From NCBI GenBank assembly GCA_963749915.1, contig CAVVOP010000022.1:448001-512000 (forward strand): DNA of 64,000 nucleotides. The letters run 5' to 3'. The notes beneath the pieces are model-generated. The model saw only the letters and a list, made by a program, of their open reading frames with translations. It was not told where the DNA came from and did not search any database. Of this stretch, positions 1-64,000 are shown piece after piece (position 1 is the stretch's first letter; every line of letters starts with the position of its first letter). The position numbers were made by a program, and so were the translations under genes. The stretch comes from an uncultured cyanobacterium (GTDB lineage Bacteria > Cyanobacteriota > Cyanobacteriia > Cyanobacteriales > Cyanobacteriaceae).

Positions 1-1
1 T

Positions 2-979
2 TTAGGAATTATTCAGGATAGTGGCAGGAAATTATTACAGCTAATCAATAATATCTTAGATTTTGCTGATATTGAAGCAGGTAAATCACTACTTTATATG
101 GAACAAATATCCCTACAAAATATTAGCAAAATGATTTATTTAGCTGGGTTAGAAATTGCTCGTAATCAAGGCATAAGTATAAGACTGGATAATCCCACAA
201 CTCTCGACTTGGACTTATTCTATGCTGACGGAGAAAGACTATATCAAATATTATTAAATCTAGTAGATAATGCGATTAAATTTACACCATCAGGAGGCGA
301 AGTAATTATTAGATTAAGGAGAAATAAAAATCAAGCCATTTTTCAAGTAGAAGACACAGGAATAGGTATTTATGAAGAACAAATTCCTCTTTTATTTACT
401 AAATTTCAGCAACTAGAAAATTATCGAACTCGTACCCATTCTGGCACCGGATTAGGACTGGCGTTAACTAAACATTTAGTGGAATTACATGGAGGTTTAA
501 TCGAAGTAGAATCCGTGGTGGGAAAGGGATCTATTTTTACGGTAATTTTGCCCAATGCTGATGAAGACAAAACCAGGATAAAACCCAAAACAAATCAAGA
601 AGAAATACTCGAAATAAAAACTAATAAAACTATTGTAATTATTTGTGATGATGATGAGATCGGTACTTTTTTATGTGAATTATTAACCGTAGCTGACTAT
701 CAAGTTATTTGGTTAGTAGATGTCCATGAGGCTATCAGTCGAATAAAATTAATTAATCCTGCCATTGTTATTTTAGAAAAAAATCAGCAAATATCCCTAA
801 AAATTTCTGCTGCCCTTAAAACCGAAACTGATAATAATTTACACTTAATAGTAATTCGAGAAAAAATAAGTGGCAATGATTGGGACGTTTTATCTAATTC
901 TGGTATTGATGAATACCTATTAAAACCATTACAACCGATAATTTTACTAGAAAAAATAGGAAGGTTAATTAACAATTAA
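2..979 (+). CDS. cikA: Circadian input kinase CikA-like hybrid histidine kinase (5'-truncated by window)
   Basis: Frame open from base 2 (LGIIQDSGRKLLQLINNILD...). HATPase motifs NLVDNAIKFT, DTGIG, GTGLGL. C-terminal pseudo-receiver with CikA-like DYQVIWLVD and Glu at the phospho-Asp position (IVILE). Confidence 0.75.
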   Translation, partial: LGIIQDSGRKLLQLINNILDFADIEAGKSLLYMEQISLQNISKMIYLAGLEIARNQGISIRLDNPTTLDLDLFYADGERLYQILLNLVDNAIKFTPSGGEVIIRLRRNKNQAIFQVEDTGIGIYEEQIPLLFTKFQQLENYRTRTHSGTGLGLALTKHLVELHGGLIEVESVVGKGSIFTVILPNADEDKTRIKPKTNQEEILEIKTNKTIVIICDDDEIGTFLCELLTVADYQVIWLVDVHEAISRIKLINPAIVILEKNQQISLKISAALKTETDNNLHLIVIREKISGNDWDVLSNSGIDEYLLKPLQPIILLEKIGRLINN

Positions 980-1029
980 CAGTGTAGGAATTTGTCCAAA
1001 TAATTCTGAATTATCAATTATTTCCTCCC

Positions 1030-2097
1030 ATGGCTGAATTAGAAATTATTAAAATATTATCTAAATTTATTAAAAATAATCAATTATCATCGTTGCACTT
1101 AAAACTATTAGAAGATGATCAAGCTGATCATCAATATCCCCTTAAATCTAACAATAACTTTGTTCAACAAAAACTTGACATTTTATCCCTTATTCATCCC
1201 AAATTAAACTTATTATTTCATGATCTAAAACTTACTAATAAATCTAATAACATAAATAATATTTGGAATTTTTGGCTTCCTTTAGCCTTAGAATTAGCAG
1301 AAAAAAAAAGGCAAAAAAATTACCCTTTTACCGTAGGTATTTTGGGGGGACAAGGTACAGGAAAAACCACTTTAACCCAAATATTACCTCTTATTTGGCA
1401 ATCTCTTAATCTATCCAGTGTCGGCATTTCCCTTGATGATTTATATAAAACCTACGAAGAAAGACAAAAATTGCTCAACATTGATTCTCGTTTAATTTGG
1501 CGTGGTCCTCCGGGTACTCACGATATAAACTTAGGGATCAAAATTTTAGATCAACTTCATCAGGGTAACTATCCCGTCGATATTCCCCGTTTTGATAAAT
1601 CCCTTTATGATGGTTCCGGCGATCGTATCGCACCACAGAAAGTAAACAAAACAGATATAATCATATTAGAAGGTTGGTTTATAGGAGTGCAACCTGTGTC
1701 AGCAAAAGCATTTAGCAACCCTCCTTATCCCATTGTCACCCAAGAAGACAAAAAATTTGCCCTAGATTGTAATGAAAGACTTAAAGAATATCTACCTTTA
1801 TGGGAAAAACTCGACTACCTAATGATATTTAACCCAGAAGACTATAGATTTAGCTTACAGTGGCGAAAAACAGCCGAACATGAAATGATAAACCAAGGGA
1901 AAACAGGTATGAGTGACAAAGAGATTGAGAAATTTGTGCATTATTTTTGGAAAGCCTTACATCCGCAAATTTATATCGAGTCTATGACAAAAAACCCTTT
2001 ATTAACCGATTTGGTTGTAAATATTAATTATGACCATACTATTACGAAAATCGATCGCCCTTCTCAAACGGACGAAGTCCCTATAAACAGAGGGTAA
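1030..2097 (+). CDS. D-glycerate 3-kinase (plant/cyanobacterial GLYK type)
   Basis: P-loop GILGGQGTGKTT, SLDDLY, RGPPGTHD, PRFDKS, ILEGW motifs. Confidence 0.8.
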   Translation: MAELEIIKILSKFIKNNQLSSLHLKLLEDDQADHQYPLKSNNNFVQQKLDILSLIHPKLNLLFHDLKLTNKSNNINNIWNFWLPLALELAEKKRQKNYPFTVGILGGQGTGKTTLTQILPLIWQSLNLSSVGISLDDLYKTYEERQKLLNIDSRLIWRGPPGTHDINLGIKILDQLHQGNYPVDIPRFDKSLYDGSGDRIAPQKVNKTDIIILEGWFIGVQPVSAKAFSNPPYPIVTQEDKKFALDCNERLKEYLPLWEKLDYLMIFNPEDYRFSLQWRKTAEHEMINQGKTGMSDKEIEKFVHYFWKALHPQIYIESMTKNPLLTDLVVNINYDHTITKIDRPSQTDEVPINRG

Positions 2098-2254
2098 GAA
2101 CCCCCCGCTTATATTCCATTGCTCATTGCCTATAAAATATTGTAACCTACAATGACCAAACTATCAAAAAATGTTTATACAGAATATCCCACTGCACAAT
2201 TACACTGCACAAAATATTATCATAAAGAGAAATAATATCAACACTGAGAAAAAT

Positions 2255-2539
2255 ATGGTTTTAAACGAATTAGAAATTAGACAAAAATTAGCTAATTTCC
2301 CCGATTGGATGACTAATGGACAGTTTCTAAGTAGGACTTATAAGTTTAAAGACTTTATCCAGGCCGTTGAATTTGTCAATCTTTTAGTTACTCCCGCCGA
2401 AAAAGCCGGACATCATCCCGATATATACATATCTTACAATAAAGTAACTATTCATTTAACTACTCATGACGCTGGTGGGATTACCCAAAAAGACTTTGAC
2501 TTAGCGGCAGAAATTGTCAAAATTGCCGACAGTTTTTAA
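2255..2539 (+). CDS. phhB: Pterin-4-alpha-carbinolamine dehydratase
   Basis: AEKAGHHPDI and THDAGGIT..DFDLA motifs. Start at ATG 2255 gives the typical ~95 aa size; the ORF track start is 2171. Confidence 0.85.
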   Translation: MVLNELEIRQKLANFPDWMTNGQFLSRTYKFKDFIQAVEFVNLLVTPAEKAGHHPDIYISYNKVTIHLTTHDAGGITQKDFDLAAEIVKIADSF

Positions 2540-2593
2540 ATTATCAACAACTCTAATTTCTAGTTTTTTGAGTCCAAATTAGCCAGTAATAAA

Positions 2594-3166
2594 TCAATAA
2601 GTTAATGAGTGCAAATTTTGCTCATCGGTGATTCCCACAGGTACATACTCAATGCAAGGTAAACAAGCCCCTGATAGACCTTTTTTGATTCTCTCAGGGG
2701 TTTGAGGAAAAATAATAAATAACGGATGAATTTCTTCAGCTAAATCGCTGAACATATGTTCTTCCGCATGAGGCATAATCCATTCATACTCTTTACGAAG
2801 ATAAATCTGTGATTGTCGCCAACGTCTGAGTAAATCCGAGAAGTCTTCTTCAGGACGATGAATAAATACGAGTATTTCTACCCCCATTTTAATCTTCCAT
2901 TCAGGATCGCACATTAACACCGCCACATCGCAGGGAATAGGAGTAACTTCATCTAAGCAAAGTTGACTTAAATGATCTCCAGAAACAGTTCTCAAATTCC
3001 GCACCTTCGCTAAGGGTAAAGGAATGGCAATAATGCTGTCAACAGGTCGTCTCATGCTAGGGATCATTTCCAAATATTGACGATATTGACCTAATAGAGA
3101 AACAATGTGCTCTCGGTTACTATAATCAGCTAATACCGTTTCATAATCTGATTGTTTTATACTCAT
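2594..3166 (-). CDS. Hypothetical protein downstream of pilC
   Basis: 190-aa ORF co-oriented with pilT-pilC; no family recognised. Confidence 0.7.
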   Translation of the reverse strand: MSIKQSDYETVLADYSNREHIVSLLGQYRQYLEMIPSMRRPVDSIIAIPLPLAKVRNLRTVSGDHLSQLCLDEVTPIPCDVAVLMCDPEWKIKMGVEILVFIHRPEEDFSDLLRRWRQSQIYLRKEYEWIMPHAEEHMFSDLAEEIHPLFIIFPQTPERIKKGLSGACLPCIEYVPVGITDEQNLHSLTY

Positions 3167-3220
3167 AATTTAATAGAGAATCTTAGGAATAGGAAATAAT
3201 TGTTAATTGTTAATTGTTTT

Positions 3221-4435
3221 TTATCCGAGTTGATCGAATATCGAGAACATAGGTAGATACATAGATAATAGAATTGTTCCTACCATTCCGGCAATACCCA
3301 CCATCATTAGAGGCTCAATAACGCTAGTTAAGGCTTTTACGGCTTGTTCGACTTCATCCTCATAAAAGTCTGCTACTTTCATCATCATGGAGTCTAATTC
3401 TCCCGTTTCTTCCCCAATCATCATCATTTGTATCGCCATACTGGGAAATACTTTTTTCTCGGCGATGCCAATACTAAGCATGCCTCCTTGTAAAACGGAA
3501 TCTTTAGCTGCACCAATGGAATTAGCAATAACCTTATTAGGGATAGTGTCCTGGACAATATCCAAACATTGGAGAATAGGAACACCAGAACGGGTTAAAG
3601 TACCGAAAACACGGCAAAAACGAGCTACAGCACTTTTTTGGTTTAAGTCGCCAAAAATGGGTGCTTTTAAGGCCAATGTATCTATTTGTATCCTTCCCGC
3701 CGGAGTTTTATAATATTTTCTAAAAGCAAAAACAACACCAGCAATAACGATTATCGGGATAACAGCTTTAGGACTTCTTAAAAATCCGCTCAAATTCACC
3801 ATAAATTGAGTCAAAGCAGGTAATTCTGCTCCTAACTGGTCAAAAATCCCAGCAAATACGGGAATCAAGAAAATGGTCATCCCCAAAAAAGCCACCACCG
3901 CAAAAATTCCCACCGTGACAGGATAAGCCATAGCGGATTTAATTTGGTTTTGTAACCGTGCCACATCTTCTAAGAGTTTAGCAAGACGATTCATTACCTC
4001 ATCTAAAACCCCCCCAGTTTCCCCAGCTTCCACCATGGAAACATAAAGTTGATCAAAACAATCGGGATGTTTAGCCATAGCCTCGGAGAGGTTTGTCCCT
4101 TGTTGTACATCGGAACTGATACTATTTAAAGCTTTTTTAAATTTGGGGTTGCCGGATTGTTCAGCTAATACCGTTAAAGTTCTGATAATTGCCACCCCAG
4201 CATTAACTAACACGGCGAATTGACGAGAAAAAATCGCTTTATCCTTAACCGTCACCGTACTCATGGCCGCTTCAATACTAGCCATGTCAAATTCCATGCC
4301 GGCTTTTTTGATTTTACCAATGGCGGCAAATCTTTTTTTGAGAATTCTTTTCGCTTCGTCTTGAGAATCGGCAACTACTCTTTCATTGAGTATATTACCG
4401 GCTTTATCTTTAACTTGAACAATAAAAGTAGCCAT
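3221..4435 (-). CDS. pilC: Type IV pilus platform protein PilC (T2SS F family)
   Basis: FSRQFAVLVNAGV, EAGETGGVLD, IKSAMAYP, GEETGELD, LTSVIEP motifs. Confidence 0.95.
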   Translation of the reverse strand: MATFIVQVKDKAGNILNERVVADSQDEAKRILKKRFAAIGKIKKAGMEFDMASIEAAMSTVTVKDKAIFSRQFAVLVNAGVAIIRTLTVLAEQSGNPKFKKALNSISSDVQQGTNLSEAMAKHPDCFDQLYVSMVEAGETGGVLDEVMNRLAKLLEDVARLQNQIKSAMAYPVTVGIFAVVAFLGMTIFLIPVFAGIFDQLGAELPALTQFMVNLSGFLRSPKAVIPIIVIAGVVFAFRKYYKTPAGRIQIDTLALKAPIFGDLNQKSAVARFCRVFGTLTRSGVPILQCLDIVQDTIPNKVIANSIGAAKDSVLQGGMLSIGIAEKKVFPSMAIQMMMIGEETGELDSMMMKVADFYEDEVEQAVKALTSVIEPLMMVGIAGMVGTILLSMYLPMFSIFDQLG

Positions 4436-4447
4436 AGGTTTTCAGAA

Positions 4448-4484
4448 TTGATAATTGACAATTGACAATTGATAATTGATAATT
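4448..4484 (+). repeat. Heptamer tandem repeat (TTGAYAA)x5, STRR-like
   Basis: ttgataa ttgacaa ttgacaa ttgataa ttgataa between pilC and pilT. Confidence 0.8.
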
Positions 4485-4565
4485 GCTAGTCGATGGTTTA
4501 CAGTTAATTTTTCTCTAGTCTCTCAGTCTCCTCCTTCTTTGTCCATCGGTCTTCCTTGCCTTGAT

Positions 4566-5681
4566 CTATCTTTTCTTCGTGGTGCTTGTCATAGTGCCAT
4601 CCATGCCACTGCCTACTAGTAAACGTTTTAATTCGTCAGGTCTGCTACTTTTCGCTAATCCTTCTTCTAAGCTAATTGTTCCCGTTTTGACATATCCTGC
4701 TAAAGCCTGTTCCATGGTTTGCATGCCTAATTTACCCCCCGTTTGAATAGCTGAATAAATTTGAGGTGCTTTTGCTTCCCTGATTAAGTTGGCGATCGCT
4801 GGGGTGACAATCATAATTTCTTGACCCATAGCCCTGCCAAATTCACCAGGTTTGGGGTTTTTCTTCTTCACTAAACATTGAGCAAATACTGCTAATAAGG
4901 AGTTAGATAACATCGCCCGAATTTGAGCCTGTTCTGCGGAGGGGAAAACATCAATAATACGATCGATAGTACCAGCCGCCGAGCTAGTGTGGAGAGTCCC
5001 AAAAACGAGATGTCCTGTTTCTGCCGCACTGATGGCCAAAGAGATGGTTTCTAAGTCTCGCATTTCACCCACGAGAATAATATCGGGATCTTCCCGTAAA
5101 GCCGCCCTTAAAGCATTAGCAAAACTCTTGGTATCTTCTCCTTTTTGGCGTTGGTGGAACAAGCTATTAACATTAGGGAATACATACTCGATGGGATCTT
5201 CTACGGTTAAAATATGTTCAGCACGGGTACGATTAATTAAATCCAACATCGCCGCTAAGGTTGTCGTTTTACCCGATCCAGTTTGTCCTGTTACCAGAAT
5301 TAAGCCCCTAGGGCGATCGGTCATTTCTTTAACAATGTCAGGCAAACCCAGTTGATCGAAGTTAGGAATTTTAGAAGATAACGCCCGTAAACAAGCGGCA
5401 TAGCAACCTCTTTCCTTATAAACATTCACCCTAAATCGAGCCAACCCTTTAACACCATAGGAACAATCTAACTCCCATTCCTGTTCGAGAGTTTTCCGTT
5501 GAGTGTTATTTAACATACTAAAAATCAGTTTTTGACACTCTTGAGGATTCAACGGTTCTTCACCGATGGGGGTCAGTTTGCCACTAATACGAAAGTAGAT
5601 GGGGGCCCCTGCTTGAATGTGCATATCGGATCCACCCAATTCTACTAACTGTTCCATCAAATCTTCGATCATTATTTCCAT
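4566..5681 (-). CDS. pilT: Type IV pilus retraction ATPase PilT
   Basis: Walker A GQTGSGKTT, TVEDPIE, ALREDPDIILVGEMRD, AAETGHLVFGTLHT, AIANLIRE. Confidence 0.96.
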   Translation of the reverse strand: MEIMIEDLMEQLVELGGSDMHIQAGAPIYFRISGKLTPIGEEPLNPQECQKLIFSMLNNTQRKTLEQEWELDCSYGVKGLARFRVNVYKERGCYAACLRALSSKIPNFDQLGLPDIVKEMTDRPRGLILVTGQTGSGKTTTLAAMLDLINRTRAEHILTVEDPIEYVFPNVNSLFHQRQKGEDTKSFANALRAALREDPDIILVGEMRDLETISLAISAAETGHLVFGTLHTSSAAGTIDRIIDVFPSAEQAQIRAMLSNSLLAVFAQCLVKKKNPKPGEFGRAMGQEIMIVTPAIANLIREAKAPQIYSAIQTGGKLGMQTMEQALAGYVKTGTISLEEGLAKSSRPDELKRLLVGSGMDGTMTSTTKKR

Positions 5682-5816
5682 AGTTCTATTCTCCTAATCT
5701 AAAAGCTATTTTCAATATAACTCAATATTTCAATGAAAAAAAAAAGAAAGGTGGAACTAACAGAAAAGATCAAAGTAGAGTATTGGATGCTATGCTCTGG
5801 TTGATATTTTTTCAAA

Positions 5817-6260
5817 TTATAACATTATGAGGTTTATCAAATTTTCCGGCACTGGAATTACTGATAAACGATTACCCTTTTTTACCACTAATAACTCTTC
5901 TGAGGAGAATCTATTTTTCAAAGTGTCTAAAGAGATTAATTCAGGAAAAATTTGTTTAAATTGTACCTTTACAGTATGCCAACGAGGATTATTAATGGTA
6001 GATTTTTTATCAAAATAAATACTTTTAGAATCAAATTGGGTAGGATCAATAATATTAGTTGCAGTAATTTCCATCAAACCAATAATTCCTGGGGGGTTAC
6101 AATTAGAGTGATAAAAAAAAGCTAAATCTCCGACTTGCATTTGCCTTAAAAAATTTCTAGCTTGATAGTTTCTGACACCATCCCAAATAGTAGTGTTTTC
6201 TCTTTTTAAATCCTCAATGCTATATACTCGAGGTTCAGATTTCATTAACCAATAAGCCAT
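5817..6260 (-). CDS. EVE domain protein
   Basis: YWLMKSEP, WDGVRNYQARNFLR, FFYHS, RLSVIPV. Confidence 0.92.
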   Translation of the reverse strand: MAYWLMKSEPRVYSIEDLKRENTTIWDGVRNYQARNFLRQMQVGDLAFFYHSNCNPPGIIGLMEITATNIIDPTQFDSKSIYFDKKSTINNPRWHTVKVQFKQIFPELISLDTLKNRFSSEELLVVKKGNRLSVIPVPENLINLIML

Positions 6261-6406
6261 GATAATAATTGATAACTGGCAATTACTTTACCTTAACGCC
6301 CTTAATTGAAACTTACAAAATTTTTATCAAAACTATTATATATTTGCTATAGGAGAAATAATCATTGGACTTTTAATTCGCGAAAATAAATATTTACCAG
6401 GTTTTT

Positions 6407-8101
6407 ATGAGCTTTAGTCATCGTTATTTCAGTCGTAAGCTTACCGCTTTAACTTTAAGTATCCTTAGTTTAGCTGCTTTAAATATTAAAAAGGTTTATT
6501 CTGCTGACAATATTTTTGCTGTTTATAGTCCTTTTATCACCTCTTTGCGGGTTGAATCTTTAGAGCAATTCGCCCAAGATGGTACCATTAACCAAAATTT
6601 AGGTTTTTATCTCAATTTAGCCAGAGTTAATGAAGAACAAAAAACCCTGTTCCGAGAGGCATTAACCACTCCAGTAATAGTTGATCCCGTTTTGATTTCT
6701 CGGATTTTAAATACGGACGAAGGTGAACGTTTACTTAACTATTTCGGTTCTGCTGTTAATATCAGGGGAGGAAGAAATGGTAAATATATCCTCAGAGGTG
6801 CATTAGTAAAAGCCGCTATGGAAAAAGATGGGTTAAGTTTAATCAATGTATTGCGGAATTTAGCGGTAGATGTTCAAATTAACGTTCCCCAAGTTTTAAG
6901 ATATAGAGACCAAATTAATTTAGTCGTTAAAGGTAGTGAGTTATTTGCTGCTGAAATTGCTAATTTAGCCACCATGGAAGCCGAGTCCAATCCTCCCGTA
7001 GATTTTAATAAACTGACGGATATTCGACAACCCGGACCCCTCACTGTCACTCATACTAATTTGAATTTATTCGATTCTAAGAGAAATCGGGGATTTTATG
7101 TGGAATTATATCAACCTGAACAGTTAAGCCCTAATAATCCTGTAATTATATTATCCCACGGTTTAAGCTCTCGTCCTGAAGATTTTACTAGAATGGCCGG
7201 TCATCTGGCTTCCTATGGTTATGTAGTGGCAATGCCTCAACATCCAGGTAGTGATATTCGTCAAACAGAAAATTTCATTGCTGGATTTTCCCGTCAAATT
7301 TTCCTCCTCGATGAATTTATCGATCGCCCTTTAGATATTACTTTTTTGTTGGATGAATTAACCCGTTTAAATCCCCCTCAATTTGGCGGTAAATTAAATC
7401 TGGATAGCGTCGGGGTAGGAGGGCATTCTTTCGGGGGTTATACGGCTTTGGCAGTAGGGGGTGCAAAAATTGATTTTGATAACTTAGAAAATGTTTGTAA
7501 TTTAGCCATCGGCAACTTAAATAATGCTCTTTTATTACAGTGTCGAGCTTTAAATTTACCCAGAAAAGACTATGATTTTCGTGATCCCCGAGTTAAAGCG
7601 GTTTTTACCGCCAATCCTGTTAATGCCTCTATTTTCGGGATAAATGGGTTAAATAAGGTGGAAGTACCTACATTTTTTGGGGCTGGAACTTATGATCCGG
7701 CTACCCCCTTTATTTTTGAACAAGCCCGAACTTTTCCTTATATTAATAATAAAGATACTTATTTTCAATTACAAGAAGGTCAAGCGCACGTTGACTTTTC
7801 TCAGTTAGACGCTGGGATCACTGATTTAGTGGAAACTGTCGGTAATTTAACTTTACCCTCACCTTATTTATTAGATGAATACACTAATTCTATGGCATTG
7901 GCTTTTTTCAAGGTACACTTAAACAAGGATGAAAATTATCGAGTTTATCTACAATCGGCTTACGGCAAGTATTTAAGTCAAGGACAGGAATTTAAAACCC
8001 ATATGATCACTGATGATTCTGTACCCGCCCTCCGAGAAAAATTTGAAAAATTTATACAAGATAATTACGATTTAATTTTTGGATCAACTCTTCTGCGTTA
8101 A
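6407..8101 (+). CDS. DUF1400 + alpha/beta hydrolase
   Basis: Signal-like N-terminus, SHGL, GHSFGGYT nucleophile motif, DPRVKA. Confidence 0.85.
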   Translation: MSFSHRYFSRKLTALTLSILSLAALNIKKVYSADNIFAVYSPFITSLRVESLEQFAQDGTINQNLGFYLNLARVNEEQKTLFREALTTPVIVDPVLISRILNTDEGERLLNYFGSAVNIRGGRNGKYILRGALVKAAMEKDGLSLINVLRNLAVDVQINVPQVLRYRDQINLVVKGSELFAAEIANLATMEAESNPPVDFNKLTDIRQPGPLTVTHTNLNLFDSKRNRGFYVELYQPEQLSPNNPVIILSHGLSSRPEDFTRMAGHLASYGYVVAMPQHPGSDIRQTENFIAGFSRQIFLLDEFIDRPLDITFLLDELTRLNPPQFGGKLNLDSVGVGGHSFGGYTALAVGGAKIDFDNLENVCNLAIGNLNNALLLQCRALNLPRKDYDFRDPRVKAVFTANPVNASIFGINGLNKVEVPTFFGAGTYDPATPFIFEQARTFPYINNKDTYFQLQEGQAHVDFSQLDAGITDLVETVGNLTLPSPYLLDEYTNSMALAFFKVHLNKDENYRVYLQSAYGKYLSQGQEFKTHMITDDSVPALREKFEKFIQDNYDLIFGSTLLR

Positions 8102-8113
8102 GTTTTAACTTTA

Positions 8114-8341
8114 TTAACTCCTAACTATTGCAATTTCATCTTCTTGGAAATGGGCTTTAAATTTTTTGCCAAATTTAACAAGGTAAGGAAAATTGGCACT
8201 TACTGGTCTTCCTTGCCATTGTGTTACAATTTCTATTAATTCTCCTTCCATCCCTTTAACATCAAAGGCTTCTTTTTTATGTTCAGGATGATGATATACC
8301 AATACTGATTCTTGTACTTTAACGCGATCGCCTACTTTCAT
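8114..8341 (-). CDS. ftrV: Ferredoxin-thioredoxin reductase variable chain
   Basis: MKVGDRVKV..SV.VYHHPEHK..AFD.KGMEGE, WQGRPVSAN.PY.V.F..KFKAH. Confidence 0.92.
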   Translation of the reverse strand: MKVGDRVKVQESVLVYHHPEHKKEAFDVKGMEGELIEIVTQWQGRPVSANFPYLVKFGKKFKAHFQEDEIAIVRS

Positions 8342-8512
8342 AGTTGAGATTTCAATAATAAATTTGAATAAACAGAGGATATATGCTCAAAGGCAACTCT
8401 CTTATTTTTGCATAACTGGTCATATCTGCAAACTTTAGCTTAAAAAAGTTAACAAGGAAGTTAAACAATACTGTTCGGAAAGCTTGCCGAAAACGTTGTC
8501 GTTGGGACGAAA

Positions 8513-8561
8513 TAATAAGTAATAAGTAATAAGTAATAAGTAATAAGTAATAAGTAATAAG
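8513..8561 (+). repeat. Heptamer tandem repeat (TAATAAG)x7, STRR-like
   Basis: Seven perfect copies read directly. Confidence 0.95.
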
Positions 8562-8754
8562 TGACACGAATTTATTACCTTCTGCCTTACCACCGCCGAC
8601 AATTATATTTTCCAAAACCTTCGCAGTATTGGGGAGTTAAATGCCTTTTCTCGCCACTGATATTAGTATTGCTGAGCAAAATTTGATTAGATGGTTTGAT
8701 GAAGTGAAAAACCCACAATTGCTCATTCATGCTCACAATATCAATTAACTAACA

Positions 8755-8946
8755 TTAGTGACTATGGGCAAGGTAGGATAAACAATTATTTACCAAAAAA
8801 TATACCACCATCATAGCCGTAGCACACAAAGCCACCAATGCACCAGCTAACATCAAGGAAAATTCACGATGATCAAAAGCCTGTTGCATTAAATGTAATG
8901 ACCAAGCTACTAATGCGACATCGAAAATGAGAATCGGAATTAACAT
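8755..8946 (-). CDS. Small two-helix membrane protein
   Basis: 63-aa ORF with two hydrophobic segments, ATG start, intergenic position. Confidence 0.6.
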   Translation of the reverse strand: MLIPILIFDVALVAWSLHLMQQAFDHREFSLMLAGALVALCATAMMVVYFLVNNCLSYLAHSH

Positions 8947-9066
8947 TTCTTAACAATCTAAGGTTTAGTCTATTCTAATACATATCTTTGAAAAAGATTA
9001 ACTTTTTAAAATTGACTAATTAGGGTTTGCTGAATAAAAACTAGGATTCTTGGCAAAGCAAAAGCC

Positions 9067-9162
9067 TGGTTTGCAATAGTATCCATCCAATCTGAGATAT
9101 CAACACCTATGCCAGTTCCTCATGGTCATGTTATGGGGATCGATGTTGGCTTGTTGTCTTAA
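9067..9162 (+). pseudogene. TnpB (IS200/IS605 RNA-guided endonuclease) remnant
   Basis: Hand translation WFAIVSIQSEISTPMPVPHGHVMGIDVGLLS* includes the RuvC-I GIDxG motif preceded by PHGH, as in cyanobacterial TnpB. Confidence 0.65.
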
Positions 9163-9350
9163 TTGTCCATGGGGGGATGTCACTTTTGTCCTGAATTAAA
9201 TTTAGTTCATATCTTCTTTGAGGGAATTTTTCGTGGTGAAGAAAAATCTACCCATAATCATGAGGAAAGAGGTGACTCTAAGTCAAAGATTGATAATCTA
9301 CAGAAGGAAGAACCACCATAGCCTCATCCGCCATTATAGCCGATTTTTAT

Positions 9351-11435
9351 CTATAAATTAAAAATTTTAGTTAAGGAAAAAGGAATAAAATTATTATTAA
9401 AATTTGTAGGACGAAATATATAGGCCTCTTGTCCTTCTAAAATTAAATTTTCATCAGAGTAAGCTACTGATAAGCCATCTTCTGAGGTTGATTGATGCTT
9501 GAAAAGATCAAAAACACTGGGAAGAGTGTCAAGATACTCCATAAAAGGAGGCATATTTTTTTCTAAACTATATAAATTGGCACTAGCAGATCTAACACTA
9601 GCCTTAAGATTTGCGTCTATGTAGATTAAATGATTTTTAGGTAAATCGATAACGGCGATATACTTAGTAAAGTTTTTTCCTTTGAGGGGGAAAGACAATT
9701 GACAGCGACGGGGTTCAAATAAATTTCCTTTTTCCGGATATTCTCCCCATTGCAAGGCAGCATAAACTTCTTTGGCTTCATCAAAAGATTGACGGGAGTA
9801 ACAAAGAATATTCCATAAAGCATATCTCACATTAGCCTGTAACAGTGATGGTAAGTATAAATCAATTAATTGACAAGCATCACCGTCCATGGTTTTACTA
9901 TTGGTAGGATCACCGGAAAAAATAGCAGCGTTATCTCCAAAATAAGGATAATCCCAGCAACAACTACCTAAAGGATTCCATAATTCATTAAAAAAGTTCC
10001 AACCGTTATCATACCAAATATTGTATTGTGTTTCTCCCGATCGCCAATAACTAGCTGTACGAATAAAGGTTATATTTTCGGGAATGGTGAATACTGTACC
10101 TCTTCCGTAAGAGGTGAGATCACTATCATTAGTCTGTAGTTTGATTAAATCTGTTTCAGAATCTAGGTTCACTTTTGGTACAATTGGACTGATTTTATTT
10201 TTGATTTCCTTGCCAATGACGGTTAATAGTCTTTCCTGAATGGGCGTTTCTACGGGTTGAGACTCTTGTATTTTTTGAATCTGCATTTTTGTCCAATTGC
10301 CTTTCGGGGGAAAAATTCGATAAAGACGATAATTGATAGTTTCTAAATATTTATATAGTTTGAGCAGTTGGATTGTTTTTAGTTGTGGAATTACCTGTTC
10401 AAAGGCGATCGCTCCTTCTAATCCAAATAAGCTGATGCAATTATGCAGTCGGCGATAAAATTCCCCCGGACGAGTGCTTAATAGTTGTAACACTTTGGGA
10501 TCTCTTTTTTCTAATAAAAATTCTAAACGACCGTTAAAAGTATTGAAAGTTTTTTTATTGTGATATAAGTGATCGTAGGCTACTACTACCTTAGAAAATT
10601 CTGAGCCATAATCTCCTGGATGCAACCCATACATTAATTTTTTCCAAATATTTTTTCTTCTCCAAATATCTTCCTCAAGGTTTGAGTTTTGATTGAGCAA
10701 AGTTAATAAAAATTTTCTTTCGTATCTTTTAAAACTGCGAAATTTACAAGGATTTTTTAAGCTAATATCCCCTTGTGATAAAGCGATCGCTAATCGTAAA
10801 ACATCAGTAGCCGAATTAACTTTAATCTGTTCGTTTTTTCCCAAATAATATTTTAATATTTTGATTAAATTTTCCTTAAAAATTATTTTATCAGTATCAA
10901 CTTTGTTCTCAAATTGACCTAATAAATAAACAATGTCGTGCCATTGTCCCTCAGTCCAACGATTAGGTAAATATAATAACTTTTCAAAAATTTGTAGTAA
11001 AGAATTGCTTTTACTAGGTTGTAAAACTCGAAGATTTAACTTTTCTTGAAGTTGGGGACGTTCTTTTTCTTTTTCAGTAAAAGAACCATGGGGAAGTCCC
11101 CAATACATTAAAATTTGTTTGAGCCAATATTGAGCCTCAGACATACTCAAAACTTCTTGGGGAAAATTTTTATAGACCACATAATCAGTCATTTTTTTAT
11201 CATCCCCCGTTATTTTTTTGAGGATTGGCTGAATTTTTTGCCACCAATCAGCAATATCTTTTTCGGAGGCATTATTTAACTGATGATAGGCAATTTCTGA
11301 CAGGGCGTAACCATAATAAGTTAGATTATTGATGATAGTTGCGATGGTGGTAATATTTCCTATAACGCCTGTGCAATGAGGGGGTAAAGGAATCAAATTG
11401 TGACGAATTAAAATTTCCGAGGCGTAGGAAGACAT
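9351..11435 (-). CDS. Large protein with C-terminal TerD-like region (resembles MXAN_6230/SCO0854-type proteins without the RING)
   Basis: YKNFPQEV, TDVLRLA..LS.GD.SL, RPGEF.RRL, RGT.F.I, FSGD.T...G.ACQLIDL motifs. Confidence 0.5.
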   Translation of the reverse strand: MSSYASEILIRHNLIPLPPHCTGVIGNITTIATIINNLTYYGYALSEIAYHQLNNASEKDIADWWQKIQPILKKITGDDKKMTDYVVYKNFPQEVLSMSEAQYWLKQILMYWGLPHGSFTEKEKERPQLQEKLNLRVLQPSKSNSLLQIFEKLLYLPNRWTEGQWHDIVYLLGQFENKVDTDKIIFKENLIKILKYYLGKNEQIKVNSATDVLRLAIALSQGDISLKNPCKFRSFKRYERKFLLTLLNQNSNLEEDIWRRKNIWKKLMYGLHPGDYGSEFSKVVVAYDHLYHNKKTFNTFNGRLEFLLEKRDPKVLQLLSTRPGEFYRRLHNCISLFGLEGAIAFEQVIPQLKTIQLLKLYKYLETINYRLYRIFPPKGNWTKMQIQKIQESQPVETPIQERLLTVIGKEIKNKISPIVPKVNLDSETDLIKLQTNDSDLTSYGRGTVFTIPENITFIRTASYWRSGETQYNIWYDNGWNFFNELWNPLGSCCWDYPYFGDNAAIFSGDPTNSKTMDGDACQLIDLYLPSLLQANVRYALWNILCYSRQSFDEAKEVYAALQWGEYPEKGNLFEPRRCQLSFPLKGKNFTKYIAVIDLPKNHLIYIDANLKASVRSASANLYSLEKNMPPFMEYLDTLPSVFDLFKHQSTSEDGLSVAYSDENLILEGQEAYIFRPTNFNNNFIPFSLTKIFNL

Positions 11436-11534
11436 AATATATCTATCACTTAAACTTACTATTCCTATAGTTGAACAAATGAACCAACATTGTCGCTAAT
11501 AATTGTTAATAATTGTTAATAATGAGCAAATTTA

Positions 11535-12054
11535 TCACTGACAAGGCACATCCAAAACACCCAAGCTTAAAATTAAATCATCACTATCAATCCCCAAAGC
11601 TAAATCTCGATAGTAGTATAATCCACGTTTCGGGGCAACAATTATGTTCTGAGGACGTTCAACTACCCCATTTTTCCCATAAAAAACTATTTGAATATAA
11701 CATTTTCCGTTTCCTCCGTGATAAATATCATAATCGTACATTGAATCGAAAGGGATTTTGTCTTGAGGAGAAATAGGGAAACAGCCTATTCCGCTGGGTT
11801 TGATGTTGCCGGACACCTCCACAGGAAAAACCCCTCTTTCAAGATAAGAACTTTCTATTTCGTTTGCGATACATTTCATGTCAACAATAGCTTGAGTATA
11901 ATGGGCTTTGTCGATTTGTGCCATTAAATTGGGATAGGCGATGGCTAGAAAAATATTAAGAATGACAATAACAATTAAAAGCTCAAGTAAAGTTAATCCA
12001 GCTTGATGATGTTGGAAGTTTGCAGAAAAAAAAAACTTTATGCTGCAAATACAT
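11535..12054 (-). pseudogene. Type IV prepilin-like gene frameshifted in a T10 tract
   Basis: Upstream in frame with ORF 11535-11924 lies QAG|LTLLELLIVIVILNIFLAIAYPNL. ATG at 12054, with RBS AAGGAGGAG, is in frame only if the A10 at 12026-12035 were A9 or A12. Confidence 0.8.
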
Positions 12055-12218
12055 TAAGTTTTGTCTCCTCCTTCTCATGGTCTTAATTAACATCAACATT
12101 TATTGCTCCTTTTTCACTTTTAGTCACTTACGCACTTAAGTGTTTTCCCAGTTTAGCCACTTTTGTTTGAAAATAGCTAGTTTGTTTGCACATCTAGCAC
12201 AATCTTTAAAAAAGCTCG

Positions 12219-12264
12219 AACTTCACAGAATCTTTATATCTCAAACTTCACAGAATCTTTATAT
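12219..12264 (+). repeat. 21-bp direct repeat AACTTCACAGAATCTTTATAT x2 in a divergent intergenic region
   Basis: Copies at 12219-12239 and 12244-12264. Confidence 0.85.
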
Positions 12265-12463
12265 AAAGAAAAGACCTTACAGAAAACTTATCCTGATTGC
12301 TATTATTGGCAATTTATCTGTGTTTTACATACAGACAAGATATAGCTATTTAAGCAAGGCGGTTTTTTATTTTTAAACCCTAAAATGTGCAAAATGTAAC
12401 CAGTCAATTAAGTTAAAATTTAAGACAATAACTTAATATTCTGAGGAGAATAATGATCATATT

Positions 12464-12667
12464 ATGACGATGGAAACATTAGAATTTATTATTTATGCCG
12501 ATGGCAGAGTTCAAGAAAAAGTTACTGGAATTGTTGGCAAGTCTTGTGAGGAGGTAACAGCAGCAATTGAAGCACAATTAGGTAGGGTTATCTCACAGGA
12601 AAAAACTGCGGATTATTTCAACGAAAAATTAACCGAAAATAATCAAATTCACAATCAAAGTTGGTAA
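12464..12667 (+). CDS. DUF2997 protein
   Basis: LEFIIY.DGRV.EKVTGIVG.SC.EVTAAIEAQLG; usual position before ycf35. Confidence 0.85.
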   Translation: MTMETLEFIIYADGRVQEKVTGIVGKSCEEVTAAIEAQLGRVISQEKTADYFNEKLTENNQIHNQSW

Positions 12668-12726
12668 ACTTTTATATATAAATCTCATTTTTTGTAAGAT
12701 TTAATTAACTTTAGTAACAGAATCTT

Positions 12727-13110
12727 ATGTCACATTTTAGCAGTATTAAAACTCAAATCCGTAATCTTACCTCCCTAAAGGCCGCCTTAGCTGATTTGGG
12801 GGTAGATTGGAAAAATGGTCCTTCTCCTGTAAGAGGTTATCAAGGACAAACTAACCAAGCTGAAATCGTCATTGAACAAGAAAATAACTATGACATTGGT
12901 TTTAGCTGGAATGGTCAGGAGTACGAGTTAGTCGCTGATCTACAGTACTGGCAGCAGCCTTGGACTGTTGATGGTTTTTTACAGCGTGTGACTCAAGGTT
13001 ATGCTTTACAAACAGTATTAAATGAATCCTCTCAACAGGGTTTTGCTGTTACTGAAAAACAAAAAAATGAAGATGGTTCAATTCGCTTAGTAGTTCAACG
13101 CTGGAGTTAA
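12727..13110 (+). CDS. ycf35: Ycf35 / DUF1257 protein
   Basis: MSHFS.IKTQIR, VRGYQGQT, YDIGFSWNG.EYELVADLQYW, DGSIRLVVQRW. Confidence 0.9.
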   Translation: MSHFSSIKTQIRNLTSLKAALADLGVDWKNGPSPVRGYQGQTNQAEIVIEQENNYDIGFSWNGQEYELVADLQYWQQPWTVDGFLQRVTQGYALQTVLNESSQQGFAVTEKQKNEDGSIRLVVQRWS

Positions 13111-13215
13111 TTATCCTTCTCATTTTTTTAAATATCATCATCACTAGACAAGGAGACTCCCTTCTCCTTGTTAACCCAGTTACAGAAACTAATTATCTTG
13201 ACCATTGGAAAAAAA

Positions 13216-13641
13216 ATGTTGGATCAACCAAATGAATTATTGACGACGGGATTTGAACCAGAATTAGGGGGAATTTGGCGAGATAACCCCGAAAGAAGCG
13301 GATTTGAGCCAGAATTAGGCGGAGAAGATCGGCAAAAAGGGGTTTATGTTGATGAAGCGACTTGTATCGGTTGTAAACATTGTGTTCACGTTGCCTCTAA
13401 TACTTTTTATCTTGAAAATGATTACGGGCGATCGAGAGTTTATAATCAGGATGGTGATACAGAAGAAATAGTGCAAGAAGCTATGGACACTTGTCCCGTT
13501 AATTGCATTCACTGGTTGGATTATACAGACATTAAGCAAAAAGAGGAGGCCCGAAAATATTTAGATGTACGTCCTTTAGGTTATCCTCAAACTCATAAAT
13601 TTCCCAAGCAGAAAAAAAAGACGAGGAGATTAGAAGACTAG
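13216..13641 (+). CDS. Bacterial-type ferredoxin (Fer4_13-like)
   Basis: VYVDE.TCIGCKHC...TCPVNCIHW; duplicated GFEPELGG; ATG 13216 preferred over TTG 13168. Confidence 0.85.
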   Translation: MLDQPNELLTTGFEPELGGIWRDNPERSGFEPELGGEDRQKGVYVDEATCIGCKHCVHVASNTFYLENDYGRSRVYNQDGDTEEIVQEAMDTCPVNCIHWLDYTDIKQKEEARKYLDVRPLGYPQTHKFPKQKKKTRRLED

Positions 13642-13748
13642 AAGACACAGAAAAAGTTCATTGTTAAATGACCTTTTAATTGACTACAATGAAAATAATA
13701 GTTTAATCTTGTCTAAGCGATCCATCAATCAGAAATGCTGAAGATAGA

Positions 13749-15116
13749 TTGAGACAGGAAAATATCGAGATCTATTGGACTTACCCCAGATTTATGAATC
13801 AGTCAGCAAAAAAACCTCCCATGAAACAAATGCTTCTCTTGAAACCAGTTTTAGCTACTTTGGCTACGGGTGGCTTACTCACTTTTTTAACTCCTCCCAT
13901 CGCCCAAGCAGAAATGACGGATAGCCCGAAAATGGTGGTAGATGAAGCTTGGCAGATAGTAAATAATGAATTTGTTGATCGCAATTTTAACCAAGTTAAC
14001 TGGCAACGTAAACGAGAAGAACTGTTAAAACAGAATTATAGCGGGAAAAAACAGGCTTACCGTGCTATCAATCAAGCCTTGAAAGAATTAGGTGATCCTT
14101 ATACTCGTTTTCTGCCTCCTGAACAATTCGAGATGCTTACCAGTCAGACATCAGGGGAAGTTTCAGGAATCGGGATTCGTATTGCCATTGATCCTCGCAC
14201 CCAAGATTTATATGTAATCGACGCCATTAAAAAATCTCCCGCCGCCGAAGCTGGGTTAAAAAGAGGCGATCGCATTGTCAGAATTGATGGTAAGCCCACG
14301 GCGTTAATGGGTTTAGATCAGGCATCAGAGGCATTAAAAGGAGAATTAGGATCTCAAGTAAGTATTGAGATTTCCAGGGAAAGAAAACCGGCATTTGAAG
14401 TCAAAATTACCCGTGGCCAAATTGAAGTCCCCTCCGTCGATTTTAGTTTGAAAAAAGAAGGAGAATTGAATGTTGGCTATATCAAATTAGATGAATTTAG
14501 TTCCCTGGCAGCTCAACAAATGAAAGAAGCCATTGAGGAACTACAAAAGCAAAAAGCCTCCGCCTTCGTTTTAGATTTGAGAGGTAATCCGGGGGGGTTA
14601 TTATTCGCCAGTGTTGATATTGCGAGAATGTGGATGTCCCAGGGCGAAATCGTGGATGTAGTCGATCGTCGTGGTGGCCATCGTAGTTTTCAAGCTAATA
14701 ACTCTGCTATTACTGATTTGCCTTTAGTAGTATTAGTTGATGGTAATTCTGCTAGTGCTAGTGAAATTTTAGCCGGGGCGTTAAAGGAAAACAATCGTGC
14801 TACTATTGTGGGTACAAAAACTTATGGTAAAGGTCTTGTACAATCAGTACATTCTTTATCGGATGGTTCGGGATTAGCGGTGACAATTTCTCGTTATTAC
14901 CCTCCTAGCGGTATTAATATCAATAAACATGGTATTGCGCCGAATATTGTTCAGAATATAAGTCGGGAAGAGGAGTCTATTCTTAGTCAAAATCCTTCCC
15001 TATTGGCTACCAACGCAGATCCTCAATATTCTAAGGCTGTCGCTGTTCTCAAAACGAGAAGTAAGATACCCAACCCCAGTGAAACTTCGGTTAATCCCAC
15101 GAGTCTTTTACAATAA
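13749..15116 (+). CDS. C-terminal processing peptidase S41A (CtpB-like); true start probably a downstream ATG
   Basis: LGDPYTRFL, PDZ GIGI, DLRGNPGG, SASASEI, TYGKG.VQ. Confidence 0.9.
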   Translation: MRQENIEIYWTYPRFMNQSAKKPPMKQMLLLKPVLATLATGGLLTFLTPPIAQAEMTDSPKMVVDEAWQIVNNEFVDRNFNQVNWQRKREELLKQNYSGKKQAYRAINQALKELGDPYTRFLPPEQFEMLTSQTSGEVSGIGIRIAIDPRTQDLYVIDAIKKSPAAEAGLKRGDRIVRIDGKPTALMGLDQASEALKGELGSQVSIEISRERKPAFEVKITRGQIEVPSVDFSLKKEGELNVGYIKLDEFSSLAAQQMKEAIEELQKQKASAFVLDLRGNPGGLLFASVDIARMWMSQGEIVDVVDRRGGHRSFQANNSAITDLPLVVLVDGNSASASEILAGALKENNRATIVGTKTYGKGLVQSVHSLSDGSGLAVTISRYYPPSGININKHGIAPNIVQNISREEESILSQNPSLLATNADPQYSKAVAVLKTRSKIPNPSETSVNPTSLLQ

Positions 15117-15192
15117 ATTTAACCCTTAAAGACCTAGTGGACGAGTGAGTGCGGAAATGAAACAGGGTTTTAAAATTCCTATTCAGCAAACC

Positions 15193-16545
15193 CTACTTGG
15201 ATTTCATCTTCCAACCTTCGATTACCCTTTGTTTTTCCCGGGCGATCCCCAGACTGTTGTCAGGAACATCATGGGTGATAACTGAACCTGCCCCAATGGT
15301 TGCATTTTTACCGATAGTTACAGGGGCTACAAATACGCTATTTGAACCTGTTTTTGTACCATCACCGATTATTGTGGGATGTTTATTAACGCCATCATAA
15401 TTAGCGGTGATTGTGCCTGCACCGATATTAACTTGATTACCCAAAATTGCATCGCCCAAATAAGATAAATGGGCCATATTAGTTTTATCGCCAATAGAAC
15501 TTTTTTTAATTTCGACAAAGTTCCCGACTCGACAATTTTCCCCTAATTCGACGCCTCCCCGTAAATGTGCATAAGGTCCTATTCTCGTATTAGCAGATAC
15601 TTTGCTATCGGTAATGACCGAATATAAAACCGTGATATTCTCGTCGAGTTGGCTATTTTCGATTAAACAACCAGGGCCAATTTTACAACCAGAACCAATA
15701 ACAGTATTACCCCGAAGATGAGTCTGTGGTTCAATAATTACATCCGTACCCAACTTTACCGTTTCCTCAATGGTGATACTGTCGGAATCTATCATGGTTA
15801 CACCAGCCATCATCCATGCTTCTTTTACTCTTGCCTGTAAAATATCGTAGGCTACGGCTAACTGACGACGGTCGTTTATACCACTAATTTCTAAATGATC
15901 ATCAACATCTAAGGCCATGACGGGAGCAAGATAATGCACCACCTCCGTGAGATAATATTCTTGTTGATCATTATTGGTGCTTAATTTCGGTAAAACTTCT
16001 TGCAATTTTTGCCAATGAAAACAATAAACTCCGGCATTGATACGACTATTCTTCTTTTGGGCCAAATTACAATCCCTATCTTCGATAATTTGAGTGACTA
16101 AATTATTGCCATCGCAAAAAACCCGACCGTAACCCTTTGGATTGGGTAAATTTGCGGTTAAAAGAGTGGCGGCGTTATTATTTTCCTGATGGGTTTTAAC
16201 TAGCTTTTGCACCGTTTCAGGACGTAATAAGGGCACATCTCCGTTTAAAATGATCAAATCCCCCGTAAAATCTTGTAGATGGGGTATTAACTGCACAATA
16301 GCGTGGCCTGTACCCAATTGTTCCCTTTGTTGCACAAATTCCAACCCTTGAAGATGATTAAGGGCATTTTCAATTTGTTGACCTTCATAGCCAATAATAA
16401 TCAATTGGCGATTGGGCTGTACAAGATCACAACTATTTATAGCCCTTTCCACAAGACTTTTACTTCCCAAGGGGTGTAAAACTTTAGGAAGTTTAGATTT
16501 CATTCGGGTTCCTTTTCCGGCGGCAAGAATTGCGACTGCTAGCAT
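15193..16545 (-). CDS. glmU: Bifunctional UDP-GlcNAc pyrophosphorylase / glucosamine-1-P acetyltransferase
   Basis: [38 protein letters not shown], hexapeptide repeats. Confidence 0.97.
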
Positions 16546-16585
16546 AAGATTATCTTATTTTGTTCGCCTTTGAGTATATATCAAT

Positions 16586-17443
16586 ATGGAAAGAAAAAGT
16601 TTAAAATTACCCAATAATATTAATTTATTTTACTCAGAATGGAATCAAGGAAAAGAGCCCTTAATATTACTGCATGGTTTAGCAGATCATCGCTTAGTTT
16701 GGTCAGAATTAGGGAATTTCCTATCAGAAAAATATCACATTATTGCTCCAGATCTAAGGGGTCATGGAGAATCTTCTAAACCCGAAACAGGTTACACTTT
16801 TGCAGAAATTATCGAAGATTTAGAAGCCCTATTACAGCATTTGAACATCGCTAAAATTAATATAATTGGTCATTCTTGGGGAGGAAAATTAGCTGCAATT
16901 TGGGTAACAAAAAAGCCTAATCTCTTTAATAGTTTAGTATTAGTTGATCCCTTTTTTATTGACAAAATGCCCAGTTGGTTCGAGCTCACTTTTCCTATTT
17001 TATATAAACTGTTGCCCTTTTTAAAAATGTTAGGACCTTTTCCTGACTATCAAAGTGCAGAAAATTTGGCTAAAACCCTAAAACAATATAAAGGTTGGAG
17101 TACTTTACAACAGGAAGTATTTAAAACAGGAATAGAACAAAAATCAGATGGAAAATGGGGTAGCAAATTTGCAATTCAAGCAAGAAATGAAATCTTTAGT
17201 GATGTGATGAAAGTTGCAGGATTAACGGAAAAAATTGATACTCCCACCCTATTTATTAAACCAAAACACGGTTTGAACCGCACTGAATTTCAATTAAAAC
17301 CCTATAAAAAATATCTGACCAATTTACAAATTAAAGAAGTCCCTGGTAATCATTGGCCTTTTTTAGTTGCGTCCGACCCCTTTAATCAAATAGTCGCCCA
17401 ATTTTTGATTTCAGTGACTACTGGAGTTCAGTCTAAAAATTAA
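16586..17443 (+). CDS. Alpha/beta fold hydrolase
   Basis: LLHGL, DLRGHGES, GHSWGG, C-terminal GNHW. Confidence 0.9.
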   Translation: MERKSLKLPNNINLFYSEWNQGKEPLILLHGLADHRLVWSELGNFLSEKYHIIAPDLRGHGESSKPETGYTFAEIIEDLEALLQHLNIAKINIIGHSWGGKLAAIWVTKKPNLFNSLVLVDPFFIDKMPSWFELTFPILYKLLPFLKMLGPFPDYQSAENLAKTLKQYKGWSTLQQEVFKTGIEQKSDGKWGSKFAIQARNEIFSDVMKVAGLTEKIDTPTLFIKPKHGLNRTEFQLKPYKKYLTNLQIKEVPGNHWPFLVASDPFNQIVAQFLISVTTGVQSKN

Positions 17444-17505
17444 CGGGAAAACCACAATGGAGTTGGAGAATTAAAGTTTGATAAAGTAATTCTATTCCTC
17501 TGCTT

Positions 17506-18993
17506 TCAATTGATGCCAAATTTTTGTTGTAATATTGCCAGAATTGTTGTAGCTTCTTCTGCATTTTTAGCCAAGCTAGCAAATTCCATAAATCTTTTTA
17601 ACTCTTTTTTCAGCAAATTACGCTCTATTTCCCAGATTTCACGCTCTAACACTGGCGGTATTACAATCATATCAAACAAAGTCGCCTCTTTTTTGCCGTC
17701 ATGGGGACGTAAAATTCTTCCCCGACGTTGAATAAATTGTCGAGGATTACTGCTACTGGCCAAAATTACCGCATTTTCAATCATGGGAATGTCGATGCCT
17801 TCATCTAAGCAACGAATGGCGACTAACCCTTGTAATTCTCCTGAAATTAGCTGTTGTTTGATTTTTTCCCGATCCTTTAAAGGGGTATCTGCTGTATAGG
17901 TGTTCACCCGATAGTTTAATTCCTTGCCCAAAATTCTCGTTACTGCCGCCAATTGGCGCTCATTTTGATTTATATGTCCATCTCCACAGTAAAATAAGGT
18001 CGCCTTCATGTCCAATCTTTTCGACATTAATTTTTTCAAGGCAATTAATTTATTGCTGGCAGTGGCAATTAAGCGCGATCGCCTGATTAATAATGCTTTA
18101 AGATTATGGTTATCTTCAAGGTTATTATTTTCTGATAAAGCCCAACCAATTTTTTTAGTTAATTTAGCATAATATAATGCCTCAATATCTGTTAATTGAA
18201 CTAAAATAGGATGATAATTATATTTAACAAGGGCTTGTTTTTCAATGGCATTGGCAAGGGTGAATTCTGGTTGTAAAACTTTGCCAAAATAATCAATTAA
18301 AAAATCTGTACCATCATTATCAAAATACCTTTCAGGAGTTGCTGATAATGCTAACCTTAAACCAATACTAGCAGGTAGAGATGATAACAAACGAGGCGAT
18401 CCTAAATTATGAGCTTCATCGCCAATTATTAAAGTTTTTTCTGGAAAAAATGGTATTTGAGATTGAAAACCATCACTAAGAAAAGTGGAATTAGTAGTAA
18501 TAATAGTTAAAAATTTTTGTTGATTATTCTGAACATGATAAAGTTGTCTGGAAAACTCACCTTGCCAATTACTAATGCTTTCAAAGGCTAAAATCGGTTG
18601 TAAATTAAATTTTGCTGTTTCTTCTGCCCACTGTAAAACTAGATGACGAAAGGGACAAATTACTAATAAGACCTGTAAATTGATTTGTTGATATAGTTCC
18701 GTAGCAATGGCTAAAGCAGTGATAGTTTTTCCGCTTCCTGTTGCCATTTTTAAGATCCCTCTGCCCCTATTTTTAAACCAATTAATTACTACTTGTTTTT
18801 GATAGTCTCTTAAAATTAAATTTTCAGGTAAAATAGGAATGCCATCTGAATATTGTTTATAGTAATAATTGACTCTCGGTTCCGCTAACTTATAATTATT
18901 TTTTTCTTGATAATTTTTAGCTAAAATATCCCAATTAATTTGACCATTAATATTTAGGTTATTTAATTTATTATCGATTTTCATAGAATCCAA
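17506..18993 (-). CDS. SF2 helicase, DNA phosphorothioation-system restriction enzyme type
   Basis: LRDYQ, MATGSGKT, GDEAHNLG, LSATPER, CLDEGIDIP, SSNPRQFIQRRGRILR. Confidence 0.75.
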   Translation of the reverse strand: MDSMKIDNKLNNLNINGQINWDILAKNYQEKNNYKLAEPRVNYYYKQYSDGIPILPENLILRDYQKQVVINWFKNRGRGILKMATGSGKTITALAIATELYQQINLQVLLVICPFRHLVLQWAEETAKFNLQPILAFESISNWQGEFSRQLYHVQNNQQKFLTIITTNSTFLSDGFQSQIPFFPEKTLIIGDEAHNLGSPRLLSSLPASIGLRLALSATPERYFDNDGTDFLIDYFGKVLQPEFTLANAIEKQALVKYNYHPILVQLTDIEALYYAKLTKKIGWALSENNNLEDNHNLKALLIRRSRLIATASNKLIALKKLMSKRLDMKATLFYCGDGHINQNERQLAAVTRILGKELNYRVNTYTADTPLKDREKIKQQLISGELQGLVAIRCLDEGIDIPMIENAVILASSSNPRQFIQRRGRILRPHDGKKEATLFDMIVIPPVLEREIWEIERNLLKKELKRFMEFASLAKNAEEATTILAILQQKFGIN

Positions 18994-19228
18994 TGAAATT
19001 GGTAATTTTTAGTAATTTTTTTTAAAATTATCGACTATTGTAACAAGATAAGCAACTATAGCGATTGCTTGTTCACAACAATGATATAGCAGTGGCTAGA
19101 AAGAAAAATTTAAACAACCCCCACAAAATGGTAGTTTATGATCTGAGGTCAATAAAAACTCAACTTAGATGATGTTCGATGATCTTTTTTGTCCGATAAT
19201 TGGTAAATTAACCTAAATATTGATATAA

Positions 19229-20395
<1,167 letters not shown>

Positions 20396-20518
20396 ATAAC
20401 AATTAGCAATTAACAATTATCCTCATATGGGTTTTTTCTTTAGGGCTTTACTAATAAGAGTAATTAAGTTCTTCTTTTATGATAGGATTACTTAGCTTGA
20501 GGGAATTACAAAAAAGAG

Positions 20519-21292
20519 ATGTTAGCTAAGAGAATTTTGCCCTGTTTAGATGTCAATGCCGGTAGGGTGGTTAAAGGTGTCAATTTTGTTGATTTAAAAG
20601 ATGCTGGTGATCCCGTTGAGTTAGCGAAGGTTTATAATGATGCTGGTGCTGATGAATTAGTATTTTTAGATATTACTGCCACCCACGAAGCCAGAGATAC
20701 CATCATTGATGTGGTTTATCGCACTGCCGAACAAGTCTTTATACCCTTAACGGTCGGTGGTGGTATTCAAACCTTAGAAAATATTAAAAATTTGTTAAGA
20801 GCAGGAGCTGATAAAATAAGTATTAACTCCACGGCAGTGAAAAATCCTGATTTTATCAATCATTCAAGCGATCGCTTTGGTAGTCAGTGTATGGTAGTAG
20901 CTATCGATGCTAGAAGGAGAAAAGATCCTAATAATCAAGGCTGGGATGTATATATAAGAGGCGGTAGAGAAAATACAGGCTTAGATGCTGTTGACTGGGC
21001 ACAAGAAGTAGCCAAAAGGGGTGCGGGAGAATTATTAATCACCAGCATGGATGCCGATGGAACGCAAGCAGGGTATGATTTAGAGTTAACTCGTGCCATC
21101 GCCCAAAGAGTCGAAATCCCCGTCATAGCCTCTGGCGGTGCAGGAAATTGTCGTCATATCTATGAAGCCTTAACGGAAGGAAAAGCCGAAGCCGCCCTAT
21201 TAGCATCCTTATTACATTATGGGCAGTTAACGGTGGCCCAAATCAAGGACTATTTACATAAGCATCAAGTAACCGTCAGGAAATCACCGTAA
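20519..21292 (+). CDS. hisF: Imidazole glycerol phosphate synthase cyclase subunit
   Basis: [39 protein letters not shown]. Confidence 0.97.
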
Positions 21293-21342
21293 AAACCCCT
21301 ACTACCTGGACATAGCCGATAGATATGTATAATTGAGGGTAA

Positions 21343-21501
21343 TCATCTTTCGACAGGGAACTGTTTGGACAATTCAAAAATAATCATGGCTGCTTCAAAC
21401 GCTTTTTGATAAATGACCAAATCTTTATGAGTTTGAATGGTTCTTTTTTCTCCTTCTCCCTTGTCCACTTTCCCCCCTTGTCTGCCTTGTCTCACCCCCA
21501 T
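21343..21501 (-). pseudogene. Truncated four-helix-bundle (23S rRNA IVP-like) gene
   Basis: Hand translation MGVRQGRQGGKVDKGEGEKRTIQTHKDLVIYQKAFEAAMIIFELSKQFPVER* matches the family N-terminus, then stops early. Confidence 0.7.
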
Positions 21502-21534
21502 GATAACTTTTATGTAAAAAACCTACACTTGTGA

Positions 21535-21588
21535 GGGCCCATGTATCCCGACGCCGACCTTTGGTACAGCACGGGACTTATGGCCCCC
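21535..21588. other. GC-rich imperfect long hairpin downstream of ycf3
   Basis: gggccc-at-..-tcccg-..-acc ttt ggt-..-cggga-..-at-ggcccc. Confidence 0.55.
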
Positions 21589-21631
21589 TAAGACCCCCGT
21601 AAGTTAAGTATTTATTAATTCACCAATTAAC

Positions 21632-22153
21632 TTAGAAAAATATATCCATTTCAGATCTGCCAGTTGTTTTGAGCCAATTTTGAGCCTCTAAGTAACTATT
21701 AGGGGAAATTCTGATGGCTTGTTTCCAATATTCTGCCGCTTTATCAAATAACCTTTCGGCTTCGTCTTCTTCTGCCTCTTGTTTACATTTTTCTCCCTGG
21801 TGGTGATAAATCACGGCAATATTATTTAAAACCGAAGGTTTACGGGGATTTAACTCCAAGGATTGATGGTAATAGTCTAAGGCTTCTTCCAGCTTCCCAT
21901 TACTAGCGTGAATTAACCCTATATTATATAAAATTTCACTGCGATCGTTAGAATCTTCTTCCAGTTTGAGTGCTTCGTAATAGTTATCTAAGGCTTCGGC
22001 GTATTCACCCTCGGCTTGGGCGGACATCCCATCACGGTAATAGACAAAAGCCTCTTTCGATTTAGCGTCGATAGGTAAAACTTTAAGAATAATATCCGCC
22101 ATGACGGTAAAAGTTTTATCAATAAAATTATCGTTTCTTTGAGATCTGGGCAT
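21632..22153 (-). CDS. ycf3: Photosystem I assembly TPR protein Ycf3
   Basis: [20 protein letters not shown]..., [28 protein letters not shown]. Confidence 0.98.
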
Positions 22154-22255
22154 ATTAAATTAATAATTGACAATGAACAATTTATAATGAAAAAAGACAA
22201 CAAGCAATACCTAATTACCTATTACCTATTACCGATTACTTCTCCGAAGTTTAGA

Positions 22256-22840
22256 TTATGATTTGGGTGCACGGGTAACAACTTGGTCAATTAAACCATA
22301 ATCCCTAGCCTCTTCCGCTGACATAAAGAAATCCCTTTCGGTATCTTCTTCTATTTTTTCGAGAGTTTGCCCTGTATGAGAGGCCATATAAGTATTAAGT
22401 TGTTTTTTCAGATAAAGAATCTCTCTGGCTTGAATTTCAATATCTGTAGCCTGTCCTTGGGCACCACCTAAAGGTTGATGGATCATAATTCTGGAGTTAG
22501 GTAAACTCATTCTTTTACCCTTCGCACCGGCAGTTAATAAAAATGCACCCATACTGGCGGCTAAACCGACACAAATAGTACAGACATCCGGTTTAACTTG
22601 ATTCATGGTGTCAAAGATACCCAACCCCGCAGAGACTGAACCACCGGGGGAGTTAATATAAAGATAAATATCTTTTTCGGGATCTTCTGCTTCTAATAAT
22701 AATAGTTGTGCTACCAAAGAATTCGCTAATTCATCAGTAACTTGTTGTCCTAAAAAAACTATTCTTTCTCTAAGTAAACGAGAGTAAATGTCGAAGGCAC
22801 GTTCACCACGACCCGAAGTTTCAATAACAGTTGGTACCAT
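22256..22840 (-). CDS. clpP: ATP-dependent Clp protease proteolytic subunit
   Basis: [40 protein letters not shown]. Confidence 0.97.
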
Positions 22841-22966
22841 TCAGTTAATCTCAATTATCTTTACTATTGTTGATAATAAGGAAAAGAGATAATCAAACCA
22901 TAAAAATAGACTTATTAGCTTAATTAACTCCCATTTCCTCTTTTTTTGATAGTTTTTTACTCAAAT

Positions 22967-23695
22967 TTAGTCACGACTATTAATAGCAATCAATAATCTG
23001 AGAATAAAAACAAATAGGTTAATGTAAGTCAGGTACATGGAAAGGGCAGCACATAAATACTGATTATCACTATAAGCACGAGGTAAGAGATAAAAATCAA
23101 CTACTGATGCACCAGCAAATAAAAATACACCCAAACCGGAGATCCCGATTTCTAACCATGTGGGGGTAAAAACGCCGAAAAAGCTCAAAACCAATTGCAA
23201 TACAATAACTACAAAAAGAGCAATTATGCCTAATTGTACCGTTTTCGTCAAGGCTAATCCGTCTTCATCCCCCAGATTTGAGCCAATATTTCTCGCCACA
23301 ATAAAAGTGATGCCACAACCTAAAGCGGCGATCGCAACCCCATTAAGTCCTACACCTTCAGTCCCCAGAGCGACATAAACAATGCCACTGAGAGTATAAC
23401 CAGTTAAAAGACTATACAAGACTAAAAGGGGTAAGGCCGTGCTGGTATTTGCTTTTTCAGCAATACCTCTAACTACAAAGAAGAGAACTAATTGAGCAAT
23501 CATCGCCCCGAAAAAAGTAGGCATAAATAAAGCCGGATTTGATTGAATCATGCCCAAACCGCCATAAGTGCCAACCGCAGTTAAGACTAGGCCACCGCCA
23601 AGATAAGGTAATGCTTTATTGATCACATTAGGACCAACTAAAGATTGACCTTTCGCTTTTTTAATCGCATCACGAAAATTACTTGTTGTTGCCAT
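22967..23695 (-). CDS. Bax inhibitor-1/YccA family membrane protein
   Basis: Seven hydrophobic segments; C-terminal AALSMYLTYINLF..ILRLL. Confidence 0.85.
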   Translation of the reverse strand: MATTSNFRDAIKKAKGQSLVGPNVINKALPYLGGGLVLTAVGTYGGLGMIQSNPALFMPTFFGAMIAQLVLFFVVRGIAEKANTSTALPLLVLYSLLTGYTLSGIVYVALGTEGVGLNGVAIAALGCGITFIVARNIGSNLGDEDGLALTKTVQLGIIALFVVIVLQLVLSFFGVFTPTWLEIGISGLGVFLFAGASVVDFYLLPRAYSDNQYLCAALSMYLTYINLFVFILRLLIAINSRD

Positions 23696-23987
23696 AGGAT
23701 TAAAAAAAATCTAATTATTGAACTATTCTTTTTGAACTAGGAAAAAATCTATCTACTTCAATATAAACTTTTCCTTCCTGTTCTGCTTTATATTTAAGTA
23801 TAGTGCAAAACATTCCCCAACCTCCTTGTTAAATACCTTTTGCTAAATATTGACGGCGATGCCATGGGAAGTCAAATGGCGAATGGGGTTTGCGTTTTTT
23901 TTTGCCCAGTGTATAGGCAACACCACTTTCGGTAGTGTTCAGAGCCAAGGCTGGCAAGAGTCCAGCTCAGTTAACACTTAGTGAACA

Positions 23988-24539
23988 CTACCCAATTGTG
24001 TTCACTGAAATTCCTTCTACCTCTCCGTTGAGATGGACAAAATAAAGTTCTATTTCTAAATTAGGATAACCCTTGGCGATCGCCTCATAAGCCTGATGTA
24101 AATATTGACGATGGATATTTATTTCTTCTAGCGGATTTTGGCTTAATTGAAGATCCATTTTACGGGCATAAGCACCACAATCTTGATGATCTAAAATAAT
24201 TACTTTTTCGATGTTATGTAACTGAGAAGATAACTGTAATTGTTCCCAAAAAACTTCTGTATCGGCATGGCTAGGAAAATCGGCTAAAGCAAGAGATGCA
24301 CCGGCTAAACTTAACCAATCATATTGATGATCTAATTTTTGACTTTTTAAAAAATCTTGCTCAAAATCGACAAAACGAAAATCAATACAAGTTAATACTA
24401 GGGCTTTAGTTTTATGTTCAGCATTGGCTATTCTAGTGGAATCTAACCAAAAAGATAAACCGAGACTTCCTGTTAATAAAAGTTTTAAAAAATTACGCCG
24501 TTGACAATGATAAATATCAACATTTTTTTGGGAATACAT
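23988..24539 (-). CDS. Beta-carbonic anhydrase-like protein with Tat-type signal
   Basis: RRNFLK twin-arginine motif; Zn ligand motifs CIDFR and HQDCGAY. Confidence 0.8.
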   Translation of the reverse strand: MYSQKNVDIYHCQRRNFLKLLLTGSLGLSFWLDSTRIANAEHKTKALVLTCIDFRFVDFEQDFLKSQKLDHQYDWLSLAGASLALADFPSHADTEVFWEQLQLSSQLHNIEKVIILDHQDCGAYARKMDLQLSQNPLEEINIHRQYLHQAYEAIAKGYPNLEIELYFVHLNGEVEGISVNTIG

Positions 24540-24617
24540 TATATTGTGTGTTGAATTTTATAATTTATTGACCTATTTTTAAAAACTAACTATATGTCAA
24601 GCCATCGATGGGAATAT

Positions 24618-24848
24618 CTAAGGTTTAAGAAAAAACATTTTTATTGTGCCTAAAATTATCCCTAGGACAATACCAGCAAAAATACTTCCATTAAAAAATT
24701 CCACATTCTCTAGTCTTTTACTAATCCCTTTTTGCCCTTCATCTAATTTACCTACAGTCACTTTAAGCTCATTTATGTCATTGGAAACACTGACTTTAAG
24801 CTCATTTAAAAATCCTTTTAAGTATTTAAAGATATTTGTTAGGAGTAG
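24618..24848 (-). pseudogene. Start-less coiled-coil + C-terminal transmembrane protein fragment
   Basis: Open frame ...YLKGFLNELKVSVSNDINELKVTVGKLDEGQKGISKRLENVEFFNGSIFAGIVLGIILGTIKMFFLKP* with in-frame TAA upstream and no 5' start codon. Confidence 0.55.
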
Positions 24849-25172
24849 TTAACACCTATTCTACCGAATAATTCCCTAGGATCTAAATATATCTTTTACT
24901 TCTGTTTGTAAACCTGTTAACGCAGTTTTGATTGCTCAATCTCGGATGAAAACAGGCAACCCTAAAGAAGGTAACGGTTAGGTGTCACCACGTTACGTCG
25001 TGCACCCATGCCCCAACGGCTCATCCAATCCCCCATTATATCTTATCCCATTTTCCTTCTCATTAATTAACATATATTAACTATGGATTAGTGTGCATTT
25101 GACTGATAAGATAACAAACAATAGAAAAATTACTGATATAAGTAAAATTTAGTTTCAACTATAGAGGAAAAT

Positions 25173-26180
25173 ATGACTCAAGATAGAGTAGTTATTATTG
25201 GGGTTGCGGGTGACTCTGGTTGTGGTAAATCAACTTTTTTACGTCGCTTAGAAGATTTGTTTGGTAAAGAATTTATGACGGTGATCTGTCTCGATGACTA
25301 CCATAGTCTCGATCGCAAAGGCAGAAAAAAAGCTGGTGTGACCGCCCTAGATCCTCGTGCCAACAATTTCGACTTAATGGCGGAACAAGTCAAGGCTTTA
25401 AAAAATGGTCAAGCGATTGATAAACCGATTTATAATCACGAAACTGGAGAACTCGATCCCCCTGAAAGAATCCAAGCAAACAAGGTAATCGTTATTGAGG
25501 GTTTACATCCTCTCTATGATGAAAGAGTTAGAGAATTGGTTGACTTTAGTGTTTATCTCGACATCAGCGAAGAAGTAAAAATTCAGTGGAAAATTCAGCG
25601 TGATATGGCAGAAAGAGGTCATAGTTACGATGACGTAGTGGCTTCCATCATGGCAAGAAAACCTGATTTCACCGCTTATATTGAACCTCAAAAACAATAT
25701 GCAGACATCGTTATTCAAGTCTTACCTACTCAATTAATTGAAGACAAAAAAGGTAAAATTTTACGAGTTCGTCTCATCGAAAAAGAAGGGATTGACCATT
25801 TTGAGCCTACTTACCTCTTTGACGAAGGTTCAACTATTGATTGGCGACCTTGTGGACGTAAACTTACCTGTGCTTTCCCCGGTCTGAAAATGTACTATGG
25901 ACCCGATAACTATATGGGTAATGAAGTTTCTATCCTTGAAATTGATGGTCAATTCGATAACCTAGAAGAAATTATTTATGTTGAAAGTCACTTAAGCCGC
26001 ACTGGTACCAAGTACTACGGTGAAATGACTGAGTTGCTACTTAAACATAAAGATTACCCCGGATCTAATAATGGTACTGGTTTATTCCAAGTTTTAGTTG
26101 GTTTAAAAATGCGTGAAACTTACGAACAGTTGACTGGTGTTCCGGCCAATTTCGAAGAAAAAGAAGTAGTAACTGTATAG
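25173..26180 (+). CDS. prk: Phosphoribulokinase
   Basis: GVAGDSGCGKSTF, CLDDYHSLDR, KPIYNHETG, KIQRDMAERG. Confidence 0.98.
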   Translation: MTQDRVVIIGVAGDSGCGKSTFLRRLEDLFGKEFMTVICLDDYHSLDRKGRKKAGVTALDPRANNFDLMAEQVKALKNGQAIDKPIYNHETGELDPPERIQANKVIVIEGLHPLYDERVRELVDFSVYLDISEEVKIQWKIQRDMAERGHSYDDVVASIMARKPDFTAYIEPQKQYADIVIQVLPTQLIEDKKGKILRVRLIEKEGIDHFEPTYLFDEGSTIDWRPCGRKLTCAFPGLKMYYGPDNYMGNEVSILEIDGQFDNLEEIIYVESHLSRTGTKYYGEMTELLLKHKDYPGSNNGTGLFQVLVGLKMRETYEQLTGVPANFEEKEVVTV

Positions 26181-26294
26181 TTAATCACTTTTTAGTTTTA
26201 AAGACTGTGGTTAATTTTTGTAATTAGTCACGGTCATTTTTCATGGAGAAATTTATAATAGAGGTGATAATGATTAAATTGTAGGGGTTTATTT

Positions 26295-27284
26295 ATGTCC
26301 CTTTTTACCCTCAAAGACAATCCTGTTGCTCTCGCCGATTATACTTATAATGAGATCGCTAAACAAGCAAATAAAATTGTTAAGTATGAGAAGAAGACAT
26401 TAACAGAAGATGATCCCGAAAATTTGCATCAATTAAGAGTAGGGATGAGAAGATTAAGGAGTGTTTTAAGTGTTTTTAATTTGACCTTAAAAATCCCCTC
26501 AATTATTAATGATAAAAACATTGCTGATATTGCTAGAATTTTAGGTCAACAAAGAGATTTAGATATTTTAAAAATTAATTTAGAAGGTAAATTCAGTCAA
26601 GAAATTTTGAATATTGAAACTAAGCTTATTCAAAAAATTATTGCCGATATTAGTCAACCATCGTCCCAAGAAATAAAGAAAACTAAGTTAATTTTAACGA
26701 CTAAAAAATATCAAAAACTAAAACAGTCTCTCTTAAATTGGCTAGAAAAACCTCAATTTCAAGGGATTGCCAGTTTAAAAATTGAGCCAACGTTACCGTT
26801 TTTATTATTTCCTCAAATTAGTAGTTTTTGCCTACAATCTGGTTGGTTAATTGGAACAAAAATCAACGAAAATGGAGATGCTATTGTCAAAAAAAACTTA
26901 ACTGAGGAAGATATCTATTTATTGATTAATGAGGAAGGAAAAAGTTTACATCAATTAAGAAAACAAGCAAAGAAAACTCGGTATCAACTGGAATTATTTA
27001 CTAGTTTTTATCCCCCAGAATATCAAGAATATATAACTTTAGTAGAAGGAATACAAGAAGTCTTAGGAACTATTCAGGATAACATTTGTTTGGAAAATTA
27101 TTTAACAGACAAAATTGGTAAAAAATGGTCAACAAAATTACCAAATTTACATCATTTAATTATAAAAGACCAATCAAGTAAATGGCGAGAATGGCAACAG
27201 TTGCAGATAAAATTTTTAGATAATAATTATCGTAGTAAGTTTATTTCAACCATTAATTTTCTCCCATCACTATTAGAAAACTAA
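26295..27284 (+). CDS. CHAD domain protein
   Basis: LHQLRVGMRRLRS, LG..RDLD, LHQLRKQAKKTRYQLE, QEVLG.IQD. Confidence 0.9.
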   Translation: MSLFTLKDNPVALADYTYNEIAKQANKIVKYEKKTLTEDDPENLHQLRVGMRRLRSVLSVFNLTLKIPSIINDKNIADIARILGQQRDLDILKINLEGKFSQEILNIETKLIQKIIADISQPSSQEIKKTKLILTTKKYQKLKQSLLNWLEKPQFQGIASLKIEPTLPFLLFPQISSFCLQSGWLIGTKINENGDAIVKKNLTEEDIYLLINEEGKSLHQLRKQAKKTRYQLELFTSFYPPEYQEYITLVEGIQEVLGTIQDNICLENYLTDKIGKKWSTKLPNLHHLIIKDQSSKWREWQQLQIKFLDNNYRSKFISTINFLPSLLEN

Positions 27285-27411
27285 AATTCCGGACTCACCT
27301 TAGATATATTTTTCTGAAAAAAATTTTTTGCAAAAATTCAGCTATTTTCAAGGAAAGTTCGTTAAATTTAAGAATAATGATTAATAGAGTCAACGATTAT
27401 AAATAATATTT

Positions 27412-28086
27412 ATGACACCAGAACAATTTAGCCTCTTAATTCATCCTTTTCTGGCGGTGGTTAGTGTTTTTCCTTTAGTGGGCATCGTCTCTTATTTTGC
27501 CTGGGAAACTCGTCAAAGAAGATTACAAGTAAAAATAGGAGATAAAAGCAAAATTGCACCTTCAGTGGGCAAAACCCATGTCAGTATGGGCAAATTATTA
27601 TCAACGGCGGTAGTTATCGTTACATTAATAGGATTAGCACAACCTATTATTACTAAAAATATTCTTAAAGAACAACTTTGGCAAACAAATTTTTTGCAAT
27701 TTATCTTCTTAGTTTTAATGTTCATTTTTACTCTCGCTTCTTTTCTCTTATTATTCCGTGCTAGAGTTAAATTATGGCGAGGAATTTTTGCGACTCTAAG
27801 CGGTATGGGAGTAGTAATTTTAGGTTGTCAAGATGGTATTTTTCGCCGTAGTAGTGAGTGGTTTTGGTCACACTATTATTACGGGGTGATTGTATGTTTG
27901 TTAATGATTTTCTCTGTGGCTATTATGGATGATATTTACCGAGATAAATCCCATAAATGGCGTAATATTCACATTTTTCTTAACTGTTTGGCGTTATTAT
28001 TATTTGTCGGACAAGCAATAACAGGATCAAGAGATTTATTCGAAATAGGATTATGGACTCCTCCTCCTGCACTGATTCTTTTTTAA
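27412..28086 (+). CDS. DUF4079-like membrane protein
   Basis: Multiple TM segments with conserved His residues (IHP, HV.MG, SHYYYG, HI.LN) and ITG.RDL. Confidence 0.75.
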   Translation: MTPEQFSLLIHPFLAVVSVFPLVGIVSYFAWETRQRRLQVKIGDKSKIAPSVGKTHVSMGKLLSTAVVIVTLIGLAQPIITKNILKEQLWQTNFLQFIFLVLMFIFTLASFLLLFRARVKLWRGIFATLSGMGVVILGCQDGIFRRSSEWFWSHYYYGVIVCLLMIFSVAIMDDIYRDKSHKWRNIHIFLNCLALLLFVGQAITGSRDLFEIGLWTPPPALILF

Positions 28087-28149
28087 AGGGAGGAACAAAA
28101 TTGGCCCATTAAAGCCCAAAATTCTATCTATTAACTTATGAAACCAATA

Positions 28150-28180
28150 TTACCCACTTTGTTACAGATAGTGGGTAAAT
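28150..28180. terminator. Hairpin between convergent DUF4079 and acs genes
   Basis: ttacccact...agtgggtaa inverted repeat. Confidence 0.55.
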
Positions 28181-28192
28181 TACTAATTAAAT

Positions 28193-30166
28193 TTATGCTC
28201 CTTCTCTTAGTTTATCTAAGACGCTACGATCTTCTAAAGTAGAGGTATCTCCCGCGATTTCCTGTCCAGAAGCAAGACTACGCAATAATCGACGCATAAT
28301 TTTGCCTGATCGAGTTTTGGGCATTCCCTCAGTAAATCTGATCTCTCCCGGACGGGCGATCGCACCTATTTCTTGGACAACATGTTGTTTAAGTTTATTT
28401 GATAACTCGTCGCTAGGTTGATAATCTCCCTCAAGGGTAACAAAGGCAAAAATTTCTTCCCCTTTAACTTCGTCAGGTTTACCCACAACAGCGGCTTCGG
28501 CAACAGCAGGATGAGAAACCAGAGCAGATTCCACTTCCATTGTACCTAAACGGTGTCCTGAAACGTTGATGACATCGTCCACACGCCCCATCACCCAGAA
28601 ATAGCCGTCTTTGTCTTTCCTTGCACCATCCCCCGCAAAGTATAGGAATTGTCCATCTTTAGGTGTAATGTGTTCCCAATAAGTATTCCGGAAGCGAGCG
28701 GGATCACCATACACTGTACGTATCATGCCGGGCCAAGGGTATTTGATTACTAAATAACCTCCCTCATTATCCTCCACAGAATTACCGTCTAAATCCACAA
28801 CATCCGCCATGATACCGGGGAAAGGATGAGTTGCCGAACCGGGTTTCGTCGGAGTTGCACCGGGTAAGGGAGTAATCATTACACCTCCTGTTTCCGTTTG
28901 CCACCATGTATCGACGATAGGACATTTTTCCTTGCCAATTACTTTGTGATACCATATCCAAGCCTCTGGGTTAATGGGTTCGCCCACGGTGCCTAATAAT
29001 CGTAAAGAAGATAAATCACGGGCATTGGGGTGATGTTCTCCCATTTTGATGAAGGCACGGATGGCAGTGGGGGCGGTATAAAATATATTTACGCCGTATT
29101 TCTCGATCACATCCCAAAAACAACCCGGATTAGACGGACGAGGGACACCCTCATACATAAGCGTAGTAGCACCATTGGAAAGAGGTCCATAAACGATATA
29201 ACTGTGTCCCGTAATCCAACCCACATCAGCAGTACACCAATAAACATCATCGTCACGCAAGTCAAAAATCCACTTAGTGGTCATGTGAGAGTAAAGGTTA
29301 TAACCCCCCGTTGTATGGACTACTCCCTTGGGTTTTCCCGTACTTCCGCTTGTGTAAAGAACAAATAACATATCTTCACTGTCCATTATTTCGGGAGGGC
29401 AATGGGCGGAAACTTCTGTTTGTAGGACATGCCACCAGTGATCCCTTCCTGGTTTCATGGGTATCTTTTCTTTGGTGCGTTGTACTACTAGGACATTTTC
29501 CAGACTAGGCACTTGATTATCGGCGATCGCTAGATCTACTTGTTCTTTTAGTGCGATTACTTTATCTTTACGAAAACCACCATCGGCGGTGATCACTAAT
29601 TTAGCTTCAGCGGAGTTAAGTCTATCTCTCAAGGCTTCGGCACTGAATCCCCCAAAGACTACACTATGTGCCGCCCCAATTCTGGCACAGGCTAACATGG
29701 CGATGGCAGCTTCGGGTATCATGGGCAGATAAATTCCCACTAAATCGCCTTTTTTGACTCCTAAGTGCTTGATGACGTTGGCAAACTGACAGACTTCTCG
29801 ATGGAGTTGGGCATAGGTTAAGGTACGAGAATCGCCGGGTTCACCTTCCCAAATAATAGCAGCTTTGTTGCGACGACCAGTCGTTAAATGGCGATCGAGA
29901 CAATTATAAGAAATATTTATCTTTCCGTTGACGAACCATTTCCCAAAAGGAGGGTTACTCCAATCAAGGACTTGATCCCATTTTTTAAACCAATTTAGTT
30001 CTTTTTCTGCTAAATCTGCCCAAAAAGCGACAGGATCTTCGATTGATCTTTGGTATAATGCTTGGTACTCTGCCCAACTTTTAATTTGTGCTTTTTCGGC
30101 AAATTCTTGAGGAGGTGTAAAAGTACGTTTTTCTTTAAGGATTGATTCTATATTAGGTTGAGACAT
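28193..30166 (-). CDS. acs: Acetyl-CoA synthetase
   Basis: [46 protein letters not shown]. Confidence 0.98.
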
Positions 30167-30268
30167 AGATAATTTATACTGATGCTAAATGATGCTCAAA
30201 ATTACACCTTAACTTATTTTGAGGTTCTCAACTGTTAAATTTTATGTAAGGAAAAAACAATTGCTGCT

Positions 30269-30571
30269 ATGAAAAAAATACATATTGCTTTATCAACTCA
30301 TAATCTCGAAGATAGTATTCAGGAATATACTCAACGTTTATCAGTAAAACCAACGGTAATTATAGAAAAAGAATATGCTTTATGGAAAACAGACACAGTG
30401 AATTTTTCCGTCAGACAAGATACAAATTATCCGGCAGGTAGTTTAAGACATTTAGGCTGGGAAAACTCCGAAGCTAAAGAATTTACTCAAGACATTGACG
30501 TTAACGGTATTATATGGGAAAGGTTTAATGAGCAACATCAATTAGATGAAATTAAGGAATTATGCGAATAA
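30269..30571 (+). CDS. Small VOC/glyoxalase-like protein
   Basis: KIHIALS, LRHLGWE, DVNGIIWE resemble VOC-fold motifs. Confidence 0.55.
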   Translation: MKKIHIALSTHNLEDSIQEYTQRLSVKPTVIIEKEYALWKTDTVNFSVRQDTNYPAGSLRHLGWENSEAKEFTQDIDVNGIIWERFNEQHQLDEIKELCE

Positions 30572-31707
30572 TTTTTATTTATGATTGCGTATATCCTGAC
30601 TCTTTAGGAGGAGTAGAATTTCGGAATTATCAACTAGCAAAATTTTTAAGAGAAAAAGGACATCATATAACATTAGCAGGTTGGGTAAGGGACAAAAAAC
30701 ATCCTTTAAATGTGGACATCATACCATTACCTTTGGCTAAAAATTTATATAATAAGAAAGGTCAAAGAACTACCTTGACATCTCTTAAATATGCCCTAGC
30801 TGTGTTAACATTACCCTTTAATAAATTTGATATAATTTTGGTAGATAATATTCCTTATATTCATCTATTTTTACTAATTTTATGGACAAAAATAATCAGC
30901 AAAAAAGTTATTATTACTTGGCATGAATATTGGGGAAAATATTGGCAACCTTATATTAAAAATTGGACTTGGTTTATTTATTATAATATTGAAATTTTAG
31001 CGGCACAGTTGGGCAACAAAGTTATTTCTGTGAGCGAATTTACGGCCGAAAAGTTAGGCAAATCTCGCCGGAAACCAGATGAAATAGAGATAGTAAGTAA
31101 CGGTATTAATCTTTCCTATATATCTTCTTTAACTCATCCTGGTATTAGTGATAAACCGCCGTTAATATATGCGGGAAGATTAATCAAAGAGAAAAGAGTT
31201 GATTTATTGTTAAAAGCCGTCGCTACTTTTACTAAAAAGTATGATTATCAAGGGGTTATTTTACAGATAATTGGTGAGGGAAATACCAGGGACGAATTAG
31301 AAAGTATGGCCCAAAAAATTGGTATTTTAGAGCAAGTTAAATTTCGAGGAAAATTAGATACTATTGAAGAAGTTTGGCAGGAAATAAGTCAAGCAAAAAT
31401 TGCAATTCAACCATCCTTAAGGGAAGGTTTCGGTATTTTTCCTCTGGAAGCGATGGCTTTAGGAATACCTGTTATTTATTGTCATAGTCAAGAAAGTGCC
31501 GTTAAAGAAATTGTTCGAGACGGTATCGAAGGCATTGCCGTTAATCCTGATGAAATTGATTTAAGTGAAGCGATCGCCCAATTATTATATAATGAGTCAG
31601 AATGGCAGAGATTGAGTAATAACGGTAAAATTCGGGCAAAATCTTTCGATTGGCAAGAAATAGCAGATAAATTGGAAAAAATCTGTTTTAATTATCTCAA
31701 AAAATAA
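30562..31707 (+). CDS. Glycosyltransferase family 4
   Basis: GGVE.R, AGRLIKEKRVD, EGFGIFPLEAMALG. Confidence 0.9.
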   Translation: MRIIFIYDCVYPDSLGGVEFRNYQLAKFLREKGHHITLAGWVRDKKHPLNVDIIPLPLAKNLYNKKGQRTTLTSLKYALAVLTLPFNKFDIILVDNIPYIHLFLLILWTKIISKKVIITWHEYWGKYWQPYIKNWTWFIYYNIEILAAQLGNKVISVSEFTAEKLGKSRRKPDEIEIVSNGINLSYISSLTHPGISDKPPLIYAGRLIKEKRVDLLLKAVATFTKKYDYQGVILQIIGEGNTRDELESMAQKIGILEQVKFRGKLDTIEEVWQEISQAKIAIQPSLREGFGIFPLEAMALGIPVIYCHSQESAVKEIVRDGIEGIAVNPDEIDLSEAIAQLLYNESEWQRLSNNGKIRAKSFDWQEIADKLEKICFNYLKK

Positions 31708-31728
31708 TCAGGTTTATAATAAATTTTT

Positions 31729-32145
31729 ATGGAAATTAACTCTCATTTTCAGGCTGTAAAAAAAACAATTTATGAGAAAAGAGAAATTGTCAAATTTAGT
31801 GTAGTTGGTGCTTTATGTTTAACCTTTAATGTAGTTATTTTATGGATTTTAACAGATAAATTTGCAGTAGAGGAAATGATGGCTACTATTATCGGTTTTT
31901 TCTTCTCCAATTTACTAGGTTTTTTCCTCAATAAATATTTTACTTTTAAGGTTACTAATACCAGTATTTTGAAAGAAATTTACAAGTACTACACTGTGAT
32001 GACATCTAGTTTTATAGCTAACTTGATCCTAATGTTTGTTCTCGTCAAAATCTTAAATATTTGGATAGTTTATGCTAGTTTATTGGTAGCAATTATATTT
32101 TATATTTACAACTATTTAATGCACAAAAATTGGAGTTTTAAATAA
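31729..32145 (+). CDS. GtrA family membrane protein
   Basis: KFSVVG, four TM segments, NKYFTF and NY...KNWSF motifs. Confidence 0.88.
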   Translation: MEINSHFQAVKKTIYEKREIVKFSVVGALCLTFNVVILWILTDKFAVEEMMATIIGFFFSNLLGFFLNKYFTFKVTNTSILKEIYKYYTVMTSSFIANLILMFVLVKILNIWIVYASLLVAIIFYIYNYLMHKNWSFK

Positions 32146-32316
32146 CCAAAGAGATCTTGATGAAAATAAGATGATAATTAATGCTTCTTGAAAAAAGATA
32201 GATTAAGTTTCAAGGAAAGAGATATAATGGAGTTTGATTTCTTTGTCCCCAAATGACAAGGGGATTTTGATGATCTGAGTTGTCAAATTTAAGCTCAATA
32301 CATTAAATAAGTACCC

Positions 32317-33951
32317 GTGACTACCATAGCAGATACTATTATCCCGAAAGAACAAGATCTACCAATCACTGATATTGATTCTACTATTGATATTCAACGT
32401 CAAATGATCGCCATTCTCGATTTCGGTTCCCAATATTCAGAATTAATCGCCCGTCGTATCCGAGAAACTGAGGTTTATTCCGAGGTTATTTCCTATCGTA
32501 CTACTGCGGAAAAACTTAGGGAGATTAGCCCTAAAGGTATTATTCTTTCTGGGGGTCCGAGTTCAGTGTATGATGACTATGCTCCTCTTTGTGATCCTGA
32601 AATTTGGCAACTTGGTATTCCCGTATTAGGGGTTTGTTACGGGATGCAATTAATGGTCAAACAGTTAGGCGGTAAGGTTGAAAGGGCAAAAAGAGGAGAA
32701 TATGGTAAGGCTTCTTTATCTATTGATGATCCTACAGATTTACTTACCAATGTAGAGCGGGAATCCACTATGTGGATGAGTCACGGCGACTCTTGCACCG
32801 AACTTCCTGAGGGTTTTAAAATTCTTGCCCATACCGATAATACCCCCTGTGCAGCGATCGCTAAACATAAACAAAAATTATATGGCGTTCAATTTCATCC
32901 TGAAGTAATCCATTCTGAATATGGTACAGCGTTAATACGCAATTTTGTCTATCATATCTGTGGTTGTGAACCAACATGGACGACTAAAACCTTTGTCGAA
33001 CAGTCTATTAAAGAAATTCGTGTGCAAGTTAGTGATAAACGAGTATTATTAGCATTATCCGGCGGTGTCGACTCTTCTACCCTTGCTTTTTTACTTCATG
33101 AAGCTATCGGTGATCAGCTTACTTGTATGTTTATTGACCAAGGTTTCATGCGAAAGGGCGAGCCAGAAAGACTTGTAGAGATTTTTGATAAGCAGTTTCA
33201 TATCAATGTCGAATATGTCAACGCACGGGATCGATTTCTTGCTAAACTAAACGGGATAACAGATCCAGAAGAAAAACGTCGGTTGATCGGTCATGAATTT
33301 ATCCAAGTGTTTGAGGAAGAGTCCAACCGTTTAGGACCTTTCGACTATTTAGCCCAGGGTACATTATATCCCGATGTGATTGAATCCGCCGATACGAATG
33401 TAGATCCGAAAACTGGGGAAAGAGTCGCAGTAAAAATTAAGAGTCATCATAATGTCGGTGGCCTGCCAAAAAATCTGCGGTTTAAATTAGTCGAACCTCT
33501 GCGCAAATTATTTAAAGATGAAGTCAGAAAGGTCGGTAGATCCATCGGATTACCTGAAGAAATCGTGTCTCGCCATCCCTTTCCCGGTCCTGGTTTAGCC
33601 ATTCGTATTTTAGGTGAAGTAACCGCCGATAAACTTAATATTCTCCGAGACGCTGATTTTGTCGTCAGAGATGAGATCAAAAAATGGGGTGTGTACCATG
33701 ATTTTTGGCAAGCCTTCGCTGTGTTACTGCCTGTCAAAAGCGTCGGAGTAATGGGTGATCAACGAACCTATGCTTTCCCTGTGGTATTGCGTTTAATCAC
33801 CAGTGAAGATGGCATGACTGCTGATTGGGCAAGGCCACCTTATGATTTATTAGAAACCATGTCTAATCGTATTGTCAATGAGGTTCAAGGGGTTAATCGT
33901 GTGGTTTATGACATCACATCTAAACCTCCCGGTACGATCGAATGGGAATAA
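32317..33951 (+). CDS. guaA: GMP synthase (glutamine-hydrolysing)
   Basis: [44 protein letters not shown]. Confidence 0.98.
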
Positions 33952-34090
33952 AAAAGTCGGAAATAGCATCACAATATCCTTATACATAGAGTATTCTGAG
34001 GGGCTCATGTTCTCATTCCAGATTTATTGGTGAAAAGATTAAGATAGAATAATAAGTTTGCAATTTAACAACATTCAACAGAAATAAATT

Positions 34091-35659
34091 ATGTTTTGGG
34101 CGGATAAAATAGCGGAGACATCACGACAACCCGAATTAGTCAACGATTCCAAAACCCCTTCAGGTAGAGTTCATGTCGGTTCAGTGAGAGGGGTGATTAT
34201 TCATGATGTGATTTACCGAGCCTTGAAAAGGGCAGGAAAACCTGTTAAATTTACCTACGGCGTTGACGATTACGATGCATTAGATACTGTCCCTCACTAT
34301 TTGGATAAGGACAAATTTGCCCCCTATTTAGGTTATCCTCTTTGCAATGTGCCTTCTCCTGATGAAAGTACTTCCGATTATGCCAAATATTTTATGGGAG
34401 AATTTCTGGCGGTTTTTGAGTATTTAGGTGTGAAAGCCGAGATTTATTATTTAAGAGACTTATATCGCTCTGGAAAATTAAACTCTTACATTGATCAATT
34501 TTTACGTCACGCCCAGGATGTCAGAGAAGTTTATAAAGATGTTAGTAAAGCAGAACGTCCTGACAATTGGTATCCTTTTCAAGTAGTTTGCGAAAATTGC
34601 GGTAAAATTGCTACTACAAATGTAACTAACTATCGTGAAAAAGAAGTTTTTTATACTTGTAAAGAAGACGCTACAGATTGGGTTAAAGGCTGTGGACATC
34701 ATGGTTGGGTATCGCCTTTTAATGGTAACGGGAAACTGCCTTGGAAGGTGGAATGGGTGGCTAAATGGGATTTAATCGGTGTTACCATGGAAATGGCGGG
34801 AAAAGATCACTCTCAAAAAGGTGGATCTCGTGATGTTGCTAACGCTATTTGTCGTAAGGTTTTACACAAAAAACCTCCCTTTCATTCCCCTTATGAGTTT
34901 ATCTTAGTCAATGGCACAAAAATGAGTTCCTCTAAGGGTGTTGGCTCAAGTGCGGGGGAGATGGCGGCCTTGTTGCCTCCAGAATTGCTACGTTTTTTAA
35001 TGTTAAGAACTCAGCCAAAAACTGTGATTAATTTTGCTCCTAATTATGAAACTATTACCCGTTTATTTAGAGATTATGATAGTCTGTTAAATGATTATAG
35101 TAAATTGCAAGAAAATAATTCAGAAGTAGAATTAGATAAAAATTTTTCACCCTTATTTTATGCACAATTAGGAGAAGAAATTAAACCTTATTACACTTTT
35201 GATATTAGTACCTTAATTTCTTTATTACAAGTACCCCATTTAGACTTGAAAGAGGAAATTACTAGAAGGGCAGAAAGGGAATTAAATGAATATGATTGGC
35301 AGAAAATAAACCAAAGAATTGTTGTGGCTAAAAAATGGTTAGAAGATTATGCAGATGAAGAAGAAAAACTGGTTATTTACTTTGATAAAGTTCCCGAAAT
35401 CGCTTCTCAATTAACTGATGAACAAAAACAATATTTGACTAAATTAAGAGAAGTTTTAACCACCGTTGAAAAATGGGAGGGAGAAGAACTGCAAACAGCT
35501 TTATTTACTGCCACAAAACAGTTAGGAATTCGCCCTAATATCGCTTTTCCTGCGGTTTATTATTCATTTTTAGGTAAGGAAAAAGGGCCAAAGGCGGGTT
35601 ATTTATTCTCTTATTTAGACAAGAATTTTGTATTAGGAAGACTACAGGAAGTTGTATAA
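34091..35659 (+). CDS. lysS: Class I lysyl-tRNA synthetase (LysRS1)
   Basis: MFWAD start, TPSGRVHVGS (HIGH-like), DDYD.L, CENCGK Zn motif, GKLPWKVEW, GKDH, KMSSSKG, EKGPKAG. Confidence 0.92.
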   Translation: MFWADKIAETSRQPELVNDSKTPSGRVHVGSVRGVIIHDVIYRALKRAGKPVKFTYGVDDYDALDTVPHYLDKDKFAPYLGYPLCNVPSPDESTSDYAKYFMGEFLAVFEYLGVKAEIYYLRDLYRSGKLNSYIDQFLRHAQDVREVYKDVSKAERPDNWYPFQVVCENCGKIATTNVTNYREKEVFYTCKEDATDWVKGCGHHGWVSPFNGNGKLPWKVEWVAKWDLIGVTMEMAGKDHSQKGGSRDVANAICRKVLHKKPPFHSPYEFILVNGTKMSSSKGVGSSAGEMAALLPPELLRFLMLRTQPKTVINFAPNYETITRLFRDYDSLLNDYSKLQENNSEVELDKNFSPLFYAQLGEEIKPYYTFDISTLISLLQVPHLDLKEEITRRAERELNEYDWQKINQRIVVAKKWLEDYADEEEKLVIYFDKVPEIASQLTDEQKQYLTKLREVLTTVEKWEGEELQTALFTATKQLGIRPNIAFPAVYYSFLGKEKGPKAGYLFSYLDKNFVLGRLQEVV

Positions 35660-35796
35660 AATACCAATTAATAATTAATAAGGAAATTTAATATAAAAAT
35701 AATTTTAAAAAAATCAAGATCAACACTAATAAACTTGAGTTTACCCTTAACCTATGCTAATATGGCCATAAAATCTGGTCAAAAACATCATGAACC

Positions 35797-37392
35797 ATGA
35801 ATGAGCCATGGAATCCCGTTACAATCGATGAGTTACCGCCAAATACTGCCGATAATAGTCCTTTGCAAGTAATCTGTTATTTACAATCAAGATTTAGCGA
35901 TTTAGATATACAACAAAAAGAAATTGCTAATAAATATTATGATGGTCCTCAACGGATTCGGGGATTGGCTGGTTCTGGTAAAACCGTTACTTTTACCCAA
36001 AGGGCGGCACAAATACACTCTGATCATCCTGAGTGGAAAATTGCCTTTATCTTTTTTAATCGTTCATTATATCAACAAGTAATTCAAGAACGTATTAATG
36101 AATATTACCGTCAATTATCCCCAGAAAATGAGCCAAATTGGGATAATTTAAAGGTCTTTCACGCATGGGGGGCAAAAAATAAAGAGGGTTTTTATCGTCA
36201 TCTGTGCTTATTTTATAAGTCTCGGTGTCAAGTAAATTGTCAAAAATGCTACAATCCTTTAAAGGAGTGTCATTTTACCCCACAAAATGTTGGTAATGTC
36301 AAGGATAAATTAGGAAAAAATATCCCTCCCGCCAAGGCTTTTCAATTTGTTTGTGATGAATTAGAGAAAAAAATCACCGAATTTGTGGAATTGTATGATG
36401 TGATTTTAATTGATGAGGGCCAAGATTTGCCGCCGTCTTTTTATCGTTTGGCCAGAAATAGTCTCGATTCGCCAAAACGATTATATTGGGCTTATGATGA
36501 GGCACAGAGTATTGGTTCTTTGATTGTACCGCAACCGAGTGCTATTTTTGGAAAAAATGCCGATGGTTCTTTGGTGGTAGATTTAAGAGGTAGGGCTGAA
36601 AATTGGCATAAATCCTATCGTACCCCAAGTTTACTCCTAACCATTGCCCATGCTGTGAATATGGGGTTGTTGAGAAAAAAAGGAGTTTTACAAGGAGTTA
36701 GTAATCAAAAAGAGTGGGAAAATTTGGGTTATGAAGTATTAGAGGGAGATTTTACTCAAAATAGCGTTAAAGAAGGGAAATTAGTTAAGGTTATGAGAAA
36801 ACCCGAAAATAACCCCCATGGAGTTGATGATGACAATTTTCCCTATAAGGAAGCATTGGCAGAAATTATGACCATCAAAATATTAAAAAATGAAGTAGAA
36901 GAAAAAAGCTGGATTGCAGAACAAATTAAGGAGGATTTACAACAAGGCTTACAACCTCATCATATTTTAATCACAGCGTTATCTGGTAAAAAAGAAAAGC
37001 AATATTTAGAAAGTTTAAAACAAGAATTATTTAACCATAATATTCCTAGTTTTGTTGTCGGCGAAAATGGTAATACAGATCAATTTTATAAGCAAGGATT
37101 TGTGACTATTTCTAATATTTATCGAGCAAAGGGTAATGAAGCATGGAAAGTTTATGCTTCTCGTTTTCATTATGCAACGCAACCGTCAGAATATAAACAA
37201 GAAACGGAGTTACACAAAAGAAATGAAGCCTTAGTTGCCCTAACTCGCAGCCGAGTTTGGTGTGTAGTGACGGGTTTGAAAAGTCCAATTTTTACAGAAT
37301 TACAAGAGGCAAAAAATCAATTTCCTTATTTAATTTTTCCTGCTTTTAATCGTAAATCTTTACAGCGAGTGATGGATAATGATGAAGAATAA
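35797..37392 (+). CDS. Superfamily I (UvrD-like) helicase
   Basis: IRGLAGSGKT, LIDEGQD, AYDEAQS, SYRTP, IYRAKGNE, VALTRSR. Confidence 0.85.
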   Translation: MNEPWNPVTIDELPPNTADNSPLQVICYLQSRFSDLDIQQKEIANKYYDGPQRIRGLAGSGKTVTFTQRAAQIHSDHPEWKIAFIFFNRSLYQQVIQERINEYYRQLSPENEPNWDNLKVFHAWGAKNKEGFYRHLCLFYKSRCQVNCQKCYNPLKECHFTPQNVGNVKDKLGKNIPPAKAFQFVCDELEKKITEFVELYDVILIDEGQDLPPSFYRLARNSLDSPKRLYWAYDEAQSIGSLIVPQPSAIFGKNADGSLVVDLRGRAENWHKSYRTPSLLLTIAHAVNMGLLRKKGVLQGVSNQKEWENLGYEVLEGDFTQNSVKEGKLVKVMRKPENNPHGVDDDNFPYKEALAEIMTIKILKNEVEEKSWIAEQIKEDLQQGLQPHHILITALSGKKEKQYLESLKQELFNHNIPSFVVGENGNTDQFYKQGFVTISNIYRAKGNEAWKVYASRFHYATQPSEYKQETELHKRNEALVALTRSRVWCVVTGLKSPIFTELQEAKNQFPYLIFPAFNRKSLQRVMDNDEE

Positions 37393-37486
37393 ACAATGTA
37401 TTACACCTAAAATGCTTTAGGTATTTTAGGTTATGACTGGTTTGGTTAATCCTCTTAATTCATCCTTCAAACTATATGGTTAACTT

Positions 37487-38101
37487 GTGAAAATATATCA
37501 AATAAGCGATAGTAAGAAATTTTTTAATTTACCTAATAGCAAGATTATTTATTATCCTAATTTTTGGTCATTAAATAAGGCTAATTTTTTGTTTCAAGAG
37601 TTAAAAAAGTACATTAAATGGCGGCAGTATCACATAAACTTATTCGGTAAAACTCACCTTCAACCTCGTTTAACAGCATGGTACGGTGATCAAGGTAAGA
37701 CATATACTTACTCTGGAATTACTCTATATGCCCATGACTGGATTAAGCCATTATTAATGATAAAGGAAAAAATTGAGCCCATAACAAACGTAAATTTTAA
37801 TAGTGTGTTATTGAATCTTTATCGTGACGGAAAAGATGGAATGGGATGGCATAGTGATAACGAGAAAGAATTAGGCAAACAACCCATTATCGCCTCGGTG
37901 AGTTTTGGCGGTGAAAGACGATTTTTACTTAAACCTAGAGACAAAAAAGATGCTACCAGAGAAGAAATTATCTTAACTCATGGCAGTTTATTAATTATGG
38001 CGGGGGAGACTCAAGAATATTGGTTGCATCAAATTCCGAAAACCAGTAAATCAGTTGCACCAAGAATAAATCTTACCTTTAGGGTTATAGTTGATGGTTA
38101 A
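37487..38101 (+). CDS. AlkB-family 2OG-Fe(II) dioxygenase (ALKBH2/3-like)
   Basis: PRLTAWYG, LLNLYRDG.D.MGWHSD.E, HQIPK, RINLTFR. Confidence 0.93.
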   Translation: MKIYQISDSKKFFNLPNSKIIYYPNFWSLNKANFLFQELKKYIKWRQYHINLFGKTHLQPRLTAWYGDQGKTYTYSGITLYAHDWIKPLLMIKEKIEPITNVNFNSVLLNLYRDGKDGMGWHSDNEKELGKQPIIASVSFGGERRFLLKPRDKKDATREEIILTHGSLLIMAGETQEYWLHQIPKTSKSVAPRINLTFRVIVDG

Positions 38102-38157
38102 TATTGTGAGACAAGCATCTTGCCTGCAATTGCCATGCAATTGCCAATGGTTAATGA

Positions 38158-38460
38158 CTAATTATTATCGACTGTTTCTGTGTTTTTTAGTAAAGTTACT
38201 CTCACATCATCAATGGCATGATTTAATTGATTAATTTTTTCTTCTAAACTTAGTCTTCTATTTTCGACTTCTTCCTCATCATCCATCATGGAATATCTAC
38301 GAGGTTTTATCGGCGATTCATTATCAAAATTACTTTGATTTTCATTATTTTTATTGGCGATTACTGTGGCTATTATACCTCCCACAATACCGCCAACAAT
38401 TGTGCCCAAGAGAAATCCACTGCCAAATTTATCTTTATCACTCATAGTTTCTTTATGCAA
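38158..38460 (-). CDS. Small protein with Gly-rich TM helix and coiled coil
   Basis: FGSGFLLGTIVGGIVGG and RLSLEEKINQLN.AIDDVR. Confidence 0.7.
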   Translation of the reverse strand: MHKETMSDKDKFGSGFLLGTIVGGIVGGIIATVIANKNNENQSNFDNESPIKPRRYSMMDDEEEVENRRLSLEEKINQLNHAIDDVRVTLLKNTETVDNN

Positions 38461-38531
38461 TTTTTTATTAATTTTTGAGTTATTTTCCTGTTAATTATTA
38501 ATTTATGGTAATTTAGCCAATCATGAAATTG

Positions 38532-39191
38532 CTAATTATTATCAGTGCCAAAAGCTCGATCGCCAGCGTCACCTAATCCGGGTACAATATAACCAGACTC
38601 ATTTACTTGCTCATCAATCATAGCAGTATAAATATTCAAACTGGAATAGTTAATGCTTAATTTTTGTAAAGCCGGAGGGGCAACTACTACGGATATAATG
38701 CGAATACAGTCAGGGTTTGCACCTCTTTTAACAATTTCCTCCATGGCTAACATAATAGATTCCCCAGTGGCTAACATCGGATCTAATATCAAAATGCGGG
38801 TGTCAGACTCAAAGTTTGTCGGTAATTTATTCAGATAACAACTAACCTTTAAGGTTTCTTCGTTTCTTACTAATCCTAAGTGATAGGTAGCCGCAAGGGG
38901 TAACAAGGCTTGGCATCCTTCCCATAAAGTTAAACCGGCCCTTAAAATGGGAATTGTGGCGATCGCTGTGTTAGGGTCAATAAAAGTCGCTGGGGAATTA
39001 GTTAAAGGAGTTTCTATCTCTACATCCATGGTCGGCAACCATTCCCGAATCGCCTCATAAGTCAACCAACGCCCTAATTCTACCATCGCCGTTTTAAAAA
39101 GAGTAGAAGGAGTGTTTTTATCCCTTGCCACCCCTAACCAATGTTTAATTAAAGGATGAGGAGGGACATAAATTTTTAGTTGTGGAGGCAT
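38532..39191 (-). CDS. upp: Uracil phosphoribosyltransferase
   Basis: HPLIKHWL, PILRAGL, DPMLATG, YIVPGLGDAGDRAFG. Confidence 0.96.
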   Translation of the reverse strand: MPPQLKIYVPPHPLIKHWLGVARDKNTPSTLFKTAMVELGRWLTYEAIREWLPTMDVEIETPLTNSPATFIDPNTAIATIPILRAGLTLWEGCQALLPLAATYHLGLVRNEETLKVSCYLNKLPTNFESDTRILILDPMLATGESIMLAMEEIVKRGANPDCIRIISVVVAPPALQKLSINYSSLNIYTAMIDEQVNESGYIVPGLGDAGDRAFGTDNN

Positions 39192-39261
39192 GAAATTTGA
39201 TCCTTATTTGCAATCATTGGCTAAATTATTATAAGTGTTTTTCGTGCTATCGCAATCCTAA

Positions 39262-39420
39262 CTAGCGGACGACCTCTATAGTCGCCAACCCATGGCTGAA
39301 TATTGTTTAGAACACAATTCCAACTTTATCTTCGTCTGTTTACCCACATCCCATCCGACCCTCTATGAATCGCCCTCCTTCCTAGATGCGAATGGGGAAG
39401 TCAAAACCACGAGCCAGTGG
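39262..39420 (+). mobile_element. Transposase remnant (cyanobacterial ISNCY-like)
   Basis: LADDLYSRQPMAEYCLEHNSNFIFVCLPTSHPTLYE...ANGEVKT resembles the DDLYSRQP...FVCLPTSHPTLYE segment of these transposases. Confidence 0.6.
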
Positions 39421-39531
39421 TTGAAAAATCCTTCTGGGAGATTTGTGGTAGAGTACACAGAAAATATATCAAAATATTTTTATATTCAAGCAAATCTTAA
39501 AAGTTTATTAATAAAAGGAATAAATACTCTT

Positions 39532-41102
39532 ATGCTAATCAAAAAATATTTGAAAATTTTGATAATTGTATTAATGACAAATCTTTTTATTCTTGTTCTA
39601 AATTACCCTGTTTCTTCTCAAACTCCCAACTCTATCTGTTCAAATCCAGATCGCTGCGTTTTGTTGGATGAGCAAGAACTATTTGAAATCAAGGTAGAAG
39701 CTGGTGGCTATACCCCTGAAGAAAGAGCAGACATAATCTCTGAAAATCTAAGAATCAAAAGCTAATGATATATCGATAAATACAGATAGCTTTTCCGCAA
39801 TTGCGAGAGACGACGCTTCTGCTATCATACAGGATGGCACACAAAACCCCATATTGACTATTACTCCAGGGGATGCTGCTGTAGATAATGGGGAATCATC
39901 TTTAGAGTTAGCAAAAAAGTATAATAACATTGTCCAAAAAGCAATTAGTACTTATAGACAAAGAGCAATCAATTTTTACGGTAATAGTATTCGAGGTAAT
40001 CCTTGGTGGACTTTAATCTTACTAGGGATATGTTTGCTTATTTTGATTGCACCAGAAAATTGGTTTTCTGACCCTTTCAACCAGGTTGGGACGATGTGTT
40101 ATGGGTTTATCCAACTGCATTGGGAAGCAAATCGGCAAGTTGCTTCGAGACGACAGTTCTCAAAGCCTTCCAAATGAAACTCTCCAAAGCTCTACAAACA
40201 CTCCTCCAACTCTTAAAAAAAAGTCTTGGAGGGAAATTCAAGAAGAATTTAAAAAAGGCAAAAGACTAGCAATGGGAGATAGGATAGAACATATTTACTG
40301 CATAGATCCTGACTTTGTCATTTATCGTACTGAAAACTCAATTAGAACCTATATAAATGAAGATCATTTAGAAGGATTAAACAATAAACCCTTAACACAA
40401 AGGAGGAATAAAATTCAAGAAGACCTAGCAGAAGTTACTTCGATTCAGCCTGATAGAAAGGAAGATACTAAGACAATAAATCCGTTGATCGCAAAGGGGA
40501 TAATATTAGCCCTAGATGACAAGACTGATGAAGCAAAAAAAATCCTTGAAATAGCCAAAAAACGCCTAAAGAAATTCAACGAGGACTATAGAATTTTCCG
40601 GTATTTAAAGGGAAGCTTCTTTATGTCAATTCGTTTTATGTTAGTCATTATACTTTTAAAAATTATGCCGACACTTCTCCCAGATTTATTTAATAATACT
40701 TTTGACTTGTTCAAGATTCCTGAAGAGTTTTTTGTGGTGATATTTTTTGGAGCTTTAGGGGGGTTCTTATCCGTTGCTTATGGGATTAGGAGAGGTGCTC
40801 ATGATATCGATCTAGATTTTGGTTCTAATATCGAAAGATTAGCAGCTTCGCGTATTTACATTGCAGTAATATCTAGTCTGATTATCTATTCAGCTTTAAG
40901 AGGGGAGATTGTTAGCGGCTTATCTATTTCTTTATCAGAAAATAGTAATATTTGCACAATACCTACATTAAGAATAGCATTTATCTCTGCCATTGCTGGC
41001 TTTGTAGAAAGACTTGTTCCTGACCTATTAACTAATAAGGCTAATAAAGACGGTACTCCTCCAGAAGACGATACTGGAGACCAATCTAGGGAGGGGGAAT
41101 AA
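39532..41102 (+). pseudogene. Membrane protein gene apparently split by two frameshifts
   Basis: Signal peptide plus VLLDEQELFEI..GGYTPEERA (to 39765) continues in another frame (..ILTITPGDA..LELAKKY...AISTYRQ), then into the overlapping 40047-41102 ORF with TM helices (FFGALGG, AGFVERLVP). Confidence 0.55.
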
Positions 41103-41175
41103 ATCGTCGAAACCTTTGTTATCTTGGAGTTTTAAAATTATTTTTTTCTAAATTAATCTGCTGAATGTCGGTTAA

Positions 41176-43602
41176 TTAATTTATTTTTACATTTTTTTTA
41201 GTTAGAACATGATATATAGCCCACACCGCCATCGCTCGTAAATAATGACTAGCCCGAAATGTACCTACAGCCGTTATTGCTTCAGGGGTACGGAATTGTA
41301 AGCCGTTGTCGTAAACTTGGTTAACTACAGTTTCCGCTACTTTTAACCCTTCCTCCTTCATGCCGTTAAGTATCATAAAGGCAACGATACCGAAATTAAT
41401 ACCAGTCCACACTTCCAAAGGATGAGTATCATTTTCTTGAACGGGTTTTCCATCAGGTTTTACGCCGTTAGCAATGCCAAATTTACCCTCATGAAATTTT
41501 AAGAAACAAGCGTCATAAACCTTATTCAAAGTAGATTTGACATATTTAGATTCCACAACATCAGGCAATCCTAGTATTTGTGCATAAAATTGTCCTGAAA
41601 GTTGATCTGCCATAACCACATTTGAACCGCTTTCACTGTCTAAACGATAATATTCCCCATTCCAAAGAGTTTGATGATAAATTGCCCTTGATTTTTGCAA
41701 CCAATCTTCAAAAATGGCGATCGCATTTTTAATACCTTCGGGGAAATCATCAGGCTGTAAATCAGGATTCATGGGAGGATTTGCCATTAATATCTTACCC
41801 ATGGCGATGGCCGCTTCTAAGGATACAATCCATAAACCCCCACAATAGGCACTAATACCTTGTAACCGCCAATCGTCAAAGGTTTGATCCGGTGCCCCCG
41901 AATTTTCCGGGATACCATCACCATCTAAGTCAAAACCCTTTAGATAATGGAGAGTTTCTACAATACTATCCCAACATTCCCACAAAAAATCTTGATCTTG
42001 GCGACCTGTAAACAGGTAATCACGATAGACTTGCAAGACGAAATCGCAACCGAGATCCTTCCATAAATTACAATCTTGATAGCTAGTATAATTAGTTTTT
42101 TCCCAAGGATGTTCATTTGGTGCACCTAAATCGTGGGGTGTGGCACCTTTTGCCTTCCTGATAGCCTCGGCCTGATTATAACCAATAATCCTCGGAGTTT
42201 CATCACTGGAGGAAATCCCCTTGCTAAATGCCTCTAAAATAGACTTATCGAGACGAGGCCATAACATGATCATGGAAAAAGAACCATACAAACGCACGTC
42301 CAAACTTTCATACCAACGATAATCAATACATTCTAGTACCCCAAATTGCCCTACAGGATCGTTTTCTGTGGCAGCAGTCCACAAACTGCCTCCATCGGCA
42401 AGTAAATATAACTCGTTAAACAACGCCATTTTTAGCCAATCTGGTAAATTCGATCGCTGTAAAATAGGTTTTTGCCACTCAGCAATGCGATTTTGCCACA
42501 TATCGCTATGTTTTAAAGCCGTGCGCACTATGGACCAAGCATTTTTACCATTTCTACCAAAAAAATCTGTATAACGACGATAATAGTTGATTCCTTGAGC
42601 AAATTCGGTGACGGGAAAGTCCCAAGCCAAAATAAACGGAATTTTCTTAGTTTTTCCCGGTTTGATCGTAAATCTAATCGCCATCGCCCCAGCAATTTGT
42701 TCTCCGGGTTCAGCGGGTGTCTCGTCTTGGTGGTCAGGTAGCGAGCCATTCATGGCAAAATAATCCCATAATTCGCTACCGTCGCCCCGAGGGTTCCAGC
42801 GACTATGATAAAAGACCTCTAAACTAGGGTTAGTAATACTAGCGATGGCAAATTGCCCTTCACCCTCTTGAGGTTCGTCATCCATACGAATTCGATCGAA
42901 CAAACAACCTACCCGAAAATTATCTTGAATCCACTGGTTAAGATTTCCTGTACTATCTCCCCAACGAGGCTTATATTCATACTCAGGGCTACCATCATCT
43001 CTTACTTTGACGACAGGGCTTTTAATAGCATTGGTAAACCAACCGACACTATTTTGCCACGAAAACATGATACTAATCGTGATTTCCTTGTCCGTGGGAT
43101 TATGAATACTCCAATCAAACACCGCCACAGGATAACTAGCCTCCTGATAACTGCTAGCCCAAATCGGCGAAAATTGCTCACAGATCAGATGAGATTTAAA
43201 AACCTCTTGGTAATCAAACCAACTACGAGGATAAAGTGCCGAATAAGTACCTTTTCCTTGAGGATACCATGCCCAACTCGATAAACTACCATCGTCGGGA
43301 GCATTAGTACTCATGGCGTAAACTTGAGGATTTTCCCCTTCTACCTGTTCAAATACACTAAACTGGCAAGCAGATAATGCCTTAAAAATGTGATTACCAC
43401 CGTCAATATGCCAGAGATTAAAGTCACCGTTAACTCCTCTGCCAATGCAACCACTACCAAATCCCCCTAAAGGCATCCCATGATTAGCACCATCGTCCAA
43501 ATTACTGGCATAACGGACAGTATAAGGATGGTCCCATTTTTTGCCAATTTCACATTGCCAAGCAGAAGGGGGAATCTTTGGTAGTTCAATTTTTGTTAGC
43601 AT
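41176..43602 (-). CDS. GH116 beta-glucosidase (GBA2-like)
   Basis: GMPLGGFGSG.IGR, ALFNELY, LECIDY.WYESLDV, PHDLG, DQTFD.W, EVWTG, FRTPEA, YLRAMAVW. Confidence 0.93.
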   Translation of the reverse strand: MLTKIELPKIPPSAWQCEIGKKWDHPYTVRYASNLDDGANHGMPLGGFGSGCIGRGVNGDFNLWHIDGGNHIFKALSACQFSVFEQVEGENPQVYAMSTNAPDDGSLSSWAWYPQGKGTYSALYPRSWFDYQEVFKSHLICEQFSPIWASSYQEASYPVAVFDWSIHNPTDKEITISIMFSWQNSVGWFTNAIKSPVVKVRDDGSPEYEYKPRWGDSTGNLNQWIQDNFRVGCLFDRIRMDDEPQEGEGQFAIASITNPSLEVFYHSRWNPRGDGSELWDYFAMNGSLPDHQDETPAEPGEQIAGAMAIRFTIKPGKTKKIPFILAWDFPVTEFAQGINYYRRYTDFFGRNGKNAWSIVRTALKHSDMWQNRIAEWQKPILQRSNLPDWLKMALFNELYLLADGGSLWTAATENDPVGQFGVLECIDYRWYESLDVRLYGSFSMIMLWPRLDKSILEAFSKGISSSDETPRIIGYNQAEAIRKAKGATPHDLGAPNEHPWEKTNYTSYQDCNLWKDLGCDFVLQVYRDYLFTGRQDQDFLWECWDSIVETLHYLKGFDLDGDGIPENSGAPDQTFDDWRLQGISAYCGGLWIVSLEAAIAMGKILMANPPMNPDLQPDDFPEGIKNAIAIFEDWLQKSRAIYHQTLWNGEYYRLDSESGSNVVMADQLSGQFYAQILGLPDVVESKYVKSTLNKVYDACFLKFHEGKFGIANGVKPDGKPVQENDTHPLEVWTGINFGIVAFMILNGMKEEGLKVAETVVNQVYDNGLQFRTPEAITAVGTFRASHYLRAMAVWAIYHVLTKKNVKIN

Positions 43603-43721
43603 ATTGACTTATTCAAAAGTGGTTTGTTACTAATATTATCAGTCAGATCGATCACTTTTTTATTCATCAGCTAAGGCCCAACAATTTTATTACCTTCCGC
43701 CTCCTGCCTTCGTAGTATTAA

Positions 43722-44531
43722 TTATGTTTCGTAGGGAGTTTGCTGATTAAATGAAGGAGAGAAATAAGCTACCAATGCACCCAAAGCAAAACCAATGATA
43801 TTCCGGAATATGGGTAACCACTCAGAAGTCCGAGTAACAACAGGTCCCATACCGAAAGCAAAGAACAGAATCCCCCATAAAGGAGAAATAATTAACACCC
43901 ATTGCCATGCAAAAACCTGTCCTGGTTTACGAGGATGTCCTGCTATTCCGAATATAATACCGCCCACCACAGAAGTCACCAAAGTCAAAATCCATTGTTC
44001 CTGAGGTAATCCCGGAACGACAGAACAACCACCCTGTGCTAAACAACTTTTAACAGTACCTAAAGCCGCGGCAATAGAATTATTCTCCCCATTGTCACGA
44101 ACATAATACATATTCCCAAATCTAGTTTGTAATTCAATCCAAAAAGTACGAGGAAGCAATTTATAAACATTATCACCAACGCTAAAAGCTAGTAAATTTC
44201 CGCCCCTACCATCAGCCACTAAGAGAATACTTTGATCATCCAAATCCCAAAATTTAATCACTGCCCTTCCCGGAGATTGATCATATTGGGTTAAAATTCT
44301 TAACTTCCATCCTGTTTGTTGTTCAAAATCTTCTATCTGTTCAATTAAAGATTCTTCTTGCAACGTTGGTAAATAATTAGCTAAATCAACTACAGGAGTA
44401 ACCTCCGTCGGTAACAACTCAGGATTATTCACCGCAGAAGCCGAAGAATAGGGAATAAATAGCCATGTAGAAATACTAATCAAACCAATAACAAAGGCAA
44501 TAACAGTTTTATGGATTAGATGGTTTTGCAT
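43722..44531 (-). CDS. TPM domain membrane protein
   Basis: Signal sequence, VVDLANYL, GWKLRILTQ, ELQTRFGN, C..VPG, three C-terminal TM segments. Confidence 0.8.
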   Translation of the reverse strand: MQNHLIHKTVIAFVIGLISISTWLFIPYSSASAVNNPELLPTEVTPVVDLANYLPTLQEESLIEQIEDFEQQTGWKLRILTQYDQSPGRAVIKFWDLDDQSILLVADGRGGNLLAFSVGDNVYKLLPRTFWIELQTRFGNMYYVRDNGENNSIAAALGTVKSCLAQGGCSVVPGLPQEQWILTLVTSVVGGIIFGIAGHPRKPGQVFAWQWVLIISPLWGILFFAFGMGPVVTRTSEWLPIFRNIIGFALGALVAYFSPSFNQQTPYET

Positions 44532-44752
44532 AAGATTAACTTATAAAGGATATTTTAATTAAGAGTTCTTTAATTTTCGTTACAAATGTTAACTTTTATT
44601 TTAACCTAAGAACCATAACCAACGAGAAAATTTTTCTTGAACTGCTTTTGATTTCCATGAATACCCATAAATATGAGGAATTAATGATTGTCATAACTAA
44701 TAGACCATCAAGACAGAAACGAGGAACAAAAGTTATTAATTCTTAATTCTTC

Positions 44753-45694
44753 TTAATTTTTATCCACTTGATAGCCAAATTCAGCTAATCTCAACCGTGA
44801 TTGTCGCCATTTTGGTTCAACTTTGACAAATAATTCCAAATAAACTTTACCGCTTAATAATTTTTGCATTTGTTGACGAGAAGCCGTCCCAATTTCCTTT
44901 AACATACTCCCTTTATGACCAATCATAATTGATTTTTGAGAAGTTCGTTCCACACTGATGGCGGCATAAATCTTCGTTAGTTTCCTACCTTCTTCCATTT
45001 TTTCCACCGTCACCGCCACGGAATGGGGTATTTCTTCCTTCGTTAATAATAATATTTGTTCTCGGATTAGTTCGCCGATGATAAATCTTTCCGGTTGATC
45101 TGTTACTAAATCGGGGGGATAATAATAAGGACCAGGATCTAATTTTGTGATTAACTGTTGTTGTAAATTGTCTAATCCTTCTCCTGTTATCGCTGAAAAC
45201 TCCACCATCTGCCAGTTTTCCCGACAAATTTCTCGATAACTTTCCCTCAGTTTTTCTCTTTTTTCTCCCTGTAAATCAGTCTTATTTAACCCCAAAATTA
45301 TTGGTGTTTTACTATTTTGCAACAATTCTCCAATATAGCGATCGCCTCCCCCCGCCGGAGAAGAACCATCCACGACAAATAACACCAAATCCACGTTGTT
45401 AATAGCGGAGATGGCATTTTGAACTAAAACCTTGCCCAACTCATGGTGTGGCTTATGAATACCCGGAGTATCTACAAAAATAATTTGTGCCTCCGGGGTG
45501 GTTAAGATACCCCTTAAACGATTACGAGTGGTTTGTGGTACTGGAGAAGTGATAGCAATTTTTTCTCCCACTAATTGATTCATAAGGGTTGATTTCCCAA
45601 CATTTGGGCGCCCGATAATAGCGATAAAACCCGACTTAAATTCGGGAGAAGCAACAGGAATTACAGGCAAAAAAGATTCAATGGGGCTAGACAT
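44753..45694 (-). CDS. era: GTPase Era
   Basis: GRPNVGKST, QTTR, DTPG, NKTD, KH-domain EEIPHS and LELFVKV. Confidence 0.97.
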   Translation of the reverse strand: MSSPIESFLPVIPVASPEFKSGFIAIIGRPNVGKSTLMNQLVGEKIAITSPVPQTTRNRLRGILTTPEAQIIFVDTPGIHKPHHELGKVLVQNAISAINNVDLVLFVVDGSSPAGGGDRYIGELLQNSKTPIILGLNKTDLQGEKREKLRESYREICRENWQMVEFSAITGEGLDNLQQQLITKLDPGPYYYPPDLVTDQPERFIIGELIREQILLLTKEEIPHSVAVTVEKMEEGRKLTKIYAAISVERTSQKSIMIGHKGSMLKEIGTASRQQMQKLLSGKVYLELFVKVEPKWRQSRLRLAEFGYQVDKN

Positions 45695-46811
45695 GGGGAA
45701 AAATACCTAAAATATACTCACCTTGATTAACAGTATCGTTAGTAGAGACATCATAGATTATGCCTTCATCTACAGATTTAGTCTCTATTATAGTGGGCAT
45801 CTTCCCTTGTTTATTAAAGGATAGAAGTTGATAGAGAGTATCACCATGAGTAATTTTTGCTCCTTCAGATAATCTTTTGCGAATAATTCCCCCTTGGGGT
45901 GCATAATAACTTTTGATAGTATTTTTCGGGATAAATTTGGTGGTTTTTGAGGGTAACATAACATCTAAATTAAGGATATTTTTGCCGGCTAAATAGTTAA
46001 TAATGCCCCTAACTCCCTTATTAACAGATTCTTCATTAACCTTCATCCCTGAGCCTAATTCTAACGTCCATGATTCCACATCAAAAGTAATGTTTCTTCC
46101 TGCTTGAATAAACTTTTTTTCTAAAACTAACCAAGGATTTAAAAAAGCTTCATCAAAGGCATTGCCGTCATATTTATTCATTAAAATAGCGTAATCTAAG
46201 AGAAAATAATCAGCACTTTTTTGACGATAGTCGAAACAATATAAATAGTCGATCGACGATACACTAGAGCTGTGAATATCAATTATATAATTAGCATTTA
46301 AAGACAAAGATTGTAAAATGTTGCGGTAATGTTCAGAAAAAGAAACCCCTCTATTTTTGTTAACGGATTTAAGTTTCTTAGCAAATTTAGCTAGTATCTG
46401 CCCTAAAAATCTTGTCTGTATTTCTTCCTTATCTAAATTAAGATTATCCCTAACAAATGTATTAATATCCACACTTTCGTGACTATAATCCCAAAAAATT
46501 CGATTCCAATTATGACCATCATAAGGGCTATATCTTCCTGTAGAAAAGAACAAATTTCGCTGATTAACTCCTGTTGGATTACATGTCGGAACTAACAAAA
46601 TTTCCCCGTTAACATCATCACCATTTAATTGATTGAAAAACTGCAACAGTTCGTAAATAACTGCATTACCAACAATTTCTGCTCCATGTAAATTAGCTTG
46701 AATATAGGCTTTTTTATTTCCAGTTTTACCCTTAATTTGATAAGTTTTTATTTGTAAAATATCACCACTAGCAAGAGTTTGAAGATTAATTAATTGGCAA
46801 ACAGGTTTCAT
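45687..46811 (-). CDS. Succinylglutamate desuccinylase/aspartoacylase family protein
   Basis: QANLHGAEI.G, NWNR.F, IDIHS, TLELG, C-terminal lipoyl-like segment. Confidence 0.85.
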   Translation of the reverse strand: MKPVCQLINLQTLASGDILQIKTYQIKGKTGNKKAYIQANLHGAEIVGNAVIYELLQFFNQLNGDDVNGEILLVPTCNPTGVNQRNLFFSTGRYSPYDGHNWNRIFWDYSHESVDINTFVRDNLNLDKEEIQTRFLGQILAKFAKKLKSVNKNRGVSFSEHYRNILQSLSLNANYIIDIHSSSVSSIDYLYCFDYRQKSADYFLLDYAILMNKYDGNAFDEAFLNPWLVLEKKFIQAGRNITFDVESWTLELGSGMKVNEESVNKGVRGIINYLAGKNILNLDVMLPSKTTKFIPKNTIKSYYAPQGGIIRKRLSEGAKITHGDTLYQLLSFNKQGKMPTIIETKSVDEGIIYDVSTNDTVNQGEYILGIFPHV

Positions 46812-47390
46812 AAAAAATCACCAAAGTTGTATTAGTATATCTTAATTGTTAGTCAATTGCTCAACTGAAAGTACAAACTGACGATGCTCTTTGCCAGACT
46901 ATTAAATCGGGAAAACTTTGAGCTGGTTCTCTTTTTATTCTGAATCCTTAATTCTGACTTCTGACTCCTTGATTAATACATATATTTGTCTCAATCTTAA
47001 TTGAAATAACGATAAAAACTAACTTGGCTAGGGCTTGATCAATAGATTTATTTTCTTTAGCTAATACTTGAGGTTGGTAAATATTAAAAAAATATAAAGA
47101 ATAATTTAGAGACTATAAAATATATCAAATTTAACAAAATGATAAAAAATGTTAGGTTAATCTTGATAGCTAATATAGCTGAATTTAATTTGCTCTAACA
47201 AGATTAGCTATGAGCTAATAGGTAAACTTAAGTGCAAAAATGTAACAAATTATTCAAAATCTTTGATGTCATTGTTTATTTACATTAATTGAAGTTTATT
47301 CGGTTCAAATTTTTAGTTATTTAAGCAAAAAAAAAGGCATTTTATCTGAAATTACGGTTAAGAGAAAATAGTTCAAGGAGGAAAAAGGTT

Positions 47391-49001
47391 ATGGCTTACA
47401 CAATTCCCCAAAATTGCGACAGATGTGGTATTTGTTTACCTGAATGTCCTACAGATGCTATTCAAATGGATCAAGAAAATAATCAATATTGGATAGAACC
47501 AGGTTTATGTAATAACTGTGAAGATGAAGATGGGGAACCTTTATGTGTTAGCAGTTGTCCCGATAGTTTCCCTCTTCCCTTACCTGTTAAAAAAGGCAGA
47601 TATAAAGCTGAACCAAGAGTTTGGAGTACCCATCATCTTTTTCCTAACGGTCAGAATAATCCCATCGCATCCTCGATGGTGATTTGGGAAGCCTGTAATG
47701 TACTGGCGAAAGGATCAGTTTTTCCTTGGCAAACTGATAACAATGGCAAAATTTATTGTGAGCGTCAGGTTAAACAGGGAAAAGGAAAGATTGAATTTCG
47801 TCTGACTGAGGATTTCAGTTCTGATACTCCCGAGATTCTTAGCTTTACAGATGCTAGCTCTAGTCTTGAGCAGATGGATATTCGTGCTACTTGCATGCAT
47901 TTAATCTTCGCAGCCTCTGCTACCACCTTAGAAAGACCTTGGGAACAAGAGTTCGTAATCGATAACAAGCAAATTGAAACTTATTTAGGCTTAGATAAAC
48001 GCAAAGATCTAAGTAAAGCGGCTAAACTGACTTTAATTAAGACCTTAGTACAACAACCTTGTAAACTAATTGCTACTATTGACTGGTTTCAACAGGGAAA
48101 GATTCAATCCTTTTCTGTACCAGAAGACCGTGTTTGGCATTTAGTTGCCATCGAAAACCAGTTTCAAAAAGATGCCCAAGGCTACCAACATCTTGTCGGC
48201 ATGACTTTTAGACTAAAGGCCGGAATCTGGGCACAGTATTTTCTTAACAAACAAGGGTATAAAAAATACGTGGCTTATTATCAATACGGCACCTTGCCCA
48301 AATTTTTGTTAAGTACCGTTATGAGTATTTGGCATCAACACGAAGGGACAGTAAGGATAATGCTGTGGCTGCTGTTTAAAAGCAAAATGGGGAAACAACA
48401 ACGTCTTACTGTTTCCAAGTTAATGTATGTTGCTTATGGAGAAGCAACAGTCAAAGAAGCTTCCTTATATCGAGAAAAACGAAAGCGAATGCTACGCAGA
48501 TTTGAGAGCGACTTAGAAATTCTCAATGATTATCAAATCAAGCCTATTTTCGATCCTGTTACCTATCCGACCAGAATTCAGCCTTTGTGGGCGAGATTAG
48601 CTGATATTCCTGATGATGCAGACGAAGCAATGGAGTTTTGGATTAACGATGCTTCCAGTGAAAATAGTCTTACCGATCCTGCACCACGGGGAAAATGGGA
48701 CTTACTAATGAATGCTCGGATTCTCCAGTTTGAATTCCCTCCAGAATGGGAGAAAGAATTGTCTCGTTGGGAAAACAAAAAAGAACGAAAAACTCGCGGG
48801 AAAAAACAAGTTAAAGATTTATCCTCCCTGAGTGCTGAACTAATTGCTAATTCCAGAAAAAGTCTGGGAATCAGCCAGAGGAAATTAGCACAGCTATTAG
48901 GCAAAAGCCAAAGCTGGATTCGAGATGTCGAGAAAGGTCGTTTTTCGGTTAAACTAGGCGATAGCTTAAAGCTAATGGAAGTGTTACAAATTGATTGTTA
49001 G
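47391..49001 (+). CDS. cnfR: CnfR/PatB-type regulator (N-terminal 2x[4Fe-4S], C-terminal XRE HTH)
   Basis: CDRCGICLPECP and CNNC...CVSSCP ferredoxin motifs; C-terminal SQRKLAQLLGKSQSWIRDVEKGR; 536 aa. Confidence 0.8.
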   Translation: MAYTIPQNCDRCGICLPECPTDAIQMDQENNQYWIEPGLCNNCEDEDGEPLCVSSCPDSFPLPLPVKKGRYKAEPRVWSTHHLFPNGQNNPIASSMVIWEACNVLAKGSVFPWQTDNNGKIYCERQVKQGKGKIEFRLTEDFSSDTPEILSFTDASSSLEQMDIRATCMHLIFAASATTLERPWEQEFVIDNKQIETYLGLDKRKDLSKAAKLTLIKTLVQQPCKLIATIDWFQQGKIQSFSVPEDRVWHLVAIENQFQKDAQGYQHLVGMTFRLKAGIWAQYFLNKQGYKKYVAYYQYGTLPKFLLSTVMSIWHQHEGTVRIMLWLLFKSKMGKQQRLTVSKLMYVAYGEATVKEASLYREKRKRMLRRFESDLEILNDYQIKPIFDPVTYPTRIQPLWARLADIPDDADEAMEFWINDASSENSLTDPAPRGKWDLLMNARILQFEFPPEWEKELSRWENKKERKTRGKKQVKDLSSLSAELIANSRKSLGISQRKLAQLLGKSQSWIRDVEKGRFSVKLGDSLKLMEVLQIDC

Positions 49002-49213
49002 AGTTCATTTCCTCAATCTTCATACTACTTGTATGGAAAAAAAAACAATGGGGAATAACTCAGCTACATAATGCCTTTTTTTTTTAATGAGTCAAGTAGT
49101 TTGGTGAAAAAGAAGATTTATTAACTCAAATATTAGCATTAAATTTGGCGATTACCGAAACAGGAAATAATAGTAAATAATTCTAAATTCTAAATTCTAA
49201 ATTCCAAATTCTG

Positions 49214-49243
49214 TTGACAGTTGATCCACAATTCAGATAGGAT
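49214..49243 (+). promoter_or_regulatory. Putative sigma70-type promoter of sodB
   Basis: TTGACA (49214-49219), 18 nt, TAGGAT (49238-49243). Confidence 0.45.
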
Positions 49244-49275
49244 GAGGCAAGTAACCGATAATTACGATTAATAAT

Positions 49276-49881
49276 ATGGCTTATCAATTACCAACTCTTC
49301 CTTTCGATTACACTGCGTTAGAGCCTTGTATCTCTAAAAGTACCTTAGAATTCCATCATGACAAGCATCACGCTGCCTATGTAAACAATTTTAACAATGC
49401 AGTGGCCGGTACAGATTTAGACTCTAAATCCCTTGAAGAAGTCATTACAGTCACGGCTACTAACCCCAGTCAAGCAGGTATTTTCAATAATGCTGCCCAA
49501 GCATGGAATCATAGTTTCTACTGGCAGTGTATGAAACCCAATGGCGGTGGTACTCCCAGTGGTTCATTAGCTGATAAAATTAAAGCCGATTTTGGTAGTT
49601 TTGATAAGTTTGTAGAAGCCTTTAAAACTGCTGGTGCCACTCAGTTTGGCAGTGGTTGGGCATGGTTAGTATTAGACCATGGTACTTTAAAAGTTACCAA
49701 AACCAGTAACGCTGATAATCCTCTCACCGCAGGACAAACTCCCTTACTAACGATGGATGTGTGGGAACACGCTTACTATTTAGATTATCAAAACAAACGT
49801 CCCGATTACATCAACGATTTTCTCGGTAAGTTAGTTAACTGGGATTTCGTAGCGGAAAATTTAGCTAAAGCAACTGCTTAA
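49276..49881 (+). CDS. sodB: Fe superoxide dismutase
   Basis: HHDKHHAAY, FNNAAQAWNH (Fe type), QFGSGWAW, DVWEHAYY. Confidence 0.96.
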   Translation: MAYQLPTLPFDYTALEPCISKSTLEFHHDKHHAAYVNNFNNAVAGTDLDSKSLEEVITVTATNPSQAGIFNNAAQAWNHSFYWQCMKPNGGGTPSGSLADKIKADFGSFDKFVEAFKTAGATQFGSGWAWLVLDHGTLKVTKTSNADNPLTAGQTPLLTMDVWEHAYYLDYQNKRPDYINDFLGKLVNWDFVAENLAKATA

Positions 49882-49890
49882 ATTTGTCTG

Positions 49891-49914
49891 TTTACCCCCT
49901 AAATGGGGGATAAA
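49891..49914 (+). terminator. Hairpin after sodB
   Basis: ttta-cccc...gggg-a-taaa inverted repeat 10 nt after the stop codon. Confidence 0.55.
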
Positions 49915-50131
49915 TGAGTTTATGTGATTTTGAAAAAAGTCCTCAGTATTAGAAATTTAGGTTTTTCTACAGTAGTTATCATAAATTAATAGAAAATAAT
50001 TAATACAACCATTTATCATACTCAAAGCAGAAGAGCCGAAATTTAGGAGCGAAATCTATCAAAAATAATGATTATTAATATCCCCAAATATAGGGATTCT
50101 AGGGCTATCTTTTATCAATTGTTGAAAATCT

Positions 50132-51241
50132 TTGTTTTCTGAAAAAAGCGATCGCAAATTAATTATTAACCTATCTATGTTGGTTAAAAAACCGACAGGT
50201 ATTACTAATTATATTAATAATATTCTACCTTATTTCTCTACACTAGAATATCATAGTCTGTTAGCGAAAAATTACTATAATGAGGGCTACAAAAATCCTT
50301 ATTTCATCAGTGAAAAATTAAGCCCAGATAATGGCAGTAAAGGGCATTTTTTAAGGTTAAAGTGGACTCAATTTCAGTTACCTAATATTTACTATAATTT
50401 AAACGCTAATTTGTTGTTTTCTCCTGTGCCAGAAATGCCATTATTTTCTCAAACTAAAGCAGTAGTGATGGTGCATGATTTAATACCTATTCGTTTCCCG
50501 AAAAAAAAGTCTCCTCTTACCCCCTATTTTCGTTATTATATCCCCCAAGTTTGCCGACAAGCTCAACATATTATCTGCAATTCTCAGGCAACGGCGGACG
50601 ATATTATTAATTATTTTCAGATTTCTGCTAATAAAATTACTCCTATTTATTTAGGTTATAATCGGCAATTTTTTAGAGTGATTGAAGGTTTAAAACATAA
50701 TAATAAAACACCTTATTTTGTTTATTTAGGTAGACATGATCCCCATAAAAATGTCTCTAAAATCATCTCCGCTTTTGCCCAATTTAAACAGCATAAAAAC
50801 TATCAATTATGGTTAGCAGGACCTCCTGACGATCGCTATACTCCATTATTACAACAACAAGCCCAGGAATTAGGTATCGCTACCCAAGTAAAATTTTTAG
50901 ATTATGTTTCTTCTCCGGATTTAGCGATCATACTTAATCAAGCTCAAGCCCTTATTTTTCCAACTCTTTGGGAAGGTTTTGGTTTTCCTGTTTTAGAGGC
51001 GATCGCCTGTGGCACTCCTGTCGTGACTTCTAATGTGTCTTCTTTACCAGAGGTGGCTGGAGAGGCAGCATTATTGGTCAACCCCCATGATACAAAAAGT
51101 ATTAGCAACGCCATGAATTTGATAGCTGAGGATGATAGTTTACGATGGCAATTAAGAGAATTAGGCTTAAAAAGGGCAACAAATTTTAGTTGGGAAAAAA
51201 CAGGAGAAGAGACGGTAAAAGTAATTAAAAAATATTCATAA
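50132..51241 (+). CDS. Glycosyltransferase family 4 (mannosyltransferase-like)
   Basis: HDLIP, GRHDPHKN, EGFGFPVLEA.ACG.PV, SLPEV.G. Confidence 0.9.
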   Translation: MFSEKSDRKLIINLSMLVKKPTGITNYINNILPYFSTLEYHSLLAKNYYNEGYKNPYFISEKLSPDNGSKGHFLRLKWTQFQLPNIYYNLNANLLFSPVPEMPLFSQTKAVVMVHDLIPIRFPKKKSPLTPYFRYYIPQVCRQAQHIICNSQATADDIINYFQISANKITPIYLGYNRQFFRVIEGLKHNNKTPYFVYLGRHDPHKNVSKIISAFAQFKQHKNYQLWLAGPPDDRYTPLLQQQAQELGIATQVKFLDYVSSPDLAIILNQAQALIFPTLWEGFGFPVLEAIACGTPVVTSNVSSLPEVAGEAALLVNPHDTKSISNAMNLIAEDDSLRWQLRELGLKRATNFSWEKTGEETVKVIKKYS

Positions 51242-51245
51242 TTTT

Positions 51246-52151
51246 GGCTCTTCTACAGTGAGTATGACAAATTAAGTACAAAAACAAAGTCACAAAATGG
51301 TAAAATTTTACACAAGTGAAGCGATCAGTTCTGATAAATAGATGCTACCTCGCTTTTAAACTATTAGGAAAATTAATCAAATTTTTAAATAAAACAATAA
51401 TTTTTATCTTATGCCTTCTAATTCCTCTCTTCATCTTATCACTAAACTTATTAATTTTGAGGGAGTCAAAGCTACTGATTACCATTTTATTACTGACAAC
51501 GAAATTTTAATTACATTATCGAATCAAACATCAGAGTCAACTTGCCCTTATTGTCATACTATTACTAATAAAATACACCAAGATCATTATTATCGAATTA
51601 GAGATATACCTTTGAGTGGTTATGATGTGTTTTTAAATATTAACCGCCGTCAATTTCGATGTATTCATTGCCAGAAAATTTTTAGTGAAGAGTTAAATTT
51701 TGTCAAAAAAAGAAGGACTTATACAACTAGATTGGCAGAGAAAGTAGTTAAGGAAGTGCTAGAAAGTGATATTTTAAACACTGCCAAAAGAAATGGAATG
51801 ACTCCCAGAGAAATAGAAACCTTATCAAAAGAAAAATCAGAAGATTTATTAGAAGAAAAACCAAAGGATTTAAAAAGATTAGGAATTGATGAAATAACTC
51901 AGTTAAAAGGAGGAAAGAATTACGCCGCAGTGTTAGTGGATTTAGACAAAAAAAAACCGATAGCAATTTTAGAGAACAGAAGTAAAGAGACAATCGGAAA
52001 ATACTTGATAAGTCTGGGTTGTGAGGTGTTAAATCAAATTGAAGAAGTCAGCATAGATTTGTGGATAGGATATAAAACTTTGGCATTGGAGTTAATGCCA
52101 AATGCCAATATAGTGGCAGATAGATTCCATGTAATGAAACAAATAAATGAG
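51246..52151 (+). mobile_element. ISL3-family IS, copy 1 (3'-truncated); transposase fragment 51411-52154
   Basis: Left IR GGCTCTTCTACAGT. Transposase with zf-ISL3 CPYC/CIHC, GIDE and ADRFHV motifs. Near-identical to copy 2 until it stops at QINE. Confidence 0.92.
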
Positions 52152-52439
52152 TAGTCAAAGTATAGACGATTTTAGATATCGCTAATACAATCCTAGATGA
52201 AATGGTTGAATGTGTTAAAATTTTTCTGAATTTATCTATCTTAAATCAATTCTGATAATAACTGGAAGCTAGGTATAATAAGTGTTCTCCCCTTTTTTCT
52301 AATTATTCAAACCAATGAACACACAAAATGAACTAAAAATTGACTGTTTCTTTCCTCAATTTTCTCTTGCTTTTAGATTAATTATTGCAAGCTTCATCGG
52401 CATTTGGCACTAGCTTTACTTTTATTCAAAATGGTTTTC

Positions 52440-53505
52440 CTAACTGGAACAATATTGGTTTTTTTTCAGGTAATGTAATAATATTGATGGTTTTTCAACT
52501 TTTGACACCAAAGATAACAATTCTGAAGATGAATTAACGGCTTGTGATCTTTTGAATTATATATTCAGCGAGACAATTCATGACCTTAATTTCTTAATCA
52601 GTTAGTTTTTCCCATAATTCTAATAATTTATTATTCATCTTTTTTTGAATGGTGTTATTAATTTAATATTTTTCAGCCATAATTGTTGAAATAAATCTTG
52701 AGAAATGTAGCCCTTATCTCCAAATAATCGACCCCATAAATCCTTCGTTAAATAAGGTACTGTTTTTCTATCGTCCACATTACCTTTTGTTATTTGAAAT
52801 GCCAATATTTCTCCCAATTCATTAATAATTAAATGTAATTTAAAGCCGAAGTACCAGTCTATAGAGCTTTTTCCCCAATGAGCCAAGTTATCAAAAACTT
52901 TATTTCTTTTGGCTCTTTTATTGTGGCAAATAGGAATACCCATTGTATCGATAAAAGAAATTCCTGTACATGATCCTTTACGAGTATTGAGATAAAAAAT
53001 TAAAGGAATTAAAGCGGAAGATTTAAGTTGAACAAAACGATTATAACTGACCAAATTAGGAAAATCTTGAAAATGATAAACCTGAATATGATTTTGATAA
53101 TAGTGTTTAAAGTTTCGATAACTAGAATGATGAAAATAAATAATAATAGTCATAATTTCACTCAAGGATAATCGACTATTTTTGATTCTTTTTTTCTGTT
53201 TAGATGATAAAATTTGACGATTAAAAGATGGTTCAAAAATTAAACAGAAATCATCTACATCATAGAAAAGTGTTTCTAATTCCATAAAAATTAATTTTTA
53301 AAAAATAACATATTGATTATGAAATTAATTTAAAAAAAAAAGGAGATATTAGCAATGAAATTTAATAAATATTCAGAAAAATTAACTTATTAATCTGGGT
53401 AGAACTTTTAATACATTAAGAATTGTAAAATAGCGAAAAATAGTATAAACCCAAAACTCATATAAGTTAAGAGTTTGAGACTATTTTCTTATATCGAACT
53501 CAGGT
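52440..53505 (-). mobile_element. IS982-family IS remnant; transposase 52635-53285 with decayed 3' end
   Basis: VDDFC, SEIMTI, SYNRFV, FIDT, WYFGFKLH, FGDKGYIS motifs; end sequence ACCTGAGTTCGATATAAG starting at 53505; the lower boundary is approximate. Confidence 0.85.
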
Positions 53506-53583
53506 ATATTAGGAACAGCAACGGCATTATGCTTCGGGACTATGTTGAAACGTAAAAATACTTTGAATAAAGAAGCTAAATAA
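53506..53583 (+). pseudogene. Orphan 3' end of a PEP-CTERM-type sorting-signal gene
   Basis: ILGTATALCFGTMLKRKNTLNKEAK* begins exactly at the IS982 end. Confidence 0.65.
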
Positions 53584-53621
53584 TATCGATACAAGTACAA
53601 AAATGATAAATAAACTTGAAT

Positions 53622-53647
53622 GACGGCTACTACAGTCGTCTTTTTTT
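53622..53647 (+). terminator. Rho-independent terminator
   Basis: gacggct...agtcgtc stem followed by T7. Confidence 0.7.
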
Positions 53648-53749
53648 ATGTCTCAAAACCGATCGCATTTGAGACTAATATGAATGCAATTAGGTATTGC
53701 TTATGGGGTTAATTGCTTTTAAAGTGAATTATTATTCATTAATATTGGA

Positions 53750-54175
53750 TTAATATTTATCTAGAAACATAAGTTTAAAGTCAGTTGCATTAACAATATC
53801 AATACCCTCAAAAGAATTTAAAACTAGCAAGTCTAAATCACCAGTAATAATAAAATTAACTGGAATAGATAAAGCAGCTTCTAAAACTATTTTATCCTTT
53901 AAATCTCTTAATTCAGAAATCTCTAATATTGATTTTGGTTGGCATAATTTAGTAATTAACTTGACACCATTAACTAACTCTTGAGTTGAATAATTTAGTT
54001 GTTTTAATCTCTTTTGTAACTTTTCTTTAGCTAAGGTTTCTTCTAGCTCTTTTAATAAAGAATTAGAAATATAAATAGTTGCTGAATTATTCTCTGCTAA
54101 CTGAATTATCTGACGAGGAATACCACCCCATAATAGACCTGAAATCCAGATATTCGTATCAAGTAATAGTTTCAC
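53750..54175 (-). CDS. PIN-family toxin
   Basis: LLDTNIWISGLL, ELEETL, RD.KD..VLEAA, IITGD.DLL. Confidence 0.9.
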   Translation of the reverse strand: MKLLLDTNIWISGLLWGGIPRQIIQLAENNSATIYISNSLLKELEETLAKEKLQKRLKQLNYSTQELVNGVKLITKLCQPKSILEISELRDLKDKIVLEAALSIPVNFIITGDLDLLVLNSFEGIDIVNATDFKLMFLDKY

Positions 54176-54390
54176 TACCCAGCTCTATCTTCCCGAACTT
54201 CTTTCACCAAAGAGACAATTTCTTCTGTGGACAATTGCTCCTTATCTTCTCCTAAATCATCTATTTTTTGCCATAACTGAGTCAAAGTATTTTCTCTTTT
54301 GGTAAACTGCTTAATTAACTGATATACTTCTTCTAATTTTTCTTCGGGAATATTATCAATTTCAGCTTTAATTAAATCTGCTATTGTCAT
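54175..54390 (-). CDS. Putative antitoxin
   Basis: 71 aa; overlaps the toxin start by 1 bp; EIDNIPEEKLEEVYQLI and EEIVSLVKEVR. Confidence 0.75.
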   Translation of the reverse strand: MTIADLIKAEIDNIPEEKLEEVYQLIKQFTKRENTLTQLWQKIDDLGEDKEQLSTEEIVSLVKEVREDRAG

Positions 54391-54422
54391 TATATATTTC
54401 CTTTTGCTGATCTAATAATAAT

Positions 54423-55761
54423 GGCTCTTCTACAGTGAGTATGACAAATTAAGTACAAAAACAAAGTCACAAAATGGTAAAATTTTACACAAGTGAAGCG
54501 ATCAGTTCTGATAAATAGATGCTACCTCGCTTTTAAACTATTAGGAAAATTAATCAAATTTTTAAATAAAACAATAATTTTTATCTTATGCCTTCTAATT
54601 CCTCTCTTCATCTTATCACTAAACTTATTAATTTTGAGGGAGTCAAAGCTACTGATTACCATTTTATTACTGACAACGAAATTTTAATTATATTATCGAA
54701 TCAAACATCAGAGTCAACTTGCCCTTATTGTCATACTATTACTAAAAAAATACACCAAGATCATTATTATCGAATTAGAGATATACCTTTGAGTGGTTAT
54801 GATGTGTTTTTAAATATTAACCGCCGTCAATTTCGATGTATTCATTGCCAGAAAATTTTTAGTGAAGAGTTAAATTTTGTCAAAAAAAGAAGGACTTATA
54901 CAACTAGATTGGCAGAGAAAGTAGTTAAGGAAGTGCTAGAAGGTGATATTTTAAACACTGCCAAAAGAAATGGAATAACTCCCAGAGAAATAGAAACCTT
55001 ATTAAAAGAAAAATCAGAGGATTTATTAGAAGAAAAACCAAAGGATTTAAAAAGATTAGGAATTGATGAAATAACTCAGTTAAAAGGAGGAAAGAATTAC
55101 GCCGCAGTGTTAGTGGATTTAGACAAAAAAAACCGATAGCAATTTTAGAAAACAGAAGTAAAGAGACAATCAGAAAATACCTGATAAGTTTAGGTTCTGA
55201 GGTATTAAATCAAATTGAAGAAGTCAGTATAGATTTGTGGATAGGATATAAAACTTTGGCATTGGAGTTAATGCCAAATGCAAACGTAGTAGCAGATAGA
55301 TTTCATGTAATGAAACAAATAAATGAAGAATTAGATCTGATGCGAAAAAAGCAAAAAAGGGCAGCTTCAGAAATCAAAAATGAAGTAGAAAAAGAGAAAT
55401 TAGAAGAAGTCAAAAAAGTAGCACCAGAGTTAATAATAATGTACGCAGAAAAAGAGGCATGGAGGGATATATTTGAAAGTGAAATAACAGCGGAAGAAGC
55501 ATTAGATAAAATAGCGGAATGGATGAAATCAGCACAGAAATATTTTCCCAAAAGTTGTCAAACAATAAGAAGATGGCTAGATGAAATATTAGGCTATTTT
55601 GACAACAGAACAAGTCAAGGTATAGTAGAAGGAATTAATCAAAAAATTAAGCTGATTAAGAGAAGAGCTTATGGCATGACAAATTTTGATAATTTTAGGC
55701 GAAGAATCTTATTAAATTGGTCTGTATCTTAAAAATGTATCATAGCTACTGTAGAAGAACC
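54423..55761 (+). mobile_element. ISL3-family IS, copy 2 (both IRs); transposase 54588-55732 frameshifted at an A8 run near 55125-55132
   Basis: Left IR GGCTCTTCTACAGT and right IR (reverse complement GGTTCTTCTACAGT). C-terminal TSQGIVEGINQKIKLIKRRAYG. Copy 1 has A9 at the frameshift site. Confidence 0.95.
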
Positions 55762-55799
55762 ATAATTTTTAACTTTATTCAGCATCCAGTAGAATCATT

Positions 55800-55846
55800 C
55801 TGACACCTGACACCTGACACCTGACACCTGACACCTGACACCTGAC
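55800..55846 (+). repeat. Heptamer tandem repeat (CTGACAC)x6.7, STRR-like
   Basis: Six perfect copies plus a partial copy. Confidence 0.95.
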
Positions 55847-55891
55847 TTCTAGTCTCACCAAAATCTCACAAATCAAAACTGATTGCTATAC

Positions 55892-57703
55892 TTACTTATA
55901 ATATTCAGCTTGGGTAGCAAATAGGTGGGCATAAGTACCCTGAAGTTTCATAAGTTCCTCATGAGTTCCACTCTCACTAATTGTGCCATTTTCCAGAACA
56001 AAAATACGATCTGTTAGCTTTACCGTAGAAAGACGGTGACTGATAATCAAAGTAGTTCGATTTTTGGCTAAATGACGAAATTTAGTTAGTACTTCCGCTT
56101 CTGCTTGGGGATCTAATGCACTGGTGGGTTCATCAAGAATAAGGATAGGACTTTTACGCAGATAAGCCCTAGCGATGGCAATTTTTTGCCATTCTCCGAT
56201 ACTTAATTCTTCTCCTCTTTCAAATTCGTGACCAAGAATAGTATCGTAACCATGAGGAAAACTGGCGATCATTTCTTCAACACCTGCGAAAGAGGCCGCT
56301 TGGCAAATATCCTGGGATTTATGTAGTAATCTCACATCCCCGAAGCCAATATTCTCTGTCACCGTAAGATTATAATGAGCATAATCTTGAAAAACAGCAC
56401 TAATTTGTTCCCGTAAAATTGAAGTATCGAATTGTCGTAGATCGATGCCGTCTATGGTAATATTACCATCGGTCGGGTCATAAAGACGGCATAACAGCTT
56501 AACGAGGGAACTTTTCCCCGCTCCATTTTTTCCCACAAGGGCAACGGTTTCCCCTGGCTTAATGGTAAAGTTAAGATCTTCCAACACGGGGCGAGAACTT
56601 TGAGCATAACAAAATTGAACGTTATGGAATTGAATTCCCACTTTCAACGGCTCAACAAAAGCACAAGGATGGCTAGGTTCTTCTACTGTCGGTTTTAAGT
56701 CGAGGAACTCATAGAAACTCGAAAGGAATAGACTGTTTTCATAAAGACTGGCTAAACTAGACAATGCTTCCCTCAATAAACTTTGACCCCTTTGAAATGC
56801 CTGATAATACATAACTAGGCTACCAATACTAATCTTCCCTTGAACCGTTTGGTGAGCAATAAAGCCAATAGAACCGAATACAGCCAGATTTCCACTCCAC
56901 TGGGTGATCACTTCTGCGAAAGAACGTTGAGTTGCCAGAGTTATTTTTTCTTTGCGAATAGAAGTGCGTAGTTGATTATATTGTTTGCGAAAACGAGAGC
57001 CTAAATTAAACAGGCGAATTTCTTTGGCATGAGTTTCGTGGGTAAGTAGCCAGTTAAAGTAATCTGCTAATCTTTGGTTTGGTGTCCATTCTCGCCAACG
57101 ACGGTAAAGTTTATCAGCATATTTAATTCGTATGATTAAACTAGGTACAACTGCAAGAAATAAGATAGTAACGATTCCCCAATGCAAAGATAAAAGTAAC
57201 AAGGAGATCGCCACTAGAGAAATTCCGCTTTGTCCTAGTTGGATCAACTGATTTAAAATTATTCTTGGACGATAAGGAGCTTCAGATTGGGCTCGATGTA
57301 AAGCGTCATAGAAAGAGTTATTTTCATAATACCCTAAGTCAACTTCGGTGGATTTAGCGTGGAGTAAATTTTGTACATCATCCGTTACAATTTCCGAGTG
57401 AGCCTCATTGACCACTGCCGACAAGGAACGAGACAAGTCAATAATCAGGGCAATAACAGCCGCAAAAACAATTAGCCCAATTATTTGCTTCATGTCACTG
57501 GTTTTAGTCTCTAAGCTCATAGTGACAGTGTCTATGATTTGTTTTGTTAGATACAGCGAGATAAGGGGAAGGAAACCTTGAACAAAGAGCAAACCAAAAG
57601 AAGCAATAGTTAGAGCGGAAGAGCTGTGCCAGGCAATTTCTACTGCTCGCCATAAAAAGAGTAAACGTTTGATTCTTTGCTTATTACGATAGTTGAAGGA
57701 CAA
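55892..57703 (-). CDS. ABC exporter (fused TMD-NBD) of the lasso peptide cluster
   Basis: TM region; GKNGAGKS, LSIGEWQKIAIARA, ILDEPT, ISHRLS; divergent from the lasso operon. Confidence 0.9.
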   Translation of the reverse strand: MSFNYRNKQRIKRLLFLWRAVEIAWHSSSALTIASFGLLFVQGFLPLISLYLTKQIIDTVTMSLETKTSDMKQIIGLIVFAAVIALIIDLSRSLSAVVNEAHSEIVTDDVQNLLHAKSTEVDLGYYENNSFYDALHRAQSEAPYRPRIILNQLIQLGQSGISLVAISLLLLSLHWGIVTILFLAVVPSLIIRIKYADKLYRRWREWTPNQRLADYFNWLLTHETHAKEIRLFNLGSRFRKQYNQLRTSIRKEKITLATQRSFAEVITQWSGNLAVFGSIGFIAHQTVQGKISIGSLVMYYQAFQRGQSLLREALSSLASLYENSLFLSSFYEFLDLKPTVEEPSHPCAFVEPLKVGIQFHNVQFCYAQSSRPVLEDLNFTIKPGETVALVGKNGAGKSSLVKLLCRLYDPTDGNITIDGIDLRQFDTSILREQISAVFQDYAHYNLTVTENIGFGDVRLLHKSQDICQAASFAGVEEMIASFPHGYDTILGHEFERGEELSIGEWQKIAIARAYLRKSPILILDEPTSALDPQAEAEVLTKFRHLAKNRTTLIISHRLSTVKLTDRIFVLENGTISESGTHEELMKLQGTYAHLFATQAEYYK

Positions 57704-57770
57704 AATTTAACCGAACCTCACTATTTGCAATTAATATAGGATTTTACTTATTCTAGTAAAATTAATATTT

Positions 57771-58970
57771 ATGATGATGATGACTATAACTTCTAATCAC
57801 CCGCAAAAGTCAGAAATAGAGTTTTTATTGTGTTGTACCCAACCGGAGCTGACCACAACTCAAAAAGATCATTTGCTCCATCTTGGAAAACAAGAACTTG
57901 ACTGGTCATACTTAATTTCCTTTGCCTCTGAACATGGGCTTATGCCCTTACTTTATCGTCAACTTAAAGTCACATGCCCTGATATTGTCCCCGAAAAGAT
58001 ACTGATTCAGTTACGCCAATATTCTCTGGCTAAAACAGCAAGAAACATGGCTATGACAGCAGAATTGATCAGGATACTCAATCTTTGTAAAGATCAACAA
58101 ATCCCCATGCTCTCTTTTAAAGGACCTCTTCTTGCTCAACTTGCCTATGGAGATCTTAGTTTTCGGGAATTTGGGGATTTGGACTTACTAATTACTGAAT
58201 CTGAGTTACCTAAAGTTCATAAATTACTTTTAGCTCAGGGCTATCAACCCCTGTACAATATCAAAGATTCACAGATCGAAGTTTATGGAAAATTGCAACA
58301 CGAATTAGCCTACTCCCATGAAGCTAAAGGTATAATTATCGACTTACACTGGTCTATTGTGCACAAATATTTTTCTTTTTCTCCCTCATCTAAGTTTATT
58401 TGGTCAAAACTTGATCAGATCAACTTAAATAATCACAAAGTCGAAACTTTATCACTGGAAATCTTAATTGTTTTTTTATGTGCTCACTCAGCTAAACATG
58501 GTTGGTCAGATCTTTCCTTAATTTGTGAACTAGCCCATTTATTAAAACGCCATCCGCAAATTGATTGGGAAATAATCGAATCTTATATGGGAAATCTAGG
58601 AGGTCGAACTATGGTATTGCTGAGTCTGAGTTTAACTCAAACAATTTATGGAACAAATTTGCCCAAAAATATTTGTCAACAAATAATAAAATCTGAACCC
58701 ATTTTGACTAAACTTTCTGCCCAAGTTGAAGAACAAATCTTTTCCCCCAGAAATAAGCTATTAGATATTTTTTCCCCGAATTTTTTGTATTCTCAAAGTA
58801 TGGAATCTTGGCAAGACCGTTTTCTGTATTGGCTCAATGTTTCTACAACTCCTACTTCTATTGAGATGGAGGCAATTTCCTTACCAACAATTTTATTTCC
58901 CCTTTATTATCCGATCAGGATATTTAGACTAAGCTACAAGCACTTAAAAAAGTTTTTCATCAAAAATTAA
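57771..58970 (+). CDS. Nucleotidyltransferase family protein (NTP_transf_5-like), lasso cluster
   Basis: FKGPLLA..AY...SFREFGDLDLLI, IDLHW, HSAKHGW. Confidence 0.85.
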   Translation: MMMMTITSNHPQKSEIEFLLCCTQPELTTTQKDHLLHLGKQELDWSYLISFASEHGLMPLLYRQLKVTCPDIVPEKILIQLRQYSLAKTARNMAMTAELIRILNLCKDQQIPMLSFKGPLLAQLAYGDLSFREFGDLDLLITESELPKVHKLLLAQGYQPLYNIKDSQIEVYGKLQHELAYSHEAKGIIIDLHWSIVHKYFSFSPSSKFIWSKLDQINLNNHKVETLSLEILIVFLCAHSAKHGWSDLSLICELAHLLKRHPQIDWEIIESYMGNLGGRTMVLLSLSLTQTIYGTNLPKNICQQIIKSEPILTKLSAQVEEQIFSPRNKLLDIFSPNFLYSQSMESWQDRFLYWLNVSTTPTSIEMEAISLPTILFPLYYPIRIFRLSYKHLKKFFIKN

Positions 58971-59032
58971 CTTACCCAAACTTTGTTATATTAAAGGCGA
59001 AATAATTATAAATTAGTTTGAAGAATTAGATT

Positions 59033-59305
59033 ATGAAGGTAATGGTACCTGAGTCCGTTTTGGTGCAAAATTTAGATAATGAGTCAGTATTGCTGAATAT
59101 TGATACAGAGCAGTATTTTGGCTTGGATGATGTAGGCTCTCAGATGTGGGATCTTCTCAAAACCAGTGAATCAGTAGAAAATGCTACAGAAAAACTGCTA
59201 GAAATATACGATGCAGAAAAAGAACAATTGTACAAAGATTTACTGGAATTCATCGAAAAATTATCAGAACATGGTTTATTACAAATTATTAAAACGCGAG
59301 ATTAA
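59033..59305 (+). CDS. PqqD-family RiPP recognition element (lasso B1)
   Basis: ESVLLNIDTEQYFGLDDVGSQMWDLL...DLLEFIEKLSEHGLL. Confidence 0.92.
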   Translation: MKVMVPESVLVQNLDNESVLLNIDTEQYFGLDDVGSQMWDLLKTSESVENATEKLLEIYDAEKEQLYKDLLEFIEKLSEHGLLQIIKTRD

Positions 59306-59729
59306 TTCATTATTACAGTTATCTTCTCATGGGCGAAAATTACTGTTACAAGCTCTGATTTTATTCCCGTTAGTTCATCTTTCTCTAACATTAAAGGGAT
59401 TAAAACAAACTCAATCCTTGCTTGCTAATTTTGTTTCTAAAGCCCAAATTACTCCCCAAAAAAACACTGAGGTGGTTTGCTTTACGGAAAAAATAGTGGC
59501 CATCGCATCTCGCTACAGTCGTCCTTGGGGAAGCTGTTTGAGACGATCTCTTGTCTTATGGTTTTTGTTGCGCCGTGAAGGAGTTGAGAGTCAGTTACGC
59601 ATTGGGGTAAAACGAGAAAAAGACCAATTTTCCGCTCATGCTTGGGTAGAGTGGGACGGAGTTGTTTTAAATGACCAGTCCAACGTGGGAGATGAATTTG
59701 CTATGTTTGAAAATTTACGAGTTCTTTAA
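59271..59729 (+). CDS. Lasso peptide leader peptidase B2 (transglutaminase-like)
   Basis: SCLRRSL (Cys), LRIGV, AHAWVE (His), VLND (Asp); ATG 59271 preferred over 59211. Confidence 0.92.
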   Translation: MVYYKLLKREINSLLQLSSHGRKLLLQALILFPLVHLSLTLKGLKQTQSLLANFVSKAQITPQKNTEVVCFTEKIVAIASRYSRPWGSCLRRSLVLWFLLRREGVESQLRIGVKREKDQFSAHAWVEWDGVVLNDQSNVGDEFAMFENLRVL

Positions 59730-59741
59730 TGACGATATCCT

Positions 59742-60719
59742 ATGGCTATATATAAATATAAATATGTTGATGTAATTTTTATAAGCAATATTTTTTTACC
59801 GAGCCTTTCTGTCATTAACGGGGATACTTTTGACTATATTTTCCAACTGGGATGCTCATCTTCTCGTAATAGAATATTTGGTGGTGACTGGATACACCAT
59901 TGGACTTTTGCCAATGAGGAAGTATGGCTTTCCTTAGGGAAAGAAGAAAATGAATACTATCTTAAATTTCCTGATATAGCTGACTTCTACTTCTCCCCCG
60001 AAAACAAGACCATTGATTGCTATGAGCAACCCGATATTTCCATCGAAACCATTAGGCACTTATTACTCAATGTAGTTATGCCTCTTGTTCTCACTTACAG
60101 AGGGAAATATTTTCTTCATGTAGGTGCCATAGATCTAAAAGAGATTGGAGTCGCTTTTCTGGGGAAATCAGGTTTTGGCAAATCAACTTTAACCACTAGC
60201 TTTGGGCAAAAAGGGTTTCCCATAATTACAGACGATTGTGTAGTTGTGGAGCAAGATCAAGATAAATTTACCCTTATGCCTGCACCCCCACAGTTGCGAT
60301 TATGGGATGAGTCCATCGATTTCTTATTTGCACAAAAAAAACCCCATTTATCTCGAGGAGTTAACTATACAAACAAAGCACACTTATATGAAGCGGATGC
60401 TATGGGGATTGTGTTTTCCAGTGAAATTGTTCCACTCGGGTGTATATACGTTCTCTGTTCCCCTGAATCGGTGGAAGAATTGGATACCACCATTGACATT
60501 AAGCGATTATCCTCAAGAGAAGCGATGTTTCACTTACTTGAGTCCGTATTTCGCTTCGACATTAGTGACAAATCAAGAGTGGCACAAGAGTTTGATTTCC
60601 TTAGTAAAATTGCACGCTCTGTACCTTGTTTCCATCTTCGTTATCCCAGAAATTTTAATCTTTTGTCCGAGGTACAATCAGCAGTCGTCGAGAACACTCT
60701 AAGGGAGATAAAAGTATGA
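59742..60719 (+). CDS. HPr-kinase-like kinase of the lasso cluster
   Basis: LHVGAI (His), Walker A GKSGFGKST, ITDD di-aspartate. Confidence 0.85.
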   Translation: MAIYKYKYVDVIFISNIFLPSLSVINGDTFDYIFQLGCSSSRNRIFGGDWIHHWTFANEEVWLSLGKEENEYYLKFPDIADFYFSPENKTIDCYEQPDISIETIRHLLLNVVMPLVLTYRGKYFLHVGAIDLKEIGVAFLGKSGFGKSTLTTSFGQKGFPIITDDCVVVEQDQDKFTLMPAPPQLRLWDESIDFLFAQKKPHLSRGVNYTNKAHLYEADAMGIVFSSEIVPLGCIYVLCSPESVEELDTTIDIKRLSSREAMFHLLESVFRFDISDKSRVAQEFDFLSKIARSVPCFHLRYPRNFNLLSEVQSAVVENTLREIKV

Positions 60720-62635
60720 GTGGAATTGCAGGAGTTGTCCATTGGCATAGAGAACCAGTTAAATCCCATGAACTAGAACAAATGATAGTAAAACTACATC
60801 ATCGTGGACCCCATGGAAGAGGTATTTGGCTTGAGGGTTTTTGCGGTTTAGGTAATACACTGCTGTGGAATACTCCCGAATCCTTACAGGAAAAACTACC
60901 ATCGACCTCTGCTGAGGGAAATTTAGTCATTACCGCCGATGTTCGCCTAGATAACCGAGAGGAACTAATTGAGGCTCTAGGAATCACTAACAGCCATTCC
61001 TGGGAGGTTACTGACAGCGATCTAATTCTCGGTGCTTATCAAAAGTGGGGGCAAACTTGTCCGCAAAAATTACTCGGTGACTTTGCTTTTGCCATTTGGG
61101 ACTCCCGACAAGAGCAACTATTTTGTGCTAGGGATCATTTTGGCTGTAAACCTTTAATCTATTATCACTCAAATGGTATTTTCGCCTTTGCCTCAGAAGT
61201 TAAGGCTTTATTTTGTCTGGGAGACGTTCCTCGGCGTATTAATGAAGGGAGAATAGCCGATTTTTTGGTAATGACCCTAGAACGTATCGATAAAACTTCT
61301 ACTTTTTATGAAAATATTTTTAAATTGCCTCCTGCCCATACTTTGACCATCAATAGAGAGAAATGTTCTTTGGAGTGTTATTGGAATCTTGATAGCAGTA
61401 AGGAAATTCACTACTCATCAGATCAAGATTATGAAGACGCTTTTCTCGAAATCTTTACCGAGGCTGTAAGCTGTCGCCTCCGTAGTCATTCCTTAGTGGG
61501 TTCTATGCTCAGTGGGGGCATGGACTCCTCTTCGATTGTCTGTATTGCCCGTGAGCTTCTTTTGCAAAAAGGAGAATTACTCCATACCTTTTCTGGGGTT
61601 TCTGATGATAGACAAACCTGTTGTGAAAGTCCATTTATTGAGGCAATTCTTGGTTTGGGGGGGTTGAATGCGGAAGTAATTGGAGCAGATGAAGTGAAGT
61701 CTTTTTTACCAGATGTTCATAATTTATTCACACACACCGATGACTTATTTGACTTTCTCCTACATGGCATCACCTTAGTAACTTACAGTGCCGCCCACCG
61801 AAAAGGACTTCATGTGATGATGACTGGTTTAGACGGTGATTTAGTGGTTTCACAAAGGGAAATAATTTTGAGGAAGTTTTTACGCACAGGAAAGTTCAGT
61901 CGTGCTTATGAAGAAGCCCAAGCAATGACGAAGTTAAAAGGTTTATGGGGAGATAACTCCCCGACAAAATTACTCTGGAATGGTGGTTTAAAACCCCTCC
62001 TACCCCAGATTATCAAACAAAGTTGGCGGCTACTAAGCTCTAAAAAGAAAAACCAAGCAGATATTCAAAGCAGTCTTATTTCCGAGGAGTTTGCCCGACG
62101 GGTAAATTTAGAAGAACGCTTAGAAACTCTTTCCATAAATCTGGGAAAATATAAAGTGTTAAAAACAGCTAGAGAAGTTCATCAAAACTCCTTGGATGTT
62201 CCTAATCTCACCGTCGCCCTTGATAGATACGAAAGAGTTGCCGCATTCTATTCCATTGAACCGCGTCATCCCCTTCTCGATAAAAGATTGGTCGAGTTCT
62301 GTCTATCCCTTCCTGGTGAGCAAAAAGTTCGCCAAGGATGGACAAAATCCATTCTCAGAAGGGCAATGGTCGGGAAAGTGCCGGATTCCGTACGCTGGCG
62401 ACACGATTGTGATAATGTACAGCCTGCTTTTACAAAAAGTATGTTACGTCATCAACAAGAATATCTCCCAGATTGTATTGCTGAATGTGCTACTGAGTTA
62501 AAGGATTATGTTAATGTAAAAGAGCTTGAAAAACAGTACTTTCAGTGTTACGCCACAGAAACTGTTAACGAAGACGCAGGATGGAAAGTTTGGCCTACCG
62601 TCATCTTGGCTACGTGGCTTCGTGACCACAGGTAA
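60716..62635 (+). CDS. Lasso cyclase (asparagine synthetase-like C protein)
   Basis: MSGIAG (Ser in place of the glutaminase Cys), GDFAFAIWD, ARDHFG, LSGGMDSS, TGLDGD, RHPLLDKRLVEF; overlaps the kinase stop. Confidence 0.92.
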   Translation: MSGIAGVVHWHREPVKSHELEQMIVKLHHRGPHGRGIWLEGFCGLGNTLLWNTPESLQEKLPSTSAEGNLVITADVRLDNREELIEALGITNSHSWEVTDSDLILGAYQKWGQTCPQKLLGDFAFAIWDSRQEQLFCARDHFGCKPLIYYHSNGIFAFASEVKALFCLGDVPRRINEGRIADFLVMTLERIDKTSTFYENIFKLPPAHTLTINREKCSLECYWNLDSSKEIHYSSDQDYEDAFLEIFTEAVSCRLRSHSLVGSMLSGGMDSSSIVCIARELLLQKGELLHTFSGVSDDRQTCCESPFIEAILGLGGLNAEVIGADEVKSFLPDVHNLFTHTDDLFDFLLHGITLVTYSAAHRKGLHVMMTGLDGDLVVSQREIILRKFLRTGKFSRAYEEAQAMTKLKGLWGDNSPTKLLWNGGLKPLLPQIIKQSWRLLSSKKKNQADIQSSLISEEFARRVNLEERLETLSINLGKYKVLKTAREVHQNSLDVPNLTVALDRYERVAAFYSIEPRHPLLDKRLVEFCLSLPGEQKVRQGWTKSILRRAMVGKVPDSVRWRHDCDNVQPAFTKSMLRHQQEYLPDCIAECATELKDYVNVKELEKQYFQCYATETVNEDAGWKVWPTVILATWLRDHR

Positions 62636-62652
62636 AATTACTTAGTGAGTTA

Positions 62653-62681
62653 TTGACATATACATAATTAAATAATATGAT
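62653..62681 (+). promoter_or_regulatory. Near-consensus sigma70-type promoter for the lasso precursor
   Basis: TTGACA (62653-62658), 17 nt, TATGAT (62676-62681); ends 36 nt before the ATG. Confidence 0.75.
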
Positions 62682-62717
62682 TACGGTCGTCAACGTATTC
62701 AAAAAAATTTTCTTCCA

Positions 62718-62849
62718 ATGAAAAACCAAAATCTCAAAAAATATCACCCTCCTAAACTGGAAATTTATGGTAATGTTTCTAAACTGACTCAGGGTGGTAG
62801 TTCAGGTACCCCGGAAACAGCCATGAATCCCATAGGGGCACGACCATAA
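62718..62849 (+). CDS. Lasso peptide precursor (43 aa; not in the ORF track)
   Basis: MKNQNLKKYHPPKLEIYGNVSKLTQ-GGSSGTPETAMNPIGARP*: YxxPxL motif, Gly, Thr at -2, core Gly1 with Glu8. Confidence 0.92.
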   Translation: MKNQNLKKYHPPKLEIYGNVSKLTQGGSSGTPETAMNPIGARP

Positions 62850-63067
62850 ATTTAGCTCAAATGCAATCATAGTCTTTAATCTGGTCAAAACTGTTAGGGC
62901 GTTTTTATCTTCGAAAGGAAATACTACTGTTGATGAACATAGACTTTCTCGGCCTGTTTCTGAACTGGTAAGTTTTTGTTGATAAATCACATTACCCTAA
63001 CGACCAGATCTTAATAATAAATATTATTTTGTCTAAGTTTGTTCATAATTCTCAATCTATCAAAATT

Positions 63068-64000
63068 ATGTATAGTATTTTTGAATATGGAGGAATGATC
63101 AAAGATTCCGTACGGATGTCTGCTTACATTGAGACATTGCGTAGGACAGTAACACCAGAATCTATCGTTTTAGAGATTGGTACAGGCACAGGCATTTTTG
63201 CTCTTATTGCTTGTCAGTTAGGAGCGAGGAAGGTTTATGCCATTGAACCTAATAATGCGGCCATTCGGGTTGCTCAAGATATTGCCCGCGTCAATGGTTA
63301 TGGGGATAAAATTGAGTTCATTCAGAATCTATCAACTGAAATAAACCTGCCTGAAAAAGTTAGCATAATACTCTCTGATCTAAGAGGTACTCTGCCACTA
63401 TTTCAAAATCATATTCCCGTTATTGTTGATGCCAGAAAAAGATTTTTAAGTCCGAATGGTGTACTTATTCCCCAACAAGATACTCTGTGGGCATGTGTGG
63501 TAGAGGCACCAGAATTTTATCGAGATAAATATAGTTCTCCTTGGGATGATAAACCCTATGGTTTCGAGATGAAATCAGCACGGCGATTCACTACCAATAC
63601 TTGGCATAGGTATAAAGTAAAACCGGAAGAACTTTTTGTCGAATCTCAGTGCTGGTCAACTCTGGACTATAACACCAGAGAAGATCCCGATGTCAAAGGG
63701 GAACTAAATTGGACCGTAGCACGCACTGGAGTAGCCCATGGTTTAAGCGTTTGGTTTGATGCCACCTTAGCTGAAGGGATTGGTTTTTCCAATGCCCCCG
63801 ATCAAATCGGAAGCGTTCATGGTGAAGCTTTTTTCCCTTTTTCCTTTCCCGTAAATCTTTCCGAGGGGGATACTGTTTCTGTGACTTTACGAGCTGACTT
63901 AGTGGGGAATGATTATATCTGGCGTTGGCATACCCAGATATTTGCTCAAGACAATCCTGCTCAAGTTAAAACCAACTTTAAACAATCTACCTTTTTTGGT
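63068..64000 (+). CDS. SAM-dependent methyltransferase of PRMT (protein arginine methyltransferase) fold, 3'-truncated by window; not in the ORF track
   Basis: 311 open codons: MIKDSVRMSAY, VLEIGTGTG, VYAIE, LPEKVSIILSD, ARKRFLSPNGVLIP, HGLSVWFD, FSNAP. Confidence 0.85.
   Translation, partial: MYSIFEYGGMIKDSVRMSAYIETLRRTVTPESIVLEIGTGTGIFALIACQLGARKVYAIEPNNAAIRVAQDIARVNGYGDKIEFIQNLSTEINLPEKVSIILSDLRGTLPLFQNHIPVIVDARKRFLSPNGVLIPQQDTLWACVVEAPEFYRDKYSSPWDDKPYGFEMKSARRFTTNTWHRYKVKPEELFVESQCWSTLDYNTREDPDVKGELNWTVARTGVAHGLSVWFDATLAEGIGFSNAPDQIGSVHGEAFFPFSFPVNLSEGDTVSVTLRADLVGNDYIWRWHTQIFAQDNPAQVKTNFKQSTFFG

Follow-up and report, generated by a model that had tools for sequence, protein, structure and literature searches.

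A cyanobacterial lasso peptide cluster carrying a PRMT-fold methyltransferase with replaced arginine-binding loops

The 64,000-nt stretch of cyanobacterial DNA analyzed here (the window) carries a complete lasso peptide gene cluster, very probably one with a dedicated methyltransferase. The methyltransferase is the novel part of the cluster, and it comes from a large bacterial family, itself uncharacterised, whose members are linked to lasso clusters with a kinase. Since it combines a PRMT shape with an altered active site, the peptide modification that it introduces is probably undescribed.

Gene Organization of the Cluster

Inspection of open reading frames and profile matches revealed an intact set of eight genes, encoding an ABC exporter, an NTP_transf_5 protein, B1, B2, an HprK-like kinase, a lasso cyclase, one precursor and a methyltransferase (Table 1). 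Order and strands were as claimed in the first-pass annotation, including the divergent orientation of the ABC exporter gene, which is separated from the operon by 67 bp. The lasso core machinery A/B1/B2/C named there passed the cut-offs of NF033521, PF05402, NF033537 and NF033535, respectively, and the presence of three tailoring genes (kinase, nucleotidyltransferase and methyltransferase) was borne out. Against NF033536, B1 scored 62 bits, below the cut-off of 80. The longest ORF of B2 opens at 59211 (59211–59729), but its likely start is the ATG at 59271, as judged from the homologue at locus L282; the peptidase carries Cys109 and His143 (ORF numbering).

Housekeeping AsnB, raised earlier as an alternative identity of the C protein, was ruled out by HMM scores and motif (the cyclase tree contained no housekeeping AsnB): the lasso cyclase score passes, while that against TIGR01536 (256.1) falls short of the cut-off of 267.1. 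AsnB requires an N-terminal Cys, and the cyclase begins with MSGI, without an N-terminal Cys. Neither an AsnB paralogue nor paralogues of B1, B2 or C were found elsewhere in the genome.

The cluster had been suspected to continue beyond position 64000. Instead, it ends with the methyltransferase gene, which overruns the window by 222 nt and is followed by genes unrelated to the cluster, encoding an Exo_endo_phos protein, a PLD-domain protein and a third ORF that we take to be DNA gyrase A-like. IS fragments adjoin the cluster. The putative promoter match lies 37 nt upstream of the precursor gene and is the best of 10 sites, with shuffles yielding 5.6 sites of at least 9/12. No terminator-like site was found around the precursor and methyltransferase genes, and the 226 nt that separate the two genes fold only modestly better than shuffled sequence (z -2.4).

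Table 1. Features of the lasso peptide cluster, in window coordinates.
Feature	Position	Strand	Remarks
ABC exporter (lasso D protein)	55892..57703	-	603 aa, TTG start; PF00005 and PF00664
NTP_transf_5 nucleotidyltransferase-family protein	57771..58970	+	PF14907 207.8 bits, cut-off 31.2
B1 RiPP recognition element (PqqD family)	59033..59305	+	90 aa; PF05402 66 bits
B2 leader peptidase	59271..59729	+	~152 aa; NF033537 84.9, cut-off 33
HprK-like precursor kinase	59742..60719	+	PF07475 30.3, slightly below the cut-off of 33.3; catalytic motif intact
Lasso cyclase C (macrolactam synthetase)	60716..62635	+	639 aa; NF033535 688.6, cut-off 525
Sigma-70-like promoter match (putative)	62653..62681	+	TTGACA-17-TATGAT, 11/12
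Precursor A	62718..62849	+	43 aa; NF033521 25 bits, cut-off 19
PRMT-fold SAM-dependent methyltransferase	63068..64000	+	384 aa; ATG 63068, stop at extended position 64222

The Precursor Peptide

The precursor consists of a 25 aa leader with Y(-17), P(-14), L(-12) and T(-2) and the core GGSSGTPETAMNPIGARP, for which a G1–E8 macrolactam ring is predicted. Lasso precursor features are present, i.e., a YxxPxL leader, Thr(-2), Gly1 and an acid (E8) within core positions 7–9. E8 is the sole acid of the core, which contains neither Asp nor Lys, has Arg at position 17 and ends with Arg-Pro. The leader-plus-ring pattern occurs in two short frames of the 4.69 Mb genome, the second being a stop-to-stop frame on contig C8. 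Since the pattern is so rare genome-wide, the precursor is not a chance match, and it was the sole match in a precursor profile search of the genome. Since the tail has no aromatic residue, threading of the predicted lasso may be unstable (compare the account available in PMC6993621).

Comparison with Characterised Clusters

The first-pass annotation had likened the cluster to those of paeninodin (pade) and pseudomycoidin (psm). They do share the split B protein and an HprK-family kinase with the window (PMC9266682, PMC6993621, PMC11912497), and PsmN and BsfN have the same Pfam-type annotation as the window NTP_transf_5 protein, whose D-x-D metal motif lies within KG...GDLDL. The psm NTP-transferase likewise has a D-x-D motif, which is essential, and is described as needed for hexosylation of the phosphate (PMC6993621). 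However, the pade/psm kinases have a Ser at the C-terminus as their target (PMC9266682), whereas the window core ends with Pro, and the available text of PMC9266682, PMC6993621 and PMC11912497 describes no methyltransferase.

The closer model is the bsf cluster of Bradymonas sediminis FA350, with seven ORFs, Ser3 phosphorylation and, according to the available text of PMC10368454, a mature product that was never detected. A, B1, B2, C, ABC protein, HprK-like kinase and nucleotidyltransferase are common to both clusters, as are Gly1, an acid at position 8 and Ser at core position 3 (PMC10368454). The window kinase motif H126-G141-G144-G146-K147-S148-D164-D165, with its His-Lys-Asp-Asp residues H126, K147, D164 and D165, has a spacing identical to that of BsfK, which was compared by motif alone. 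The bsf precursor differs by Ile(-2) and Asp8 (bsf type: Ile/Val at -2) from Thr(-2) and Glu8 in the window, and none of the seven ORFs is described as a methyltransferase in that text. In the tree clade of the window kinase, S/T was found at core position 3 in 13/16 loci with a readable core, and 11/12 Glu8 cores had S/T at this position. Together with the clade of the kinase, the presence of Ser3 suggests that core Ser3 is phosphorylated in the manner of BsfK.

Kinase and nucleotidyltransferase had been counted as part of a distinctive combination. Kinases were present in 16/16 other cyanobacterial lasso loci, used as controls, and in 39/46 Acidobacteriota loci (B2-selected, with cyclase). 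Since both genes are ordinary in such clusters, they were dropped as a novelty, and the methyltransferase alone is distinctive. As the annotation had recognised no characterised cluster of this layout, so none was found in the open literature, subscription journals and MIBiG lying outside the search.

SAM-dependent tailoring enzymes occur in other lasso clusters, namely lassomycin-type StspM/LasF and the PIMT-type enzymes of cellulonodin-2 and lihuanodin (PMC9266682). The model of StspM was built on a small-molecule O-methyltransferase, in contrast to the Rossmann plus beta-barrel architecture of the window enzyme, and PIMT-type enzymes need a non-ring Asp (PMC9266682). An aspartimide route was ruled out, since the window core contains no Asp and its only acid is ring E8. 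Of the family cores, 42/70 have a single acid.

A PRMT Fold with Replaced Arginine-Binding Loops

The best PDB sequence matches of the methyltransferase (E 3e-25) and the best Foldseek matches of its model (pLDDT 91.8; E 2e-27) were all PRMTs. The enzyme shows the Rossmann plus beta-barrel PRMT fold with motifs I, post-I and II, as in eukaryotic PRMT1/2/7 (PDB 8dur, 8bva; TM ~0.85 over the target for PRMT1-type chains), and scores 37.1 against PF22528 (cut-off 27), while no NCBIfam cut-off was passed. Thus, the fold assigned in the first-pass annotation was confirmed, but the arginine-binding loops of PRMTs are replaced, and the enzyme is a PRMT by fold only. The double-E loop SExMGxxLxxExM (as given in PMC12925635) is absent, with SDLRGTLPLFQNH in its place. 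In the alignment to PRMTs, SEWMG...E corresponds to SDLRG...Q and THWKQ to SVHGE; the replaced loop reads D104-L-R106-G...H115 (SDLRG..P..Q.H), and THW and YFxxY are missing. Judged from this alignment, R106 and H115 would face the substrate. Among 114 main-clade homologues, D104 was conserved in 108, R106 in 89 (His in 14) and H115 in 73, and the second Glu of the double-E loop was kept in only 22. At the THW position, most family members have (L/T)IYG, i.e., IYG where the window enzyme has VHG.

Unlike eukaryotic PRMTs, the window enzyme adds a C-terminal domain of three helices, which appears PqqD-like, although only helices are modelled and some homologues are without the domain. The top two VIA-align matches were PqqD 3g2b (Z 5.7, 50 aligned, rmsd 2.6) and lasso B1 6jx3 (Z 5.3, 54 aligned, rmsd 3.7), but unrelated helical domains tie with both, and folds missing from the table may fit as well. 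Foldseek placed 6jx3 at rank 2 (E 1.2), and hhalign gave B1 a probability of 50% over 27 columns. Complex prediction with methyltransferase, precursor and SAH scored 0.03, which is too low to inform either way.

Linkage of the Methyltransferase Family to Lasso Loci

Homologous loci were obtained by an alignment-based scan of genome contigs; a single-sequence scan gave none. The family spans several phyla and comprises 2910 clusters at E ≤0.001, distant non-lasso relatives included. Databases label its members PrmA or PRMT1, both wrongly; NCBIfam was found to hold no curated model, and the ESM Atlas only automatically named clusters. Lasso C or B2 was present in 38/42 wide main-clade loci, all 38 with a kinase. 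For homologues that have the canonical motifs, the figure was 0/22 wide loci. Among main-clade loci flanked by 10 kb on either side, 26/28 were lasso loci, of which 26/26 had a kinase, 21/26 a nucleotidyltransferase and 20/26 a related ABC gene. In 5/5 tested genomes without the nucleotidyltransferase at the locus (four main-clade, one other clade), NTP_transf_5 was found elsewhere. The kinase gene adjoins the methyltransferase gene in 78/91 loci having both; a search for fusions of the two proteins found none. Some main-clade genes lie apart from lasso genes (e.g., L013, L020), and genomes with such 'orphans' had B2 elsewhere in 4/5 cases and no B2 match in 1/5.

The window methyltransferase groups with cyanobacterial enzymes of Lys-Thr-tailed cores (95/98 support), while the cyclase and the kinase of the cluster belong to the Ser3/Glu8 clade. 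As judged from these trees, the cluster is chimeric. That an enzyme with Lys-Thr-core kin is found beside a Lys-free Ser3/Glu8 core suggests a target shared by the two types of core. The nearest cyclase is that of L241 (47%), whose methyltransferase has the identical SDLRGTLPLFQNH loop.

Discussion

From the genes, their motifs, the fold and the family-wide linkage, we infer the following route. B1 would bind the leader, the kinase would phosphorylate the precursor, most likely at core Ser3, B2 would cleave after T(-2)-Q(-1), C would close the presumed G1–E8 macrolactam and the ABC protein would export the product. The methyltransferase is very probably a dedicated tailoring enzyme, descended from the PRMT fold, with a rebuilt pocket containing one Asp, a new Arg and a His and no THW. 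Since the arginine pocket is rebuilt, the target is most likely an anionic oxygen, either of the kinase-made phosphate or of a group added to it by the nucleotidyltransferase, and the product would bear a less charged, phosphatase-resistant cap. The whole pathway, including this O-methylation, is proposed tentatively, at somewhat below an even chance.

WbdD of E. coli O9a, which phosphorylates and then methylates the phosphate, offers a mechanistic analogy only; its Arg203, His132 and His133 are described as essential and as missing in the O8 homologue, which methylates a hydroxyl (PMC3482155). It differs in its polysaccharide substrate, fused domains and kinase fold (PMC3482155), and its membership of another fold family and of a sugar system counts against the phosphate target. 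So do the incomplete conservation of R106 (89/114), the lack of H115 in 41/114 homologues and VHG instead of IYG in the window enzyme. A nucleotidyltransferase capping the same phosphate, as described for PsmN (PMC6993621), would compete with the methyltransferase. Kinase co-occurrence is weak evidence for this target, since kinases are near-universal in these loci, and S/T in 70/70 cores is unsurprising given core composition.

A carboxylate would be an equally good fit for Arg and His next to SAM. R106 and H115 might bind the C-terminal carboxyl, yielding the methyl ester known from lassomycin/StspM on an unrelated, PRMT-derived scaffold. Every core has a free C-terminus, even those without K/R; the last residue is diverse (T, P, G, M, V, S), as would fit the broad specificity described for StspM (PMC9266682), and esterification is consistent with the movement of the enzyme from one type of core to another. 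However, the kinase adjacency in 78/91 loci would be left unexplained, as would the absence of wide lasso loci without a kinase (0/38), though the kinase background rate is high. We consider esterification unlikely.

A Lys/Arg target would predict C-terminal K/R enrichment, which was observed, again to the disadvantage of the phosphate: the last four residues contained K/R in 59/70 cores, compared with 5/18 in cyanobacterial clusters without the enzyme. N-methylation of a basic residue close to the C-terminus, on its side chain (Lys in most clusters, Arg17 here), could add bulk to the steric plug where the tail is poor in aromatic residues. The PRMT ancestry, the retained acidic D104, K or R in the cores of 62/64 loci and aromatic residues in only 25/70 cores agree with this. 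As a marker of the target, the basic tail failed against closer control clusters: related clusters without the enzyme have such tails anyway (L228, L242 and L244 end with RPRP; L251 and L256 have RT), and no full-length homologue was found in 4/5 of these genomes, the fifth (G445) having a partial-coverage match elsewhere. Moreover, Arg is missing from every core in 34/64 loci, Lys is missing from the window core, and the cores of L149 and L241 have neither; in the L241 genome, no further precursor was found. One enzyme would have to take either Lys or Arg, depending on the cluster, and a PRMT lacking both the double-E and the THW loop is described as inactive (PMC12925635). N-methylation thus seems improbable.

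Little probability is likewise given to another target (a backbone or N-terminal nitrogen, Met sulfur, an Asn/Gln amide or a biosynthetic protein) or to a recently recruited copy that is inactive on the window core. Met is enriched in cores (5.9% vs 0.3%), but 23/64 loci have no Met and 11/64 no Asn/Gln in their cores. Recruitment would fit the chimeric cluster, the adjoining IS fragments, a deleted relic in a relative and the genes apart from lasso genes, including the genome without a B2 match. In contrast, 4/5 'orphan' genomes do have B2, and the window ORF is intact, retains SAM motifs and family invariants and does not sit on a long branch (0.36, median 0.58).

Beyond the window, a widespread bacterial PRMT-fold branch might have switched from arginine N-methylation to O-methylation of phospho-Ser/Thr, or of an attached group, on lasso peptides, a generalization held with rather more doubt than confidence. 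If true, it would mean a peptide modification of the methyl-phosphodiester kind, of which the literature searched has no description, and a PRMT pocket that changes its nucleophile via few loop residues. Since cultured carriers exist (Erythrobacter donghaensis DSM 16220, L046; Pseudomonas sp. N040, L031), the methyltransferase is directly testable. The clusters also give a second route to the function of PsmN-like nucleotidyltransferases. Lasso peptides are engineering scaffolds, for which each new tailoring enzyme is a tool, and the PRMT field would learn from an enzyme that has this fold and works with neither the double-E nor the THW loop, whatever its target.

The Lasso Peptide Cluster Is Intact and Ends Just Outside the Window

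The eight open reading frames that the first-pass annotation had assigned to a lasso peptide cluster were all confirmed at their positions. Family scans returned matches for the ABC exporter, the nucleotidyltransferase (NT; NTP_transf_5), PqqD (B1) and, above its cut-off, the lasso B2 peptidase; the HprK-like kinase scored slightly below the Pfam cut-off. The cyclase reached 688.6 bits against the cyanobacterial lasso cyclase model (cut-off of 525) and stayed below the cut-off of the AsnB model. The precursor matched the lasso leader model above the cut-off, is the only precursor found in its genome, and is directly preceded by a sigma-70-like site (11/12 match). The methyltransferase matched PrmA and PRMT_C. 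Continuation of the cluster past base 64000, which had been considered, is limited to this last gene: its end lies 222 nt outside the window, and the genes beyond it are unrelated. By tblastn, no paralogues of C, kinase, NT, B1, B2 or methyltransferase were detected in the same genome. The lasso cluster is real and intact. On its 5' side are a PIN gene and fragments of ISL3 and DDE transposases (Table).

Elsewhere in the window, a class I lysyl-tRNA synthetase is encoded, an enzyme class unusual among cyanobacteria; the class II model TIGR00499 did not reach its cut-off anywhere in the genome.

Table. Features located in the window and in the fetched loci (L numbers).
Locus	Coordinates	Feature
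Window	34091-35659	Class I lysyl-tRNA synthetase (PF01921, 309 bits)
Window	51411-55846	Two fragmented ISL3-type transposases, DDE_Tnp_1_3 transposase, PIN-domain gene with 71-aa ORF upstream
Window	55800-55846	Perfect heptamer repeat CTGACAC, 6.7 copies, adjoining the ABC gene
L241	12474-13296	Nearest cluster: two overlapping/frameshifted ORFs between cyclase and precursor
L240	10724-11899	PRMT-like enzyme, both Glu kept (SETIGNYGAEE), TSW loop
L243	10657-11832	As L240
L245	10611-11849	As L240
L273	G812:C86:1533-6451	Relic: B1-B2-kinase-truncated C, half ABC, NT

The Methyltransferase Has a PRMT Fold with Altered Loops

For the methyltransferase of the window cluster (METHYLTRANSFERASE), 2910 homologue clusters were obtained, 120 of them among those listed and 94 aligned (alignment A1). 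In its own phylum it is rare (7 of 401 genomes at E 1e-30, its own genome counted). Sequence and structure alike gave eukaryotic PRMTs as the best PDB matches (AlphaFold model with pLDDT of 91.8), and none of the NCBIfam models passed its cut-off. The loops that define PRMTs, double-E and THW (PMC12925635), are altered in the window enzyme: SEWMGYFLLYESM aligns with SDLRGTLPLFQNH, and THWKQ with SVHGE.

Homologues were sampled as the best 80 of at least 239 genome loci and the best 80 of at least 270 metagenome loci, plus six regions. Aligned with the window enzyme (P0001, 384 aa) were 164 homologues, and 161 were classed by our own sequence rule once a duplicated locus and the rows with a gap in the loop had been removed. 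In the main clade, with replaced loops (n = 114), D104 occurred in 108, R106 in 89, H106 in 14, E113 in 22 and H115 in 73 sequences. The canonical-like class, with PRMT motifs kept (n = 33), showed E104 in 31 and E113 in 29, and R106 and H115 in none; the remaining 14 were classed as other. Three helices make up the C-terminal ~60 residues. Their best matches in VIA-align, PqqD (Z of 5.7) and lasso B1 (Z of 5.3), are not clear of background, and this domain is missing in several family members.

A further lasso-linked PRMT-fold clade (L053, L054, L068, L161, L163, L164) carries D-Q/A-x-G-x-FGFEAG and an RRN loop where THW is expected, beside Met/Cys-tailed cores. Other proteins (L059, L060, L063, L066, L067, L069, L072, L075 and others) have canonical SEW(M/L)G...E and THW motifs and stand alone with no lasso genes nearby; judged by these motifs, they are apparently intact bacterial PRMTs.

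Linkage of the Methyltransferase to Lasso Loci

Neighbouring genes were counted in loci whose sequence extended 6 kb or more to one side and 3 kb or more to the other. Lasso C or B2 occurred in 38 of 42 such loci of the main clade, in 0 of 22 of the canonical-like class and in 7 of 9 classed as other, and every lasso locus counted (38 and 7, respectively) also had a kinase. However, the split is not clean: the short canonical-like loci L157, L169 and L080 have lasso-type neighbours, and in a B2-selected set double-Glu enzymes adjoin lasso genes in L214, L225, L234, L240, L243 and L245. The typical order is B1-B2-C-A-kinase-methyltransferase-ABC-NT, with kinase and methyltransferase as direct neighbours in 78 of 91 loci; among the exceptions is the window, where C and A intervene. 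The enzymes of L240, L243 and L245 form a separate clade that also has the C-terminal helical domain and lies divergent from lasso clusters with Arg-rich cores; these clusters are candidates for genuine arginine-methylated lasso peptides.

As a first control, all 16 non-self loci from NF033535 matches in 15 of the 401 genomes of the window's phylum were taken. The kinase was present in 16 and the NT in 7, and a window-type methyltransferase in none (one weak 23-bit match, L201). As a second control, loci were selected by B2 in 401 genomes from the Acidobacteriota, the phylum to which G401 belongs. This gave 109 matches in 95 genomes; 60 of the matches were fetched by rank among those with upstream room. 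A cyclase was present in 46 of the 60 loci, and these held the kinase in 39 cases, the NT in 26 and a PRMT-like gene of some kind in 14. Of the three tailoring genes highlighted in the first-pass annotation, kinase and NT thus proved ordinary, and only the methyltransferase held up as distinctive.

The Kinase Probably Acts on Core Ser3

The leader carries Y(-17), P(-14), L(-12) and T(-2), and the core is GGSSGTPETAMNPIGARP, with E8 as its sole acid. According to PMC9266682, PadeK, ThcoK and PsmK modify the C-terminal Ser of the core, a residue that the window core lacks. In contrast, core Ser3 is phosphorylated by BsfK of Bradymonas sediminis, whose cluster also has an NT (PMC10368454), and the BsfK motif is present in the window kinase with identical spacing. 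Among 70 distinct cores of main-clade loci, Ser/Thr3 occurred in 11 of 16 cores without Ser/Thr in the last three residues vs. 9 of 54 others (Fisher p of 1.6e-4, overstated since kin are not independent), and in 11 of the 12 Glu8 cores. In the kinase clade of the window (FastTree of 154 kinases, support of 0.86), 13 of the 16 loci whose core could be read showed Ser/Thr3. Taken together, the missing C-terminal Ser, the motif spacing, the core counts and the kinase clade indicate that the window kinase probably phosphorylates Ser3.

Predicted cores of main-clade loci (e.g., L016, L021, L042, L090, L093) start with Thr (18), Asn (15), Ala (12), Gly (11 of 70) or Ser (10), and 19 of 70 have Asp at position 10. 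Some of these cores may have 10-residue rings, or a shifted leader boundary may account for the pattern.

Candidate Targets of the Methyltransferase

Since Arg is missing from every core in 34 of 64 loci, the core sequences argue that it cannot be the target of the whole family. Lys or Arg as target would fit the basic tails found in 59 of 70 cores vs. 5 of 18 in the cyanobacterial controls, but such tails also occur in close clusters without this enzyme (L228, L242, L244, L251, L256), in whose genomes only G445 gave a long match (partial coverage) elsewhere. The window core lacks Lys. The nearest cyclase, that of L241 (47% identity, FastTree support of 0.985), accompanies a methyltransferase with 50% identity and an identical loop, and the L241 core, from the sole precursor found in that genome, has neither Lys nor Arg. 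The cores of L149 and L036 are likewise free of both residues, but the L036 genome holds a second precursor with Arg. Lys/Arg is considered an unlikely target.

Every core shares its termini, backbone and ring acid with the others, and Ser/Thr likewise occurs in all (70/70). The C-terminal carboxylate is regarded as an unlikely target. A pocket with Arg and His in place of Glu and Met would suit an anion, and phosphate methylation by WbdD of E. coli O9a is made possible by Arg and two His (PMC3482155). A phosphate, or an NT-added group on it, is our leading but tentative proposal, possible rather than probable. The calculated neutral monoisotopic masses for this core would be 1680.789 as a lasso, 1760.755 with phosphate and 1774.771 with phosphate plus methyl. 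The NT lay elsewhere in 5/5 genomes lacking it in the locus (NTP_transf_5 was also found in 2 of 14 control genomes), so the variant with a sugar or nucleotide is compatible with these loci. Another target or an inactive enzyme appears doubtful.

History and Distribution of the Cluster

In a tree of 31 chosen enzymes, the window methyltransferase grouped with mostly cyanobacterial enzymes of Lys-Thr-tailed clusters (95/98), whereas the cyclase and the kinase of the window group with those of Ser3/Glu8 clusters. In none of 200 trees, from a bootstrap that is not fully settled, did a branch separate the nine Ser3/Glu8-cluster enzymes from the rest. Because these placements differ, the methyltransferase seems to have been transferred among core types. 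None of six same-genus genomes gave a DNA match to the cluster, and one of 19 same-family genomes, G812 (67% complete), holds a relic with 66-74% identity. There, the cyclase breaks off at 236 aa, and what is left of the ABC gene, its C-terminal half, comes next; neither precursor nor methyltransferase was found in it. The patchy presence and the adjoining IS fragments suggest that the cluster is mobile and subject to loss.

Searches of open-access PMC and bioRxiv found no account of lasso clusters with a PRMT-fold enzyme, although subscription journals, MIBiG or supplements could hold one. The window methyltransferase marks a variant that is both uncharacterised and widespread.

Follow-up and report, generated by a model that had tools for sequence, protein, structure and literature searches.

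A small open reading frame (ORF) near the end of the 64,000-nt window, by which we mean the whole stretch of DNA that was analysed, is very likely the precursor gene of the lasso peptide cluster in which it lies, and would give an 18-residue class II lasso peptide with a Gly1–Glu8 ring that is exported and decorated. We consider the ORF most likely to be the precursor gene of this cluster because it matches a curated lasso-leader model and because the lasso gene cluster around it is intact. From the sequence, we infer the cleavage site, the ring, the topology, all of the modifications, and export. Binding of the YxxPxL leader would fall to B1 and the cut after Thr24-Gln25 to B2, and the cyclase would link the amine of Gly1 with the side chain of Glu8, yielding a predicted product with an 8-residue ring, a 10-residue tail, and a mass of 1680.789 Da. 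The HprK-like kinase, the NTP_transf_5 enzyme, and the PRMT-fold methyltransferase would decorate the peptide, probably in its linear form, and the ABC transporter would export the lasso peptide. Taken alone, the precursor is unremarkable, a new member of the known lasso class that is already in public protein records; what is noteworthy is its company, namely a PRMT-fold methyltransferase that occurs in lasso clusters across phyla.

Table 1. Features of the lasso peptide cluster, in window coordinates.
Feature	Position	Strand	Evidence or remarks
ABC transporter (lasso D-type exporter), 603 aa, intact	55892..57703	-	Pfam ABC_tran 3.9e-34, ABC_membrane 1.1e-11
NTP_transf_5 nucleotidyltransferase-like tailoring enzyme, 399 aa	57771..58970	+	PF14907 2.7e-61, 207.8 bits; GDLDLL motif
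B1, PqqD-like leader-binding protein, 90 aa	59033..59305	+	Pfam PqqD 3.9e-18
B2, transglutaminase-like leader peptidase	59211..59729	+	NF033537 lasso_biosyn_B2 84.9 bits vs cut-off 33; Transglut_core3 5.9e-22
HprK-related kinase-like protein, 325 aa	59742..60719	+	P-loop GKSGFGKST, then DD pair
Lasso cyclase C (Asn-synthetase-like macrolactam synthetase), 639 aa	60716..62635	+	NF033535 lass_lactam_cya 688.6 bits vs cut-off 525
Promoter-like site TTGACA-17-TATGAT	62653..62681	+	ends 36 nt before the precursor ATG; 11/12 consensus positions
Precursor ORF	62718-62849	+	43 aa; ATG at 62718, TAA at 62847-62849
Leader peptide, 25 codons	62718..62792	+	MKNQNLKKYHPPKLEIYGNVSKLTQ; NF033521 spans residues 9-28
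Predicted core, 18 codons plus TAA stop	62793..62849	+	GGSSGTPETAMNPIGARP
PRMT-fold SAM methyltransferase	63068..64000, on to window-equivalent 64222	+	PRMT_C, PrmA

The ORF translates as MKNQNLKKYHPPKLEIYGNVSKLTQGGSSGTPETAMNPIGARP. Read directly from the sequence, its leader carries YHPPKL, the Gly of a Tyr-Gly pair, and Thr24 at position -2 relative to the predicted cut. According to the available text of PMC10368454, a penultimate leader Thr is a recognised feature of lasso leaders. The core opens with Gly-Gly, so that Gly1 stands first; Glu8 is its single acidic residue, and it has no Cys and no aromatic residue. Its Ser and Thr residues are Ser3, Ser4, Thr6, and Thr9, with neither residue found after Thr9, and it ends in Gly-Ala-Arg-Pro, where Arg17 is the only Arg. 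The ORF thus has the small N-terminal residue and the Asp or Glu at position 7–9 of a lasso precursor (Gly1 and Glu8), together with the YxxPxL-type leader motif and penultimate leader Thr (YHPPKL and Thr24-Gln25), and its Cys-free core fits class II, which is defined by having no disulfides. All of the elements that the first-pass annotation had pointed out are present in the sequence (the ORF and its coordinates, YHPPKL, the Gly, Thr at -2, Gly1, the lone Glu8, and a core free of Cys and aromatic residues), and its hand-calculated mass of ∼1680.79 Da for the cyclised core agrees with our recomputed monoisotopic value of 1680.7889 Da for the cyclised (dehydrated) core. Its description of the precursor as unannotated applies only to the ORF track that accompanied it, because the exact 43-aa protein is already in a public protein collection drawn from NCBI and ENA. 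Searching by sequence among 5.8 billion protein clusters returned one match to the precursor, at 98% identity; this variant comes from a second assembly, and its sole change is Ile14Leu in the core. The methyltransferase of the second assembly aligns over 97% of the query and shows no difference there. Neither the precursor nor the methyltransferase was found in the six same-genus genomes searched.

Conservation in homologous clusters was examined with alignment queries for the cyclase and the methyltransferase, which recovered relatives of both; single-sequence contig queries returned none. Among 401 genomes sampled across the phylum, 14 passed the cut-off of the cyclase model NF033535, and each of the eight best loci (L014–L021) has a cyclase-adjacent small ORF with a lasso leader of the form K-K-x-Y-x-x-P-x-L-x-x-H/Y-G-x-V-x-x-I/L-T-x. 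In six of six enlarged cyanobacterial loci (L044–L049), the cyclase and kinase genes likewise have precursor-like ORFs between them. An alignment-based scan of species-representative genomes yielded 277 confirmed methyltransferase loci, the best 80 of which were examined; their record titles place them in Acidobacteriota, Cyanobacteria, Chloroflexota, Gemmatimonadota (Longimicrobium), Planctomycetota (a Pirellulaceae MAG), deltaproteobacterial MAGs, and others. By tblastn with the proteins of the studied cluster, these best 80 of 277 loci contain a cyclase (62/80), kinase (59/80), B1 (57/80), NTP_transf_5 protein (53/80), ABC transporter (48/80), and B2 (46/80), where many of the missing genes reflect short contigs and where all locus counts come from related genomes and are non-independent. 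Judged by these neighborhoods, the methyltransferase family is associated with lasso clusters from many phyla. The spacing YxxPxLxxYG-x5-T-x is kept in 69 ORFs from 55 of the same best 80 loci. The first-pass annotation would have been undermined by homologous clusters that lack the small ORF and use a different precursor; we found instead that they carry a small ORF with this leader at the corresponding place. Because homologous clusters keep small ORFs with the same leader spacing, a cut after Thr24-Gln25 is supported.

To describe the cores that accompany the methyltransferase, we used a strict leader pattern derived from the relatives, [YWF]xxPx[LIVMF]xx[YHFLV]G-x5-[TP]x, which gave 67 distinct cores of 12–26 residues from the best 80 of the 277 methyltransferase loci, and compared them with 18 cores from cyanobacterial clusters without a methyltransferase. 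Lys-Thr occurs within the last five residues of 47/67 methyltransferase-linked cores and 0/18 of the others; Lys or Arg occurs in the last six residues of 62/67 versus 6/18; Ser or Thr occurs in the last four residues of 62/67 versus 10/18; and Phe, Trp, and Tyr are absent from 49/67 versus 1/18. These counts are descriptive and carry no statistical test, since the loci are related. The methyltransferase-linked cores are short, glycine-rich, mostly free of aromatic residues, and mostly ended by Lys-Thr, and an aromatic-free core is a trait of this family. Kinase and NTP_transf_5 genes are present in both sets, so that the features that track the methyltransferase are the basic C-terminal motif and the lack of aromatic residues.

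We asked how the ring and the cleavage register hold up in a cyclase phylogeny (FastTree, SH-like support), disregarding spurious alternative-frame ORFs from high-GC loci in the tree's bottom clade. The studied cyclase clades with those of L067, L095, and L092 (support 1.0), whose adjacent precursors have Glu8, Glu8, and Glu7, respectively, and cores that start with Gly-Gly or Ser-Gly. This indirectly supports the Gly1–Glu8 ring that had been proposed for the studied precursor. The next clade out (support 0.997) holds the cyanobacterial loci L044–L049 and the second cyclase of L055, a deltaproteobacterial MAG locus that carries a methyltransferase, and a large group with Asp9 or Asp10 and Lys-Thr lies more distant in the tree. 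A metagenome scan with an alignment of the four cyclases added further Glu8 cores at L158, L164, L197, L210, and L193. Arg-Pro endings recur among these relatives (...TKRP in L092 and in L158, ...KQRP in L164, and ...GARP in the studied core), which suggests that a C-terminal Arg-Pro is a conserved feature of the sub-group and no accident.

The ORF could be the precursor and yet be cut or cyclised in a different register, for example after Gly26, which would give a 7-residue Gly-to-Glu ring in a 17-residue peptide. The Gly-Gly core start offers a Gly amine in both registers, the clade relative L092 has Glu7 under the Thr(-2) rule, and the first acidic residue falls at position 10 or 11 in many family members (e.g., L058, L059, and L085), so that the register across the family is not uniformly Thr(-2) with a 7–9 residue ring. 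Against this, the spacing from YG-x5 to Thr-x is constant in the 69 ORFs described above, and the Thr(-2) rule places Glu at position 8 in three of the four clade members, the studied one included. We therefore regard a shifted register as improbable and retain the Gly1–Glu8 ring with a cut after Thr24-Gln25.

The studied cluster runs in the order ABC exporter (on the minus strand), NTP_transf_5, B1, B2, HprK-like kinase, cyclase, precursor, methyltransferase. The maturation genes B1, B2, and C are on the same strand as the precursor and no more than 3.7 kb upstream of it, and the precursor ORF starts 83 nt past the cyclase stop. In addition to the matches in Table 1, the cyclase matches Pfam Asn_synthase and GATase_7. 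B1 reaches 62 bits on NCBIfam lasso_PqqD_Bac, under the cut-off of 80, and the B2 ORF as listed overlaps the end of B1 (59211 versus 59305). The kinase-like protein falls under the cut-offs of both Pfam Hpr_kinase_C (3.6e-7, 30.3 bits versus 33.3) and TIGR04352 (45.5 bits versus 200), and it matches HPr kinase chains in the PDB at 3.6e-4 over residues 125–185, the P-loop region. Comparison of the NTP_transf_5 protein with PDB sequences gave zero matches. Downstream of the cluster are three genes which, by their sequences, we take to be phosphoesterase-like, cardiolipin-synthase-like, and gyrA. Island borders were sought by synteny, and both flanking genes, a downstream gene of 276 aa and an upstream gene at 51411–52154, were not found in five related genomes; because of this, no borders were drawn.

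These surroundings bear on a second alternative, in which the precursor is genuine and the locus has recently moved, is mismatched, or is decaying, so that its peptide would stay unmodified, be branched-cyclic in place of threaded, or never be made. Upstream of the cluster there are two ISL3 transposase pieces with split ORFs (54588–55732), and the gene order departs from the usual order at methyltransferase loci, which is B1-B2-C-A-kinase-methyltransferase-(ABC)-NTP_transf_5. The closest cluster we found, L134 (cyclase 75%, kinase 65%, and NTP_transf_5 59% identical), is the only close relative with the same unusual B1-B2-kinase-C order, and it is degraded: its cyclase frame stops after ∼236 codons, its ABC gene is only a C-terminal half, and neither a precursor nor a methyltransferase was found in its available stretch. 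That neither precursor nor methyltransferase was found in the six same-genus genomes searched points in the same direction, as do a core that offers no C-terminal Ser or Thr to the kinase and NTP_transf_5 pair and that has no aromatic plug residues. However, each of the eight genes of the studied cluster has an open frame of full length in which its family motifs are present, and the second assembly keeps both the precursor, with its conservative Ile-to-Leu change, and the methyltransferase. The missing aromatic residues are no sign of decay, because aromatic-free cores are the rule in this family, although they do make threading uncertain. Recent mobility or decay of the cluster is possible in principle; as an account of the locus, it seems to us about as unlikely as a shifted register. 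We continue to read the locus as an intact lasso cluster.

Family models and the genome context both bear on the ORF itself. The precursor scored 25.0 bits on NCBIfam NF033521 (lasso_leader_L3), over the curated cut-off of 19, and 21.9 bits on NF033528 (lasso_cyano precursor), under the cut-off of 33, where the match covers leader residues 7–25 only; a Pfam search of the precursor gave zero matches. When the 4.69-Mb genome was scanned in six frames with NF033521, there were 13 candidates, and the sole match over the cut-off was the precursor ORF, while none of 14 control genomes gave a match over the cut-off. The strict leader pattern matched the precursor ORF and no other in the 64-kb window. 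The promoter-like site upstream of the precursor is weak evidence because this AT-rich stretch has many such sites (7 in the 800-nt region versus 3.5 ± 1.6 in shuffles). No Shine-Dalgarno sequence was evident before the ORF, and a pattern scan found no terminator after it, with unremarkable RNA folding (z-score +0.93). That an AT-rich intergenic region has produced this ORF by chance, with the true precursor elsewhere, is scarcely credible: its 43 codons and its want of a Pfam match and an evident Shine-Dalgarno sequence would suit such a frame, but the curated leader model exceeds its cut-off here uniquely in the genome, the position and strand of the ORF match those in homologous clusters, the window contains no other strict-motif ORF, and the exact protein has already been called in public records. 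The lasso-precursor reading of the first-pass annotation therefore holds, with the leader model over its cut-off, the cyclase immediately upstream, and the B1, B2, ABC exporter, and tailoring genes intact.

The full ORF of the methyltransferase is 397 aa and opens at TTG 63029, whereas homologues start at the ATG at 63068. It scored 37.1 bits on Pfam PF22528 PRMT_C (cut-off 27) and 7.8e-11 on PrmA, and its architecture combines a class I SAM-binding (Rossmann) domain with a PRMT beta-barrel. It has 2910 homologues at E ≤ 1e-5, the best non-identical ones at 63–64% identity. A family profile matched the structures of PRMT1, PRMT2, PRMT8, PRMT6, and CARM1 with E values from 1.6e-39 to ∼1e-31 over profile positions 4–288, and the SAM domain and beta-barrel are common to the family and these eukaryotic-type PRMTs. 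The double-E loop of PRMTs provides two catalytic Glu residues. In contrast, Asp occupies the first of these positions in 78 of the 80 family pieces aligned and scored there, and the second position varies (Gln 36, Gly 15, Glu 9, Asp 7), with Gln in the studied protein. Where PRMTs have the THW loop, the family has (L/T)(I/V)Y and the studied protein has S-V-H; it alone has His at methyltransferase position 264, where Tyr stands in 77/80. Because the double-E and THW loops are not kept, we term the protein a PRMT-fold methyltransferase and stop short of classing it among the PRMTs.

The methyltransferase also differs from PRMTs in an extra C-terminal region of ∼70 residues that is predicted to be helical. 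In Pfam, this extension matched DUF5645 alone, at an E value of 0.0015 that is below the cut-off. We considered whether the extension might be a PqqD-like leader-binding domain; hhalign gave a probability of 0.5% against 46 B1 homologues and the cluster's own B1, and this candidate was rejected for now. The AlphaFold model of the methyltransferase has a mean pLDDT of 66.6, with the active-site loop at 118–150 below 50, and owing to this low confidence in the loop the acceptor pocket is not readable from the model.

As a target for the methyltransferase, we tentatively favor the conserved basic residue near the core C terminus, which is Lys in most relatives and would be Arg17 here; this is our best candidate, and it may well be wrong. 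A broader proposal, which we offer as speculative and would rate as rather doubtful, is that a large and uncharacterised class of lasso peptides without aromatic residues, spread over several phyla, is marked by the PRMT-fold methyltransferase, and that in this class the steric plug would not be encoded but built enzymatically on a conserved C-terminal basic/hydroxy motif (Lys-Thr mostly, and Arg-Pro in the studied clade), with Arg17 N-methylated in the studied peptide and helping to lock the thread. The mass variants of +14, +28, and +80 Da that the first-pass annotation had proposed to look for agree with the methyltransferase and kinase genes in the cluster.

Known lasso methyltransferases are of other types. 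In the available parts of reviews to June 2026, the types named are the C-terminal O-methyltransferase and the PIMT type (PMC8498205, PMC9266682, and PMC13352647). The former, represented by the lassomycin and StspM enzymes that methylate the C-terminal carboxyl, and the latter, represented by cellulonodin-2 and lihuanodin, are, like the studied enzyme, SAM-dependent and encoded in lasso clusters (the same partial sources). According to the available text of PMC9266682, a mitomycin O-methyltransferase served as the template for a homology model of StspM, and the aspartimide enzymes are homologous to PIMT. By these descriptions, the studied methyltransferase, with its PRMT architecture, is set apart from both the StspM and the PIMT types. 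The openly readable full-text literature that we searched yielded no account of a PRMT-type enzyme within a lasso cluster; an earlier mention in subscription papers is possible.

The remaining tailoring genes are candidate counterparts of those of known phosphorylated lasso peptides. The pseudomycoidin cluster (psm, from Bacillus pseudomycoides) and the paeninodin cluster (pade) have, like the studied cluster, split B1 and B2 proteins, a cyclase, and an ABC exporter, together with an HprK-family kinase to which the HprK-like protein of the studied cluster may correspond, as described in the available portions of PMC6993621, PMC8498205, and PMC9266682. In paeninodin-type systems, the kinase acts on the linear precursor and phosphorylates its C-terminal Ser (PMC8498205, in the part available). 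The psm cluster also has an uncharacterised nucleotidyltransferase-family gene, a possible counterpart of the NTP_transf_5 gene, and the available text of PMC6993621 describes PsmN, annotated as an uncharacterised NTP transferase, as required for the attachment of one or two hexoses to the pseudomycoidin phosphate, a bulky hexose-phosphate group which the authors suggest helps to keep the thread. We infer that the NTP_transf_5 gene of the studied cluster and PsmN belong to the same family. Unlike pseudomycoidin and paeninodin, which have a C-terminal Ser, the studied core ends in Ala-Arg-Pro, and the studied cluster adds the PRMT-fold methyltransferase. With no Ser or Thr after Thr9, the core is missing the paeninodin-type C-terminal Ser acceptor. 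Judging from the core sequence, either the kinase and NTP_transf_5 enzyme would act on Ser3, Ser4, Thr6, or Thr9, or they would be without a substrate here.

The studied cyclase and leader exceed curated cut-offs of the NCBIfam cyanobacterial lasso family (NF033535, NF033528, and NF033521), through NF033535 and NF033521, respectively, and the leaders of its other members share K-K-x-[YW]-x-x-P-x-L-x-x-[YH]-G. The studied precursor differs from the members of that family in falling under the NF033528 cut-off, and its core has 18 aa, whereas theirs mostly have 21–58 aa and only 1/18 is aromatic-free. We detected no methyltransferase in the seven enlarged cyanobacterial lasso regions examined (L044–L050). 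Microcin J25, also of class II, has a Gly1–Glu8 eight-residue ring and no disulfides, together with aromatic plug residues and a fused B protein; in contrast, the studied core is aromatic-free, and its cluster has split B1 and B2. As far as the literature searched goes, the NCBIfam cyanobacterial lasso families are known from genome mining only (e.g., the available part of PMC9332814).

Relative to these systems, the new aspects of the studied cluster are the PRMT-fold methyltransferase, the aromatic-free core, the Arg-Pro C terminus, and the lack of a canonical phosphate acceptor. If the proposal above is true, the Arg17-methylated product would be the first case of a lasso peptide, and of any RiPP, tailored by a PRMT-fold enzyme. 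The cluster is compact (∼8.3 kb), and its core has a single Arg and no C-terminal Ser or Thr, which makes it well suited to telling the role of the methyltransferase apart from that of the kinase. Such clusters could reveal a new peptide modification, and they could show how lasso peptides keep their thread without bulky side chains.

The lasso peptide cluster's nearest relative that we found lies on a metagenome contig (L134:3285-8203), where the cyclase is 75% identical to that of the cluster, the ABC transporter 69%, the kinase 65%, and the NTP_transf_5 protein 59%, and where the unusual B1-B2-kinase-C gene order is the same. The L134 cluster is degraded; its cyclase frame stops after ∼236 codons and is directly joined to the C-terminal half of an ABC transporter gene. 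Neither a precursor nor a methyltransferase was found in the L134 stretch examined.

Directly adjoining the lasso cluster in the window are the ORFs of an ISL3-family transposase, which looks split, the first encoding the N-terminal zinc-ribbon/HTH part and the second the C-terminal DDE part, and which is probably inactivated. On the 3' side of the ABC transporter gene, a heptanucleotide repeat separates that gene from this remnant.

Features beside the lasso cluster (window coordinates)
Feature	Position	Strand	Description
ISL3-family transposase, apparently split	54588-55732	+	two adjacent ORFs
Tandem repeat	55800-55846		CTGACAC x 6.7, perfect

The PRMT-fold methyltransferase of the cluster (L003:30-1223) has His at residue 264, which aligns with the THW-loop Trp of PRMTs; in 77 of the 80 homologues (the best 80 of 277 confirmed relatives) this residue is Tyr. 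The cluster is also among the few whose core ends in Arg and not in Lys-Thr.

When core position 1 was set by the penultimate-leader Thr, many precursor ORFs at the 80 loci with a methyltransferase homologue (L054-L133) had their first acidic residue at core position 10 or 11, not 7-9 (e.g., L058, L059, L085, and L111). Either these precursors are cleaved in a different register or their rings are larger than any characterised. In some genome and metagenome lasso loci (L062, L069, L070, and L150), the methyltransferase homologue is adjoined by another that is more distant (25-55% identical), and we suggest from this that the tailoring methyltransferase gene has been duplicated there.

Follow-up and report, generated by a model that had tools for sequence, protein, structure and literature searches.

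A methyltransferase gene at the end of a lasso-peptide cluster in an uncultured cyanobacterium is a member of a large bacterial family, so far uncharacterised, with a link to lasso clusters, and its product (MTase) is predicted to have the full PRMT fold, consisting of a class I SAM-binding domain, a beta-barrel and an arm. This family, which contains the MTase and its near homologues and is here called the D-x-R family, keeps, as judged by alignment, a single active-site acid (Asp for the first of the two PRMT glutamates), and has neither the second Glu nor the pocket His. Core peptides encoded beside these enzymes are enriched in Met. We propose that the MTase S-methylates Met in its own peptide and that N-methylation of Lys takes its place in Met-free cores, a reading based on co-occurrence to which we give slightly less than an even chance. 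Met11 appears to be the best acceptor candidate in the lasso peptide studied here, and Arg17 a weaker one.

The window, meaning the whole 64,000-nucleotide stretch of DNA that was analysed, carries genes for a nucleotidyltransferase, B1, B2, a kinase, a cyclase, the precursor and the MTase, together with a divergent ABC exporter (Table 1). The cluster is single-copy in the genome, and its precursor is the only match to the lasso leader pattern there. The predicted core GGSSGTPETAMNPIGARP (62793-62846), with a presumed Gly1-Glu8 ring, has 18 residues, among which are one Met (11), one Arg (17, as the preliminary description had stated) and no Lys, as well as Ser3 and Asn12. This composition makes the locus unusually clean for separating hypotheses on the methyl acceptor. 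The true start of B2 is probably further inside the called frame. Ser3 is the likely target of the kinase, by analogy with BsfK, which phosphorylates Ser3 (PMC10368454). The bsf cluster of Bradymonas and the psm/pade clusters resemble the present one in their A, B1, B2, C, D, K and N gene set, and bsf shares the core Ser3, but the bsf genes listed in the available part of that report include no methyltransferase (PMC10368454).

The MTase gene starts with an ATG 218 nucleotides past the precursor, and its frame is open to the end of the window, as had been noticed from the window alone. The genome supplies the remainder (G000:C22:511068-512222), giving 384 amino acids and a stop codon of its own 222 nucleotides beyond the window. 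The gene is intact and real; its last 73 residues, a helical tail, lie outside the window, and the genes 3' to it are unrelated. Consensus matching detected no terminator-like site between precursor and MTase, and the two may therefore be co-transcribed.

Table 1. Positions of the features discussed. Unprefixed coordinates are those of the window; L numbers denote the loci compared.
Feature	Position	Strand	Basis or remark
ABC exporter, divergent from cluster	55892..57703	-	profile search
Nucleotidyltransferase-family tailoring protein	57771..58970	+	PF14907, E 3e-61
RRE / PqqD protein B1	59033..59305	+	PF05402, E 4e-18
Leader peptidase B2	59211..59729	+	NF033537, 84.9 bits, cut-off 33
HPr-kinase-like peptide kinase	59742..60719	+	profile matches
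Lasso cyclase (C)	60716..62635	+	NF033535, 688.6 bits, cut-off 525
Sigma-70-like site, just upstream of precursor	62653..62681	+	11 of 12 consensus bases
Lasso precursor, 43 aa	62718..62849	+	NF033521, above cut-off
Met11 codon, putative methyl acceptor	62823..62825	+	sequence and family statistics
Arg17 codon, rival acceptor candidate	62841..62843	+	sequence
PRMT-fold SAM-dependent methyltransferase (MTase), codons 1-311 of 384	63068..64000	+	Rossmann domain, beta-barrel
Double-E-loop equivalent, S103-Q113	63374..63406	+	alignment to Naegleria PRMT1
THW-loop equivalent, S249-G252	63812..63823	+	alignment to Naegleria PRMT1
Sister double-E enzyme	L010:4193-5419
Sister double-E enzyme	L032:11200-12426
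Sister double-E enzyme	L081:7056-8327
Sister double-E enzyme	L134:664-1890
Sister double-E enzyme	L209:11311-12549
Sister double-E enzyme	L210:11557-12732
Sister double-E enzyme	L211:11324-12499
Deeper cyanobacterial relative	L113:8876-9997	-	precursor 11396-11560 (-)

Neither the cyclase nor the MTase was found in the six genomes of the same family among 401 cyanobacterial-phylum genomes searched. Transposase-like fragments lie within 51411-55732, just upstream of the cluster, and include a near-identical pair whose starts are at 51411 and 54588. Together, the absence from relatives and the nearby fragments suggest a recent gain. The GC content of the cluster is 0.387, that of the contig 0.369, and no relative was found in viral contigs or plasmids.

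The PRMT-type motifs that the preliminary description had recognized are borne out by sequence and structure comparisons. A phmmer search of solved structures gives PRMT1, 7, 2, 3, 8, CARM1, 6 and 5 as the best matches, with E values of 3e-25 or weaker (71 distinct sequences); every one of the best 60 listed is a PRMT, and Pfam PRMT_C scores 36.9 bits (cut-off 27). An AlphaFold2 model of the MTase (71 sequences; mean pLDDT 90.9) is matched by Foldseek to PRMT2, 6 and 1 with TM 0.65-0.72 by query, which was the structural comparison that had been suggested. VIA-align superimposes the model on PRMT2 with Z 34.3 and an rmsd of 2.3 Å over 305 residues, and the first non-PRMT in its list has Z 13. 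As in eukaryotic PRMT1/2/3/6, CARM1 and PRMT7, with which the MTase shares 22-25% identity, there are a Rossmann domain, barrel and arm, the SAM motifs, the helix residues D13, R16 and Y20, and the WFD strand. Unlike these enzymes, the MTase is bacterial, lies within a lasso cluster, starts too late for the N-terminal YFxxY helix and carries an extra C-terminal helical tail. The name under which databases list its homologues, PrmA/L11 Lys methyltransferase, was rejected, as the corresponding models score 30-34 bits against cut-offs of 183-269 and match the Rossmann part only.

Homologues of the MTase number 2100 at E<=0.001, a count that may include the double-E sister enzymes described below. 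We examined the loci of the best 80 of at least 387 confirmed relatives, taken from a scan of species genomes, with flanks of up to 10 kb. The proposed genomic link to lasso clusters was confirmed: a cyclase is present in 57 of the 80 loci (58 matches less L048, whose match is GlmS-type), B1 in 54 and the nucleotidyltransferase in 46, and a kinase, mostly adjacent, in 60. B2 occurs in at least 29, and because B2 counts are lower bounds they were not used. Thirteen loci have neither cyclase, kinase, B1 nor nucleotidyltransferase. The loci come from Acidobacteriota, Cyanobacteriota, Chloroflexota, Gemmatimonadota, Myxococcota, Pseudomonadota and other phyla. The literature searched, which omits most subscription journals, yielded no published report on the family.

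To ask which residue accompanies the enzyme, precursors were called with our own leader pattern, which missed some, and each core was taken to begin at the second residue past the conserved Thr; the residue counts exclude loci in which no precursor was called. Controls were cyclase loci chosen regardless of MTase, among which 26 are enzyme-less (at least 2 kb on each side), 41 are too short to tell and 4 have only a double-E enzyme. Loci were grouped into lineages at cyclase identity >=60%, and the L081 core and a second L182 core were added by hand. In a scan of all 20 residues, Met gives the strongest contrast, being present in 29 of 42 enzyme-bearing but 1 of 22 enzyme-less lineages (Fisher 6e-7, a post hoc test), and it makes up 6.4% of core residues with the enzyme versus 0.2% without. 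When only cyclase-picked loci are counted, Met is found in 9/11 with the enzyme versus 9/71, whereas Lys (9/11 versus 44/71) and Arg (2/11 versus 31/71) show no difference. The Met contrast persists within each of the two GC classes and among short cores. Six linked loci are Lys-free (that of the window, L014, L078, L081, L182 and L214); all six have Met and two have Arg, compared with Met in 2 of the 24 Lys-free loci in which no enzyme was seen.

A fresh check of 402 Myxococcota and Gemmatimonadota genomes produced eight new matches, six of them D-x-R enzymes, all in cyclase clusters. These six loci were fetched after the Met idea had arisen; four have Met and the other two have Lys (binomial 0.001 at a 10% background), and one of the two Lys-only loci falls in an already sampled lineage. 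Independent pairs on the cyclase tree also favour Met. In a first run, Met goes with the enzyme in 4.4 and against it in 0.0 of 5 pairs (median p 0.125); in a second, based on a quick tree with 17 more loci, including some called enzyme-less by a looser rule, and with five traits tried, the figures are 6.2 and 0.1 of 7 (median p 0.031, range 0.016-0.22). We regard this support as suggestive, not decisive.

Of 74 family-linked loci, 37 have Met, 68 Lys, 24 Arg and 66 Asn, and each of the 74 has Met or Lys. That every locus should have at least one of these two has a p of 0.01 when loci are counted and of 0.09 when lineages are, as calculated before the six new loci. Because the called cores of the other 37 loci (13 of 42 lineages) contain no Met, either one family must take two different atoms or something else underlies the Met signal. 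The position of Met is not fixed, with 31 instances in the first nine residues and 44 after. Where linked cores differ from one another, Met is exchanged for Lys more often than for any other residue (7 of 34 Met mismatches, in pairs that are not independent), and Lys most often for Met. Lys and Met codons differ by one base, which eases exchange without a common function. The Lys half of the proposal is weak under the tree test, in which a Lys tail gives 1.9 pairs for and 1.6 against out of 7.

The raw counts for Lys are nevertheless strong, and the family might be Lys-specific, acting on a K-T tail, in which case the MTase would lack a proper substrate in its Lys-free peptide or act on another protein. 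A K-T/S tail is found in 49/67 linked versus 1/26 enzyme-less loci (23/42 versus 1/22 lineages), and enzyme-less loci in the K-T cyclase clade (L105, L197, L202, L205, L207, L215 and L220) lose the Lys and mostly retain the Thr or Ser. Moreover, in a quick tree the MTase groups with cyanobacterial Lys-tail members, and its cyclase belongs to another clade. This explanation is nonetheless improbable in our judgement, given that the MTase gene is intact with all family residues present, that the six Lys-free loci retain the enzyme and have Met, and that the Lys tail fails the independent-pairs test. As a single explanation the Lys tail was rejected, being impossible for the core in the window.

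Asn12 raises another alternative, in which the MTase N-methylates an Asn side chain or a backbone amide. RiPP enzymes with such activities are known, namely PoyE, PbtM1 and the borosin enzymes (PMC11285071), and Asn is common in linked cores. It is equally common without the enzyme, however (37/42 versus 19/22 lineages), and a link to PoyE, PbtM1 or borosin enzymes in sequence or fold was not found, so we consider amide methylation very improbable.

Arginine deserves more weight, given the PRMT fold. The MTase might still N-methylate guanidinium, here Arg17, using its one acid for monomethylation, and the family might be general methyltransferases of Lys/Arg basic tails. Lys or Arg occupies the last five residues in 61/67 linked versus 11/26 enzyme-less loci, and in the clade of the window's cyclase 7 of 12 loci have Arg in the last three. 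However, nine of these same 12 loci have Met and nine have Lys, and in 50 of the 74 linked loci the called cores contain no Arg at all, four loci having neither Lys nor Arg. Nor does Arg track the enzyme: it occurs anywhere in the core in 20/67 linked versus 9/26 enzyme-less loci, in the last five residues in 12/67 versus 5/26 (12/42 versus 5/22 lineages), and as a tail residue in 1.5 independent pairs for and 1.4 against out of 7. On the locus and lineage counts, an Arg tail was rejected as the family target.

The active site points in the same direction. As described previously, D104 and Q113 align with the two PRMT glutamates (reference Naegleria PRMT1), which is true of this protein, although position 113 is variable in its relatives. 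The altered THW loop was also read correctly as SVHG, but its His does not correspond to the pocket His: S249-V250-H251 align with T-H-W, so that Val250 replaces the pocket His and H251 occupies the Trp position. Hence the two-glutamate double-E loop and the THW His, both features of PRMT membership, are missing. These columns were compared in a near set of 120 sequences, including the MTase, and in 150 wider representatives (about 40-55% identity). Of the latter, 147 have D and 3 have E at position 104, and P110 in the same loop is conserved. Position 113 is Q in 81 of the 120 but, in the wider set, G in 41, Q in 31, E in 26, D in 12 and R in 11; we therefore rejected a conservative E>Q swap, as the second Glu is lost, not swapped. 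Position 250 is V, I or L in 138/150. Position 251 is Y in 116 of the 120 and 135 of the 150, and H in four of the latter.

Activity is lost when the second Glu of PRMT1 is mutated. The double-E pair is critical for chelating guanidine (PMC9469100), and the loss of its second Glu, with that of the pocket His, argues against arginine. Even so, the rare His251 recurs among placed loci only in L229 and L231 (related Gemmatimonadota), and these two loci and that of the window all have a tail Arg. Overall, methylation of Arg17 seems unlikely, and of the two options offered in the preliminary description, an enzyme acting on Arg17 or one repurposed for another acceptor, the second agrees better with the data.

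Two further columns could point to an anionic acceptor instead: position 106 is R in 122/150 and position 181 is K or R in 104/150, whereas the corresponding PRMT1 residues are neutral and acidic, respectively. The family might then consist of O-methyltransferases for an anion common to all members, either the C-terminal carboxylate, as with StspM, or a phosphate added by the frequently adjacent kinase, and no particular side chain would be needed. Lasso peptides with C-terminal methyl esters are known (PMC9266682). Yet this leaves the 30-fold Met enrichment unexplained, the near-invariant Asp104 would repel an anion, and some family members, a Chloroflexota sub-clade, have no kinase or cyclase nearby. 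The R106 side chain also need not face the acceptor, given that M260 at the equivalent position of CARM1 contributes its main-chain oxygen (PMC9469100). We consider O-methylation distinctly unlikely.

For methylation of Met, with Lys as the alternative substrate, the following mechanism can be envisaged. The MTase would bind SAM in the PRMT manner and act on the neighbouring lasso precursor, possibly recruited through a PqqD-like tail or through B1. An unbranched side chain would enter a pocket formed by one Asp with Ile/Val and aromatic walls, in place of Glu and His. Methylation of the Met11 sulfur would yield S-methylmethionine, a sulfonium with a fixed positive charge, and in Met-free relatives a Lys amine would be N-methylated. 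Asp104 may bind the Lys ammonium or steady the forming sulfonium. A thioether has no need for a general base, which would fit the loss of Glu and His. Either reaction would leave a cation at the positions at which related cores exchange Met for Lys.

The closest parallel in product is longipeptin A, a lasso peptide of Longimycelium tulufanense with S-methyl-Met13 in its tail beside Arg14, a modification assigned to LopH and called unprecedented in RiPPs at peptidyl Met, with the enzyme unproven (PMC10028836). Another article describes the assignment as having no knockout support (PMC11285071). The product proposed for the MTase would likewise be a sulfonium in a lasso tail. By its description, however, LopH is set apart by a predicted fold that resembles the SAM-binding domain of human MTHFR (PMC10028836), not a PRMT, and by a P450-type cluster, not a kinase/nucleotidyltransferase-type one. 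An MTHFR-like fold is not among the 50 VIA-align matches listed for the MTase model, which excludes nothing.

In terms of fold, a relevant case is TsaG, a thioamitide His bis-N-methyltransferase (PF06325) with predicted PRMT homology (10.1101/2020.12.17.423248). Compared by its description, TsaG resembles the proposed MTase in being a RiPP tailoring enzyme that gives a non-Arg residue a permanent positive charge, but it acts on His in the thioamitide macrocycle, and His is rare in D-x-R-linked cores (5/42 lineages). A precedent for one enzyme accepting both residues is SETD3, which can methylate Met or Lys in variant peptides (reviewed in PMC8537074). Other SAM-dependent tailoring enzymes of lasso peptides are the O-methyltransferases StspM/LasF, which form C-terminal methyl esters, and the PIMT-type TceM/LihM, associated with aspartimide (PMC9266682, PMC8498205); they belong to other families, and the excerpts available describe no PRMT barrel for them. 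No relevant paper on Arg or Lys methylation of a lasso peptide by a PRMT-type enzyme was found in the literature searched, most subscription journals lying outside it.

If the proposal is correct, the PRMT fold can serve acceptors other than arginine, and losing one Glu and the pocket His would switch it to sulfur and amine acceptors, which bears on how the atom specificity of methyltransferases evolves. The D-x-R family would then supply many candidate sulfonium enzymes with short predicted substrates, and a genetically encoded enzyme that installs a sulfonium could serve as a peptide-labelling tool. A broader and more tentative picture, whose chances we put somewhat below even, is that bacteria rebuilt the PRMT scaffold as a Met S-methyltransferase that also takes Lys, yielding sulfonium lasso peptides in at least eight phyla, beside intact double-E sister enzymes that handle Arg within the same clusters and with one Chloroflexota branch redirected to an Arg/Met-rich cellular protein.

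The sisters in question are PRMT-fold enzymes in seven lasso loci that have both glutamates, or Glu and a nearby acid (SE-x-x-G-N-type loops), and mostly an intact HW. All seven loci have core Arg, and three of the cores (L209-L211) end in Ser-Arg; three of the seven loci carry a D-x-R enzyme as well. Arg methylation of lasso peptides may therefore exist, most likely through this separate group, and the double-E sisters are likely better candidates for it than the MTase, a further point against Arg17. A deeper cyanobacterial relative in L113 has no first Glu but two later ones, and keeps HW; its core is Lys-free with five Met, behind an atypical leader.

The Chloroflexota branch, which is no longer part of lasso clusters, comprises nine homologues that form one clade (SH-aLRT 100, quick tree; L025, L026, L028, L042, L048, L057, L070, L071 and L072). 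All nine lie directly behind a gene (for example L071:6702-7124) for a protein of ~140-170 amino acids with a poly-Arg/Met N-terminus encoded by mixed Arg codons, a hydrophobic segment, an acidic region and a SHOCT domain. This protein is a possible cellular substrate. The arrangement would favour guanidinium methylation, and hence Arg17 here, were the poly-Arg stretch not Met-rich too (3-5 Met per ~35 residues in the seven complete copies for which they were counted), so that it does not discriminate. At the position of K/R181 in lasso-linked members, the Chloroflexota enzymes carry acidic residues.

The C-terminal tail of the MTase is possibly the helical half of an RRE, according to structural models. 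Residues 312-384 contain only helices in both models, with no strand of the three-stranded leader-pairing sheet of RRE/PqqD, and residues ~332-384 form a three-helix bundle that is weakly PqqD-like. In VIA-align, the best PqqD match has Z 5.8 (rmsd 2.0 Å, 49 residues) and lasso B1 has Z 5.5, scores that unrelated helical domains tie. Pfam PqqD matches 16 of 57 family tails at E<=0.05 (best 3e-4); hhalign probabilities for tail versus B1, 14.5% and 5.8% (range 6-15%), barely exceed those of control windows, and an ESM Atlas search with the tail gave weak leads only (PKMT winged helix, 0.78). The tail is absent from 24 of 80 family rows. The linker before it (equivalent to 64040-64087 in window numbering, beyond the window's end; L001:10044 onward) contains a Y-x-P-x-L-x-x-x-G sequence that matched the lasso leader pattern and is semi-conserved in the D-x-R family, by chance or as a leader mimic.

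Several other arrangements were observed in the family. Pyrinomonadaceae-type clusters (L034, L039-L041, L049, L050, L052, L053, L055, L059, L061, L065, L066 and L218) combine a shortened cyclase (~490-560 amino acids), which immediately follows B1, with a methyltransferase that lacks the C-terminal tail; B2 is apparently missing, the cores end in G-P-K-T-G-x, and these clusters may make no lasso. In L044 (5524-11984), where no cyclase occurs within 10 kb, a D-x-R enzyme and a second PRMT-like gene lie back to back, surrounded by three genes with PqqD domains, and another RiPP class is possible. In an Anaerolineae contig (L006:5452-7942), genes for PqqD and a radical SAM/SPASM protein follow a D-x-R enzyme, and no precursor was found there. 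In homologues P0225 and P0246 a long C-terminal extension replaces the tail; that of P0225 is a PhyH-type 2OG-Fe(II) dioxygenase domain, and a separate PhyH gene follows the D-x-R enzyme in L111 (7287-8153). This fusion and this neighbour recall the TsaG/TsaJ pair, which methylates and then hydroxylates. The D-x-R gene of L216 (4757-7166, minus strand) is in two pieces ~1.2 kb apart, perhaps owing to an insertion. Finally, other cyanobacterial genomes (L118-L121, from G388, G212, G380 and G128, among others) contain open frames of 840-2240 amino acids with a PRMT-like domain (E 1e-27 to 1e-33).
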